From Candidatus Asgardarchaeum abyssi (GTDB lineage Archaea; Asgardarchaeota; Asgardarchaeia; Asgardarchaeales; Asgardarchaeaceae), in contig JBECUL010000009.1 in NCBI GenBank assembly GCA_040225955.1, forward strand, positions 1 to 55,348: a DNA stretch of 55,348 nucleotides. The letters run 5' to 3'. Below the pieces are notes generated by a model. That model had not been told where the DNA came from and searched no databases. It saw only the letters and a program-made list of their open reading frames with translations. A program made the position numbers and the translations under genes. Shown piece by piece: positions 1 through 55,348 of the stretch. Each line of letters starts with the position of its first letter. The first letter of the stretch is position 1.

Positions 1-132
1 TCTCCGTCTCATTATTAATCGCCAAGAAAATAATCATCCACGGGCCACTTATCTTTTGCGCCTAATTAGAAAGTTACATTTTAAACTTTATAAAATTAAT
101 TAACTTAATAAGGTGAAAAATATTGGTGAAAA

Positions 133-366
133 ATGTTTGTTCTTTCGAATAACGGATTTGAGAAGATGGTTTTTCTCAAGAAGGAAAAGAGGTTGAGTGA
201 CATACAAGATACATTTGAATCTAGGTTTGAGCTTGGGGTTGAAGTCGCATACAGCGTCCTTGCTGAGAGCAAGAATTTAGATGAAGCAACAAAGAAGATA
301 CTTGTTATCATTAGCCGAATAAAAGAAAAAAAGAGAAGCAAGGTCTTTGACTTTTATGGCATTTAA
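133..366 (+). CDS. Small hypothetical protein upstream of the TnpB-like pseudogene
   Basis: 77-aa ORF with GGTGA RBS-like motif just upstream; no family recognised. Confidence 0.5.
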   Translation: MFVLSNNGFEKMVFLKKEKRLSDIQDTFESRFELGVEVAYSVLAESKNLDEATKKILVIISRIKEKKRSKVFDFYGI

Positions 367-400
367 CTTCTCTTATTTTTTCTTCTATTCGGTGGTTATA

Positions 401-1419
401 ATGCGGATTGAAACACAATGTAGAACCGTTATCTTGCAGTTATACTCCATGCCATCCCAAGAGAAAAGATTACTAAAGGCAGAGAAGCAAGTCCTTAGGT
501 TTTTGGAATTATCAAGACATGAGCTGCAGAAGTTAATTTACCACAAGTTTAATCAGCACGTAGAACCGAGAATGTTAACTTTGCTCACACAACGTTTAAC
601 TGGCTCACTAGGCAATAAAGGTATCCTCTGTTTTGTTTTGATAAAGGCAACTCGAAATTTATCCAAGATAATGGAATCTGATTCGTTGAGGTTAAATTAG
701 AAAGAGGAAGAAACCGAAGAGAGCGAATACTCACAGCGCGTTCTGATAACGAATACTATGACGTGATCAAGAACTTGTCGACATTTCCATTTGTCATTGT
801 TAGGGAGAATGATAAGTGGTTTTGCTACGTTTCTATTCCTGTAAAACAAGAAACAAACAATTTGATTATTGGCATAGATTTTAACTTAAGAAAATGGGTT
901 GCTGCACCATATAGAGGGCAGCCATTATTCTTCGACGCATCGGAGTACTCCGAAAAGATAGATAGACTCCAAAGGCTAATAAGCAAATATCACTCCAAAG
1001 ACAATTTAGAAAAGGTAAAGGAGAACTACCACAAGATACAAGAAATTATAAAACTTGCGCGCGGCAACTTTTTAGCATTGATAAAAAAGAAATACGGAAT
1101 TTGTACGATAGCTATCGAGAGGATTAGCGGCATGTTCAAACTAACAAAGAAGGAATCGGCGATGATAAACAATTGGCTCTATAAGAAAACTGCTCTAAGG
1201 AAATTCGTTCTGAGAGCAATGGCAAAGGGGTTCAATGTTATTGAAATCGATCCGAGAAATACTACAAAGCTATGCTATCGTTGTAACTCCAAAGTTCGAA
1301 TATATGGAAAACACAGAAGATTAATAAGATGTGACAACTGTGGACTAAAGGATTAAAACAGGGACTTAAACGCAGCTAGAAATATAGCAAAACGGGCTAT
1401 CAAGTACATAAGTACATAA
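401..1419 (+). pseudogene. tnpB: Compact TnpB/Cas12f-like RNA-guided nuclease (IS200/IS605 OrfB family), pseudogenised
   Basis: RuvC-I IIGIDFN, RuvC-II IAIE, DPRNTTKLCYRC..CDNCG zinc finger; reading through TAA 1354-1356 gives RuvC-III NRDLNAARNI. ORFs 347-700 and 763-1356 join after removing a 5-bp duplication at ~629-640; internal TGA at 679-681. Confidence 0.85.
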
Positions 1420-1622
1420 GAGTTGAGATAAGCGAGCTAAGGCGGATGTTAGAAATATTTAAAAGTGGCGGAGTAGGAGATATAGTGGGAGCGGCAAGTT
1501 TTTCATAGAAGAAAAACATAAAGTAAAGTAATGATATTTTTAAAATATATCTAGAGAGCGAGAAATAGGTTAAATGGGATAAAGCATAGAAATAGGTGTT
1601 TAATTGAAATAATAAAAATAAG

Positions 1623-3503
1623 TCACTTGTATAAGTCTGTTATCACGAAATCAAGCCCCAATTTTTTTAGTTTACCCTTCGATGGTCTTCCTGTTATGTA
1701 GTCCCAGTCTTCATATTCAAAGTATTCTCGCACCCTAGGCTCGAGATTTAATATTAATCCCTTATGGGGACCTTTCTCCATAGGAGGTTTTCCTAAAATT
1801 CTATCTGGCAATTTAAATTTACTTGGCTTAAGTCCCTCACGAATGTTGAAGCACCATCTTAGGGTTCCGATTCTATTTCCTATTGTTAGAAATTCTTCGG
1901 GTGAAACATTCCAGCCAGTAACGGCTTTTATAAATTCCATTGGTGTTGGTATTCCCTCTATTTCTCCTGCCCAATTCCAGAAGCTACATATTCCAAGTGA
2001 GTGAAAAGCGTGCGTGAAGTTTGTCACCAGCCAGTGAATTTCAGCCTTCCCATAGGGATTGTATTTGTCTTTTATTTTAAATGTTCCAATTCCAGGCAGA
2101 AATAGTGGGGACCCCCATATCTCAGAATATCCTTCAGTTCCTTGAGTATGTCTAGCAGGAGTTGCATTTGAAATATATGTCACTCCGAGACCTGGACCTG
2201 CTCTTGGATCGTGCATTGGTAAATCTTGTCCACCGACGTGCATGGCATATTTCTCACTACCCTTTCCTATTCTATCAGCTGCAAATTTAGAACCATCAGC
2301 AAGAATTTCGCCAAAGCTTTCACGTTTAGCTATTAGAAGCACCAATTCCTCTTTTGCCTCGTTATCATCCCATTTTAGTTCAATCCCACCTAAATCTTCC
2401 TTAGTTATAATTTCCTTTTCATATAGTTCAAGCGCAAATGCTAGTGTAGAGCCTGTTGAAATGGTATCGAGTCCGTACTCATTACATATATTATTCATCA
2501 TGATTATGGACTTTAAATCGTCATTTAAGCAATTTGAACCTAAAGCAACTAAGGTTTCATACTCTGGTTTATGAGCAATTATTTTCTGAGCATCACCTAT
2601 CTCGACAATACCACCACATCCAACTGGACATCCATAACACGCGTATTTTCTTTTTTGGAATTTTATAACAGCCTCATCGCTTATCTTTTTACTATTTGGA
2701 AAATCTTCTGGTGCGCCGCTCCAGTTTTTTATTGGAGCGTCCCCTACCATTATGCAACCCGCTGTACCTCCGCATGTTCCATATTTTGAAAGCATTTCCC
2801 ATGCTGGATTCTTTGTTCCTATTTTAATGAATTGTTTTCGCAATTCTAGGAGATCATCTAGATTATTTACTGGGATTTCTTTATGTCCTTTAATTGCAAT
2901 AGCTTTAAGATTCTTTGAGCCCATAACGGCTCCTAATCCAGATCTCGCTGCAGCTCTACCAGAGTCCGTTATAACTCCAGAGATTAAAGAAAGTTTCTCA
3001 GCTGCTGGTCCAATAGCAGCTATCTTCACCCCTTTATCACCTAGCTCATCACGGATTACATTTTCAGTCTCTGACACCGTAAGACCCCAAATGTGTTCTG
3101 CAGACTTGAATTCTATAGAGTCTTCAGTTATCCATAAATATACTGGCTTTTCAGCTCTGCCATAAACTAAAATTCCATCATACCCTGCACGTTTTATCTC
3201 AGGGCCAAAGTAACCACCACATCTGGAGTCTCCCCATCCTCCCGTTATTGGAGATTTTCCTATAACATGGAATGATCCACTAAATGGTGCTTGTGTTCCT
3301 GTAAGTATGCCTGTCATAAATCCTAAAACGTTATCCGGGGATAGCGGATCAACACCCTTGGGTATCTTTTCATAGAGAAGTCTTACCCCCAGCCCATAGC
3401 CGCCATACCATTCCTTATACATAGATTCGTGAAGTTTCTCAACGTGATATTTTTTCTTTGTTAGATCTATATGTAGAATATATCCCATAAAACCATCGGG
3501 CAT
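1623..3503 (-). CDS. aor: Tungsten-containing aldehyde:ferredoxin oxidoreductase family protein
   Basis: GFMGYILHIDLT start, KSPITGG, GRAAARSGLGAVMGSKNLKAI, CYGCPVGC Fe-S motif, PEYET, GLDTIS. Confidence 0.93.
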   Translation of the reverse strand: MPDGFMGYILHIDLTKKKYHVEKLHESMYKEWYGGYGLGVRLLYEKIPKGVDPLSPDNVLGFMTGILTGTQAPFSGSFHVIGKSPITGGWGDSRCGGYFGPEIKRAGYDGILVYGRAEKPVYLWITEDSIEFKSAEHIWGLTVSETENVIRDELGDKGVKIAAIGPAAEKLSLISGVITDSGRAAARSGLGAVMGSKNLKAIAIKGHKEIPVNNLDDLLELRKQFIKIGTKNPAWEMLSKYGTCGGTAGCIMVGDAPIKNWSGAPEDFPNSKKISDEAVIKFQKRKYACYGCPVGCGGIVEIGDAQKIIAHKPEYETLVALGSNCLNDDLKSIIMMNNICNEYGLDTISTGSTLAFALELYEKEIITKEDLGGIELKWDDNEAKEELVLLIAKRESFGEILADGSKFAADRIGKGSEKYAMHVGGQDLPMHDPRAGPGLGVTYISNATPARHTQGTEGYSEIWGSPLFLPGIGTFKIKDKYNPYGKAEIHWLVTNFTHAFHSLGICSFWNWAGEIEGIPTPMEFIKAVTGWNVSPEEFLTIGNRIGTLRWCFNIREGLKPSKFKLPDRILGKPPMEKGPHKGLILNLEPRVREYFEYEDWDYITGRPSKGKLKKLGLDFVITDLYK

Positions 3504-3507
3504 GCGT

Positions 3508-4542
3508 CTACACCCACATTACCCGTAATTTCTTAATATATCCTCGTTTTTTTAATAATTCCCTAACTCTCTCTTCAGCCTTAAAGATCGGATGTTTAGC
3601 TGTAAGCTCCTTTAATTTTGAAAATACGGGATATGTTGCCTGTTGTTCTAATTTCCACTCTTTGGCAAATTTCCCTGTGACTATTTCATTGACTATACAC
3701 TTTATTTTATCTTTTATCTCGCTGGAAGAGAAAATCTCTTGTCTAGTGAGAGTGCCGTATTGACTTGTGGTGGAATGAAGTTTTGCTTGTTCGAGGTATC
3801 CCATTTCAAAAATTGCCTTCCACATCTCAAAAACTTCACCAGAAACATAAAGTTCCAGCACTTCAATTTCTGGTCTAACTCCAGCTTCTATAGCTGTTTC
3901 AAAAGACATTTTCAGTGCGGCTAAAGTTATGGCACCCATAACCTGCTCGGATATAAGATCACATATTGTTTCTTCCTCAAAACTAGATTCAAAGGCACCT
4001 ACTCTTGTAAACCCGATTCCTTTCGCCAAGGCCAATGCAATTTTAAGCTCTAAGTCTTTGGACTTATCTCTAACAGCTATAAGTGCAGGTGCTCCTCGTC
4101 CCTCCTTATATAGTTCTCTAACACCTTTACCTATCATTCTTGGTGCTACTAGTATTACATTTACATAGTCTGGAGGGTTTATGAATCCATATGTTATATT
4201 ATATCCACTAGCGAAACATAAAGTCTTTCCGGCAGTGAGATAGCTTTCGATTTCGGACTTATAAACTTCTGGCATTATTTCATCAGGAATTAATAAGCAA
4301 ATAACATCCGCCTTTTTGACAGCATCACTGATGGGCATAACTTTGAAGCCATCTTTTACTGCTATATCCCAATATTTATCTTTTATATTTCCCACTATTA
4401 CATTAAGACCGCTATCTCTAAGATTTAAAGCCCAAGCTTGGCCTTGATTTCCGTAACCAATAATTCCAATTATCTTATCTTTTAATATACTAAGATCTGC
4501 ATCTTCATCAAAATATACGGTAACGGATCCTATTCTCTCCAT
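3508..4542 (-). CDS. ilvC: Ketol-acid reductoisomerase (IlvC)-like protein, class I, divergent catalytic motifs
   Basis: IGIIGYGNQGQAWALNLRDSG Rossmann motif, LIPDE, FEEETICDLISEQ; ASGYN and APRMIG differ from canonical AHGFN and APK. Confidence 0.85.
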   Translation of the reverse strand: MERIGSVTVYFDEDADLSILKDKIIGIIGYGNQGQAWALNLRDSGLNVIVGNIKDKYWDIAVKDGFKVMPISDAVKKADVICLLIPDEIMPEVYKSEIESYLTAGKTLCFASGYNITYGFINPPDYVNVILVAPRMIGKGVRELYKEGRGAPALIAVRDKSKDLELKIALALAKGIGFTRVGAFESSFEEETICDLISEQVMGAITLAALKMSFETAIEAGVRPEIEVLELYVSGEVFEMWKAIFEMGYLEQAKLHSTTSQYGTLTRQEIFSSSEIKDKIKCIVNEIVTGKFAKEWKLEQQATYPVFSKLKELTAKHPIFKAEERVRELLKKRGYIKKLRVMWV

Positions 4543-4602
4543 ATGATCACCACAACTTGTGATTTATTTAATTATTATTATAATATATATTATAATGTCT
4601 TA

Positions 4603-6411
4603 TTATTCCTCGGATATGAGATTTATAATAAGAGGAACAATTCTTTGTTTTTCTACATCAATTAACCCTTTATCGCTTATTTTAAGCTCAGGTATAGAGG
4701 GACATGCTTGGAACGAAAGTGTCATTATCGGTGATTTAAATGTGGAGCCCAATTTATCTCTAATATCTTTTTCAATTTTCTCAAGTTTTGATGCAACGTT
4801 TTCTACATTCTCTAAAGAAATAATTCCTCCTAGAGGAAGTGATAGGCTACTTAAAATTTGATTATTCGAAGCAACAGCAATTCCCCCATTTAATTCAGAT
4901 ATGTGGTTTGCTACAAGTGCCATGTCTCTGTCGTTAGTTCCGATTACTAATAGGTTATGGGTATCATGAGCTATACTGCAGCCAAATGCACCGTTTTTTA
5001 TTCCAAATCCTTTTATGAAACCTAAACCGATATTTAAGTCTGTTTTCCCAAATCTCTCAATACAAGCTATTTTTGCTATGCCTTTCTCGCTATCGGCGGT
5101 AATTTTATGATCCTTAACCACCAGTTTTTCAATGACTCTTTTACTTATCAAACTACCATCCTTAACACTTATTATATTGCATTCTGCAATGCCATTACTT
5201 ATTTTAACATTAATCTGAAAGTCATCTGGAGTTAATTTTCGTTTTAATCTAAATGTTTTAATGGCCCAATCGGGGTATTTTGATTGTTCTAAATCAATTA
5301 TCAATCTTCCATTTTCTGCTACTATTTGTCCATTTGCGATAACTTTTGAGATTTTGAATTTTTCTAAGTTATCAATTATTAATATATCTGCTATTTTCCC
5401 AGGAACCAAACTACCGATTTCTCTATCTAATCCAAAATATATTGCGGGATTTATTGTTGCCATCTGAATCGCTGAAATTGGATCAACACCCTCATTTATT
5501 GCTTGTTGTATAATATAATTTATATGCCCCTCACTCAAAATATCCGAAGGAGTCCTATCATCTGAGCAGAATGAGCAAAACCTTGTTGGAAGCCTTTTCT
5601 CTGTGACTATTTTAATTAAATTTTTAAGATCTCTAGCTGCTGACCCTTCTCTTATCATTAAGTGAACTCCAACTCTCAATCTATTTAATGCGTCTTCGAT
5701 ATCTGTTGCTTCATGATCTGACGATGCCCCTGCTGCAAAGTAAGATACTATTTTCTTTATATCTTTAACACCTGCAATATGCCCCTCTATACTTAATTTA
5801 TGCATCATAGCTGCTTCAGCGAGTCTATAAAACTCAGGTTGAGTTAGTCTACTTATCTCCCCCAGTGCAACTGCAAAGTCCCATGTCATCATTTCTTTAA
5901 GGTCATCAAATGTAAAAACAAATCCTGGTGTTAAAATTGTTGTAAGCGCATCATTGGGAGTTGATGGCACTGCTAAAAATACTTTAAGAGGCGTGTTACT
6001 AGCTTCTTCTAAGAGTAATTTTAAGCCAGTTTTACCTAATGTCCACAAGATTTCATGAAAATCAGTTATTATTGTCGTAGTTCCAAGAGGGAGTACTGCT
6101 TTAGCGAATTGTGTTGGTGTTATCATACTGCTTTCTATATGAATATGAGGATCTATTAGTCCGGGGACTGCATATTTACCCTCTAATGATATGACCCTTG
6201 TTTTTTCACCAATTGATTTTGAAAAATCAGAAATTTTCTCTCCTATAAAGGCTATTCTTTCTCCTTTTATTGCTATTATGGCTTGATAAACCTCTTCGGT
6301 ATGAACATTAACTAGATTAACATTCTTTAATATGAAATCTGCTTTTTCTTCACCATTTATTACTCTTATTAGGTCAATACGCTGTACTCTTGTTGAGATA
6401 AACTTCGGCAA
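4603..6411 (-). CDS. ade: Adenine deaminase family amidohydrolase
   Basis: PGLIDPHIHIESS, TDFHEI, DHE, IREGSAA, SDD, AHDTHN; 602 aa; TTG start. Confidence 0.88.
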   Translation of the reverse strand: MPKFISTRVQRIDLIRVINGEEKADFILKNVNLVNVHTEEVYQAIIAIKGERIAFIGEKISDFSKSIGEKTRVISLEGKYAVPGLIDPHIHIESSMITPTQFAKAVLPLGTTTIITDFHEILWTLGKTGLKLLLEEASNTPLKVFLAVPSTPNDALTTILTPGFVFTFDDLKEMMTWDFAVALGEISRLTQPEFYRLAEAAMMHKLSIEGHIAGVKDIKKIVSYFAAGASSDHEATDIEDALNRLRVGVHLMIREGSAARDLKNLIKIVTEKRLPTRFCSFCSDDRTPSDILSEGHINYIIQQAINEGVDPISAIQMATINPAIYFGLDREIGSLVPGKIADILIIDNLEKFKISKVIANGQIVAENGRLIIDLEQSKYPDWAIKTFRLKRKLTPDDFQINVKISNGIAECNIISVKDGSLISKRVIEKLVVKDHKITADSEKGIAKIACIERFGKTDLNIGLGFIKGFGIKNGAFGCSIAHDTHNLLVIGTNDRDMALVANHISELNGGIAVASNNQILSSLSLPLGGIISLENVENVASKLEKIEKDIRDKLGSTFKSPIMTLSFQACPSIPELKISDKGLIDVEKQRIVPLIINLISEE

Positions 6412-6475
6412 GGTAATCCCTCTAATGATTATTTAATTACTTGCTAAAAAATATATGAGAGAAACAACTTAACTT

Positions 6476-7330
6476 TTAGCCCTTAATATTGTACTTTGCA
6501 AATAATTTCTGAATGACATCAAGCATTTCTCTAACGGTAAGCACACTTTTAGGTATTTCTTTATCTGTAATATTCCGCTTCAAGGCATGAGCGTATTGTG
6601 TAATTTGTGGAGGAAATAAAAATGTCTCTTTAAGAATTTCTGGTTGAGCGAAGACGTCTCTGACATCGCCTTCCAATAAAATTCTTCCTCTATGCATAAC
6701 AATAACACGTTTAGCATACTCAGCAACAATACGCATATCGTGTGTTATAAATATGATGATATGACCTGAATCATGCATCTTTTTAACATATTGCATTACT
6801 TTTTCTGATTGTCTCCAATCAAGTCCTGTAGTTGGTTCATCAAGTATTAGCACCTTTGGACGCATAGCAACTATAGATGCTAGTGCAATTCTTGTTTTTT
6901 CGCCTTTACTCCTAAATATGGGATTCTCTTTTCTTATTTTCGTTAGTTCAAATATTTCAAGAGCCTCCTCCACTCTTTCTTTGATTTCATCTTCAGAAAG
7001 TCCTAAATTTCTAGGACCAAAGGCAATTTCCTCCTCTATTGTGTTTGAGAATATTTGATGGTCTGGATTTTGAAAGAGATAGCCAACTTTTCGTGCCAAT
7101 TCTGCAACGGTGGATTTCCTAGTATCTACACCATCTACAATAACTTGACCCTTTGTTGGTTTAAGTAGACCATTAAAATGCTTAACAAGTGTTGTTTTTC
7201 CAGAGCCATTTTGCCCAATAATTGCTACAAAATCGCCTTCATAGATTTTAAGCGATATATCCTCAAGAGCTAATGTCCCATCTGGATATGTAAATGAAAG
7301 ATCCTCAACTACTATATAGGGATCTGTCAT
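6476..7330 (-). CDS. ECF transporter ATPase (EcfA/A'), degenerate signature motif
   Basis: GQNGSGKT, FQNPDHQ, LDEPT, ITHD; signature RSKGE; ATG at 7330 preferred over 7378. Confidence 0.9.
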   Translation of the reverse strand: MTDPYIVVEDLSFTYPDGTLALEDISLKIYEGDFVAIIGQNGSGKTTLVKHFNGLLKPTKGQVIVDGVDTRKSTVAELARKVGYLFQNPDHQIFSNTIEEEIAFGPRNLGLSEDEIKERVEEALEIFELTKIRKENPIFRSKGEKTRIALASIVAMRPKVLILDEPTTGLDWRQSEKVMQYVKKMHDSGHIIIFITHDMRIVAEYAKRVIVMHRGRILLEGDVRDVFAQPEILKETFLFPPQITQYAHALKRNITDKEIPKSVLTVREMLDVIQKLFAKYNIKG

Positions 7331-7331
7331 T

Positions 7332-8186
7332 TCATTCCCTCCTGAGCAATTTAAGTGTCTTTTGAACAGCCTCATCAAGCGTAATCGGATATTGCTCTAC
7401 GTTACAATTTAATTCTTTATTGATTAAGTGGAATAATTCTGTAACTTGAGGAGGTCTAACACCAAGCTTCATTAGAAAATCAACGTCACTAAATATCTCT
7501 CTTGGAGTACCAATTCGAACAATTTCACCTGCATTCATTAGTACTATTCTATCAGCAAATTCAGCAACCATTTCAGCCTCTTGTGTAAAAAGAATTATTG
7601 TGATACTATATTTTTCTCTCAGCTCTTTAACAACACTAAATACCTCATATTTTCCAATAGGGTCTAAGCTTGCTGTAGGATCATCCAGAACCAAAACTTT
7701 AGTTTTCATTGCCAGCGCGGCTGCTATTGCAACCCTCTGTTTCTGCCCTCCAGATAATCGATGAGGCGGTTTATCTCTATACTCCTTCATATCAACAACA
7801 TCTAAAGCCCATTCAACTCTTTCAATCATCTCATCATTTGGAAGATTTAAGTTTTCTAAACCAAATGCAACTTCACTTTCAACAGACATCATGCAAAATT
7901 GACTTTCTGGGTCTTGGAACACCATACCTACTATTCTTGCTAATCTTCCTACCTTTTCTGTTCTTGTATCTAGTCCATCAACTATAACATTCCCTTTAAA
8001 GGTACCAGGAATACTATGTGGTATTAACCCATTTAAACAAAGACCTAGAGTGGACTTCCCCGATTCAGCAGGACCCATTATAACAATAAATTCACCCTCT
8101 TCTATATCCAAATTTATATTTTTTAAAGTCCACTTAGGACTTCCTCTATATTTAAACCATAAATTTTTAATTTCAATTATTGGCAT
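7332..8186 (-). CDS. ECF transporter ATPase (EcfA/A'), degenerate Walker B and H-loop
   Basis: GPAESGKST, FQDPESQ, LSGGQKQR, LVLDDPT, FTQE; ATG at 8186. Confidence 0.9.
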   Translation of the reverse strand: MPIIEIKNLWFKYRGSPKWTLKNINLDIEEGEFIVIMGPAESGKSTLGLCLNGLIPHSIPGTFKGNVIVDGLDTRTEKVGRLARIVGMVFQDPESQFCMMSVESEVAFGLENLNLPNDEMIERVEWALDVVDMKEYRDKPPHRLSGGQKQRVAIAAALAMKTKVLVLDDPTASLDPIGKYEVFSVVKELREKYSITIILFTQEAEMVAEFADRIVLMNAGEIVRIGTPREIFSDVDFLMKLGVRPPQVTELFHLINKELNCNVEQYPITLDEAVQKTLKLLRRE

Positions 8187-8203
8187 GGTAACTCCTCGTT
8201 TTT

Positions 8204-9013
8204 TTATAATCGCCAAGGGATTATAGCCAGGTAACCAAAGTAGTATCTTAGTATTAATACTAGAATGAAAACAGCAAATGATAAAAATATCATAACATAA
8301 TCAGTTTTGGAATATCTCGGCTCCTTGTAGAAGCTTCTGGGCTGAAGGGGTATAAATCCTCTAGAATCTAAAGCATTTGCTAATATGGTAACTCGCTTAA
8401 ATGATGTTATTAGCCAAGGAACAAGGATTATTATTAATTTTTTTACTCGCTCTAATAAGCTCCCTTTTTCAAGTTCGAGGCCTCTAGACATCTGAGCTTC
8501 AACAATAGTATGATAGTCGTCGTAAAGAGTAGGTATGAATCTCAGTGCTAAAGCAAATATCAAACAGATAAAGTAAGGGATTCGTAATTTCCTCATTCCA
8601 GCTATTATATCGACTTCCCTTGTTGTTACAACTAGTATTATTGTTATAGCTAGAAGTGATAAAAGTCGTAATGCCATAGCTATTGCTAATGGGATGCTGA
8701 GATCAGTAATATAAATCCCGTCATAGACTTTATAAATTGGTTTACCAACACCACTAAACAATAGCCATGAAACTGCGATTGCGCATGTAACAACAACTGC
8801 AGTTCTCAAGAAGGGTTTAAGTACAGCAGAAGTCACTTTCAGTTTGAATTTAAGCCAGATAGCAGGTATACCAACAGCTAAGAGAAATACAAGGTTCCAG
8901 AGAGGCATCTGAATAAATAACGCAGTAATAGACATTAAAAAAGTAAAAATGATTTTTGTTTGTGGTGAAAGCTTATGGAAGAATGTATTCCCAGGACAGT
9001 ATAGCTCAGACAT
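8204..9013 (-). CDS. ecfT: ECF transporter transmembrane T component
   Basis: FHKLSPQTKI start, ALRFIP, AQMSRG and ALDSRG coupling motifs. Confidence 0.9.
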   Translation of the reverse strand: MSELYCPGNTFFHKLSPQTKIIFTFLMSITALFIQMPLWNLVFLLAVGIPAIWLKFKLKVTSAVLKPFLRTAVVVTCAIAVSWLLFSGVGKPIYKVYDGIYITDLSIPLAIAMALRLLSLLAITIILVVTTREVDIIAGMRKLRIPYFICLIFALALRFIPTLYDDYHTIVEAQMSRGLELEKGSLLERVKKLIIILVPWLITSFKRVTILANALDSRGFIPLQPRSFYKEPRYSKTDYVMIFLSFAVFILVLILRYYFGYLAIIPWRL

Positions 9014-9021
9014 TAATCAAA

Positions 9022-9648
9022 TTACTCCTCGCCTTCTTCTTCAATTAAAGTTAGAGCAAAGAAACCTTCAAAGTATAACCCACTTCTTTCAATATATGGA
9101 GTCAAAAGTTTAAGCATCAAGACTCCTAGAGTGAGACATGCAACAGCATCAGCTATAAACCACGGCCATATGGCAACCGTAAATGCAAATTCTGGTGTAT
9201 ACCAACCTATTGCTATACTTACTATCATTCCACCGAAGGCATCCATGAATGTATTTACTATTGACCCGAAAATAATATACATGATGATACTTCGCTTATC
9301 CCTCAACATGGGATCTAATTTCATGACCCTCCACACTATAGCTGGAATAAGAGCATCCCACATTCCTGCAAGTACACCAAATGCTATTGCGACTGGAATT
9401 GAATATCCCCAGAATGGTGCTGAAAGAATAGTCCCTATAATTGGACCAAGAACTCCCCAAAAACCAAACCAGATTCCCGTAGCTGATGCATAACCGGAAG
9501 CTGGATAGATTACAGAAACTCCTGGGATAGGCTGAAAGAGAGTACCAAATGTACCCAAGACATAGTAAATTCCTGAGTTAAGTGCAGCAACAACAATGGC
9601 TTTAGTACTTATTTCAGGGGTAAAAATACCCTTTTTCTTACCACTCAC
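9022..9648 (-). CDS. ECF transporter substrate-specific S component (QueT-like); substrate unknown
   Basis: 208 aa, about 6 TM helices, FGFWGVLGPIIGTILS, first gene of the EcfT/A/A' operon. Confidence 0.75.
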   Translation of the reverse strand: MSGKKKGIFTPEISTKAIVVAALNSGIYYVLGTFGTLFQPIPGVSVIYPASGYASATGIWFGFWGVLGPIIGTILSAPFWGYSIPVAIAFGVLAGMWDALIPAIVWRVMKLDPMLRDKRSIIMYIIFGSIVNTFMDAFGGMIVSIAIGWYTPEFAFTVAIWPWFIADAVACLTLGVLMLKLLTPYIERSGLYFEGFFALTLIEEEGEE

Positions 9649-9819
9649 TCTTTATTCCTCCTGCTTCGTATTTATTCATGAGAACATATTTATAGGAAAT
9701 ATTACTATCTCTCTATACAGAGGAGGTTTTATTTAAACCTTTTTAGCTATTTTTATAAATAAAGCAAGAATATTTTAAAAAAAATAAAAAGTTGAAAAAA
9801 AAATTAAGGAGGAATTAGG

Positions 9820-10362
9820 TTGTGTGAAAAAGAATTAACCGAAAAAGAAAAGGAACTATTAGAATTAGCAAGAAGTTTAATAGGAGAAATGACACCAGAA
9901 GATAGAGTTAAATTTCTTGCAAAACAATGGGCATTATTATTCGGTGGTTTTGTGAAAATGCTTAAAGAAAAATACGGAGAAGAGGGAATAAAGTTAGCAT
10001 GTGAAGTAATGCGATTTCTCGGAAGAAAGTATGCTGAAGAGAAAGTAAAAGAGCTTAACATAACTCCTGGAAAGGCTGATGTCCTTGACTTCTATAAGAT
10101 TGAAGGTGGCTGGGATCCCTCAATGGAATATAAGTTTAAATTATTAGAGTTGAATAAGAAGAAGTTCCACATCTATTATACTGCATGCCCACTAGTAGAT
10201 ATTTGGAAGAGCATCGGAGCGCCAGAGGAAATTTGCCAAATTTATGCCTACTTTGACGTTGGTGTTGCCGAAGTTCTTAACCCAAAAATGAAAGTCAGTA
10301 ATCCAACGTCACTTTATAAAGGCGATGATCATTGTGACTTTATTGTAGAATTAGAAGATTAG
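9820..10362 (+). CDS. L-2-amino-thiazoline-4-carboxylate hydrolase-like (V4R-fold) protein
   Basis: EKYGEE, YTACPLVDIWK, ICQIY..D, GDDHCDF pattern; GGAGG RBS, TTG start. Confidence 0.75.
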   Translation: MCEKELTEKEKELLELARSLIGEMTPEDRVKFLAKQWALLFGGFVKMLKEKYGEEGIKLACEVMRFLGRKYAEEKVKELNITPGKADVLDFYKIEGGWDPSMEYKFKLLELNKKKFHIYYTACPLVDIWKSIGAPEEICQIYAYFDVGVAEVLNPKMKVSNPTSLYKGDDHCDFIVELED

Positions 10363-10373
10363 AGAACATGATG

Positions 10374-11768
10374 CTATTCTGATTCAACTATACTAAAATC
10401 CAAGCCTAAATCTGCTAGTTCTTTTTTAATTTTTATGTAAGTTTCGTATACTTGTGGTTTTATCTTGAGTGTTTTCCAATCGTATATTTCTCCAAAAGTC
10501 AATCCCTCTGGGGCGTCTCTTATTTTATCTTCATATTTTTTTAACAAAATCTTAACTATCTCATTAGCCTCTTCACGCTTAAGTTTTGTTGAAGCGTAAG
10601 CCACTTCAGCTTCCCATTTTGCTTCCAATCCGCTACATTGATTCGGTTTTGTTAATTTGGTTTTCCTCACTCCATGCATAACATGAAATCCAGACACCGT
10701 GTGTGTTATTGTACCAGCAGCAATCTCATAAAACATCATTTCTGTTCCTGGTCCTGCGTATGTAACTAATCCAGCACCTGAAATGGCCTTTGTATTCCTC
10801 TGAGTTGCTTGCCCGACAATACTTCTTACCCAAAGCGCCTCTCTTGCTGTACTTCCAGGTGGCATCACTCTGATAACATCGAAATTTATGTACCCTTTAT
10901 ATCCCTGATAAATTATAAGAGCCATAAATAGGCTAGCTACTCCTACAAGAGCTGTTCCTTCTGGGCCTCCGGCAAATCCACCAACCATTGGAACACGGTA
11001 TGGATTTGGAATTATGTCATTTTCCAAAGCATACGCAACTTTGCTCAATTGAGCATTATCTGTCTTCATTTCACTAATGATAGGAATTGCTATAGCATCG
11101 GTCTTTGTTAGACCATTCTCTATACCAAAAGCTGTCATGTCTCCTATTGCAGAGGGTTGTGCACTAATTAAATGTAATCCAGGTCTATTAACTCTTTGCA
11201 AGCTATCTTTTATCCACTTAACTGCATTAGCAGCTGCTATAACTTCGAGAGGTGAGTCATGAACTATTGTTACTCCCTTTATTACTGTTGGTGGTCCAAA
11301 ATATATGCCATCTATTAAGGGTTCTCTGGCTATGGTTTCATATAATTTAATGAAAGGTTCTCCTTCTTCGGGGTTTCCTTCAATTACCCCTCCAAGTATC
11401 ATAGGTGGTCTGGTATCCTCAACTTCTCTCTTCCTTAGTATTCTGGTCTCTTTACCAGCTCCTATAGTAATTTCATCACGTACGTTCTTTAAATACTCTT
11501 TAACATCAGATTCGTCAATTCGTATCACTCGTTGGCTACTAATATTATAAACTCCCAATTCAAGAAACAACTCTAACCCAGCGTTAAACACATCATCAGC
11601 TAAAGTATTATCACACGGTATTATGTTCTCAGGGTCGTACTTTATTTTGTACTCCTTTACTATTTTAGATGCTACTTTCCAAACCCTCATGTTAAAATCG
11701 TCTGCTGAGACAAGCTCACCTTCATAATAACTTTTATTTAATATCTCAATGTACGATATCAACAACAA
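10374..11768 (-). CDS. mtmB: Monomethylamine methyltransferase MtmB homologue lacking pyrrolysine
   Basis: Collinear with MtmB as I recall it: RPGLHL, GGFAGGPE, AGPGTEM, GLEA, APEGLTFGEIYD, LADLGLDF; the Pyl-equivalent codon is ATT (Ile201, 11166-11168). Confidence 0.9.
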   Translation of the reverse strand: MLLISYIEILNKSYYEGELVSADDFNMRVWKVASKIVKEYKIKYDPENIIPCDNTLADDVFNAGLELFLELGVYNISSQRVIRIDESDVKEYLKNVRDEITIGAGKETRILRKREVEDTRPPMILGGVIEGNPEEGEPFIKLYETIAREPLIDGIYFGPPTVIKGVTIVHDSPLEVIAAANAVKWIKDSLQRVNRPGLHLISAQPSAIGDMTAFGIENGLTKTDAIAIPIISEMKTDNAQLSKVAYALENDIIPNPYRVPMVGGFAGGPEGTALVGVASLFMALIIYQGYKGYINFDVIRVMPPGSTAREALWVRSIVGQATQRNTKAISGAGLVTYAGPGTEMMFYEIAAGTITHTVSGFHVMHGVRKTKLTKPNQCSGLEAKWEAEVAYASTKLKREEANEIVKILLKKYEDKIRDAPEGLTFGEIYDWKTLKIKPQVYETYIKIKKELADLGLDFSIVESE

Positions 11769-11846
11769 ACCTCCTTTTCAAATATGCATAGACAATATAA
11801 TCATTACATTAATTATTATTACTGAAATAAATATTAATTCCTAGAG

Positions 11847-12215
11847 ATGGAAAAAACGAAGGAACTTGAAGAGATAAAAAATAGCTAAACATAAAGAGGG
11901 ACTAAAACGACGTTTTAAGGTAAAAGAGATTGGAATCTTTGGCTCCTATGCAAGGGGAGAGTAGAAAGAAATGAGTGATATTGATTTATTGGTTGATTTT
12001 GTTAGATTAGAGAATCACCTTTTTCTGATATTCTTGGAGTAAAGGTGGATCTTGTACCTAAAAAAGACATTCGGCCCAAATTAAAAGAGAAAATTCTTAA
12101 TGAGGCTATTATATATGAAGTGAGATGTTTCACTTCTTATCAAGGTCATACTTGAGAATATTGAACGAATTAAAGGGTTTACTGCTGGAATGAGTTTTAA
12201 AGATTTTAAAAAAAT
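11847..12215 (+). pseudogene. Decayed MNT nucleotidyltransferase plus N-terminal fragment of a DUF86/HEPN toxin
   Basis: Manual translation KVKEIGIFGSYARGE*KEMSDIDLLVDF...LGVKVDLV...EKILNEA, then MK*DVSLLIKVILENIERIKGFTAGMSF; stops and frameshifts. Confidence 0.8.
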
Positions 12216-12283
12216 TAAAAAAGTTTAAATTTTTCTAAGTTTAAGATACTCTTGAAGTTCTCAAATACTGAGTGGTGTGTAAA

Positions 12284-13624
12284 ATGAAATACGATGCCGT
12301 GATTATTGGTGGTGGCCCTGCTGGCATGGTTACTGCTGCTACAGTTAAAAAATTTTACCCCGAAAAAAGTGTTGTCATAGTAAAGAAAGAAGAGGTAAGT
12401 ATGATTCCTTGTGGAATCCCGTACATTCTTGCCACACTTGGTTCGGTTGAAGCAGACATAATGCCCACTAAATCAGTAGAAAATTTAGGAGTACAATTCA
12501 TAATTGATGAGGTCGTAGACGTAGATAAAAATAGGAAAATCGTTAAAGTGTCGAGTGGGGAGGAGATAGAATATGAAAAACTTGTTTTTGCCACAGGATC
12601 ACAGCCAATATTCTTAAACATCGAAGGAAGCAATTTAGAAGGAGTTTACGTTGTTTCAAAAAGCTTTGAATATCTAAAAAAGTTGTATGATGCAGTTAAG
12701 GAAGCAGAAAACATAGTCATTGTGGGAGGAGGCTTCATAGGCGTTGAAGTAAGTGATGAACTAAGAAAATTGGGCAAGAACGTTACAATCGTCGAAATGA
12801 TGGATCATCTACTACCTACGGCCTTTGATAAAGAGTTCGGAGAAATCGTTAAAAAGGAGCTTGAAGCAAATGGCATAAAAATTTATCTAAATTCTACAGT
12901 TAAAAAGATCTTAGGGAAAAATAGGGTTGAGGGAGTCGAGCTTGCAGACGGAGGTAAAATCGAAGCTGACCTAGTCATTTTCTCCGTTGGTTATAAACCA
13001 AATTCAGAACTTGCAAAGAAAGCTGGCATAAGAGTTGGAACAAGCGGTGGGATATGGGTTGACGAATATATGAGAACCAGTGAACCAGATATTTTCGCTG
13101 TAGGAGACTGTGTTGAACACAAAGATTTCTTTACAAGAAAACCAACAAAACTAATGCTTGCATCAGCAGCATGCTTCGAAGCACGTATAGCTGGGACAAA
13201 CCTATTCAATCTTGGAGTTATAAGAAAAAATAAAGGTGATATAGGCATATTCTCAACTCACGCAGGAAACATAACTCTTGCCGCGGCAGGAATCACAGAA
13301 GAAGTTGCTATAAAAGAAGGATTCGAAATAGTTGTAGGTAGAGCTAAGGGATTTGATAGGCATCCTTCAAAAATCCCTGATGCAAGTTCTATCGAGGTCA
13401 AACTCATATTTTCAAAGGACGGTGTCATAATAGGAGGACAGATCATTGGTGGAAAGAGTGTTGGAGAAATGATAAATATCGTAGGACTTGCAATCCAAGA
13501 GGGATTGACCGTTGCAGAACTTTGCCTAATGCAAATAGGTACGCATCCACTACTTACATCACCGCCAACAGCTTATCCAATAATAGCCGCAGCAGAAGAT
13601 GCATGGAGAAAAATGAGTAAATAA
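12284..13624 (+). CDS. FAD-dependent NADH oxidase / CoA-disulfide reductase family protein
   Basis: IIGGGPAG, PCGIPY redox Cys, GGGFIGVE, IFAVGDC, C-terminal HP motif. Confidence 0.88.
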   Translation: MKYDAVIIGGGPAGMVTAATVKKFYPEKSVVIVKKEEVSMIPCGIPYILATLGSVEADIMPTKSVENLGVQFIIDEVVDVDKNRKIVKVSSGEEIEYEKLVFATGSQPIFLNIEGSNLEGVYVVSKSFEYLKKLYDAVKEAENIVIVGGGFIGVEVSDELRKLGKNVTIVEMMDHLLPTAFDKEFGEIVKKELEANGIKIYLNSTVKKILGKNRVEGVELADGGKIEADLVIFSVGYKPNSELAKKAGIRVGTSGGIWVDEYMRTSEPDIFAVGDCVEHKDFFTRKPTKLMLASAACFEARIAGTNLFNLGVIRKNKGDIGIFSTHAGNITLAAAGITEEVAIKEGFEIVVGRAKGFDRHPSKIPDASSIEVKLIFSKDGVIIGGQIIGGKSVGEMINIVGLAIQEGLTVAELCLMQIGTHPLLTSPPTAYPIIAAAEDAWRKMSK

Positions 13625-13904
13625 GCTCCAATATTGCCATTTCATTTAATACTCTTTTTAACTTTTTTAATTTTGAGAAAAGAACAAGTTAGGAAATTGG
13701 AGGAGGGTAAAGGGGTCAAAAACTATAGAATAATAAGATAAATTTCCTTTTACACGCTATTATTCTATTTTTGAAGTTTTCACGGTAAGTGTTGTAAATT
13801 TTCTGTATTAACTTAGAAAATCAAACTCTTTTTCTCTATAAAATTCTATCACCTTAACTCTTTATTTTTTTGATGAAAATGTAGACCGTTTTAGGGATAG
13901 TATA

Positions 13905-14223
13905 AAGGATATGTATGGTATTGCTTTTGGCTATTGACTAAATTTGGTATGCTAGCATATTTTATGGGATATGGAATTGGCATTTCGCCACTTCAACGTT
14001 TGTACTAGGAACGCTAGGTTCGATGCTGTCTGAGCAACTTTCTTACATTAATATCCAAACTGTAAGTCAAGTAATTTGAGTTACTGGTTAACAAGAGAGA
14101 TCACAAGAGTTTCCAATTAACAACGATAGATCCTAACTTAGCAGCCGCATTTTTCTTTGTGTTGCTTAATAGTGTCATTTATCTCTGCACTTTTATTAAT
14201 CGAAACAAAGGATTTGCTTTAGT
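13905..14223 (+). pseudogene. Possible decayed C-terminus of a membrane (MFS-like) transporter
   Basis: Hydrophobic fragments in shifting frames (MLAYFMGYGIG; NLAAAFFFVLL; ISALLLIETKDLL*). Confidence 0.3.
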
Positions 14224-14232
14224 GCATTTCTT

Positions 14233-15921
14233 TCATATTAGTAGGAAAACTATTACGAGTAATGTCATAAACAGTAACACTATGCCTTCGCCACCAGCAA
14301 CACCACTGAGGAAGACAAGTGCGTCTTCATAAACCTTTTTGGCTTTGCTCTTATCATGCTTGTTTTTGATTTTTAAATATAAATCAAATAGACCACCAAG
14401 GAATATCGGAAATATGTATGATGGAGGAACAAGCATACCTATTGCAAGTATTATTGGTGAGAATCCGCGAACTTTTAGTCTCTTAAAAACTTGTTGTAAG
14501 GCAATAGTTAATACTACAGAAACTATAACTAAGTAAGGATCATAAATAGGTGGTACCACTCCACTTTTTATTGCTTGAACTACCCCTAAGATATATCCCC
14601 CAGCCGCATAAGCATTTGGTACGGGGAAATTCTCACTTCCGAGTCCTCCAAGTAGATAGTGAAAGGACCAAATAGAGAGTGCGGTTATAACAACTCCAGG
14701 AATTATTCCAATTAAAATAGCTTTAAAGACAGTTTTTTCATCGACGTTTGTCAGCTGACCAAATTTCATATAATTCAAAAATATCAATGATGCAAATTCA
14801 TAGGACCCTAATATTGCAAAGGCTATAAACATATCTTCAACATCAGGAAGGAAAAGGACAGTCGTAAGAATTAGAACAACATCAACTGTGAAGCTTACTG
14901 AAAATCCAGACTCTCCTCTCGCTCTAGCAAGAAAGATGGCAGAAATAAAAACAATAGGTAATGCAAAAACGATGATTTTGCTTATATCAATAATCATATC
15001 AAATGGCAGTCCAGGGACCAACGCTAAACCAATCAGAGAGAAAATTGGTAATAAAACTAGAGATACAAAGGATGCCCAGCTTGGGATAAAGCCCTCGTCA
15101 TCTCCAACTCTAAGATTTCTGAAAGTATCTTTAAACACATGCCTGTTTTCATATAAATTTAAGAAGGCCGTTGTAACCATCATGGGAATTGCTATAGAAA
15201 AGATCATCGGATTTGTAATATGCTCACTGATTGTTATATTTGAGACCCCTCCCTCAATGAAATACCACACCAAAATGCTATATATTGAGCCTATTAATAG
15301 TAGTAGAGAACCAGTAAACGATATAAAAAATCCAACCGCAAACATTAAAGGAGAAATCTCAAAACCTATAAAGGATGGCATGTACTTCAATCTAAGGGTT
15401 CTTAGGTTTGAAATAAAAGCTGAGATTGTTATTATCATGGATGAAATTAAACCATACAGAGCTCTTCTAAAATACTCACCCTTTTCGGCAAGTGCCTTAA
15501 CGATAGTTGCTGTTGGTAATATCATGGGCCATCTAAGCTCTAAAAATTGTTTTCTTAAGGGATATAGCAGAAGTACACCAAGAATAGAGCCAACCAGCGA
15601 CACAACTACTATTAATGGTATCGAAATATAGATCGTATGTGCCAAATAATCCCTAAAAACTACAAGAGCCGCTATATTGGCACTCACACCAAAAGCAGGC
15701 AAAGACATCGCTCCAACAATAATTAGAATCACAACATTTTCTCTGTAGTTATATTCACCAGTTAGCTTAAGTAGTAGGTATCCCAAGATAAAAGTACCTC
15801 CAATTGCAGCAATACCAACTTTATATGATAAATAGATACCCAAAAAATCCAAAAGTGCTCCAAGAAAAATGCCAAAAAATATTGCACGCATTGTTAATGG
15901 GTTTTTAGTGTCTACTTCCAT
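14233..15921 (-). CDS. OPT/YSL-family oligopeptide transporter-like membrane protein
   Basis: LTMRAIFFGIFLG, YLSYKVG, EN, LRWP, FPVPNA, SGVAGGEG; many TM helices. Confidence 0.75.
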   Translation of the reverse strand: MEVDTKNPLTMRAIFFGIFLGALLDFLGIYLSYKVGIAAIGGTFILGYLLLKLTGEYNYRENVVILIIVGAMSLPAFGVSANIAALVVFRDYLAHTIYISIPLIVVVSLVGSILGVLLLYPLRKQFLELRWPMILPTATIVKALAEKGEYFRRALYGLISSMIITISAFISNLRTLRLKYMPSFIGFEISPLMFAVGFFISFTGSLLLLIGSIYSILVWYFIEGGVSNITISEHITNPMIFSIAIPMMVTTAFLNLYENRHVFKDTFRNLRVGDDEGFIPSWASFVSLVLLPIFSLIGLALVPGLPFDMIIDISKIIVFALPIVFISAIFLARARGESGFSVSFTVDVVLILTTVLFLPDVEDMFIAFAILGSYEFASLIFLNYMKFGQLTNVDEKTVFKAILIGIIPGVVITALSIWSFHYLLGGLGSENFPVPNAYAAGGYILGVVQAIKSGVVPPIYDPYLVIVSVVLTIALQQVFKRLKVRGFSPIILAIGMLVPPSYIFPIFLGGLFDLYLKIKNKHDKSKAKKVYEDALVFLSGVAGGEGIVLLFMTLLVIVFLLI

Positions 15922-16101
15922 GCGAGTACCTCATATGTTTTTATCTGTTTTCTTAATTCTGCAGTTATAACTTTGTCGATACTGGCAATAAATAGTATTT
16001 ATTGATTCCATCGATTATGCCTAAATAGTAATTTTATAATAGATTCATGAAGTCATTATACACATATGGTATTTCTGGAAACTTCTGATTGGGTGTATTT
16101 T

Positions 16102-16962
16102 ATGCGAAAAGCAGTGTCTATTGCGATAGGTATAATAGCAGGTTTTTCATTTGGAACTGCCTCTATATTCATTAGACTTTTGCTAAATGTTGACAGCAAC
16201 TCTATTGCATTTGCACGACTGTTTATAGGATTTTGGGCTCTATTGCTGCTGATATATTTAAGAAATGAGTTAAAACAATTTGTCAGAGTATTAATGAACT
16301 ACAATTGGAAGCATGTCCTAATGGGTTCACTTTTAGGTTTACATTTTATATTCTTTGTTGCATCTGTCAAGCATACAACGATTTTACATGCAACAATCTT
16401 TGTGAATACAGCTCCCATTCAAGCTTTAATTTTATCACTCATATTATTTCGAACGAAGCCATCCAGGAGAGAAATTCTTTCAGTGCTATTAGGGTTTACT
16501 GGCATACTCACAATAACCCTAACAGAAAAGGGTGTATCAGCTGGAAATATTATCGGAGACCTTGAAGCTCTTCTGGCAGCTACGTTTGAAGCTTTTTATC
16601 TAAATCTAGGTGCCGACCTTAGAAAAAAGGTTGATGCTAAAGTTCTGATGGTATCGAATTTTATGATTGGCTTTATCGTTGTTTATCTATATTGCATTCC
16701 AATACAAGGTGGAATTCATATTCCGCTGGATTATTATACAATACTTATTCTTCTCGCATTAGGATTATTGCCAACCGCAATAGGGCATACTTTATACATA
16801 GCTTCTGTAAAGGCATTAAAACCTTATGAAACAGCAATGATGGCACTCCTTGAGCCAATATCGGCATCAATACTTGCAGTAATATTGTTCAACGAAATTC
16901 CAGGAGTGAATTCAATAATCGGATCCATTTTAATTGCATTAGCGATTCTTCTTTTATTTTGA
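16102..16962 (+). CDS. EamA/DMT family transporter
   Basis: 10-TM duplicated pattern, IAFARL, GLHF, NTAP, GDLEAL, LLEP. Confidence 0.85.
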   Translation: MRKAVSIAIGIIAGFSFGTASIFIRLLLNVDSNSIAFARLFIGFWALLLLIYLRNELKQFVRVLMNYNWKHVLMGSLLGLHFIFFVASVKHTTILHATIFVNTAPIQALILSLILFRTKPSRREILSVLLGFTGILTITLTEKGVSAGNIIGDLEALLAATFEAFYLNLGADLRKKVDAKVLMVSNFMIGFIVVYLYCIPIQGGIHIPLDYYTILILLALGLLPTAIGHTLYIASVKALKPYETAMMALLEPISASILAVILFNEIPGVNSIIGSILIALAILLLF

Positions 16963-17061
16963 CTAAATATTATAAAAATCGTATATCTCCTATTTTAAAA
17001 CCCTAAGATAATAAGAGGCTCTTTAAGAAGGTGAAGCTTGATAACCTATGAAAAATAATAT

Positions 17062-17400
17062 CTATTCTTTAATTTTTTCAGCAATATCTGTTATGTTTAG
17101 CTTTCTAAGAATGTTAATGATGTATGTTAGTAAATCCTCGCTCTCTGAAGTGTCTGGAACTTTTAACTCATTCTTATATTCAATCATATCCCATAGCGAT
17201 ACTCCTGCTATTTCTGCAGCTTTCTTAAGAGTCACCGGTCCCTTTTTATAAAGCTCAATAGCTCTTCTCATTTTCTCCCTTTTGACTTCTTTCCATAATG
17301 TTTTTCTGGTAGTACTATCTCTATCTGTCTCCTCCATATTTAATACCTTACTTACTCTGATCACTTTTCTCCAAGAATCTCTTAATATTCTTAGAAAGAT
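17062..17400 (-). pseudogene. UPF0175-family (antitoxin-like HTH) gene, probably degraded
   Basis: AIELYKKGPVTLKKAAEIAGVSLWDM motif; N-terminus looks corrupted. Confidence 0.6.
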
Positions 17401-17534
17401 ACAATACTCTGTAACTCTGGACATATTAAGTAGTTGAATCACTTAATATTTTATAGAATTCATTCATTTATGGTATGTAAATAATGTAAGTAATAATAAG
17501 AGTTTTTTAACTTAAAATATGATATTAAGGGTAA

Positions 17535-18321
<787 letters not shown>

Positions 18322-18542
18322 AATTAGTTTGGTAAGATATAGAGTCAATATTTGCTATTCTTAATACCTTAATATATCAAAAATGTAACTTAGAAAAATT
18401 AATTTTTTAAACAGTTATAATTAGTATTTTTTGAAAAATAAGACTTTTGTCGGATTCTTATATATAAAAATGAATAAAATCACTTGTGTATGCGAATTAA
18501 ATTTTTAAGTCTTTAAATATTAGTGTGATATTTGGTGATCTA

Positions 18543-19049
18543 ATGGCGGATATCAAAGTAAACAAGCCAATATTCCTAACAGTTGGAGCACTTTACTTTA
18601 TTGAATTTTCGTTATTATACAATCTATGGATGTCTCTGCCAGAAACCATTGCGGTAAGTTGGCTAATAACTGGGAAAGTGACCGATTATTCTTCCAAACA
18701 GTCATTTATGGCTAAATTCCTGATAATCAACATATTCCTAATAGCTCTCTTCGTAGGAATGACTCTTTATGCTATGAAGACAGAAAAAGAGTACGTCACT
18801 CTCCATACACGTTACGGCGGCGCATATAAAGTCAGAACCGAATATCTGCCAAACTATGTTGGAATGATAATTATTATTGTATTAGTAACGCTCAGTATGT
18901 ACATTTCGGATATCATAATGTTTAATACTTCTGGGACGTTTTTCTTCTTCAACTTTCCGTTTCTTCTCATATATGCATTCACGGTGTTTGCATTGTTTCT
19001 TATAGCAATAAAGAAATATGTTTATGAAAAATCAAACAATAAAGAATGA
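18543..19049 (+). CDS. DUF1648-like membrane protein
   Basis: SLPETIAVSW..TGKVTDYSSK motif plus 4 TM helices. Confidence 0.7.
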   Translation: MADIKVNKPIFLTVGALYFIEFSLLYNLWMSLPETIAVSWLITGKVTDYSSKQSFMAKFLIINIFLIALFVGMTLYAMKTEKEYVTLHTRYGGAYKVRTEYLPNYVGMIIIIVLVTLSMYISDIIMFNTSGTFFFFNFPFLLIYAFTVFALFLIAIKKYVYEKSNNKE

Positions 19050-19073
19050 AATAGACATAAGATGTGAATTATT

Positions 19074-19766
19074 ATGCAGCTTACACTCGAGGAACTAGGA
19101 ATTTTTAAACTGCTCGGAATTGCTCTATACATAAGACTGAAGGAACTAAAAGAGAGAAAAATAGGAATTGCTAAGAGTCTCCACAGAGAGATTTTATCAA
19201 TACCTACAAAATACATAGCTGAGGAATTTTCCTTTTATAAGGACTTTAAAAACGAGGCCTATATCAATAACTTCCTTTTACTTCTATCCGAGAAATATGA
19301 TCTCTTAAAACTTAAGGAGCATGATGCTGAGATAAGAACAGTTAAGCTTTTTACGGTAGCATTAGAAACATTTGAGTGTCTATTAGAGAAAAATCAAAAG
19401 CTTGTTAGAGAAATCATTGAATCGATCTTAGAGGATAAATCAATGCATAAGTCAATCAGCAATTTAAAACAACATCCAGAGCTTCTTCTCAATGTAGAGA
19501 TTATGATAGTTTTTCTGATGCTTTTTTCAATCTCATTATCTGTTAATATATTCGCGCTCGCACTTGAAGAGATAAGTGGAGGTTTGTCATCTGTCTCAGA
19601 AGCCAGAGAAAAGGCATTTTTCAAGTCAATTTCTATAATCTCATCAATAGGCGTTCACTTAAATTCTAACATACTTAGCCTTTGTAAAAGGATAAATAAT
19701 AAACTCCTCTCTACTTTTGCTTACTCGTCACAAAAGCTTCTCGATATCTACGGTGGTTTGTTTTAA
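19074..19766 (+). CDS. Hypothetical helical protein
   Basis: 230-aa ORF, co-directional with the DUF1648 gene; no family recognised. Confidence 0.65.
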   Translation: MQLTLEELGIFKLLGIALYIRLKELKERKIGIAKSLHREILSIPTKYIAEEFSFYKDFKNEAYINNFLLLLSEKYDLLKLKEHDAEIRTVKLFTVALETFECLLEKNQKLVREIIESILEDKSMHKSISNLKQHPELLLNVEIMIVFLMLFSISLSVNIFALALEEISGGLSSVSEAREKAFFKSISIISSIGVHLNSNILSLCKRINNKLLSTFAYSSQKLLDIYGGLF

Positions 19767-19793
19767 CTTATTTAAGGACCTTAATCATTCAGA

Positions 19794-20465
19794 TTATAGA
19801 AATTTCTTAATTACATCTATTGCCTCTATTAGATTGTTTACCTTCGCATCCGCAAGTTCTGGTTTTTCTTGATCACCGCTTCTATCTAGGAAAATTGTAC
19901 GTATCCCCACTCGTTTTGGAACTATTATATCCACTAAAACACTATCGCCTATCATTATGGCTTCATTCGGCTTTACGTTCAAACGATTGAGAGTTTCAAT
20001 AAATATTTTCGGATTTGATTTCTCGCATCTGGCTTCATATCCAGTCATTAGAAGGTCTATATACGGCAATATCGGCTTCAGATATTTGTAAAACTTGAAC
20101 TTTGCAATCGTCGTCACAATAGCTGTTTTTAGCGATAAATCCTTCTTGATCACTTTCAGAAAATCATACACATCTGGGTATATCACAAAAGTTCTATCTA
20201 AAAGTTTGATAAGCCCCTTGATTGTGTCCCGATCAACTTTGACACCTAACCTTTGAAATATTCGCCTTAAATAACTATACCAGCTCTTATAGCCATATCT
20301 TGGATAATCGATGAAAGCAACAAACGACCATGCAGCTCTAATTTGTTGAGGGTAAATATGATAACCGTGTTGAACAAGAAAATCACTGATTGTTAACTCA
20401 TCAACTGGATCATCAACACGAGCTATCGTACCATGCAAATCGATTAAACAAGCTTTAATGCCCAT
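19794..20465 (-). CDS. HAD-family hydrolase
   Basis: IDLHGT motif I, IVTT motif II, EKSNPKIF, MIGDSVLVDI. Confidence 0.88.
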   Translation of the reverse strand: MGIKACLIDLHGTIARVDDPVDELTISDFLVQHGYHIYPQQIRAAWSFVAFIDYPRYGYKSWYSYLRRIFQRLGVKVDRDTIKGLIKLLDRTFVIYPDVYDFLKVIKKDLSLKTAIVTTIAKFKFYKYLKPILPYIDLLMTGYEARCEKSNPKIFIETLNRLNVKPNEAIMIGDSVLVDIIVPKRVGIRTIFLDRSGDQEKPELADAKVNNLIEAIDVIKKFL

Positions 20466-20856
20466 ATGCTACAACTCTCAAAAGAAAAGTTAAACTAAGT
20501 AGCGTATCATTATCTTTTAAACTTTTTTATCAAAATCAAGGAAAATGTAGTTATGAGGGGGCTAGTTAGCTTTTTTGGAAATATATGTTTGTAGAGTGTG
20601 GTACATTAATTAATGATTATTGATGATTAATGATACGTTAATCTGGGCATATGTTGAAAGGAATAGATGAAAAATATTAATCTTGTGGCATCCACTACTT
20701 TTTTCACCAACACTTTTTCAAGTGTCGTATTAAGATACTAAGAAATGCTTAAATATGATATATACCTACTTACCTCAGAGGGTGTAATATAAATATTGAT
20801 AAATATTTTGTCTCGTAGATAAAAAAATTGAGTTTATTTGATTAATACTCTATTGG

Positions 20857-22392
20857 GTGGTGGTGATTATATCTAAAAAAGTGTTAATATATATCTTAAT
20901 TTTTATAATCACTATAGCATTTGTTAAACCAGCAACATATCACACAAAGTTTATTTCAAAAGAGCCTAAGCAATCATCGTTTGTTATGCTTAGCAACGCA
21001 AAAGCAACTTCTGACATTACCTCTGACTTTTTAAAAATACAACCAACAGAGTTTATAAAACCAAACGAGAATGGCACTGGTTTTGTAACATTAATAACTA
21101 GCAGTAATAAATTGGGAGTTAAATATTTCATTGGAAGTGCATTTAGGTATTACTTTAAAAAAACAATTGCCAAAAACTACAAGTATTATGTTTATGAGGA
21201 GCCGATACAACTTCCTAATAAAATGACCTTAAGTGATTTCGAAGAATATTTAACAACAGATAGCAATGTAATGTCATCAGGTTATATTGATGTATATGTC
21301 TATGCACCAGCATATTGGAGCCGCTTTCAGACAATTACTGTAAAAATAAAAGTTGTGAACAACATGCCATTTCCGTATACCTTTATAGGGTACGCAAGAG
21401 CTTTTGTCAAAGATAAATATCTGGATGGTGACACAAACTATAATGATTGGGAGTGGGTTACCGAGTCTTCAGGTAGCGCTCATATTTCATTTAAATTAAA
21501 CCCTGGACGCTATAAATGGATATATGTACAAGTATCAATTGGATGTACTAGCGTAGGGCTCAAGAAAATAGTTGCTGGGTTAGATTTAATAGACTTCCAA
21601 TTATATGTGGATAAAGGATATAACTTTGTACAAAGGTTTAACAAAGCATACGATTATCCTCCTCCAACATTAGTGAACCAAAATGAAGATGTATTCGAAC
21701 AAAATGATCTTATACATCCCACTTACTGGAGTGTAATAAAAAAAGCAGGAGAGGCTACAGATAGTCCATATATTCATCAAAACTGTATTGACACACCATT
21801 CGAGTCAGGAGAAAAAGTGTTACACTGGGTAAATAGTCACTTTACTCCTGATAGCGAAAGTATCTTATTCACGTATAACTCCAAGAAATATACTTTTTTT
21901 AACGTAACTGCAGCAGATATATGGACTTTAGCACATATTTTCTCAGATGGAAAATATCATGGTATCTGTGACGAATATACAACGTTATACGTTGCATTTA
22001 TGAGATCTCTAAATGTCCCAACAAGGTATATTGTTGTAGACTTTTTCATGATTGGAGGGCATGCTTTTGCAGAAATTTGGGCAAAAGACCCAAACAAAAC
22101 ATATTTCAGTTGGATTCATGCAGATCCTGCTTTTAATGAATTCAACAATCCTTCAGCAGAATACGGTTGCAGGTATCCAACAGTATGGCAAAGTGTTTAT
22201 GATAGTCATAGTGATTGGGACGTTTTCACAGATGATAATATTCTTGATAATGCGATTTACTATCCTAATGTTACTTTACAGATGTGTATACCAAAGCATG
22301 TAAAATTTGATCGCGAAGGCAATATAATCGAATATGAAGATACTGATACCATACAATACTTTAAGTATACAGGCCCAAATCAATATGGGTGA
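20857..22392 (+). CDS. Secreted or anchored transglutaminase-like (Cys-His-Asp) protein
   Basis: N-terminal hydrophobic signal; GICDEYTTLYVAFMRSLNVPTRY, GHAFAEIW, WIHADP. Confidence 0.85.
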   Translation: MVVIISKKVLIYILIFIITIAFVKPATYHTKFISKEPKQSSFVMLSNAKATSDITSDFLKIQPTEFIKPNENGTGFVTLITSSNKLGVKYFIGSAFRYYFKKTIAKNYKYYVYEEPIQLPNKMTLSDFEEYLTTDSNVMSSGYIDVYVYAPAYWSRFQTITVKIKVVNNMPFPYTFIGYARAFVKDKYLDGDTNYNDWEWVTESSGSAHISFKLNPGRYKWIYVQVSIGCTSVGLKKIVAGLDLIDFQLYVDKGYNFVQRFNKAYDYPPPTLVNQNEDVFEQNDLIHPTYWSVIKKAGEATDSPYIHQNCIDTPFESGEKVLHWVNSHFTPDSESILFTYNSKKYTFFNVTAADIWTLAHIFSDGKYHGICDEYTTLYVAFMRSLNVPTRYIVVDFFMIGGHAFAEIWAKDPNKTYFSWIHADPAFNEFNNPSAEYGCRYPTVWQSVYDSHSDWDVFTDDNILDNAIYYPNVTLQMCIPKHVKFDREGNIIEYEDTDTIQYFKYTGPNQYG

Positions 22393-22398
22393 GCAAAC

Positions 22399-23475
22399 AT
22401 GAAAAAGAAAGGTTTTCTTTTCTGCGTTGCTACCTTTTTACTTATAGTGTTATCTCTCGCACCAATCGTTATCTATAGCACTGGGAAAACAATCTACCAC
22501 GATAAAGTATATCTTTATGAAAGTAGCCTGGATGTTAAGCTCATTAATGAAACTATCTACTTTACTGAAGGTAGCCACGGAAAAATCTATCGCGTTTCGA
22601 GACTGATTAACATAAATGAGATTAACATTGTCGTTGTAGGAAGTTTGAACATTAGCTACGAGCAATGGATTGACTTAAACAACAAATCTGTTGGTTTCCC
22701 AGCAATTTGGGAAGACTCTCCTGAAACTAAAGGACTAGATAAAGCATATCCTGAATATGCATTTTACAGCTTTATTCCATTCAATGAAAGTAAGTTAGAA
22801 GAGCTTCACGAAATGGGACTCAATGTAACTTTCAGGTCTGATTATAACGGTACTCATTTCTCACAAGCAATAATCTTCGGCAAAGTAGATTATACTTATA
22901 GTGGGTATATCCACATACTGATAAATAACACGATCAGAGACAATATAGCAGTCACTGTATCAAAAATAGTAAAGGAATACCACCGAGAAATACTAATCAT
23001 TAATAAAACTACTGACCTTCAAAATCCATCATACGCTATTTATAAAGCAGCAAGCTTTCTTATAGATCACGAGTATCAGTTTAATTATGTGGCTGGAATT
23101 TTTCTAGTACCCAGGGACTACCTTCCAAATGAATTCAGCAAATACTCCTTTGTCTGGTCTTTGAGCTTCTTTAGACTAATTAACAATGATGAATGGTATT
23201 CCATATATCACTTTATTATGGACCCTAATGGGAATTTCCTTAGATTTAACATAATTACCTATAACAACTATGTCTGTTGTTCAAATGAGAACAATGGCTC
23301 AATAACATTAAATTACTCATATTATTATCTTCTTTATGCAGTAATCATAATATCCGTAGTAGCAATTTCGATCTCCTTTTTCTTCTACATAACAAAGTTA
23401 TATCGCTTTAAAAGCAACAAAGTGCATAGTAATTGGATTGCGAGAAAACGAAGTGGTAAGTTTCAAAATGAGTAG
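22399..23475 (+). CDS. Extracellular protein with N-terminal signal and C-terminal TM anchor
   Basis: MKKK plus hydrophobic N-terminus, several N-x-S/T sequons, C-terminal TM then basic tail; 6 bp after the transglutaminase gene. Confidence 0.75.
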   Translation: MKKKGFLFCVATFLLIVLSLAPIVIYSTGKTIYHDKVYLYESSLDVKLINETIYFTEGSHGKIYRVSRLININEINIVVVGSLNISYEQWIDLNNKSVGFPAIWEDSPETKGLDKAYPEYAFYSFIPFNESKLEELHEMGLNVTFRSDYNGTHFSQAIIFGKVDYTYSGYIHILINNTIRDNIAVTVSKIVKEYHREILIINKTTDLQNPSYAIYKAASFLIDHEYQFNYVAGIFLVPRDYLPNEFSKYSFVWSLSFFRLINNDEWYSIYHFIMDPNGNFLRFNIITYNNYVCCSNENNGSITLNYSYYYLLYAVIIISVVAISISFFFYITKLYRFKSNKVHSNWIARKRSGKFQNE

Positions 23476-23484
23476 GGTGGCAAC

Positions 23485-23640
23485 ATGTTTAAGTTCTTTT
23501 CTGAAATCAGAAATGAGGTCGTAATTGCTTTTTTCATACTGTTGGTTCCGATGCTGAACAATGTCGTTTTCCTAAACATGAGTTCGTATGTCCAAGCGGA
23601 ATATCCTGGTGATGAAATAGTTCAACAAAACTTTATTCTC
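23485..23640 (+). pseudogene. Truncated start of a third secreted protein in the same operon
   Basis: RBS-like GGGTGG plus ATG and a signal-like stretch; the rest of the ORF runs into the antisense remnant. Confidence 0.35.
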
Positions 23641-23647
23641 CGATATA

Positions 23648-23915
23648 TCAAGAAATACCTAAATCTTGTAAATCCACATAAGCCATTTTTCGTCTCTTAA
23701 CTCATTTTTTCCTTCAATATGTCTTACAACTATGCCATAATAGTTTCGTTCTGATATTTGAATCGTTGATGCGATTCTTTCCAACTCTCTTAATGTAGTT
23801 CTTGCTTCCTTTTCTTTAAGGTCTTTCCATTTTACTTCAACAAGTATATCATCTTTTTAGATTCTCTCTTTTGTTGGTCTCTCTTGCAAGTAGGTAAATT
23901 CCACCATGTCGTCTA
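23648..23915 (-). pseudogene. C-terminal remnant of an archaeal ATPase with DUF234 (PD-(D/E)XK-like) domain
   Basis: Minus-strand translation RWWN...ILVEVKWKDLKEKEARTTLRELERIA...YYGIVVRHIEGKNELRDE...DLQDL. Confidence 0.65.
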
Positions 23916-24089
23916 ATGAATTTTTCTCTTCTCTTTTTATTATTATCTCAGATAAATGGGCTACAAAATTAGTTTAGAATTCTAAGTCAATTAAATAAAC
24001 AACTAATAGAAAAGCATAAAATTAAGGAGAATTAATAAAAGCTTCAAAAAAATAATAAAATATAGCCAAAGTTTAAAATTTTTCAGAAA

Positions 24090-24596
24090 GTGAAGAAAAT
24101 GAAAACATACTCGGCTCTTCATAAAAAATATATCGACTCCCTAATAACAAGGATAAAGGAGCATTACAAAGGTAACCTTGTCTCCTTAGTGATATTTGGC
24201 TCATATGCAAGAAATGAAAATAAGCCCAAATCCGATATAGATATTCTCATAGTTCTTAAAAATGCTGGAAGAATGAGAGAAAGACTGGAAGACTTCATTG
24301 AAAACATCGAGGAGCCTCTAGAAGAAATCGCAATGAAGCTCATGGACGAGGGAATAAATCCAGAAATTTCACCGATAATCCTCACAAAGGAAGAAGCAAG
24401 ATACCTTAATCCGATATATTTGGATATGACAACAAGTTGTATCATACTTTATGACAAGGACAATTTTATGGAAAAAATACTAGAAAATCTAAGAGAGAAG
24501 ATGAAAAATTGGAAGAGCTATAAGGAGAACTTTGGAAACAAATGGATATGGGTAATAAAGAAAGGTGAGTTCCTGGGAGGAGTTAAGCTTGGATAA
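24090..24596 (+). CDS. MNT nucleotidyltransferase (antitoxin)
   Basis: LVIFGSYARNENKPKSDIDILIV. Confidence 0.88.
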   Translation: MKKMKTYSALHKKYIDSLITRIKEHYKGNLVSLVIFGSYARNENKPKSDIDILIVLKNAGRMRERLEDFIENIEEPLEEIAMKLMDEGINPEISPIILTKEEARYLNPIYLDMTTSCIILYDKDNFMEKILENLREKMKNWKSYKENFGNKWIWVIKKGEFLGGVKLG

Positions 24597-24993
24597 ACTT
24601 GCAAAAGACTACTTGAAAAGAGCTAACATAAGACTTGAAATTTTAAGAATACTTTACGAAAAGAAAGATTATCCAGATGTTGTCAGAGAGGCTCAAGAAG
24701 TTGTTGAACTTGCTCTAAAAGCTGTATTAAGAAACTTGGGTGTCGAAGTTCCAAGAATGCATGATGTCAGCAGAATTTTAGAGAAATATAAAAATATGCT
24801 ACCTAAAGAAATCTCAAGCAACTTAAATAAGATTAAAAGAATTTCAAAGAGATTGAGAAAAGAAAGAGAATTAAGCTTCTATGGTGCTGAGGATTTTATT
24901 CCGCTTGAAGAATATGACAAAGAAGAAGCTCTTAAAGCAATAAAGGATGCAGAATTCGTTGTTAATACTGTTCTAAGAGCTTACCAGAAATAA
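24589..24993 (+). CDS. HEPN-domain protein, partner of the upstream MNT
   Basis: DVVREAQEVVELALKAVL, PRMHDV, RELSFYG; TTG start 24589 after GGAGG. Confidence 0.85.
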   Translation: MDKLAKDYLKRANIRLEILRILYEKKDYPDVVREAQEVVELALKAVLRNLGVEVPRMHDVSRILEKYKNMLPKEISSNLNKIKRISKRLRKERELSFYGAEDFIPLEEYDKEEALKAIKDAEFVVNTVLRAYQK

Positions 24994-25364
24994 GCTTTTT
25001 TCAGTTCAATCATTTTATTTATACTAAATTCCGAAATTAAAACAATCACCCTTAAAAGTTAAGATCCATCGGATTTTCTTGATTATCCCTCTTACTTTTA
25101 AGACTGCTCTAATCTGGCATGTTGCGGAAGAGGCCGGAGGAGCGGATTGGTTTAGTTGAAGTTATAAAGAGAATAAGAAAGCCGATACGATAATAATTTC
25201 TTTCTTCTTTCCTCTTAGAGCGATTATCTATTTTTTGTTTATTCGAAGGAATATCCAAAATGCTGGTACAATATTTTGCGCTTGGAAGGTTTGAAAAACT
25301 AATGAGCCATTTAGAATAACCATTTTGAAGTGTGTTTTTCAGAAGTGCATGTTTTTCTAAGGTA

Positions 25365-26096
25365 TTATTCACATCCGTTGATATGTTGCAGTCCCATGAC
25401 AGAGGAGATGGTATCAAAATCTTGTGGGTTACAACTAATTATTTTTTCGCACAGCTCAGAAGCTATCACGGAGATTATACAGTCAGATATTTTCTTACAG
25501 TAGTAACTCACTCTATTACCATGTAGAATATTCTGAAATCCACTATTGCATGTAGTATTATTGACCGTTACGTCTTTAATTTTATTGGTGGCTGTTTCAT
25601 GAGTTCTGATAAAATCTACTATATTGCAGCCTTTACAGCGGAAAGCAATGCTGATATGACCGTCTGGTAGATTTACTTCGCTAATACTTGCGTGCAGACA
25701 GTTAGTTGAATCTTTCATGATGGAAACTCCGTGAAAACATTGCAGTGGTGCTCGGATTCTCAATACATCTATTGCATCAATTATTGAGAAGTATTCTCTG
25801 AATGTTAGAATTACACCACCCAGAATACTGATTATATTTGATATTCGTCTGGTTCTTGGCAATCTTGAAAGCCTCTTAAGGGTCTCTTCAATTCCATAGT
25901 CAAAAATCAAATTTCGCAAAAATATTAAATCTCTAATTAGTGTGCGCTTAAATTCTCCGACAACATATGTTGATGTCACCAGTTTTCTCTCATATTTCTT
26001 AAATTTCTCATTCAGCCTATTTCTAATTGCTTTAGGAGCCAATATTCTGGGAATCAAAGCGGATGTGTCAACGTATACACAATCCTTGGTTTTCAA
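25365..26096 (-). CDS. PIN-domain protein with a Cys-rich insertion
   Basis: VYVDTSALI, STYVVGE, ISDCII, IISCNPQDF; extra Cys residues (NCLH, RCKGC, TCN, YCKK). Confidence 0.7.
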   Translation of the reverse strand: MKTKDCVYVDTSALIPRILAPKAIRNRLNEKFKKYERKLVTSTYVVGEFKRTLIRDLIFLRNLIFDYGIEETLKRLSRLPRTRRISNIISILGGVILTFREYFSIIDAIDVLRIRAPLQCFHGVSIMKDSTNCLHASISEVNLPDGHISIAFRCKGCNIVDFIRTHETATNKIKDVTVNNTTCNSGFQNILHGNRVSYYCKKISDCIISVIASELCEKIISCNPQDFDTISSVMGLQHINGCE

Positions 26097-26593
26097 TATG
26101 CAACCTCCACATTGATTCCGATGAAGAATCCCTTATCTACTAATAATTTTATGAATTCCCTTATTTCAGACTCTGACATAACTTCCTTGACATTTGGAAG
26201 AATTTTCTCCAGCAGAGGTACTATTTTCTCACCATACTCCCTAGCGCACCAAAGCAGATCAAGGATAAGTATTCTTGTCGCAGAAAGCCTATTCTTCTTG
26301 GCTTTTGTATAAAGTAGCTCAAGCTCCATTATTATTTCATACCAGATTATTTTCTTTTCATCATCACCAGCATCATTATACTCGCTAATTTTATCTAATA
26401 AGTGGGTTCGTATTTCATCAAAAGATCTCGTATCCTCTAATGAAACATAGACGTACTTTCTATAATCTTCTATTGTAGGTATAGGGTAGATAATACCGCT
26501 TGATAGTAGCTCATAGATTTTTCTGTCAACAGTTTTAGCTCCTTTTCCCTCTGTTATTAGATCTCTCTTTCTGAACTTATTTCCTTTTTTCAT
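26093..26593 (-). CDS. Hypothetical protein, possible winged-helix partner of the PIN gene
   Basis: 4-bp overlap with the PIN gene; KTVDRKIYELLSSGII and EIREFIKLLVDKGFF resemble wHTH helices; ATG 26593. Confidence 0.55.
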   Translation of the reverse strand: MKKGNKFRKRDLITEGKGAKTVDRKIYELLSSGIIYPIPTIEDYRKYVYVSLEDTRSFDEIRTHLLDKISEYNDAGDDEKKIIWYEIIMELELLYTKAKKNRLSATRILILDLLWCAREYGEKIVPLLEKILPNVKEVMSESEIREFIKLLVDKGFFIGINVEVAY

Positions 26594-26701
26594 AATATTA
26601 CACCTTATATTATATACGACGTAATAAATTAAAAAACATTTCGAATTTCTAAATAAATCAGTCATGTCTTTTGAAACTGTTACGGTTTATATTGATTTAT
26701 A

Positions 26702-26864
26702 TACTTGTTTTACGCGGCTATTAGACTTGGAGAGGTGCCCGAGGTACTTAGTGGAATCAAGGAATTTACAGGCGTTGTGGTGACGCTATATACATTTAGG
26801 AGAATCATAAGATCCAAGTTAGAGACGATTCAAGATGCATCTCCATAATTTTTCGGAAGTACTA
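26702..26864 (+). mobile_element. 3' remnant and terminal IR of an IS4/ISH3-like element (copy A)
   Basis: YLFYAAIRLGEVPEVLSGIKEFTGVVVTLYTFRRIIRSKLETIQDASP* then TTTTTCGGAAGTACTA; homologous to 31032-31455. Confidence 0.75.
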
Positions 26865-27035
26865 ATAATATCTGCTTTGTTGAACAATTCAATGAATGGT
26901 TGCGTAATGTTATAATAATATCGCTGATAAATGTGTTATATGCGATATCATAATAACTTGCTCTAAATTCCGATTTCATAACTTCAATATAACAATGTTT
27001 TGGTCAACAAAGCAATAATATAGTAAAATTTATTA

Positions 27036-27059
27036 ATGATACTACTTTAGTAGTAACAT
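27036..27059. promoter_or_regulatory. Palindromic putative operator upstream of the ABC-2 exporter
   Basis: ATG-A-TACTACT-TT-AGTAGTA-A-CAT, next to TTTATTAA. Confidence 0.45.
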
Positions 27060-27135
27060 AGTAATTAGAATTGTAAATGATATGGTGGTCTTTGGTTCTA
27101 AAATCTACACTGGGTTCTGTGGGGTGAACACTAAT

Positions 27136-28095
27136 ATGCAAGAGAGTGTGACGATAAAGGCGGATAATGTAACGAAAATTTACAATGGTAATGTAACAGC
27201 ACTCAATAAAGTTTCTCTTGAGGTATATAGTGGCGAGATATTTACGTTATTAGGGCCGAATGGTGCTGGAAAGACGACCTTGATTAAAATATTAACTGGC
27301 GAACTAAAGCCAACACAAGGTGAAGTATTAATTCTTGGTGTAAGCCATAAAGAGCTTTTGAAATCAGATATGCGTTTTCGGGTGAGTTATGTACCTCAGG
27401 AGAACATATTTTGGGGGAACTTAACGGTAGAAGAAAACTTAGATTTCATAGGGTCCATGTATAGACTGACGAGGAATGAATTGAAAGAGAAAATACGTTT
27501 TCTGCTTGAAGAGTTCGATTTGGTTGATGTTAGAAAAAGATTAGCAAGCAAACTATCTGGTGGTATGAAGCGAAAGCTGACAATAGCGATGTCGTTAATG
27601 AATGATCCTGAAATTCTGATACTTGATGAACCAACAGCAGGATTGGATCCGAGAACCAGGGCTTCGTTAATTGCCAGCTTAGAGAAGCTTAGAGAGTTTG
27701 GAAAAACGATATTCTTAACTACTCACATTGTTGAAAGTGCCGAACGTATTTCTGATAGAGTTGCAATAATCAACAAGGGACGTATAGTTGCTGTGGACAC
27801 AGTTGACAATTTAAAGCGTAAACATTGTGGTGAAGAAGTTGTTGAGATTTTATACAAGCAGCTTACTCAAGAAGCTTTAGAAACAATAAAGGCTATTGTG
27901 CAAGGGGAACGCATTGCAACAGCAGGTGACAAGGTGATTATTACTCAACAACATGGTAATGTCATTGAGGAGTTACTAAAGCTAAAATCGAGGGCAAAAG
28001 ACATTCTTGCGGTTATTTTACGAAAATCAACATTAGAGGATGCTTTTCTGTTTATTACAGGAGAAACTTTGAGGGGTGGTGAGGGTGCTGTTTAA
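27136..28095 (+). CDS. ABC-2 (DrrA-like) exporter ATPase
   Basis: GPNGAGKTT, LSGGMKRKL, LDEPTAGLDP, TTH, TLEDAFL. Confidence 0.92.
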   Translation: MQESVTIKADNVTKIYNGNVTALNKVSLEVYSGEIFTLLGPNGAGKTTLIKILTGELKPTQGEVLILGVSHKELLKSDMRFRVSYVPQENIFWGNLTVEENLDFIGSMYRLTRNELKEKIRFLLEEFDLVDVRKRLASKLSGGMKRKLTIAMSLMNDPEILILDEPTAGLDPRTRASLIASLEKLREFGKTIFLTTHIVESAERISDRVAIINKGRIVAVDTVDNLKRKHCGEEVVEILYKQLTQEALETIKAIVQGERIATAGDKVIITQQHGNVIEELLKLKSRAKDILAVILRKSTLEDAFLFITGETLRGGEGAV

Positions 28096-29515
28096 AATAG
28101 TTAAATATAAATTTTTGTCGGTAATTCGAAGCAAAGAATTCTACATATACATTATAGGGATTCCACTGGTTTTCATGATAATTTATGGTGCAATGTCGTC
28201 TTATGCATATTCCTCTGTAGAGCCAATGAAAATAGGATTCATAAATAATGACACACCATTAAGTTATTCCATAGGAAATAGTACTTATAATGCTTATTTT
28301 GGTAATGATTTCTATACATATATGAGTGCTCTTACTTATGAAAACTCATCGGTTAAGATTTTCGACATAGTAAATATCAGCAGTAAGGAACAAGCAGAGA
28401 AGATGGCGGTGCGGCTTGAAATAGCTGGTGCGGTTTATATTCCAGAGAACTTTTCAGAATCGCTATTGAATTTCTCTAAAGCCATGACATACAACATATT
28501 AATGAGTATGTTAGGTGCCAAAGCCAATGAGGCGTATGAAAAAGGTGACTATGACTTAGGGTCCAGATATTCACAAGCGATGGGTAATCTTAGTTCATTC
28601 GCTAATGTGAGTTATAGATTGAGAATATGTTTCATAGGTGATCCGACAAGCAGCAATGCGATGACGAGTTATGAGTACTTATGGAAGGCTATGATAAACT
28701 TTGCATATCAGCAAGTAGATTCATTCCTTAAGGAGTACTCAAATTATCTATCAGACACATATAACATCACAATTAATCTGAATTCTACAAATCTCAGTAT
28801 TGATGTATCAAATATGTTTTCTATCGATTTTGAGGTAATCGGTGGAAGAGCTGGGGCCGTGAAGGAGACATTTATACAAATGTATTTCTCAGTATTGGTA
28901 CCTGGACAGTTGGTTCAAAGCATCATATTAGGCTCTATTACAGTGGTTATTCTAGTTGGATACGATATTGAGCATAAGATACTCACAAGATTAAAACTGA
29001 CGAGAGTAACAGCTCCAGAGTACATTAGTGGAACCTTAGTTACATGGTCCTTTATTGCACTATTCCAGTCGGGAATTTTGTTGGCCATTGCTTTTGCACT
29101 TGGGTATGTTAGAGTTATCGGTACAATAGCACATATCGTAATTGCAGTTATAGCATTAGCTATGGCTGGGATTTTAACAGCAGCAATCAGCTTAATAATT
29201 GTGTCATTTGTAAGCGAGAAGGTAGCAACTCATCTTGTCATGATAATATTTGTCCCATTGTCCCTGTTTATTGCGGGGTATTTCCCGATTCCAAATCCAA
29301 CGATCTGTAGCTTTATGGGCACAACAATTACTGTCCTGGATTTGCTACCATGGAGGGCTGCAGTCATTGCGCTTAGGAAATCATTAATGCTCCCAAATAT
29401 CTATAGTGCAGCAGAAGCAACTCCAGAAGTTCTAATGTTGGTTCTCTGGACAATATTATACTCAGCAATCTCCTTTGTTGCATTTTCAAAAGCAAGGTTA
29501 AAGAGACGAGAGTGA
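28076..29515 (+). CDS. ABC-2 exporter permease with a large extracellular loop
   Basis: N-terminal TM, long loop, then LVPG and several TM helices, AGYFP. Confidence 0.85.
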   Translation: MVRVLFKIVKYKFLSVIRSKEFYIYIIGIPLVFMIIYGAMSSYAYSSVEPMKIGFINNDTPLSYSIGNSTYNAYFGNDFYTYMSALTYENSSVKIFDIVNISSKEQAEKMAVRLEIAGAVYIPENFSESLLNFSKAMTYNILMSMLGAKANEAYEKGDYDLGSRYSQAMGNLSSFANVSYRLRICFIGDPTSSNAMTSYEYLWKAMINFAYQQVDSFLKEYSNYLSDTYNITINLNSTNLSIDVSNMFSIDFEVIGGRAGAVKETFIQMYFSVLVPGQLVQSIILGSITVVILVGYDIEHKILTRLKLTRVTAPEYISGTLVTWSFIALFQSGILLAIAFALGYVRVIGTIAHIVIAVIALAMAGILTAAISLIIVSFVSEKVATHLVMIIFVPLSLFIAGYFPIPNPTICSFMGTTITVLDLLPWRAAVIALRKSLMLPNIYSAAEATPEVLMLVLWTILYSAISFVAFSKARLKRRE

Positions 29516-29978
29516 CAAACCATAAGCTAATATGAGCTTTAACATTCAAAGAGCCTAATATTTTATCTTTTTTATGTTCACCGTACTGATTCTTTTCTAA
29601 TCGTTACAATAGCATACTCGCCAAGCGATATGTAACTTGCAAAATGTTATGTACATGTAAGGAAGTATTTTTAATGGAAGCGAAGATAAGTATTTTTTTC
29701 TTAGCTTTATTTTTCAAGAAAAGAGTTACAAAGTTTGAAAATGTAGGTAATAATCATTGTATTTATGAACAGCTATGATCTGTATCACTTGTGCGAGTCA
29801 TGTCTTAAGTGCATGATCTATCACTGACGACCATTTAGAACTTTTTAATGTTCAATGAATAAAGGAAGTTCTTAATAGTGAGATAACTTTAGTAGGTTGC
29901 GACAAATCATATACTCTGTTAAGTAACCCAGTAGGAGTAATTTACGAAGCGTCAAAGAGCTCTTAAGACAGACTACTG

Positions 29979-30956
29979 TCATTTTGTATACCATCTTTTG
30001 ATCTGTTCACTAAAATTTAAATAAGTCATTAAGAAGATTATCTGGAAAATAGAAATAATTGCTGGGTACATTGCCATAGCATATCCACTTTCTCCAAAGA
30101 CTGTTGCTAATAAACCTATTGTCAATGCTACGTTTTTGCTAACTGTAGTGAACACAACTGCTTGAGTATGGGCATAATCTAATTTTACTAAAAATTTGGT
30201 AAACACAAGTGCTATGGATATCATTATTATGTAAAAAGAGCTTGCAATAGGCGCTATTAAAATAAACTTAGTCCAATGTTTTATTATCAACTGACCTTTA
30301 AGCGCAAAAATCACGAAAATTAGGATGTAGAGAAATACCAGAGTAACTAATGAAAAATAGGGCTTAACATTATTAAAGGCTATATGTTTTCTTTCTATTA
30401 TCAGTTCTCGTGTGATCAATCCTAAAACCAAAGGCAACACCAAAACAAAAATTAAACTCTTAAGAACATCAACGAAAAGGAAAACAGATTGCCCTATGTT
30501 CAATAAATTAATTGTTATTGGGTAAACAATTAAAGAAAGAATAAAAGCCAAAGCCACTATCATACTTGCTGAAATCATATCCCCTTTTGATAAACCCACA
30601 TAGCCTAGCCCCATACTTGAAGCAGGAGCTACTGCTAATAGTAACAAGGCAATTTTCACATCTAAAGGTGCTTGAAATAACATACAAAGCAACCAGTACA
30701 AAAGTGGAGCAAGAGCAAAGTTAAAAAATAACGCAACTAAAATAGCTTTTTTAGACTTGTTGATTTGTTTAAGACTTTCAAAAGAAACATTGACCATCAT
30801 CGGATATATCATTAAAAACACAATTACATTAATGTAGTTTGATAGAATGTTTAGAGAATATCTATAGCTAACAAGAGTCCCCATAATAATAATAAGTAAT
30901 GTGTAGAGTAACATGTATTTTGAAAGATTTTTTACTATGAGTTCTATTTTTTTCAT
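29979..30956 (-). CDS. ACR3 / bile acid:Na+ symporter family transporter
   Basis: MIYPMM, NFALAP, APASSM, SKGD, SKNVALTIG. Confidence 0.8.
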   Translation of the reverse strand: MKKIELIVKNLSKYMLLYTLLIIIMGTLVSYRYSLNILSNYINVIVFLMIYPMMVNVSFESLKQINKSKKAILVALFFNFALAPLLYWLLCMLFQAPLDVKIALLLLAVAPASSMGLGYVGLSKGDMISASMIVALAFILSLIVYPITINLLNIGQSVFLFVDVLKSLIFVLVLPLVLGLITRELIIERKHIAFNNVKPYFSLVTLVFLYILIFVIFALKGQLIIKHWTKFILIAPIASSFYIIMISIALVFTKFLVKLDYAHTQAVVFTTVSKNVALTIGLLATVFGESGYAMAMYPAIISIFQIIFLMTYLNFSEQIKRWYTK

Positions 30957-30964
30957 TGCTTCAT

Positions 30965-30986
30965 CACCTCAAAAGTTTTTGAGATG
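30965..30986. promoter_or_regulatory. Palindromic putative operator upstream of the ACR3-like gene
   Basis: CTCAAAA-GT-TTTTGAG between the start codon and TTTATAAA at ~31010. Confidence 0.45.
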
Positions 30987-31031
30987 TACTGTTTGTGAAC
31001 TTATTACTGTTTATAAATTCATCGCACCTAT

Positions 31032-31455
31032 TAATACTTCCAAAAATCATGAAGGCGCGTCTCGAACCACTTCTAACTTGGATCATATGATTCTCCTAAA
31101 CGTATATAGCGTCACCATACCACCGGTAAATTCCTTAATCTCGTTAATTACTTCGGGCATCTCTCCTAGCCTAATGACCGCATAAAGCAAATATATCAGC
31201 ACCGAGATAACTACAAAGAAAACCGTATCACATGGTTCACGGTCGTTGTTAGAATCCAAGACTCTTTGATTAGACGAAACTCAGTTTCGATCCCCAACGC
31301 CTTGAGTACCGCTTCACCTCCTTGATACCAACATCACTACCAACTACTACAAACCACTCTCGCTTTCTCTGGTCCCAACGCATAAACAGCGTGACCTTTT
31401 CCTCCTCTCCAAGACACCTCATCACGTAGGATGTCGTGTAAAATTTCCCATCCTT
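31032..31455 (-). mobile_element. Decayed IS4/ISH3-like transposase C-terminus and terminal IR (copy B)
   Basis: YSR(R)WGIETEFRLIK (YREK-type motif) ...YLLYAVIRLGEMPEVINEIKEFTGGMVTLYTFRRII*SKLE, then TTTTTGGAAGTATTA. Confidence 0.8.
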
Positions 31456-32234
31456 GGGAATTCCTTCAGGATTTAATATTCCAGTTAGTCAAGATGAAAT
31501 CAAAGTATGTGGTGCAAGACCAAAATTAAAAGGCACAGCAGTTTCATTTATTAAAGCTATGTTAGTTGTTGATAAACTAATAGTTGCTGAAGATTTGGAT
31601 GATAGAACGTCAGATGATTTAATACCTCATGGGAGAACTCATTAAGAGAGAATAGGTCAATATGGTATTATTGTGCACTTACAAAGGTATATTTGAAATA
31701 AGAATAAGCACGCAAAAAATTATTGTAAATATAATACCTATGGGCTTACAGAGGATGATATAATTAGAGAGTTTAATATTTCTCGCTTCGTGATGAATGA
31801 CTATGTAATTAAAATTCTACTTTTTTCTAGTTCTAATAGAATATATCAAGAGCTTAAATTTAAGATTCACAAACCTAATAAGTTAGAAGAGAAAATCTTA
31901 GAAGTATGCAAGATTTTAAGACAACAAAATATTCAAATTAACTCCAGTAAAGAGATTCTCATATTAATGAGAGTTTTGCTCTGCGATACGCCACATACAC
32001 ATTTATATATAACCTATTAGAGAAAGCGGAATATGAAACCTTAATTGATGTTGTGAAAAGTATAATTTATGTATTTAAAAGCAAAGTAGTAATAATATTA
32101 ATCAGCTTTCCATGTCAAATAATCGTAATAGTTCTCCAGATAACACTTTGAATATTATTCTTTGCAATAACAACCCATAGAATAAAGATGGCGTCTCTCT
32201 CGAAGTGAGAAATCGAGTAGTTGTATTTGCGTAG

Positions 32235-32720
32235 CTAAATATTTTTATTTCTAAATTTTAGTATTTTTGCTAGTTCAGCTGGCTCTATAATATTATCTGT
32301 AGGGTATTTATTTTTCGCCAATTTGTCAATTAGAGCTCTATCTACCGTTAAAAGCAATAATTTCAATTCTCTTGACGTCGCATAAAGTAGATTATCTATG
32401 AAATCTTTATGAACACTCTTATACATCTTCCATGCAGATATGTATGCACTTGCTGGCGGTGATATAAGATTGTAAGTTTCCCGTATTGCAAGAATTCCAT
32501 CGTTAATCAAGTCCATTTTTTCAGATGGAACTTTCTTAATGACGCTCCACATAGCCTCCATAAGCGATATCTCCAAGTAAAACACTTTGATTGCTTTAAA
32601 ATATTTTATAGCTTCTAATATTTCCTTATCCGTATCAATTCTAAGCGTTGGCAACAAAAAGCTGGTATCAATTAAAACCCTTATTTCATTGCTATTTAAT
32701 GTATTTTCCTTGTTGCTCAA
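32235..32720 (-). CDS. vapC: VapC-like PIN toxin
   Basis: VLIDTSFLLP, SLMEA, HKDFIDNLLYA, LLTVD. Confidence 0.85.
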   Translation of the reverse strand: MSNKENTLNSNEIRVLIDTSFLLPTLRIDTDKEILEAIKYFKAIKVFYLEISLMEAMWSVIKKVPSEKMDLINDGILAIRETYNLISPPASAYISAWKMYKSVHKDFIDNLLYATSRELKLLLLTVDRALIDKLAKNKYPTDNIIEPAELAKILKFRNKNI

Positions 32721-32946
32721 GACTTTCTTCCTCCAGCTCCTTGAGCGTAATTTTAGCTATTTTTTCCTTATGTAATGCTATCCAAACAGCGTCGATGATG
32801 GGTTCTATTATTATCTTGCTTCCCTCAGTTGAAATTTTAACTTTAGTTCCCTCATTTATTCCTGTGATTTCCGCAATCTTTTTTGGTATTACAAGCACTC
32901 TTTTCTTTCCGATCTTGGATCTCACTACAATTTTTGTTTTTTCCAT
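32692..32946 (-). CDS. vapB: AbrB/MazE-like antitoxin (VapB)
   Basis: KIGKKRVLVIPKKIAEITGINEGTKV..EGSKIIIEP; overlaps vapC. Confidence 0.85.
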   Translation of the reverse strand: MEKTKIVVRSKIGKKRVLVIPKKIAEITGINEGTKVKISTEGSKIIIEPIIDAVWIALHKEKIAKITLKELEEESLEQQGKYIK

Positions 32947-33185
32947 AGTTGATCACAATTTTCTTCTCTTTCTCTAACTAATAAATATTTTCTAATTTTC
33001 TTAAATTTCTAACTTATATATTCTATCAGATTCATAGATATCTCTAACTTCAATTATAAGCCTAATTTATTTATAAGAGGAGGTCTTACAGTAATAGAGA
33101 GGTAAAAACAATAGCAAATTAAAAAGCTTGAGAAAAGTAAATTTATATTCACTAAGCCTAACCATTATGTAACATTAAAGGTTCT

Positions 33186-34373
33186 GTGATGCCTATGAAA
33201 ATTACCAAAAGCAATAAGGAAATTCAAGAAATTATCGCAAGACTCGAAGAAATTTTGAAAGAAGACATACTCTTTGACTCTGGGAAGGTAATTGGATCTA
33301 TGTGTACAAAGCCTCATGAAATTGCTGCTGAGGTTTTTAAGAAATATATTGATAGAAATGCAGGGGATTACGGAATTTCAAGAGGAACAGCAAAAATAGA
33401 AAGAGAAGTTATCTTATGGTTGTCCAAAATATTAGGCGGAGATGAAAGAGTTGTTGGAAATATTGTAAGTGGAGGAAGCGAGGCAAATTTACTAGGGCTT
33501 TACTCGGCAAGGAAACATAAGAAACTTTCTGGGAGACCAGAAATTATTGCTTCGGAGGCAGCACATATATCGATTGACAAAGCAGCAGATATACTCGGTC
33601 TGAGATTAATTAAAGTTCCATTAGATAGAGATACGTACAATATGGATTTATCTGAAGTAGAGAATAAAATTAATGAGAATACCATAGCACTTGTTGGCGT
33701 TGCGGGAACCACAGGTCTTGGCATAATTGAGCCAATTAAAGAGTTGTCTCAATTGGCACTAGAGCATGATTTACACTTACATGTTGATGCAGCATTTGGT
33801 GGATTCGTCATTCCTTTCTTAAGGGATTTAGGATACAATGTACCAGAAATAGGATTCCACCTTAAAGGCATCTTAAGCATGACTGTCGATCCTCATAAAA
33901 TGGGAATGGTACCTATTCCAGCAGGAGGAATTCTATTTAGGGACGAAACTGTAAGAGAAAGAATAAAGTTTAATATATATTATCTCTCTGGAGGGCCAAC
34001 TAGATCAGCTACCATTACAGGAACACGACCAGGTGCTCCCATTATAGCAGCATGGGTACTCATAAATTATCTTGGTATCGAAGGTTACAAAAATATAGTA
34101 AAGCAAGTAATGGAGCTAACCTCGTGGTTTTCAAAAAGAATAGAAGAGTTAGATGGTGTTGAGCTGGTAATTAAACCCGTGATGAATATTGTCGGAATCA
34201 GACCCACTGAAAAAAGTATTGACGCTGTTGAAATTGAACTTCGCAAAAGGGGTTGGGCAATTAGTAGATTTCCGAGTTTTCTAAGAGTCGTGATAATGCC
34301 TCATGTTAAAAAAGAACATTTGGAGAAATTCCTATCTGATTTAGAGGATATTTTAAGAGACAGTGACATTTAA
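33186..34373 (+). CDS. mfnA: PLP-dependent L-tyrosine/L-aspartate decarboxylase
   Basis: IGSMCTKPH, SGGSEAN, AHISIDKA, HVDAAFGGF, DPHKMG, TGTRPG, RVVIMPH. Confidence 0.9.
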   Translation: MMPMKITKSNKEIQEIIARLEEILKEDILFDSGKVIGSMCTKPHEIAAEVFKKYIDRNAGDYGISRGTAKIEREVILWLSKILGGDERVVGNIVSGGSEANLLGLYSARKHKKLSGRPEIIASEAAHISIDKAADILGLRLIKVPLDRDTYNMDLSEVENKINENTIALVGVAGTTGLGIIEPIKELSQLALEHDLHLHVDAAFGGFVIPFLRDLGYNVPEIGFHLKGILSMTVDPHKMGMVPIPAGGILFRDETVRERIKFNIYYLSGGPTRSATITGTRPGAPIIAAWVLINYLGIEGYKNIVKQVMELTSWFSKRIEELDGVELVIKPVMNIVGIRPTEKSIDAVEIELRKRGWAISRFPSFLRVVIMPHVKKEHLEKFLSDLEDILRDSDI

Positions 34374-34414
34374 TAATTTAGAAATATAACGATATGAAAA
34401 ATGGCAAATAATTA

Positions 34415-35662
34415 TTATCTTTCAGTGTCCACTCTTTTTATGAATTCGATGATAATATCATGTATGTTCTGTAAGACATTTGGATTTATCTTATCTGGCG
34501 TATCTCTCATTGTGTGGTAGAATCTGAAAGTTTTAAGAGACAAATCCACAGCAAAAAAGGTTATGGCGTCAATACCAGCACGAGAAAACGGTACAGCATC
34601 TGTTCCACCACCTATGGATGGCAAAGAAATGGGAGATATCTTGATTCCAAAAGTATTAGAGAGTGTCATTATTTTTCTAGCAAGTTCCATTGAGTGTTTA
34701 GTATTGGTAGTTTTTTCTTTAACAACAACAGAGAGCTTTGATGGATCTGCAACGGTATCTATATTTAGAACGTACGTTTTAGCTTCCTTGAGTTCATTGA
34801 GATGCTTTGCAACAAATCGTTTTGAGCCTCTTAATCCAGCCTCCTCTGCTCCGAATGACACGAATAAAACTGTAGTGTTCCTCAGTTTGAAGGTTTCGTT
34901 TTTTATTTCTTCTGAGAGAGTTTTCGCCACACTTAATAATATCGCTACTGCAGATAGATTGTCGACAGCACCTGGAACCGCTCTTTTTGATTTAAAGAAT
35001 AATAAGGGAGAAGTTAAGACCAAAAGTAGCAGAATAACATACCATAAAGCATCTACTGCAATGAGATATACATCTGGAATCATGGCTTGGATTAATCCGC
35101 TGGTAGCAAAATCAATAAGCCAGAAAAGATTCATTATAAAAAGAAGAGCTATTGTTAGAAATCCTAATCCTATTTCAACAAGATATAGATAGGGCGAGAT
35201 TGCTAGAAGTCTAAATTCATGAGCTGAGTCATGGTGCCCAGAAACTATTATAATGTTTTTGTTTTTCTCGGATGGTTCAAATTTTCCGATAACGTTCTGA
35301 GATGTTTTCACGGGATAAAGAAAGTCTATAAATTCGTTATAGCAGAAAAATTCTTCATAGACTATGATAATGCTAACAAGTACCATGATAAAACTAAGGA
35401 GAGGAATATAGTGAAATAGAAGTTCACTGCAGACCAGCAAAATATATACAACTTGAATGAAGCCTAAAAATGCACCTGGATGAAATATAAAATTCTCAAT
35501 AGTTACGTTGTCTGTATATTTTCTTAGCTCGTCTGAGATCATTAAGGCTGCCTTTTGCTCTTCCTTACTCCCAGGTGCTCGTCCACCTATTTCATTGATT
35601 ATTTTATTTATTATTGCTAAAGAGTAGCCTTTTACATCTCGCATGTGGATATCTCCAGTCAA
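34415..35662 (-). CDS. M28-family peptidase with TM insertions
   Basis: RAPGS, SGHHDS, PGAVDNLSAV, GAEEAGLRGS, GTDAVPF, YHTMRD. Confidence 0.85.
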   Translation of the reverse strand: MTGDIHMRDVKGYSLAIINKIINEIGGRAPGSKEEQKAALMISDELRKYTDNVTIENFIFHPGAFLGFIQVVYILLVCSELLFHYIPLLSFIMVLVSIIIVYEEFFCYNEFIDFLYPVKTSQNVIGKFEPSEKNKNIIIVSGHHDSAHEFRLLAISPYLYLVEIGLGFLTIALLFIMNLFWLIDFATSGLIQAMIPDVYLIAVDALWYVILLLLVLTSPLLFFKSKRAVPGAVDNLSAVAILLSVAKTLSEEIKNETFKLRNTTVLFVSFGAEEAGLRGSKRFVAKHLNELKEAKTYVLNIDTVADPSKLSVVVKEKTTNTKHSMELARKIMTLSNTFGIKISPISLPSIGGGTDAVPFSRAGIDAITFFAVDLSLKTFRFYHTMRDTPDKINPNVLQNIHDIIIEFIKRVDTER

Positions 35663-35740
35663 TGGTAAGTAGTAAGAGATTCAAACTATTATAAAATTTG
35701 AAAAAATAGATAATGAATCTTTGGGTAGAATGATCTTGTT

Positions 35741-38399
35741 CTAGAACATATCCTTAAAGATCTTTGAAGGTTTCTCACGTAGAAGTTTTCGTAGTGGTAG
35801 AGCATAACCAAGTATTATTGCTCCAAAGGCGTGCAATGGAATTAAGAGATATATGAATATATTTGTAGTTGGTATTACTACTATGTCTATCTGTGTCTGA
35901 GCTATTGTGCTCATAAGAAGGTTACTTAGACTAATAGCCGGGTATATTGAGATCAGAATAACTATTGTCGCTAATAAGAATATTTCTGTTAGCATTATCT
36001 TTATTATATCTGATTTTGTAGTGCCTATACTTTTTAGTATTGCGATTTCCCTTCTTCTTTCATGAACTATTAGATATAGTACAGCGAATATCCCAGTAAA
36101 TGTTACAGCATTGACTATGCCTACTAATAGGTAAATAAAGGCCGCAAAGATATTTAGAGCATCACTGATAACAAGAAGTATATGCTTTTTCGTCATTAAG
36201 GACGATAATCCATTACTCATAAGTTTCCTAGAAATGTCTCTAAGTACCTTTTCATGACTGTAACCTTCTTTTATTTTCACGTAAAGATTGTAATATGAAT
36301 CTTTAGAAATGTTTGCTATTTCTGCAAACCTGTCAATGGTTATGTAAAAGAGCCATCCGTCATTAAAAACTTCAACTCCTATACCAACGACTCTGAATGT
36401 CGCGTTAATGTAAAGTTCCTCTTCGTATACTTTCCCAGAAATTCTGATTGTATCGCCAACTTTTATGTTTAACTTCCTTGCAAGATTAGTCGTTATGATA
36501 ATTCCTTCGGAATTACTACTAAGATTCTGTCCTTCCACTATAAGGGGCCTTATTAAGCTCCCACTTACGTTTATCCCATGTAATGTTAATGATCTGTACG
36601 CATTGCTAAGCCTACATTCATTATTTACAAAAATCTTTAGTGTCTTGTAGGTTACTGATAAACTGTTCCCTCCCTCAACTTTTCAACTCCATCAATTTCA
36701 TAAACACTTTTGAGAACTGTGAGGTTTATAGGTTTGTTAAAGCCTGATGAAACATCCCACTGATAAACATCTCCCATTACTGTATAATATGTATTGATCA
36801 TTGATGTTGCAAAAAACGTTAAACTGAAAGTACTAATGTTTGCTAGTACCAATACCGAGATTAGAAATACGCCTTCCGAAACAGTTAAATATTTTGTGAA
36901 TATTTGTGAGTATTGAGGCAGTGTCTGAATGTGGTGGGAGTAAAGCACCGAAAGGACATTGCGGTGTGAAAGGACGCTGTGATGTGGGGCTTGCGGGGTT
37001 ACCCTGAACGGGGTCAAGACCAATGACTTGCTCCCCATGAACCCAGAGGGAGCTGAGGCTGATGAGGCCTAAGGTGGATGTTCGCTCATCAATGCGGACA
37101 TCCGCTGAACCCCTCTTTTCTTCCTTCTACTTATATTTCTCCATGCTAACCTTACTGATAGTGGGTAGTTTCTTACCCTACTGATTTTCTTTCTAGCAAA
37201 TTCTAGCTTTTCAATGCCATACTTTATTGCATGGTTCGGATTAATTTTCGTGACATGCAATGCTGGTATTAGAGAGGCAAGGACAGCTATTATGAAACCA
37301 ATTAGAATATTTCTTAATACTGCAGATAGATTCAAAACAAATTTAATTTTTCCAAGGAGTTTAGAGAGAATTAATAGAGCAGAGTAGGATGCAACATAAC
37401 TTGCTAAAATTCCTATAACACTTCCGATGCTGTATAGAATTATACCCATTATCATGTAATATACAATAATTTGTCTATTTGTAAATCCGAGAGCTTTTCG
37501 AATTCCAATCTGTCTCACATCCTCAAAGATAGCTTGAATGAGCCCTATCGACAATAATATACTGGCAATTAATAGTGCTGGCCAGCTTATAAGGCTAAAG
37601 AAAAATACTACCAACGCTTGACAAAAATCCCCCCTTTCGTACTATGGACATAACCTTCTACCGTAATGTTATAATGCAATTCAATGTATGTTTTTACACG
37701 CTCAAAAACCTCTGTTGTGTTATATCCACTCTTAACATAAATTTGTACATACATTATTTTGCCAGTTAAATTCAACAATTGTTGCAACGCTTTTATTCCC
37801 ATAAATCCAAAAATGACTTCTGGGTACTGTTGGTAGGGAACTGCCCATGGTGCATCCACAAAGCCTTTCACAGTGAGATTAGCAGCTTTTCCTCCCTGAT
37901 TTGTTGAAAAGAAAATTTCTAGTTCATCTCCAATTTGAAGGTTCGTATCATATTTTTCGTCTGTGTTTTCCTCTATAAAGACTGAGTTATTTGAATGTAG
38001 ATCCTTGATATTTCCTTTTGAAATGTTGAGTAATGAACTATTCAGCGGTACACCTATTATTCTTACTTGATACGTATTATTGTTTAGAAAAGTCCATCCG
38101 TAAAGGTAGACCATCGGCTCTATATATTTAATCCCATCTATATTGTCCATGATCTCTTGTGTTATGTTCTCGTCAAGATACGTGTTATTGCCCCATAGGA
38201 CTATATCTGGCATATTATATCTTGTATAGTACTCCTCTAATGTTGCTTGCAAACTTGCATCTAAGTTGTCGATAATGGTAGACATGCCAACGCCTAAGGC
38301 TAAGACAATTATAATTACTACACTTCTCAATTTTGTTCGCTTTATGTGCCTTAATACATCCTTAAATAGCAGTTTCAGCAACAAAAATATTACCCCCAT
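35741..38399 (-). pseudogene. Duplicated-domain FtsX/MacB-like ABC permease, broken by two frameshifts and an insertion
   Basis: Pieces 37608-38399, 37069-37614, 36652-37038 and 35741-36538 carry IGIRKALG and ERRREIAILKSIG motifs; frameshifts at ~37615 and ~36670; insertion at 36874-37113. Confidence 0.85.
36874..37113 (+). mobile_element. 240-bp non-autonomous IS607-like mini-element with an omega-RNA-like right end
   Basis: Removing it restores RRKKR-GVFLISV with a shared CC/GG dinucleotide at both junctions; GC-rich; left-end direct repeats TATTT(T)GTGA; several hairpins at the right end. Confidence 0.75.
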
Positions 38400-39078
38400 T
38401 GGATTCCAATATTAGCTTTTTGTTGCTGATTCTAACTATGCTTTTGGCAAATTTCGTAGCTAAGCTAACATCGTGTGTTGCAACCAAAACAGTAATCCCA
38501 ATTTCATCATTCAATTCTCTCAGCAATTTAAATACATTCTCTGCGTTTTTCTCATCTAAATTTCCTGTTGGTTCATCAGCTAAAATCAATTTTGGTTTGT
38601 TCGATAGCGCTCTTGCTATTGCAACCCTTTGCTGCTCTCCTCCACTTAACACAGAAGGGAATGCATACATCTTATCTCTTAATCCTACTTGAGTCAAAAG
38701 CTCAATTGCTCTTTCCTTTGCCTGTTTTGTTGGCACGCCAGTAAGTTCAAGCGGTAACATTACATTTTCTATTGTAGTCAATGTAGGAATTAGATTGAAA
38801 AATTGAAAGACTATACCTATGTACTTTCTCCTAAACATTGCTAGTTCACTTTCCCGCATCCTATTTATTTCTCTTCCTGCAACTATCACCCGTCCCTCAT
38901 CTATATCCTCTAGTCCCGCTATGATATTAAGCAATGTTGACTTACCATACCCTGATGGTGCCAAAATCACTACAAAATCACCCTCTTTAACCTCTAGGTT
39001 GGCATTTTCAAATATAACAATCCTTCCAAAGCCGTTTCTAAACGATTTTGTAAGGTTCTCGATTTTTAATATACTCAC
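38362..39078 (-). CDS. LolD/MacB-type ABC transporter ATPase
   Basis: APSGYGKST, FQFFNLIP, LSGGEQQRVAIARAL, ADEPTGNLD, ATHD. Confidence 0.92.
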   Translation of the reverse strand: MSILKIENLTKSFRNGFGRIVIFENANLEVKEGDFVVILAPSGYGKSTLLNIIAGLEDIDEGRVIVAGREINRMRESELAMFRRKYIGIVFQFFNLIPTLTTIENVMLPLELTGVPTKQAKERAIELLTQVGLRDKMYAFPSVLSGGEQQRVAIARALSNKPKLILADEPTGNLDEKNAENVFKLLRELNDEIGITVLVATHDVSLATKFAKSIVRISNKKLILESNGGNIFVAETAI

Positions 39079-39422
39079 ATTTTGTCCCTCGTTTAAAGAA
39101 TATTTTATGTCTAATTATTGTTAGATATGATATCTAATATAAATTTTTTGCCAAAGTAAATTATTAATTATAAGTTTTGTATAAAAATTGATAACCAATA
39201 TGCTGGCGCAGACAATCTTGGCGGTAAGTAAATTAATTACAGTAACAACTCAGACTACATCAATGTAAAAAAAGTAGAACCACTTTAGCAAGTATCATGA
39301 TAAAAGACCCAAAAGAACACCGAATTTCACTTCCGAGCATTCCTTAAACTTTTTAAAATATGAAAAGTTAATAACATCAAGTATTAGAGAGTAATACATA
39401 AGTAGTACTTCGGTGATATAAA

Positions 39423-40736
39423 TTGACATTGCCTCTTTTGATTAGAGATCCCATTCATGGTTCTATTAAAATCGAAACAGAAGAAGAGAAAAAGGTTCTG
39501 GACTCTCCTTTTTTCCAGAGATTGCGTTATATTAGTCAACTTTCTGGTGCTCAGATGGTATATCCTTCTGCTACGCATACCAGATTTGCTCATTCATTAG
39601 GAGTTATGTATTTAGCGGGATTATACGCAAGAGCATTATTAAAAGATGATGAGGAGAGAATTAGTGCTATTAGACTTGCAGCCATGTTACATGACATAGG
39701 ACACGGCCCATATTCTCATCAATTTGATGATGCGGTATATTCCCAATTTTATTCAGATGTTCCAGAAGTGGCATCAGGGCAAATTATGGGGCATGACTAT
39801 CAGCGATTCAGAATTTTGGAAAAGATGGCTGAGGAGAACTATATTAAGGATAAAACATACGAAATGATTCTAGAAATATGGCAAGATAAGGACCTAATTG
39901 GGGCAGCAATAGTTCAAGGTGTACTCGGTGCGGACAGACTTGATTTCCTTATTAGAGACTCCTACTTTTGCGGCACTCAACAATTTGGCATGGTTCCTAT
40001 TGATAGAATAATAAAGAACAGCTATGTTGTGGATATTGATGGCATTGAAAGATTAGCCTATTCATATAAATTGCTAGATGATCTATACATCACTCTGGTT
40101 GGAAGGTTCTTCATGTACAGAAATGTATATTTCCATAAGGCCGCTAGAAGTGCAGATATAATGATACAACAGCTTCTTCGTATGGCATATAAGCCACTAA
40201 ACTTAGGTGATTGGATTAATGATTTGGATTTGTTCAGTAAACTTAATGAATTCACATTAAGTGGTTTGATTTGTTCTTCTGAGGATAAAGAGATACGAGA
40301 CTTCTATGAGCGAATCTTCGTGAGACGAAAACTGTACAAGATGGTCTTTGAAAGTTTGGCTCCTGAAAGTTTAGAAATGAGAGAGATTCGTAGAGATGTA
40401 CTTAGATTGTATTTAGAAAAAATGTACTTATCACCATTGAAAGCCAGACTAAATGATATCCCAATTATCCCAGATACGCTACTGGATATAACATTCTTCA
40501 ATCCAGATGAGTTTAGAGCATCAAATGTATTTATTTATGATCCAAAGAAACGGCTTGGACTGGAAGAAGTTATCACAATGGAAGAAGCATTAAATAAGCT
40601 AAAGTATTTACCAATTGCAAAAGAATTTGGAATTTTAAGACTATATACTGAACCGGAGTTCTATGATTTGGTTAAAGAAACAATAGCGGAAATTGAGAAA
40701 GAAAGAAAAGAAAGTTTGCCAAGTACCAAAGCTTAG
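39423..40736 (+). CDS. HD-domain dNTP triphosphohydrolase-like (SAMHD1-like) protein
   Basis: IRDPIHG, FQRLRYISQL, YPSATHTRFAHSLG, LHDIGHGPYSH, ADRLDFLIRDS, VYFHK. Confidence 0.9.
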   Translation: MTLPLLIRDPIHGSIKIETEEEKKVLDSPFFQRLRYISQLSGAQMVYPSATHTRFAHSLGVMYLAGLYARALLKDDEERISAIRLAAMLHDIGHGPYSHQFDDAVYSQFYSDVPEVASGQIMGHDYQRFRILEKMAEENYIKDKTYEMILEIWQDKDLIGAAIVQGVLGADRLDFLIRDSYFCGTQQFGMVPIDRIIKNSYVVDIDGIERLAYSYKLLDDLYITLVGRFFMYRNVYFHKAARSADIMIQQLLRMAYKPLNLGDWINDLDLFSKLNEFTLSGLICSSEDKEIRDFYERIFVRRKLYKMVFESLAPESLEMREIRRDVLRLYLEKMYLSPLKARLNDIPIIPDTLLDITFFNPDEFRASNVFIYDPKKRLGLEEVITMEEALNKLKYLPIAKEFGILRLYTEPEFYDLVKETIAEIEKERKESLPSTKA

Positions 40737-40779
40737 AGGTTCAGTATATGTGGACTCTGAATAGCGTATGTACTTAGCA

Positions 40780-40825
40780 ATCATTAACCACCCTCCTGAG
40801 CTTGTTGGAGCTTTTTGAAAGGGGT
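40780..40825 (-). mobile_element. Possible isolated IS200/IS605-type right-end remnant
   Basis: Minus strand AAGCTCCAACAAGCTCAGGAGGGTGGTTAA resembles AAGCTCC...GGAG...GGTTGA hairpin ends. Confidence 0.25.
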
Positions 40826-40943
40826 CGAAAATGTAAGACCGTAAAAACATGTTCAAGCAAATAATAATTGATATATCATGTCAAATGAAGCAACAGAAAC
40901 ATGTAAAAGGCATAATTTACTAAAGCGATAAGAGGAAAATAGA

Positions 40944-41783
40944 TCATATTTTTAATACTGTAGCAACGGACATAGGATCTGATGAGTTTTCTGAAATATC
41001 TACTGCTTCAAAATGAATGTTCTCAACAGTTAGTACTTTAGTTTTCAGAAATTTATGACTGATATGCCCGAAATAAACCCTTTTCACAATATCTTTAAAT
41101 TTTAAAATTGTATCTCCTATCATAGTACTTCCGTAGAATGCATTCCAAAAATCAAACTTCAGTTCATTTGTATATTTCATAAATTCTTTTAGCGGGACGA
41201 AATGTAGCAAAACGATGGCCTTCTTAATGCCCTTTTTCTTTAATTGAGATAGCTGTTCATGAAGCATTTTTACGTTCTTCTCAGTAATTTTTTCTGGCGA
41301 TTCTCCAAAATTTGTCATCCTAGGATCATTCCACACCTCAAATGAGTGCGGTAGGATACCTTCTAAGTAAAATTTCATTGGTACTTTTAGCGAATGATTT
41401 ATAAAACTGAAGTCATACCATCCAGGGACTCCTGTAATTCCCCAATCACCAATTATGTAAGGTGTATCCCATAGCAGAATATCCCTAAATTCCCTAAACA
41501 CATGTTTGTACTTTGAAATATTGACCCAAGAGCTTTTTCCTTGTTTAAACTCCTTGTTCGAAAGCCAAAAGTCGTGATTTCCCATCACTGCAACAACTTT
41601 TGCATTACTATTTTTGTGAATCATGCTCAGTAGTTTAGTGAGCAAATTCTTGTTTCCATAATTGACCAGATCGCCGCATATGAAAATATAGTCGTAATTA
41701 TTTTTCTTTATTTCATTTAGAAACCTAACTAAAAGTTTACCCTCCCTTGGATAATGCAAGTCCCCCAACACCAAGATTCTCAT
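40944..41783 (-). CDS. Calcineurin-like metallophosphoesterase
   Basis: GDLH, CGDL, GNHD, GWYDFS, HFVP, FGHISH; ATG 41783. Confidence 0.88.
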   Translation of the reverse strand: MRILVLGDLHYPREGKLLVRFLNEIKKNNYDYIFICGDLVNYGNKNLLTKLLSMIHKNSNAKVVAVMGNHDFWLSNKEFKQGKSSWVNISKYKHVFREFRDILLWDTPYIIGDWGITGVPGWYDFSFINHSLKVPMKFYLEGILPHSFEVWNDPRMTNFGESPEKITEKNVKMLHEQLSQLKKKGIKKAIVLLHFVPLKEFMKYTNELKFDFWNAFYGSTMIGDTILKFKDIVKRVYFGHISHKFLKTKVLTVENIHFEAVDISENSSDPMSVATVLKI

Positions 41784-41961
41784 ATTACCACCAATTATGC
41801 TTGTTACCTGTTTTTCAATAAAATATTTTTCATTTTCACTTCTATTCGATCTTTGAATGTTTTCGTGGCAGTAGCAATAGAAAAACATATACGTTTATAT
41901 ATTTATACGATAGAATAATTTTTGAGCAATTATTACGCCAAATATTTTAGGGAGAGTTAAA

Positions 41962-43044
41962 ATGAGCCATAGTGCAGTAAGTTCATTGAAAAGAAGGTTG
42001 CTTGAATTAATTAAAAAGGATGACGAGTTTAGATTAGCTCTAATAGGTGCTCTTTCAGAAGGATTTATTACAAGAACCGAATATCGGATTCTTCTCGACG
42101 AATTGAAAAAACTTAGAGAAGACTTTAATAAATATTTAAAAGAGCTTGTTGAAATGCGTAACGAAATTATGGCATTGCGCGAGGACTTCAACAGGCAGTT
42201 CGAGTTACACTCGAAGGCCATTGAGGAGCTTCGTGCGGATACCAACAGCTTACGGAGGGAGATCACGCAATTGCGCGAGGACTTCAACAGGCAGTTCGAG
42301 TTACACTCGAAGGCCATTGAGGAGCTTCGTGCGGATACCAACAGCTTACGGAGGGAGATCACGCAATTGCGCGAGGACTTCAACAGGCAGTTCGAGTTAC
42401 ACTCGAAGGCCATTGAGGAGCTTCGTGCGGATACCAACAGCTTACGGAGGGAGATCACGCAATTGCGCGAGGACTTCAACAAACGATTTGAGTTTCATTC
42501 GAAGGTTATTGAAGAGCTTCGTGATGATTTTAATAAGCGACTTGAAGAGCACTCACGTGAAATTAAGAATCTTTGGACTGAAATTAAGAATCTCAGAGAA
42601 GACATGCAAAAGGGATTTGAGTATGTTCGTAAAGATATCTATCAACTTCATAGACTTGTAACAGTTGTTGGTGGTCGGTGGGGTATAAAAGCAGAAAAAG
42701 CATTTAGAGATGCAATGATAGACTTAGTCAAAGATGCTGTTGGAGCTGAAGTTGAGCGGATAACACTTTATGATGAAGAGGGTATTGTCTATGGTGAACC
42801 CAGTAATATTGAAATAGATTTAGCTATTAGAGACAAAAAACACATTTTGGTTGAGATAAAGTCGAGAATTAGAAAGAGCGATGTGACAGAGCTCTTAAAA
42901 ATAGCAGAAGTATATACAAAAAAGACAAATATTGTACCAGAGCTTGTAATAGTAGCACCCGAAATAGATAAAAATGCGTATGATTTTGCAATTAAGAAAA
43001 ACATAAGAGTCTATTCTATTGCAGAAGAACTATCATCAACATAA
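41962..43044 (+). CDS. Archaeal coiled-coil plus C-terminal PD-(D/E)XK nuclease-like protein (DUF3782/DUF1626-like)
   Basis: LIKKDDEFRLAL start, long heptads, GGRWGIKAEKAFR, EIDLAIRD..ILVEIKS. Confidence 0.85.
   Translation: MSHSAVSSLKRRLLELIKKDDEFRLALIGALSEGFITRTEYRILLDELKKLREDFNKYLKELVEMRNEIMALREDFNRQFELHSKAIEELRADTNSLRREITQLREDFNRQFELHSKAIEELRADTNSLRREITQLREDFNRQFELHSKAIEELRADTNSLRREITQLREDFNKRFEFHSKVIEELRDDFNKRLEEHSREIKNLWTEIKNLREDMQKGFEYVRKDIYQLHRLVTVVGGRWGIKAEKAFRDAMIDLVKDAVGAEVERITLYDEEGIVYGEPSNIEIDLAIRDKKHILVEIKSRIRKSDVTELLKIAEVYTKKTNIVPELVIVAPEIDKNAYDFAIKKNIRVYSIAEELSST
42174..42481 (+). repeat. Perfect intragenic tandem repeat, 96 bp x about 3.2
   Basis: Unit encodes LREDFNRQFELHSKAIEELRADTNSLRREITQ; identical copies; 52 of 96 bases G+C. 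Confidence 0.97.
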
Positions 43045-43109
43045 ATACTTATAAGGGATTGTATGACGTTTTGATATTTTCAAAAATCAAAACTTTTGGA
43101 TGTATCGCC

Positions 43110-43509
43110 ATGAATTCATCTGATAAAATAATACAAGAGCTGAAAAAATCTTGAACTAGAAGAAAATATATTATTCGCATATCTATTTGGATCATTCGCA
43201 CGTAATGAAACACACACCTTTAGTGATGTGGATATTGCTGTTTATCTGAAAAAATACACCGCTGAGGAATACTTAAGGCTTTTTAAAGTTCTGGCCAAAA
43301 AGATAGATTACGATTTTGATTTAGTTGTTTTAAATAACGCTCCTCCTCTATTGAGGCATAAAGTGATCTCAGAGGAGATACTTTTATTTTGTAAGGATCC
43401 AGATCTGCATTACAATTTTGTCTTTTCAACATTAGTTGAGGCTCTGGACTTTAAAGAGACATATAAGATAATTATCGAAGAATATAGGAAGTATCTTCAT
43501 GCTCGTTGA
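43110..43509 (+). pseudogene. Frameshifted MNT nucleotidyltransferase with its HEPN partner essentially deleted
   Basis: ATG 43110 MNSSDKIIQEL, shift, then ILFAYLFGSFARNETHTFSDVDIAVYL...DLVVLNNAPPLL. Confidence 0.75.
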
Positions 43510-43581
43510 AATTATTTTATCCTCGCTAAAAATTAGAAAACACAACCTGAAAGAAAATTGATATTTTTGAGTTATAGCTCA

Positions 43582-43992
43582 TTAGTAGCCCTTATTTTTA
43601 TTAGAGGTGGATACTCTACGCATGATATACTCTTTTGCTAATTTTGATATACGCCATGGATTGAATATACGAACAACAAAAATATTAAAGGATAGTATTA
43701 TAGAATATAGAAGCCAGAATAAAGGATTAATAAGAATATCTTCTGGGACATGAATTAGTAAGAAGGTAAAAAAGCCCATTGTAAAAAAGATAAAGGGTAT
43801 TACTAAAAAGATCACGCAGATATTAAAGTATTGAACAATATCACCAAGCTTAAGAATGTAATGTAGAGGTATTAAACCTAAGATAAAAATACAAGCAAGT
43901 ACAAGAGTAGATAAGCCATGTGTTCCTAAAGGATCAAAAGTAAGCACGATATCGATAAGGTATAAACCAATGACGAATGAAGTTACGATCAT
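43582..43992 (-). CDS. Hypothetical membrane protein (about 4 TM)
   Basis: Hydrophobic ORF; start uncertain. Confidence 0.55.
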   Translation of the reverse strand: MIVTSFVIGLYLIDIVLTFDPLGTHGLSTLVLACIFILGLIPLHYILKLGDIVQYFNICVIFLVIPFIFFTMGFFTFLLIHVPEDILINPLFWLLYSIILSFNIFVVRIFNPWRISKLAKEYIMRRVSTSNKNKGY

Positions 43993-44201
43993 TACTAAAG
44001 TTACGAAAATGAGGCCATGCTCGTTTTCCTCATAGATCCTTAAAACTTCTTGAGGAACCTTCTTTTTAATTTTTGGTCCTACTCTCTCTTAATATAATAT
44101 ATCTCATTATACAGTATAAATTAACTATTGTATGGCATTAAGATTGGAAATGCAAATTTTTAATAGATAAATTTCATAATTGTCATCAAGAGGGATTTTC
44201 A

Positions 44202-44612
44202 TTGAAAGATTTGCAGCAGATACCAAAAGAGGCAAGACATTTACTTAAGAAATTAGATATTTTGAAAAAAGATGATGATATCCTAGCAATTACTCTCTTT
44301 GGAAGTTTTGCCAGAAATGAGCCATATTCGGATATAGATGTCTGCATAGTTCTCAATAGAAAGCTCACAAACCTAGAGATGTCTAGGAAACGCTTAAAGT
44401 ATCAGACTCTCGTAAGTGAGCCTTTCGATATACAGATATTTCAGCAACTTCCATTATACATACGTATGCGTGTCCTTAAGGAAGGAGTATTATATTTCTG
44501 TCGCGATTTAGACAAATTGCACGACATTGCATATCGAACAATAAAGGATTTCGTGTACTTTGAAAGATATTACAGGTACCATCTGGAGGCAATAGTTGAT
44601 GAAAATAGATAA
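44202..44612 (+). CDS. mntA: MntA-like nucleotidyltransferase antitoxin
   Basis: ITLFGSFARNEPYSDIDVCIV, DIQIFQQLPLY..RVLKEG. Confidence 0.88.
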   Translation: MKDLQQIPKEARHLLKKLDILKKDDDILAITLFGSFARNEPYSDIDVCIVLNRKLTNLEMSRKRLKYQTLVSEPFDIQIFQQLPLYIRMRVLKEGVLYFCRDLDKLHDIAYRTIKDFVYFERYYRYHLEAIVDENR

Positions 44613-45030
44613 AGATCGAATTTTAACAAAGTTAAATGAACTGGATTCTTATCTATATGAACTGAGTCAAGTAAAACCGCAGAATCTTAATGAATATAAA
44701 AGCTCAATTTTAATAAAAAGGAGCTGTGAAAGACTGTTGCAAATAGCTATAGAATGTGTTATTGATATTTGTAACATCATAATTAAAGAACTGAGGCTAG
44801 GAGTTCCAAGCGACGAAGACGATATCTTTGAAAAGCTATATAATGTGGGAGTTATATCCAGCAATTTAGTAAATATCTTGAGAGGAATGAAGGGTTTTAG
44901 AAACGTCCTTGTGCATAAGTATGGAGTTGTAAATGATGAACTAGTTTTTGAATTTCTAAGAGATAGAATCGAAGATTTTGAAACATTCAAAAGAGAAATA
45001 ATAAAATTTTTAGAGAGGTCAAACAGTTAA
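44596..45030 (+). CDS. hepT: HepT-like DUF86 HEPN RNase toxin
   Basis: ERLLQIAIECVIDI and an intact RX4HXY motif (RNVLVHKY). Confidence 0.9.
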   Translation: MMKIDKDRILTKLNELDSYLYELSQVKPQNLNEYKSSILIKRSCERLLQIAIECVIDICNIIIKELRLGVPSDEDDIFEKLYNVGVISSNLVNILRGMKGFRNVLVHKYGVVNDELVFEFLRDRIEDFETFKREIIKFLERSNS

Positions 45031-45062
45031 CCCTAAAATATTCTAAATTAGCTATTGATTTT

Positions 45063-45665
45063 TCAGATTTTAACCGTACTGATCACGATTTGATCTTTCC
45101 CGAAGAATAATTTTATAACTTTCCCGTTTTTAGCCTCAAATTTTCGAAAATTATAGAAGTAAGTAACTATGGATGCCAGCATTATACCAAACGGTAATGA
45201 TTGTAGTAGCCTAACTATGAAAATATGCTCATATACCATGTCTGCCGGGAGGATGGATATGCTACAAAGAGAAGATGTTATTACGGCTACGATAAATACA
45301 ATTACCCATAATAAAGCGTACTTTAATCCTAGGATTAGCTCTATTATGTTCTTGAAGGTAAATTTTTCGTTGTTCTGTATAAATTTGTTCAAATCATGCT
45401 TTCCAGTAACGAATCCTACTAAAAGACCTAGAAGACTTATTATTGATGCTATTATTGACGTATAAAAAATGTCATACATTCTCTGATAAAGATTAAGAAG
45501 TATAGGCTCTGTGGTATTGCTCATTAATGCCACTGTATTCTGCAGCTGGATAATACTAATTGGTATTTGTACCACTATCATGAAGAGAATAAATATTCCA
45601 CCATAGTACCCAAATGTAGTAATTCTATATGGTACTAAGGATTTTATTTCTTTGCTTTGGCTCAT
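45063..45665 (-). CDS. Hypothetical membrane protein (about 4 TM)
   Basis: 200-aa hydrophobic ORF with GGTGA RBS. Confidence 0.65.
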   Translation of the reverse strand: MSQSKEIKSLVPYRITTFGYYGGIFILFMIVVQIPISIIQLQNTVALMSNTTEPILLNLYQRMYDIFYTSIIASIISLLGLLVGFVTGKHDLNKFIQNNEKFTFKNIIELILGLKYALLWVIVFIVAVITSSLCSISILPADMVYEHIFIVRLLQSLPFGIMLASIVTYFYNFRKFEAKNGKVIKLFFGKDQIVISTVKI

Positions 45666-45778
45666 ATCTCTATCTCACCCTCATGTAATTATATGCTCAT
45701 TGAAAATATTAACTTTTACCCCTTAATTTATGGTTAATAGACGACTTTTTTTAAAAATTACAGGAGGTATCGTAAACA

Positions 45779-45797
45779 ATAGTAAAAAATTTACTAT
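45779..45797. promoter_or_regulatory. Putative PadR operator 1
   Basis: ATAGTAA-N5-TTACTAT; a near-identical site lies at 46149. Confidence 0.6.
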
Positions 45798-45824
45798 CAA
45801 GAATAAATATTGTGGTGACTTTGC

Positions 45825-46100
45825 ATGAGAAGAGATATAGATGTGAAAAAAGAAAAAATCAGAAATATAATATCATTAGTGTTAATTGTAGTTTTTGCTA
45901 TCGTTTTCGTTACTGGCATCGTGATGATTCCATCTGCGCTGAGAACTCGGACACCCATTGAGATGCTTCATACAATCAGTGGGATTTTAATGGGCTTGCT
46001 GACAATTATCCATATAGTCTTAGAGTTAAGACACAAAATGCAACAGAAAAGACTATTCGCAAAAAATATTGGAAACTCTACAACCAAAGTTCAGAGCTAA
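45825..46100 (+). CDS. Small two-TM DUF4405-like protein
   Basis: FVTGIVM, LHTISG, IIHIVL (conserved-looking His pair). Confidence 0.65.
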   Translation: MRRDIDVKKEKIRNIISLVLIVVFAIVFVTGIVMIPSALRTRTPIEMLHTISGILMGLLTIIHIVLELRHKMQQKRLFAKNIGNSTTKVQS

Positions 46101-46148
46101 ATTGAATTTTCAGAAACACCTTTACTTTTTATATAACTAAATTTATTA

Positions 46149-46168
46149 ATAGTAAGAAATTTTACTAT
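46149..46168. promoter_or_regulatory. Putative PadR operator 2 (autoregulatory)
   Basis: ATAGTAA-N6-TTACTAT directly after TTTATTAA and upstream of padR. Confidence 0.6.
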
Positions 46169-46181
46169 TTCTATTGAAAAG

Positions 46182-46538
46182 GTGATCTGCTTGTGCGAGG
46201 AAATAGGCTTAAAAAACTTGAGAAAATTAGGCATTAAGTACCCAATACCGCCTCCAATTTTGCCGGTTTTTGTATTAAAATTATTGTCTAAAAGACCAAT
46301 GCACGGCTATCAAATTACAGAAGAGTTAGCAAAGTTGTGCAACGCTAAAATGCCCAGGCAAATAGTTTACTTCATTCTGAAAAAATATGAAAATTCTGGA
46401 CTTGTAAAATCTGAGTGGGTGATAGAAGAGGGCTCTAAGCCTAAAAGAAAGTATTTTATTACGGATGAAGGAAGGGTTTTTCTTGAGAAGAGAATTGAGC
46501 ATTTTAAAAAGCTCATAAACTTACTTGAAAAAATTTAA
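46182..46538 (+). CDS. PadR-family transcriptional regulator
   Basis: LKLLSKRPMHGYQI, VY..LKK..GLV.SEW, RKYFITDEGR. Confidence 0.9.
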   Translation: MICLCEEIGLKNLRKLGIKYPIPPPILPVFVLKLLSKRPMHGYQITEELAKLCNAKMPRQIVYFILKKYENSGLVKSEWVIEEGSKPKRKYFITDEGRVFLEKRIEHFKKLINLLEKI

Positions 46539-46600
46539 ATTGTCGTGAGCTCTTTTTAACAGCTACATTGGCGATTCTTATCTATTTGTAATGGAGATAA

Positions 46601-49600
46601 CTAATGTTTATAATTCTCTTTTCTGATTCGTAGCCTTTTTCTTAAATAATTAATGGCAATTACTGATACAGCACCAGTTATGAAAGAAACTGCTGTGAAT
46701 AGAGCCATGGTAAGAATATCTGGCTGCGTGGGTATGCTTTCAAACTCCAGTTCTTTAAATGATATTGTGTACTTATTCGATTCTATGAAGTTTCCTGAAA
46801 GATCATACACTATTATATAAAATGAAACAGAATCTATATCACCCAACTCAGTAAGGACAAGGCAGTATGTTCCATTTCCATAGCTGAGTAGCTTTTCAGT
46901 CCATTTGGACCCGCTTGTGTTTAATACAGCAGTAACATTTGCAATACCAACATTATCACTGACAGTAACATAGACAAAAACAGTTTCATTTTTTATAGGC
47001 TCTGTTGGTGTCCAGTAAACCGATATTATTTCGGGAGGAATGGTATCTGCAATTGCTCTTACAATAATTTCGTACTCCTCCGTTAGCTTGCTAATTTTCA
47101 TAGGATTTTCTGCATATATTTTGAATCTGAATATTCTAGGTTTCAACTTAGAAAATGTGACATAGTACAATCCAGTGTTATTATCATAATCCATATCTTT
47201 GTTAACCCAATCGGAATTTATCAAAAATCTAACTTGCGCCTTTGTAATACCTAAATCATCGGTTATCTTCGCATAAATAGTAACGGTTTGATTTTCATAG
47301 ACCTCTGATGGAAAAGTTATGTTCTCTATTTGTGGCACTGGTGGCGATATAGACTCTTGAGTAAACGTAAATTCTCTTTTGCTCATAGAATACCAGGAGC
47401 CATTATAGTGAAAATCTACCCAGTAGCGAATTGTTGTGTTAATCGGGAAAATAGGGAGTAATGCGAGATTCATAAAGCTTGTTGAATTTAAAACCATATA
47501 AACCCCTTTGGTCTTATTGCCGATTTCGTATCTGAAAATATATTCCGTTAGGAGATCCCTATTCAATATGAAATTCAACACATACACGATAAATTTCTGT
47601 TTTGTGTCTAAAAAGAAATAATCATCCAAGATGAGAATCATGTAAGAATTGATTTCCTCTTCATAGCATACTGGCTTCATGAGCGGATAAGAATCGTTAA
47701 AAGTATACCCAAGCATGTGAACGCTGTCACCAATGTTATTCTTATTGTTATCAGCACCTTTATAGTCGCTCCAGTAGTTACCAATAAATTTCCTATTAAA
47801 TTTAAGCTCTGATAACGAGGTTTCAGAAACCACTTGGTATGTGTTATTTATGAAATTATTAAGGAAAACATACCCTTTGACATTATATTTAAAGTACATT
47901 GCGTATAAATTCTGAATAAAATTACATTCTCTCAGGAATATGTAGCTGGGCTTTTCATTCAAAATACCATATTTTGATTTTATAATTTTCGAGAAGGTCA
48001 TATTAAGCTTCGCATTAAGTAGAAGATATATTCCGATATCTCTACCTTCAATCTCAACAAATCTGGCATTGACGTTCGCTTCGTCGATAGTAATTCCTAT
48101 TTTTGCATTCGTAATTTTCAAACTCTCAATTGTTACATTCTCCACATTCTTGATATACACACCGTATTCATAACCCGATGATTCTGGCGAGTTATCAATA
48201 ATTGAGCTATTACTGATAGTCAATGACTTAATATCCTTTAAGAATAAAGAGTTGAAAGACGAATTTAGAATAGTTACGTTGTCCGCACAGATTATAAGGG
48301 CCTCTATTGCAGTGTAATTTATGAGATTAACGTTAGACACATTAATGTATATTGGAATTAAGTTGTTGTTGATCTTGTTATCAGAAATCTTGTACGTGAC
48401 GACATATTGTAGTGGGACAGAAATATATAACCCACAGTTGGTTAAATTATTACTGATAATCTTAAAGTAACTCATATCGCCGTATTCATGATCTATAACT
48501 ATACCTCCCTCATCTGCGGAATATATTTTGTTATCCGATATAGTAATGTGATCTCCAGATCTTATAAGAATCCCCTTTTTGACATCAAAAATTGTATTTT
48601 CACTTATTGTTTGCCAGCCACTATAAGCCTCAATACCAATAGTAACATCCGATATTGTGTTCGATAAAATAGTAGTGTTAGATCCACACGTTATAATACC
48701 ATTCTCTGCGGTATGAATGGTGTTATGCTCTATACTATGCTCACTACTCATGAGTATATATATACCAAAACCACCGTTTTCGATTAAGGAATCAACAACT
48801 AATGAATTTGAGGTATTTAGTAAGAGAATACTGCCTGCACGAACATCATCTATTACAATATTGTTTCCATTAATGACAATTATTTCTCCAGCATCAATAT
48901 TATTTAAATATACGTCACTAACATCGTGATAAAAGTATATTGGCTTGTCGTTTATGTAATTGTCACCTTTAAAATAGAACGTGGGTTCAGGGTAATCGAT
49001 GGAAATGCTGGTTTTATAAAAGAGATTATCTTCAAACGTAACATTTATGCAATTTTGAAATTTTATGAAAGATCCATTGCCAAAAATAGTGGTCTCTCTG
49101 AAAGTTATATTAGAAACGCCAATAAAGCTCAACAGATTTTTGTCTTCATATTCTCTGGTTTGATATAGTGTCAAGTTCTCAAGAAAGATTAGTCTGGAGT
49201 CAAAGAAAAATAATGTACTATTAAAGAAAACCATATCTGTTACACTAACATTAGATGCGAAGAAAAGGGAGAGCGTGGACTTGTGGAAAATATTGTTATA
49301 GAATATGATTTTTGGGTTAAGATTTCCAGGTTGTAAAGCTATATCAAAGTCAGTTTTATAAAATCTACTATTTGTGATATTTAATGGCAACAACCAGCAA
49401 TTGGAACTAACCGAGAGAATACCATTTATTAATGTACTATTAATAATGCTAATTGACATAAGATCAAGAACCGCTCGGTGAAACATTATTTTAAAGAAAG
49501 AGACATTTCTGTCTACTGTTTTTAGTATAGAATTTTCCATAATAACGTTATCACAATAGCAATAAATAGTAATTATTCTATCCCTAGTTGTGTTAAAAAT

Positions 49601-49846
49601 TAGAGTTGAGTTTATTATCTTAAGGCACCCATAAACGGAAAAGCTATCATTAATTACAACTACAGTATTAACGAATGAAACGTAGTAGTCATGAGCGATA
49701 AGTTTATAATGATCTCCCTTCTCTACGTTGCTCTCGCTATGGTTTTCAATATTCGTGACATATAATAGGATTGAATTGTTTATTACGAGGGATAGTAAGA
49801 TTATCACAAATATAAGGAATATACAAGGCTTTTTTATTTTTCCCAT
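46601..49846 (-). CDS. Large cell-surface parallel beta-helix (NosD/CASH-like) protein with Ig-like domains and a C-terminal TM anchor
   Basis: Signal peptide, Asn-rich repeats, INDKPIYFY, GNYWSDYKG...DSYPL, DTIPPEI, C-terminal TM; ATG 49846. Confidence 0.85.
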   Translation of the reverse strand: MGKIKKPCIFLIFVIILLSLVINNSILLYVTNIENHSESNVEKGDHYKLIAHDYYVSFVNTVVVINDSFSVYGCLKIINSTLIFNTTRDRIITIYCYCDNVIMENSILKTVDRNVSFFKIMFHRAVLDLMSISIINSTLINGILSVSSNCWLLPLNITNSRFYKTDFDIALQPGNLNPKIIFYNNIFHKSTLSLFFASNVSVTDMVFFNSTLFFFDSRLIFLENLTLYQTREYEDKNLLSFIGVSNITFRETTIFGNGSFIKFQNCINVTFEDNLFYKTSISIDYPEPTFYFKGDNYINDKPIYFYHDVSDVYLNNIDAGEIIVINGNNIVIDDVRAGSILLLNTSNSLVVDSLIENGGFGIYILMSSEHSIEHNTIHTAENGIITCGSNTTILSNTISDVTIGIEAYSGWQTISENTIFDVKKGILIRSGDHITISDNKIYSADEGGIVIDHEYGDMSYFKIISNNLTNCGLYISVPLQYVVTYKISDNKINNNLIPIYINVSNVNLINYTAIEALIICADNVTILNSSFNSLFLKDIKSLTISNSSIIDNSPESSGYEYGVYIKNVENVTIESLKITNAKIGITIDEANVNARFVEIEGRDIGIYLLLNAKLNMTFSKIIKSKYGILNEKPSYIFLRECNFIQNLYAMYFKYNVKGYVFLNNFINNTYQVVSETSLSELKFNRKFIGNYWSDYKGADNNKNNIGDSVHMLGYTFNDSYPLMKPVCYEEEINSYMILILDDYFFLDTKQKFIVYVLNFILNRDLLTEYIFRYEIGNKTKGVYMVLNSTSFMNLALLPIFPINTTIRYWVDFHYNGSWYSMSKREFTFTQESISPPVPQIENITFPSEVYENQTVTIYAKITDDLGITKAQVRFLINSDWVNKDMDYDNNTGLYYVTFSKLKPRIFRFKIYAENPMKISKLTEEYEIIVRAIADTIPPEIISVYWTPTEPIKNETVFVYVTVSDNVGIANVTAVLNTSGSKWTEKLLSYGNGTYCLVLTELGDIDSVSFYIIVYDLSGNFIESNKYTISFKELEFESIPTQPDILTMALFTAVSFITGAVSVIAINYLRKRLRIRKENYKH

Positions 49847-50077
49847 GAAATTCCTCCGACAAGAATTTATAAAGTGCAGATGGAAATAATTTATCGATAA
49901 CAATATATTTGCTCAGTAAGGTATATTACTTTTTCCTTTACTTCAAAAAGGAAAGAATCATGATTAGAAGCTTGGAGAAACTAAAAATAATAATATTAGT
50001 AGAATAATAAAGTAATTAATGAACAAGGATGATTTATATTATTATTCTTTCTGTTACTTTCCAAGTGAGGTGTACTT

Positions 50078-51463
50078 ATGGAAATCCGTTTTTTAGGTGC
50101 TGCTAAAGAAGTCACGGGATCCATGCACATGGTTAGTATTGACGATTTTGATATAATTCTTGATGCGGGAAAATTTAGCGGCCCTAGGAAGATCGAAAGG
50201 GAAAAGAATGGAAATTTCTTTTTCAATCCAGAGGAAACTGAACGTATTATTCTGTCGCATTCTCATTTAGATCACAGTGGACGTTTGCCTATACTTATGC
50301 GTCATGGATTTCATGGAAAAATATTTACAACTAGTGCTACCGCTGATGTAATGGATGTTATTCTGAGAGATGCAGCAGAAATTGAGGAAAAGTATATTGA
50401 TATGCTTAGAGAAACCTCGGAAGATGAGACCGTCGAGCCACTATTTACGTATAGTGATGTGAAAGCCATATACTCGCACTTAATAACGTATGACTACTAC
50501 AAGGGATTTAATTTGCGTGATGATATAACAGTCACATTTTATGACGCAGGACACATCCTTGGCTCTGCATTAACGAAATTAACAATCCAAGGCAAAAACT
50601 CTGAGATAAATCTTCTATATACTGGAGATGTAGGCAGACCAGCTATGCCCTTTGTTCGCGATCCAGATATGGTTAAAGATGTAAACTATCTCATAATTGA
50701 AGCCACTTATGGTGATTCACTGCATGAAAGCCTTAATTTAGCAATTGAAAAAATAAAAAGACTTGTGATATGGATTTATAGGCATGATGGAAAACTGATT
50801 GTTCCATCTTTTGCATTAGGAAGGACACAGAACCTCATTTACATACTAAACTATCTTGTGGAACACGGTCATATACCTGTTGTTCCAACTTACATTGATA
50901 GCCCTCTTGCAACAGACATCGTTGATCTATATAGATCACACAAAGAATGCTACGATGAAGAAACCTGGGAATTGATAAACTCTGGAGATAATCCTCTCGA
51001 GTTTAAAGGTCTGCATTTTGTAAAAAGTGATAGTGAATCAAGAGATTTAGACTACCTAAGAGGCCCTGCTATTATTATCTCATCATCTGGTATGTGCACT
51101 GGCGGACGTGTTGTTAGACACCTATATCACTATATCGACAAGAGAAATACCGCAGTGTTGTTCACAGGATATCAAGCTGAAGGGACCTTGGGCCGTGAAA
51201 TTTTAGAAGGTGCAAGGTATATTAAACTATATGGGAAAAGGTTGTCAGTGCGTGCACGAATAGAACAAATTAATGGACTCAGCGCACATGCAGACCAAAA
51301 AGAGCTTCTGAATTACATAAGACATTTAGGGAATATTAAGAAAATTTTCTTGGTTCATGGGGAGAAAAGAGCACTTAACACATTTTCTAAAATTTTGAAG
51401 AAGAACTGTTATGATGTAAAGATTCCAAGCCTTGGCAATGTATGGAAGTTAGAAAAGCCTTAG
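50078..51463 (+). CDS. Metallo-beta-lactamase/beta-CASP ribonuclease
   Basis: FLGAAKEVTGS, SHSHLDHSG, AGHILGS, EATYG, FALGRTQ, SGMCTGG, SAHAD, VHGE. Confidence 0.92.
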   Translation: MEIRFLGAAKEVTGSMHMVSIDDFDIILDAGKFSGPRKIEREKNGNFFFNPEETERIILSHSHLDHSGRLPILMRHGFHGKIFTTSATADVMDVILRDAAEIEEKYIDMLRETSEDETVEPLFTYSDVKAIYSHLITYDYYKGFNLRDDITVTFYDAGHILGSALTKLTIQGKNSEINLLYTGDVGRPAMPFVRDPDMVKDVNYLIIEATYGDSLHESLNLAIEKIKRLVIWIYRHDGKLIVPSFALGRTQNLIYILNYLVEHGHIPVVPTYIDSPLATDIVDLYRSHKECYDEETWELINSGDNPLEFKGLHFVKSDSESRDLDYLRGPAIIISSSGMCTGGRVVRHLYHYIDKRNTAVLFTGYQAEGTLGREILEGARYIKLYGKRLSVRARIEQINGLSAHADQKELLNYIRHLGNIKKIFLVHGEKRALNTFSKILKKNCYDVKIPSLGNVWKLEKP

Positions 51464-51724
51464 CAAAATTCGATTAAAGAACAAAAAATTCTATTTCTTA
51501 CCATAAAGAAAATAGTAGAGCAACCTAACAAAACAAGAGAAAATCTTAAGGAAAAAAGATAGGGCCATATAAATATACGGCCTTTTATAATGCTTGTATG
51601 TTGTCTTGCTAAAAAGTTAATAGCTATAATTTTATATCTATGTTTCTTGAATTAACCTTTTGATGCTGAATATTTGAATGTAATTGATTTTAGGTTGACT
51701 TAATGAATGTTAAACTAATGTGAG

Positions 51725-52468
51725 ATGACTAATATGGAAAGAGAAATTTTTTACTTGACATATTCTAAGGTTGGTAAACTCATTAGCGAGGGTATAACTC
51801 GAGCAATCCTCCCTGTTGGCACGCTTGAAGCTCATGGCCCACATTTGCCATTAGGCACGGACACAATAATCCCTTATGAACTGGCTAAAGTACTGGCAAA
51901 CAAATTAAATGCACTGATACTTCCGCCCATTCCATATGGTGTAGTGACCTCCTTACTTGGTTATCCGGGGAGTATAACAATATCAAAAGAAACCCTTGAG
52001 GCAATGGTTTATGAAATTATAACCAGTTTCAGTAGACATGGCGTTGATACTTTTATTATATTAAATGGACATGGTGGGAACAATGCCGCGTTGGAAAATG
52101 TTGCAAGGCGTTTATGGGTTGAAAGGAAACTAAAAATAATTTTAATTCATTGGTGGATTTTCGCTTCTGATTTAACACTAGAAGTACTTAAAGAACCAGC
52201 TGGTCACGCAGGCATAGATGAAACTGCGGCTATTATTGCAACTCACCCTAACCTAGTTGATAAAGAAGCAGATATAGAGTCTGAAATTTTTCTTCATACA
52301 AAGGGTCTATCAGTATATCCCAGTCCTGGGTCTATTTTCCTTTACGATAAAGAAAAGAAGGGAAAGCCTAAATTTGATGAAGAGCTTGCTAATAAATTCT
52401 GGGTTTCTTTAATCAATTTTATCTACGAACAAGTGTCTCAGATTTTAACTAAGTTGGAACATAGGTAG
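51725..52468 (+). CDS. Creatininase-family amidohydrolase
   Basis: LPVGTLEAHGPHLPLGTD, NGHGGN, GHAGIDET. Confidence 0.9.
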   Translation: MTNMEREIFYLTYSKVGKLISEGITRAILPVGTLEAHGPHLPLGTDTIIPYELAKVLANKLNALILPPIPYGVVTSLLGYPGSITISKETLEAMVYEIITSFSRHGVDTFIILNGHGGNNAALENVARRLWVERKLKIILIHWWIFASDLTLEVLKEPAGHAGIDETAAIIATHPNLVDKEADIESEIFLHTKGLSVYPSPGSIFLYDKEKKGKPKFDEELANKFWVSLINFIYEQVSQILTKLEHR

Positions 52469-52542
52469 CAATAAAACATTTTATAGTATACTTTTAGTAG
52501 ATGAATGGAGTTATGCTAAAAATATAATTACAGAATATAATA

Positions 52543-55348: not shown

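Follow-up and report, generated by a model that had tools for sequence, protein, structure and literature searches.

Among the described systems closest to the locus reported here is MtqBC, the tetramethylammonium/choline:corrinoid methyltransferase of Methanococcoides methylutens. Its MtqB is a pyrrolysine (Pyl)-free MtmB that demethylates tetramethylammonium and choline, and for the majority of the remaining Pyl-free MtmB clades no function is known (PMC13044021). In the MttB superfamily, non-Pyl systems are cited for glycine betaine (MtgB), proline betaine (MtpB), carnitine (MtcB), and gamma-butyrobetaine (MtyB) (PMC11291895). In purine metabolism, the COG1001 member Bsu06560 metabolises N6-methyladenosine (PMC8643624).

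Here, we describe a locus from an Asgard archaeon in which an ECF importer, an adenine-deaminase (ade) paralogue, an orphan ketol-acid reductoisomerase (KARI), a tungsten aldehyde:ferredoxin oxidoreductase (AOR), and a Pyl-free MtmB homologue form one operon-like cluster. The window, by which we mean the whole 55,348-nucleotide stretch of Candidatus Asgardarchaeum abyssi DNA that was analysed, contains all nine genes that the initial annotation had called:

1623..3503, minus strand: aor, tungsten-type aldehyde:ferredoxin oxidoreductase family (AFOR_N, 258 bits; AFOR_C, 371 bits)
3508..4542, minus strand: ilvC, class I KARI of the Sso-KARI type (TIGR00465, 283.6 bits)
4603..6411, minus strand: ade, adenine-deaminase-family (COG1001) amidohydrolase (TIGR01178, 491.7 bits)
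6476..7378, minus strand: ECF ATPase A' (best model TIGR04521 ECF_ATPase_2, 290.2 bits)
7332..8216, minus strand: ECF ATPase A (best model TIGR04520 ECF_ATPase_1, 278.8 bits)
8204..9013, minus strand: ECF T component (PF02361 CbiQ, E = 8e-32)
9022..9648, minus strand: ECF S component of an uncharacterised family, directly upstream of T/A/A' (fold match; no Pfam match)
9820..10362, plus strand: small Cys-rich ATC_hydrolase-like protein (PF14196, E = 2e-18)
10374..11768, minus strand: Pyl-free MtmB-family corrinoid methyltransferase homologue (PF05369, E = 5e-86, 289.6 bits)

The seven genes from S to aor are co-directional on one strand, as had been claimed, with gaps of 4 to 64 bp or overlaps. 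S and T are spaced by 8 bp, T and A overlap by 13 bp and A and A' by 47 bp when the longest open reading frames are taken, and the remaining gaps are 64 bp (A'/ade), 60 bp (ade/ilvC), and 4 bp (ilvC/aor). Shine-Dalgarno-like motifs (GGAGG/GAGGG/GGTGA) lie upstream of S, ade, and ilvC. The ATC_hydrolase-like gene is divergent from S at a distance of 171 bp and convergent with the MtmB gene, their ends being 11 bp apart, again in agreement with the annotation. The flanks out to about 30 kb hold a TnpB remnant, a CoA-disulfide-reductase-like gene, OPT and EamA transporters, a HAD gene, and an ABC-2 system; since all of these are unrelated, the claim that no further ilv, purine, or methanogenesis genes are nearby stands. 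Composition of the contig (C9) is typical for the metagenome-assembled genome (MAG), with a GC content of 0.346 compared to the MAG mean of 0.339 and a tetranucleotide rank of 15 of 68.

The MtmB reading frame is uninterrupted, and an isoleucine aligns with Pyl202 of M. barkeri MtmB (1L2Q). Compared by description, the window MtmB shares with MtqBC an MtmB-family fold lacking Pyl, a presumed dependence on corrinoid protein and reductive activator, and a gene cluster pointing to a dedicated substrate. It differs in that the source organism is not a methanogen and that the partner genes encode an ECF importer, an ade paralogue, KARI, and AOR. The non-Pyl MttB systems likewise pair a Pyl-free methylamine-methyltransferase paralogue, specialised for another methylated nitrogen compound, with an adjacent transporter. 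However, the window enzyme is of the MtmB and not the MttB family, its module has purine-type deaminases, and its importer is of the ECF type. Bacterial non-Pyl MttB systems have BCCT/OpuD-type carriers.

MtmB homologues are present in 46 of 301 Asgard genomes (about 15%). The window copy is 36 to 38% identical to the two other copies in its genome and 56 to 57% identical to bathyarchaeal homologues that likewise flank S orthologues. Among the other Asgard MtmB loci, 14 of 20 have a neighbouring corrinoid gene; the window MtmB has none beside it, a further difference from MtqBC. The search for a corrinoid partner that had been proposed located the single corrinoid protein of the genome on contig C3, together with RACo, MttB, and a Mer-like LLM protein, and MtrH on contig C89. 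At least 9 of 19 Asgard loci have a homologue of the ATC_hydrolase-like gene immediately downstream of a Pyl-free MttB gene.

One explanation for these genes is the catabolism of a choline-like quaternary amine or amino alcohol. The ECF transporter would import the methylated amine, MtmB would act as an MtqB, KARI and AOR would take an alcohol or hydroxy group via an aldehyde to the acid, and ade, needed for nitrogen or purine salvage, would be a passenger. Substrates of this kind are used by MtqB, which is the one Pyl-free MtmB characterised, and bathyarchaeal operons with the order Zn-ADH, AOR, MtmB (L157 and L158; gaps of 2 to 66 bp) parallel the KARI-AOR order of the window. An Asgard genome (G359) carries AOR-corrinoid-MtmB-MtrH-RACo on a single strand, and an AOR adjoins MtmB on contig C3. 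We nevertheless consider this explanation unlikely. It does not account for the ade-A-A' / S-T operons of genomes that lack MtmB altogether (G402 and G404), for a TRZ/DadD-type deaminase predicted to be co-transcribed with an MtmB orthologue (L103 and L104), or for the nucleoside importer of an equivalent bathyarchaeal locus described below.

ECF transporters usually import vitamins, with ECF-CbrT (cobalamin) and CbiMNQO (cobalt) as precedents, and they are known as low-capacity importers of vitamins, not of growth substrates. As in the group I vitamin importers (BioMNY and those with the S components ThiT, FolT, PanT, and RibU), S, T, A, and A' of the window lie in one operon, and both ATPases have ECF ATPase models as their top matches. 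The AlphaFold model of S (pLDDT 85.7) points to the six-helix S-component fold, the best matches being the solved S components BioY, ThiT, FolT, PanT, and RibU (TM 0.5 to 0.7). The atlas clusters are labelled “ECF transporter S component family,” with a MASE1-like structure. Unlike the vitamin importers, the window S fits no described S family and resembles the MASE1 sensor domain, and its operon looks catabolic rather than like a cofactor pathway. S belongs to an unnamed, uncharacterised family with homologues in only 10 of 400 Asgard genomes, the source genome included.

A corrinoid, cobalt, or another cofactor could be the cargo, supplied to neighbouring corrinoid-dependent methyltransferases. 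This would suit the usual role of ECF transporters and the two precedents, as well as corrinoid-protein genes predicted to be co-transcribed with ECF genes (L088 and G040). We regard it as very unlikely. S has neither a CbiM/NikM match in Pfam nor an N-terminal histidine, and BioY, ThiT, FolT, and PanT lead its structural matches. One bathyarchaeal genome holds several S-ECF sets, each adjoining its own MtmB paralogue, which fits substrate importers, and ade-ECF operons occur in the MtmB-free genomes mentioned above. In Paenibacillus, S homologues neighbour a cNMP-binding regulator and phosphodiesterase-type genes.

A neighbourhood search for recurrence, also proposed initially, found parts of the gene set co-located in other archaeal phyla. 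Among 22 dereplicated S loci from Asgard archaea, Bathyarchaeia, Nitrososphaeria, and Caldarchaeales, the neighbours were Pyl-free MtmB (7 loci, from several phyla and within 8 kb of S), KARI (5), an F420-type LLM oxidoreductase (5), a COG1001 ade paralogue (4), DUF1152 (4), a corrinoid protein (3), a TRZ/DadD-type deaminase (2), and AOR (2). Asgard orders are AOR..A-A'-S-T-MtmB (G047) and MtmB / corrinoid-S-T-A-A' (G040 and G057). Metagenome loci L081 and L082 both read S-T-A-A'-DUF1152-KARI, followed in L081 by OCD-corrinoid-MtmB, plus MttB. Other loci read MtmB-corrinoid-A'-A / S-T (L088-91 and L105) or ade-A-A' / S-T with a 23-bp ade/A gap (L087, L099, L106, and L107). In Bathyarchaeia, L103 reads TRZ-MtmB / S-T-A-A'-DUF1152-KARI-MttB (MtmB 56% and S 54 to 56% identical), and the block MtmB / S-T-A-A' is common to the window and Bathyarchaeia at 45 to 57% identity.

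In the S tree, ade-linked and MtmB-corrinoid-linked S proteins fall in one starred clade. At 70% identity to each other, they are paired with ade in one lineage and with MtmB and a corrinoid protein in a second. Locus G400:C81 pairs ade / MtmB-corrinoid with no ECF genes, and the bathyarchaeal locus G401:C7 reads PnrA/Bmp SBP-permease-permease-ade / MtmB-corrinoid / TRZ / AOR / TRZ, with a PnrA-type nucleoside ABC importer in place of ECF. S-linked ades elsewhere are extra, divergent paralogues that score below the adenine-deaminase cut-off; G402, for example, has a canonical ade (567 bits) and an S-linked one (392 bits), while G403 has an S-linked MtmB and no ade. These pairings, the extra ades, and the PnrA replacement lend circumstantial support to the methylated nucleobase that had been suggested as the cargo, a substrate that we only infer.

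The window ade itself exceeds the cut-off (472.5 bits) of TIGR01178, the adenine-deaminase equivalog model. It matches Ade (3NQB) over its full length, including the Adenine_deam_C domain, and conserves all metal-binding and catalytic residues that were compared, in the HxH, HE, bridging E, GH, DHE, DD, and C-terminal HD-HN motifs. Because the cut-off is passed and the active site is complete, it may simply be an ordinary adenine deaminase. It differs from Ade and Bsu06560 in being one of five paralogues, the other four 37 to 44% identical to it, and in its operon-like run with an ECF importer. Its closest relative outside the species is 65% identical and the next 45%, usable genomic context being absent for any relative closer than 65%; S-linked ades of other genomes are 34 to 37% identical.

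These features suit plain purine salvage, in which ECF and ade would serve adenine uptake and deamination and MtmB, KARI, and AOR would be adjacent only through the abundance of their families. With about nine ECF modules, at least 11 AORs, and five ades in the genome, besides three MtmBs, chance adjacency becomes likelier. In addition, the ECF-linked copies found in other phyla are orthologous to neither the window ade nor the window KARI, and the combination was therefore assembled independently or by chance. We find this quite unlikely, however, given that MtmB accompanies S in 7 of 22 loci while being so infrequent among Asgard genomes, that the MtmB / S-T-A-A' block is shared with Bathyarchaeia, that KARI follows ECF genes in five loci, and that KARI and AOR are 4 bp apart. 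The functional link within the gene set exceeds chance.

KARI also lacks a housekeeping pathway to serve. The genome has its own PanE (with PanB) elsewhere, and no ilvB or ilvD was found in it, which leaves the window KARI an orphan. A search for a second, canonical ilvC showed the window gene to be the sole copy. It scores well above the TIGR00465 cut-off of 226 bits, and its best PDB match is Sso-KARI (6JCV, “putative ketol-acid reductoisomerase 2”; 289.8 bits), with which it shares the FASGYN, APRM(I/V)G, DL(I/M)SE, LE(L/F)Y(V/A)SGE, and HSTTSQYGTLTR motifs. The motifs that had seemed odd are, by sequence, those of the solved Sso-KARI subclass; Sso-KARI differs from the window enzyme in genomic setting, the latter being encoded in an ilvB/ilvD-free genome, inside a transporter operon and directly ahead of an AOR gene. 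In the KARI tree, the window protein sits on a long branch (0.72) within an Asgard clade. Bathyarchaeia have a canonical ilvC (418 to 426 bits) and an ECF-linked divergent copy (315 bits), and in 29 ilvC loci retrieved from other Asgards, neither AOR nor ade accompanies the gene. Of the motif substitutions reported for three enzymes, the MtmB isoleucine holds, the KARI motifs are real but not novel, and the one in ade falls away. The recurrent functional unit is supported; the window KARI is not an orthologue of the ECF-linked bathyarchaeal KARIs.

Taken together, we prefer import of an N-methylated adenine-type compound followed by its corrinoid-dependent demethylation and deamination, a reading to which, as a whole, we give an even chance. 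Functional coupling of ECF-S, MtmB, and the deaminase is much the firmer part, and we believe it highly probable; a methylated purine as the substrate is a tentative choice that we would sooner doubt than accept. ECF would take up an N-methylated adenine-type amino-heterocycle, base or nucleoside, e.g., N6- or ring-N-methylated adenine. MtmB would then pass the methyl group to the C3 corrinoid protein, used in trans and kept reduced by RACo, from which MtrH would transfer it to H4MPT. The ade paralogue would strip the exocyclic (methyl)amino group, yielding hypoxanthine and ammonia or methylamine. In the least certain step, KARI and AOR may be a dehydrogenase/aldehyde-oxidase pair acting on a side product or a C1-derived aldehyde; oxidation of the carbon skeleton by AOR, as first suggested, is one of several possibilities. 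KARI, DUF1152, and LLM have no obvious part in purine chemistry, which counts against this reading. So do the vitamin-importing role known for ECF transporters, the missing corrinoid gene beside the window MtmB, the complete active site of the window ade, the non-orthology of the window ade and KARI to ECF-linked copies, the many paralogues in the genome, and the ilvC loci of other Asgards.

No description of this gene set was found in the literature searched. Since subsets of it recur across several archaeal phyla, it has the look of a so far undescribed pathway for uptake and demethylation/deamination, in which a dedicated (group I) ECF importer with an uncharacterised S family would be the core of a substrate-specific uptake and processing module.

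ORF calling combined with Pfam and NCBIfam searches recovered all nine genes that the initial annotation had placed in this part of the window:

1623-3503, minus strand: AOR (aldehyde:ferredoxin oxidoreductase), with AFOR_N and AFOR_C
3508-4542, minus strand: KARI (the ilvC product), matching TIGR00465, with KARI_N and KARI_C
4603-6411, minus strand: ade (COG1001 adenine-deaminase homologue), matching TIGR01178, with Amidohydro_1 and Adenine_deam_C
6476-7378, minus strand: ECF A', best matched by the ECF_ATPase_1/2 models
7332-8216, minus strand: ECF A, best matched by the ECF_ATPase_1/2 models
8204-9013, minus strand: ECF T, with a CbiQ Pfam match
9022-9648, minus strand: ECF S, with an S-component fold and no family match
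9820-10362, plus strand: ATC_hydrolase-like gene, divergent from S
10374-11768, minus strand: MtmB homologue of 464 amino acids (PF05369), convergent on the ATC_hydrolase-like gene

The seven minus-strand genes from S to AOR are joined by overlaps or gaps of 4 to 64 bp. The internal genes of this run have Shine-Dalgarno-like motifs ahead of them. The genes flanking the nine-gene locus are unrelated. A broken TnpB/Cas12f-like remnant with a Cas12f1-like TNB domain match lies at 347-1356, just downstream of the AOR gene. The genome is a 2.6-Mb MAG (93.5% complete, 7.8% contamination); the composition of the contig is typical of it, and mis-binning is not indicated. We take it to be from an Asgard archaeon: the nearest genomes, relatives only at the level of the phylum, have Ras-family GTPase genes beside ilvC, and the best named match of ade is assigned to “Asgardarchaeia.” For an archaeon of 2.6 Mb it has an unusual paralogue load: the ECF T/A modules number about nine, the AOR-family genes at least 11, and the COG1001 ade paralogues, which are 37 to 44% identical, five. 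Because the genome is this rich in paralogues, chance adjacency at the locus becomes more likely.

The S, T, A, and A' genes follow one another on one strand, separated by 8 bp or overlapping, which is the arrangement of a group I (dedicated) ECF transporter. Both ATPases score under the ECF equivalog cut-offs (A, 279 versus 315 bits; A', 290 versus 330 bits), yet these are their best models. The AlphaFold model of S (pLDDT, 85.7) has the six-helix S fold, and its top PDB matches are all ECF S components (BioY, ThiT, FolT, PanT, and RibU) at TM scores of 0.5 to 0.7. Searching Pfam and NCBIfam at an E value of ≤0.001 placed S in no described S family; the one match returned, at 28 bits, was to the membrane portion of a MASE1-type kinase. 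The Atlas puts S in generic “ECF S component” clusters, whose members come mainly from Bathyarchaeota and Chloroflexota. In structure, the S family resembles MASE1, a membrane sensor domain found in histidine kinases (TM scores in the Atlas, 0.72 to 0.76), and some members carry weak precomputed MASE1 Pfam matches. CbiM/NikM-type metal uptake, including that of cobalt, was rejected: S has no CbiM match, its N terminus (MSGKKKG...) has no His, and the structural matches are to other S components.

The MtmB homologue scored 289.6 bits against PF05369 and 200 bits against 1L2Q over residues 17 to 458, which places it in the MtmB family. It had been proposed to be free of pyrrolysine (Pyl), and this held: the frame is uninterrupted, with Ile at the position of Pyl202 of Methanosarcina barkeri MtmB (RPGLHL-I-SAQ). 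Whereas Pyl-dependent MtmB has an in-frame UAG and an adjacent cognate corrinoid protein, the MtmB in the window has neither. The window contains no corrinoid protein gene. A corrinoid partner was nevertheless present when the genome was checked for one, but in trans, since the only B12-binding corrinoid protein of the genome is encoded on another contig, C3. The genome encodes three MtmB homologues. At positions 22000 to 34000 of C3 (L026) is a methyltransferase island with ferredoxin, MtmB, AOR, a Mer-like F420-type oxidoreductase (LLM), MtmB, and the corrinoid protein, together with an OCD/AlaDH-like gene, a Pyl-free MttB, and RACo, which is divergent. A further contig, C89 (1-7148; L031 and L126), carries on one strand ECF AA'-T, a ferredoxin, the large and small subunits of aconitase X, AOR, and MtrH directly downstream of AOR; this string is cut by the contig end.

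The ade product scored 491.7 bits against TIGR01178 (equivalog cut-off, 472.5) and contains both domains, as expected of an adenine deaminase. Aligned with 3NQB, it keeps the HxH, HE, bridging E, GH, DHE, DD, and HD..HN motifs, which comprise the binuclear metal and catalytic residues. The nearest relatives outside its own species are 65% identical, on a contig of 2.3 kb, and then 45% identical. A search of genome contigs for related loci with ade alone as the anchor found nothing. An ade paralogue on contig C5 lies near an ECF module, but we do not read the two as an operon, as HEPN/NTase and hydrolase genes lie between them.

The KARI scored 283.6 bits against TIGR00465 (cut-off, 226.15). 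Its unusual motifs had been flagged as substitutions. This did not stand: the best PDB match, Sso-KARI (6JCV), carries exactly these motifs, so they mark a known subclass. When the genome was checked for a canonical ilvC, the KARI in the window proved to be the sole ilvC. In this 93.5% complete MAG, acetolactate synthase (TIGR00118) gave only fragments of 29 to 32 bits and dihydroxy-acid dehydratase (TIGR00110) gave no match, whereas other Asgards with ilvC have ALS-like genes (5/5) and ilvD (4/5). Since the genome has a dedicated PanE, the KARI is unlikely to serve as ketopantoate reductase. With no ALS or DHAD and with PanE already there, no housekeeping task for this KARI is obvious. Its branch in the KARI tree is long, and neither AOR nor ade lies beside ilvC in any of 29 Asgard loci, where the neighbors are unrelated (SelB, Ras, EamA, and others). 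Bathyarchaeal genomes have both a canonical ilvC of about 420 bits and an ECF-linked divergent KARI of 315 bits. The locus points to a nonbiosynthetic role for the Sso-type KARI subclass. AOR (AFOR_N, 258 bits; AFOR_C, 371 bits) was assigned at the level of the AFOR family.

The search for synteny in other genomes depended on the anchor. Anchors on ilvC or ade found nothing in Asgards, but a search anchored on S was decisive and found parts of the gene set elsewhere. S homologues occur in 10 of 400 Asgard genomes, counting the present one, and MtmB homologues in 46 of 301. Metagenome and GTDB scans seeded with a five-sequence S alignment yielded S-family loci ranging from 28% to 71% GC. Among Asgards, one genome (G047) has AOR..A-A'-S-T-MtmB and two (G040 and G057) have MtmB beside corrinoid-S-T-A-A'. 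Locus L081 has S-T-A-A'-DUF1152-KARI ... OCD-corrinoid-MtmB plus MttB, and L082 has S-T-A-A'-DUF1152-KARI with LLM and a TPP enzyme. In Nitrososphaeria (L088 to L091 and L105), MtmB-corrinoid-A'-A stands beside S-T; in Caldarchaeum and relatives (L087, L099, L106, and L107), ade-A-A' stands beside S-T. Bathyarchaeial L103 and L104 pair a TRZ/DadD-type amidohydrolase (TRZ) and MtmB with S-T-A-A'-DUF1152-KARI-MttB; relative to the window, their MtmB proteins are 56 to 57% identical and their S proteins 54% identical. Within 8 kb of 22 dereplicated S loci we counted MtmB (7), KARI (5), LLM (5), ade (4), DUF1152 (4), corrinoid protein (3), AOR (2), and TRZ (2), all of which are lower bounds because many contigs are short.

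The S tree contains two starred archaeal clades. One of them includes S proteins sharing 70% identity whose partner is ade in L106 and MtmB-corrinoid in L088. The Caldarchaeum genome has a canonical ade of 567 bits and an S-linked ade of 392 bits (under the cut-off) without MtmB, and a Nitrososphaeria genome has an S-linked MtmB without ade. Neither the ade nor the KARI in the window is orthologous to the copies linked to ECF genes in other genomes. At 20 further Asgard MtmB loci, a corrinoid protein was found in 14, MtrH, RACo, AOR, or KARI occasionally, and ade in none. That this S family is coupled with Pyl-free MtmB and with purine-type deaminases has good support, and we consider it likely.

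In the S clade nearest the window, DUF1152, an archaeal family with no assigned function, always lies between ECF A' and the divergent KARI (L081:13051-14136, L082:13156-14112, L103:11795-12769, and L124:453-1457). It is missing from the genome studied here, where ade holds that position. Foldseek returned only weak Rossmann-like matches for DUF1152 (TM < 0.4), using a mediocre model (pLDDT, 71).

Distant S homologues (25 to 27% identical) were found in S-T-AA' strings of nine cultured Bacillota (Paenibacillus and Bacillus; L111 to L119). The Pfam-annotated operons L111 and L116 encode a Crp/cNMP-binding regulator, S, T, a fused AA', and an Apyc1-like MBL phosphodiesterase, with an HD-domain match in L116 only. 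The context in Paenibacillus, where the S homologues are 26% identical, again points to nucleotide-type ligands. These species offer a tractable system for its ligand class.

Links that do not depend on S appeared among 12 MtmB loci of two bathyarchaeal genomes, G400 and G401. One contig of G400 (C81) has ade beside MtmB-corrinoid. In G401, C7 (L148) carries a PnrA/Bmp nucleoside SBP-permease-permease-ade string beside MtmB-corrinoid, TRZ, AOR, and TRZ, and C55 carries corrinoid-A-A'-T .. S .. MtmB-AOR. Thus, a purine-nucleoside ABC importer can occupy the place that the ECF module has in the window, and MtmB is repeatedly paired with AOR. Three TRZ/ATZ-type amidohydrolases are present in L148. 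Another locus of G401 (C1; L149) contains Bmp ABC genes, AOR, ade, a PreA/DHO_dh-Fer4 protein, a second AOR, and another amidohydrolase. Together, L148 and L149 look like an anaerobic nucleobase-degradation cluster with AOR-family enzymes. Both genomes also have a tight Zn-ADH-AOR-MtmB operon with gaps of 2 to 66 bp (L157, G400:C11; L158, G401:C42), which suggests a methylated amino-alcohol as its substrate.

The ATC_hydrolase-like protein is small and Cys rich, and 64 of 301 Asgard genomes encode homologues of it. Among 19 Asgard loci retrieved, at least 9 (L130 to L133, L135, L136, L140, L144, and L145) have the gene on the same strand as a Pyl-free MttB homologue and about 100 bp downstream of it. 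The protein looks like an unrecognized accessory of MttB-type methyltransferases.

A single substrate for both the ade paralogue and an MtmB-type methyltransferase would most simply be an N-methylated adenine-type compound. That the substrate is a methylated purine is a tentative assignment, which we hold to be possible but short of probable. The methyl group would pass to the corrinoid protein encoded on C3 and, via MtrH, to H4MPT. KARI and AOR may act as an alcohol-to-aldehyde-to-acid sequence, by analogy with the ADH-AOR pairs that precede MtmB genes in Bathyarchaeia. Alternatively, AOR may oxidize C1-derived formaldehyde, and the Mer-like LLM beside AOR on C3 fits this option. Our reading is weakest where it assigns roles to KARI and AOR.

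Previous work has proposed nonmethanogenic methylotrophy via Pyl-free methyltransferases in Asgards and Bathyarchaeia (PMC11291895, PMC10321748). Uncultured sediment archaea widely encode Pyl-free MtmB homologues, which genome papers usually read as “methylamine” methyltransferases (PMC10321748, PMC9723677). Only one of them, MtqB (2026), has a demonstrated function, and most clades are unassigned; Pyl-free methyltransferases are thought to take substrates that mimic the Pyl-methylamine adduct (PMC13044021). The Bathyarchaeia-specific O-demethylase MT1, which acts on lignin aromatics, was set aside, being a protein of about 300 amino acids unrelated to MtmB (PMC10989822). In the literature searched, neither an ECF importer nor adenine-deaminase or DadD-type deaminases nor KARI was described as a partner of MtmB systems, and there was nothing on Sso-KARI, DUF1152, or ECF with adenine deaminase.

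The components belong to known families, and we read their combination as a corrinoid methyltransferase system that has its own dedicated importer. There is a real chance that it reveals a new substrate class. For at least one MtmB clade, the partners (a new ECF S family, ade/DadD-type amidohydrolases, the PnrA importer, AOR, and a divergent KARI) give a testable hint at the substrate. A wider proposal, which we consider rather unlikely, is that across Asgard, bathyarchaeal, and related archaea this ECF family supplies Pyl-free MtmB-type corrinoid methyltransferases along with purine-type deaminases, with methylated nucleobases or nucleosides as unrecognized methylotrophic substrates. If it were true, the source would be nucleic-acid decay, e.g., N6-methyladenine, linking necromass turnover to the Wood-Ljungdahl C1 pool, and ECF transporters would serve catabolism beyond vitamin uptake. 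Were the substrate a methylated purine, it would be a new substrate class for anaerobic methylotrophy and would connect the recycling of nucleic acids with C1 metabolism in two lineages that are among the most abundant in sediments.
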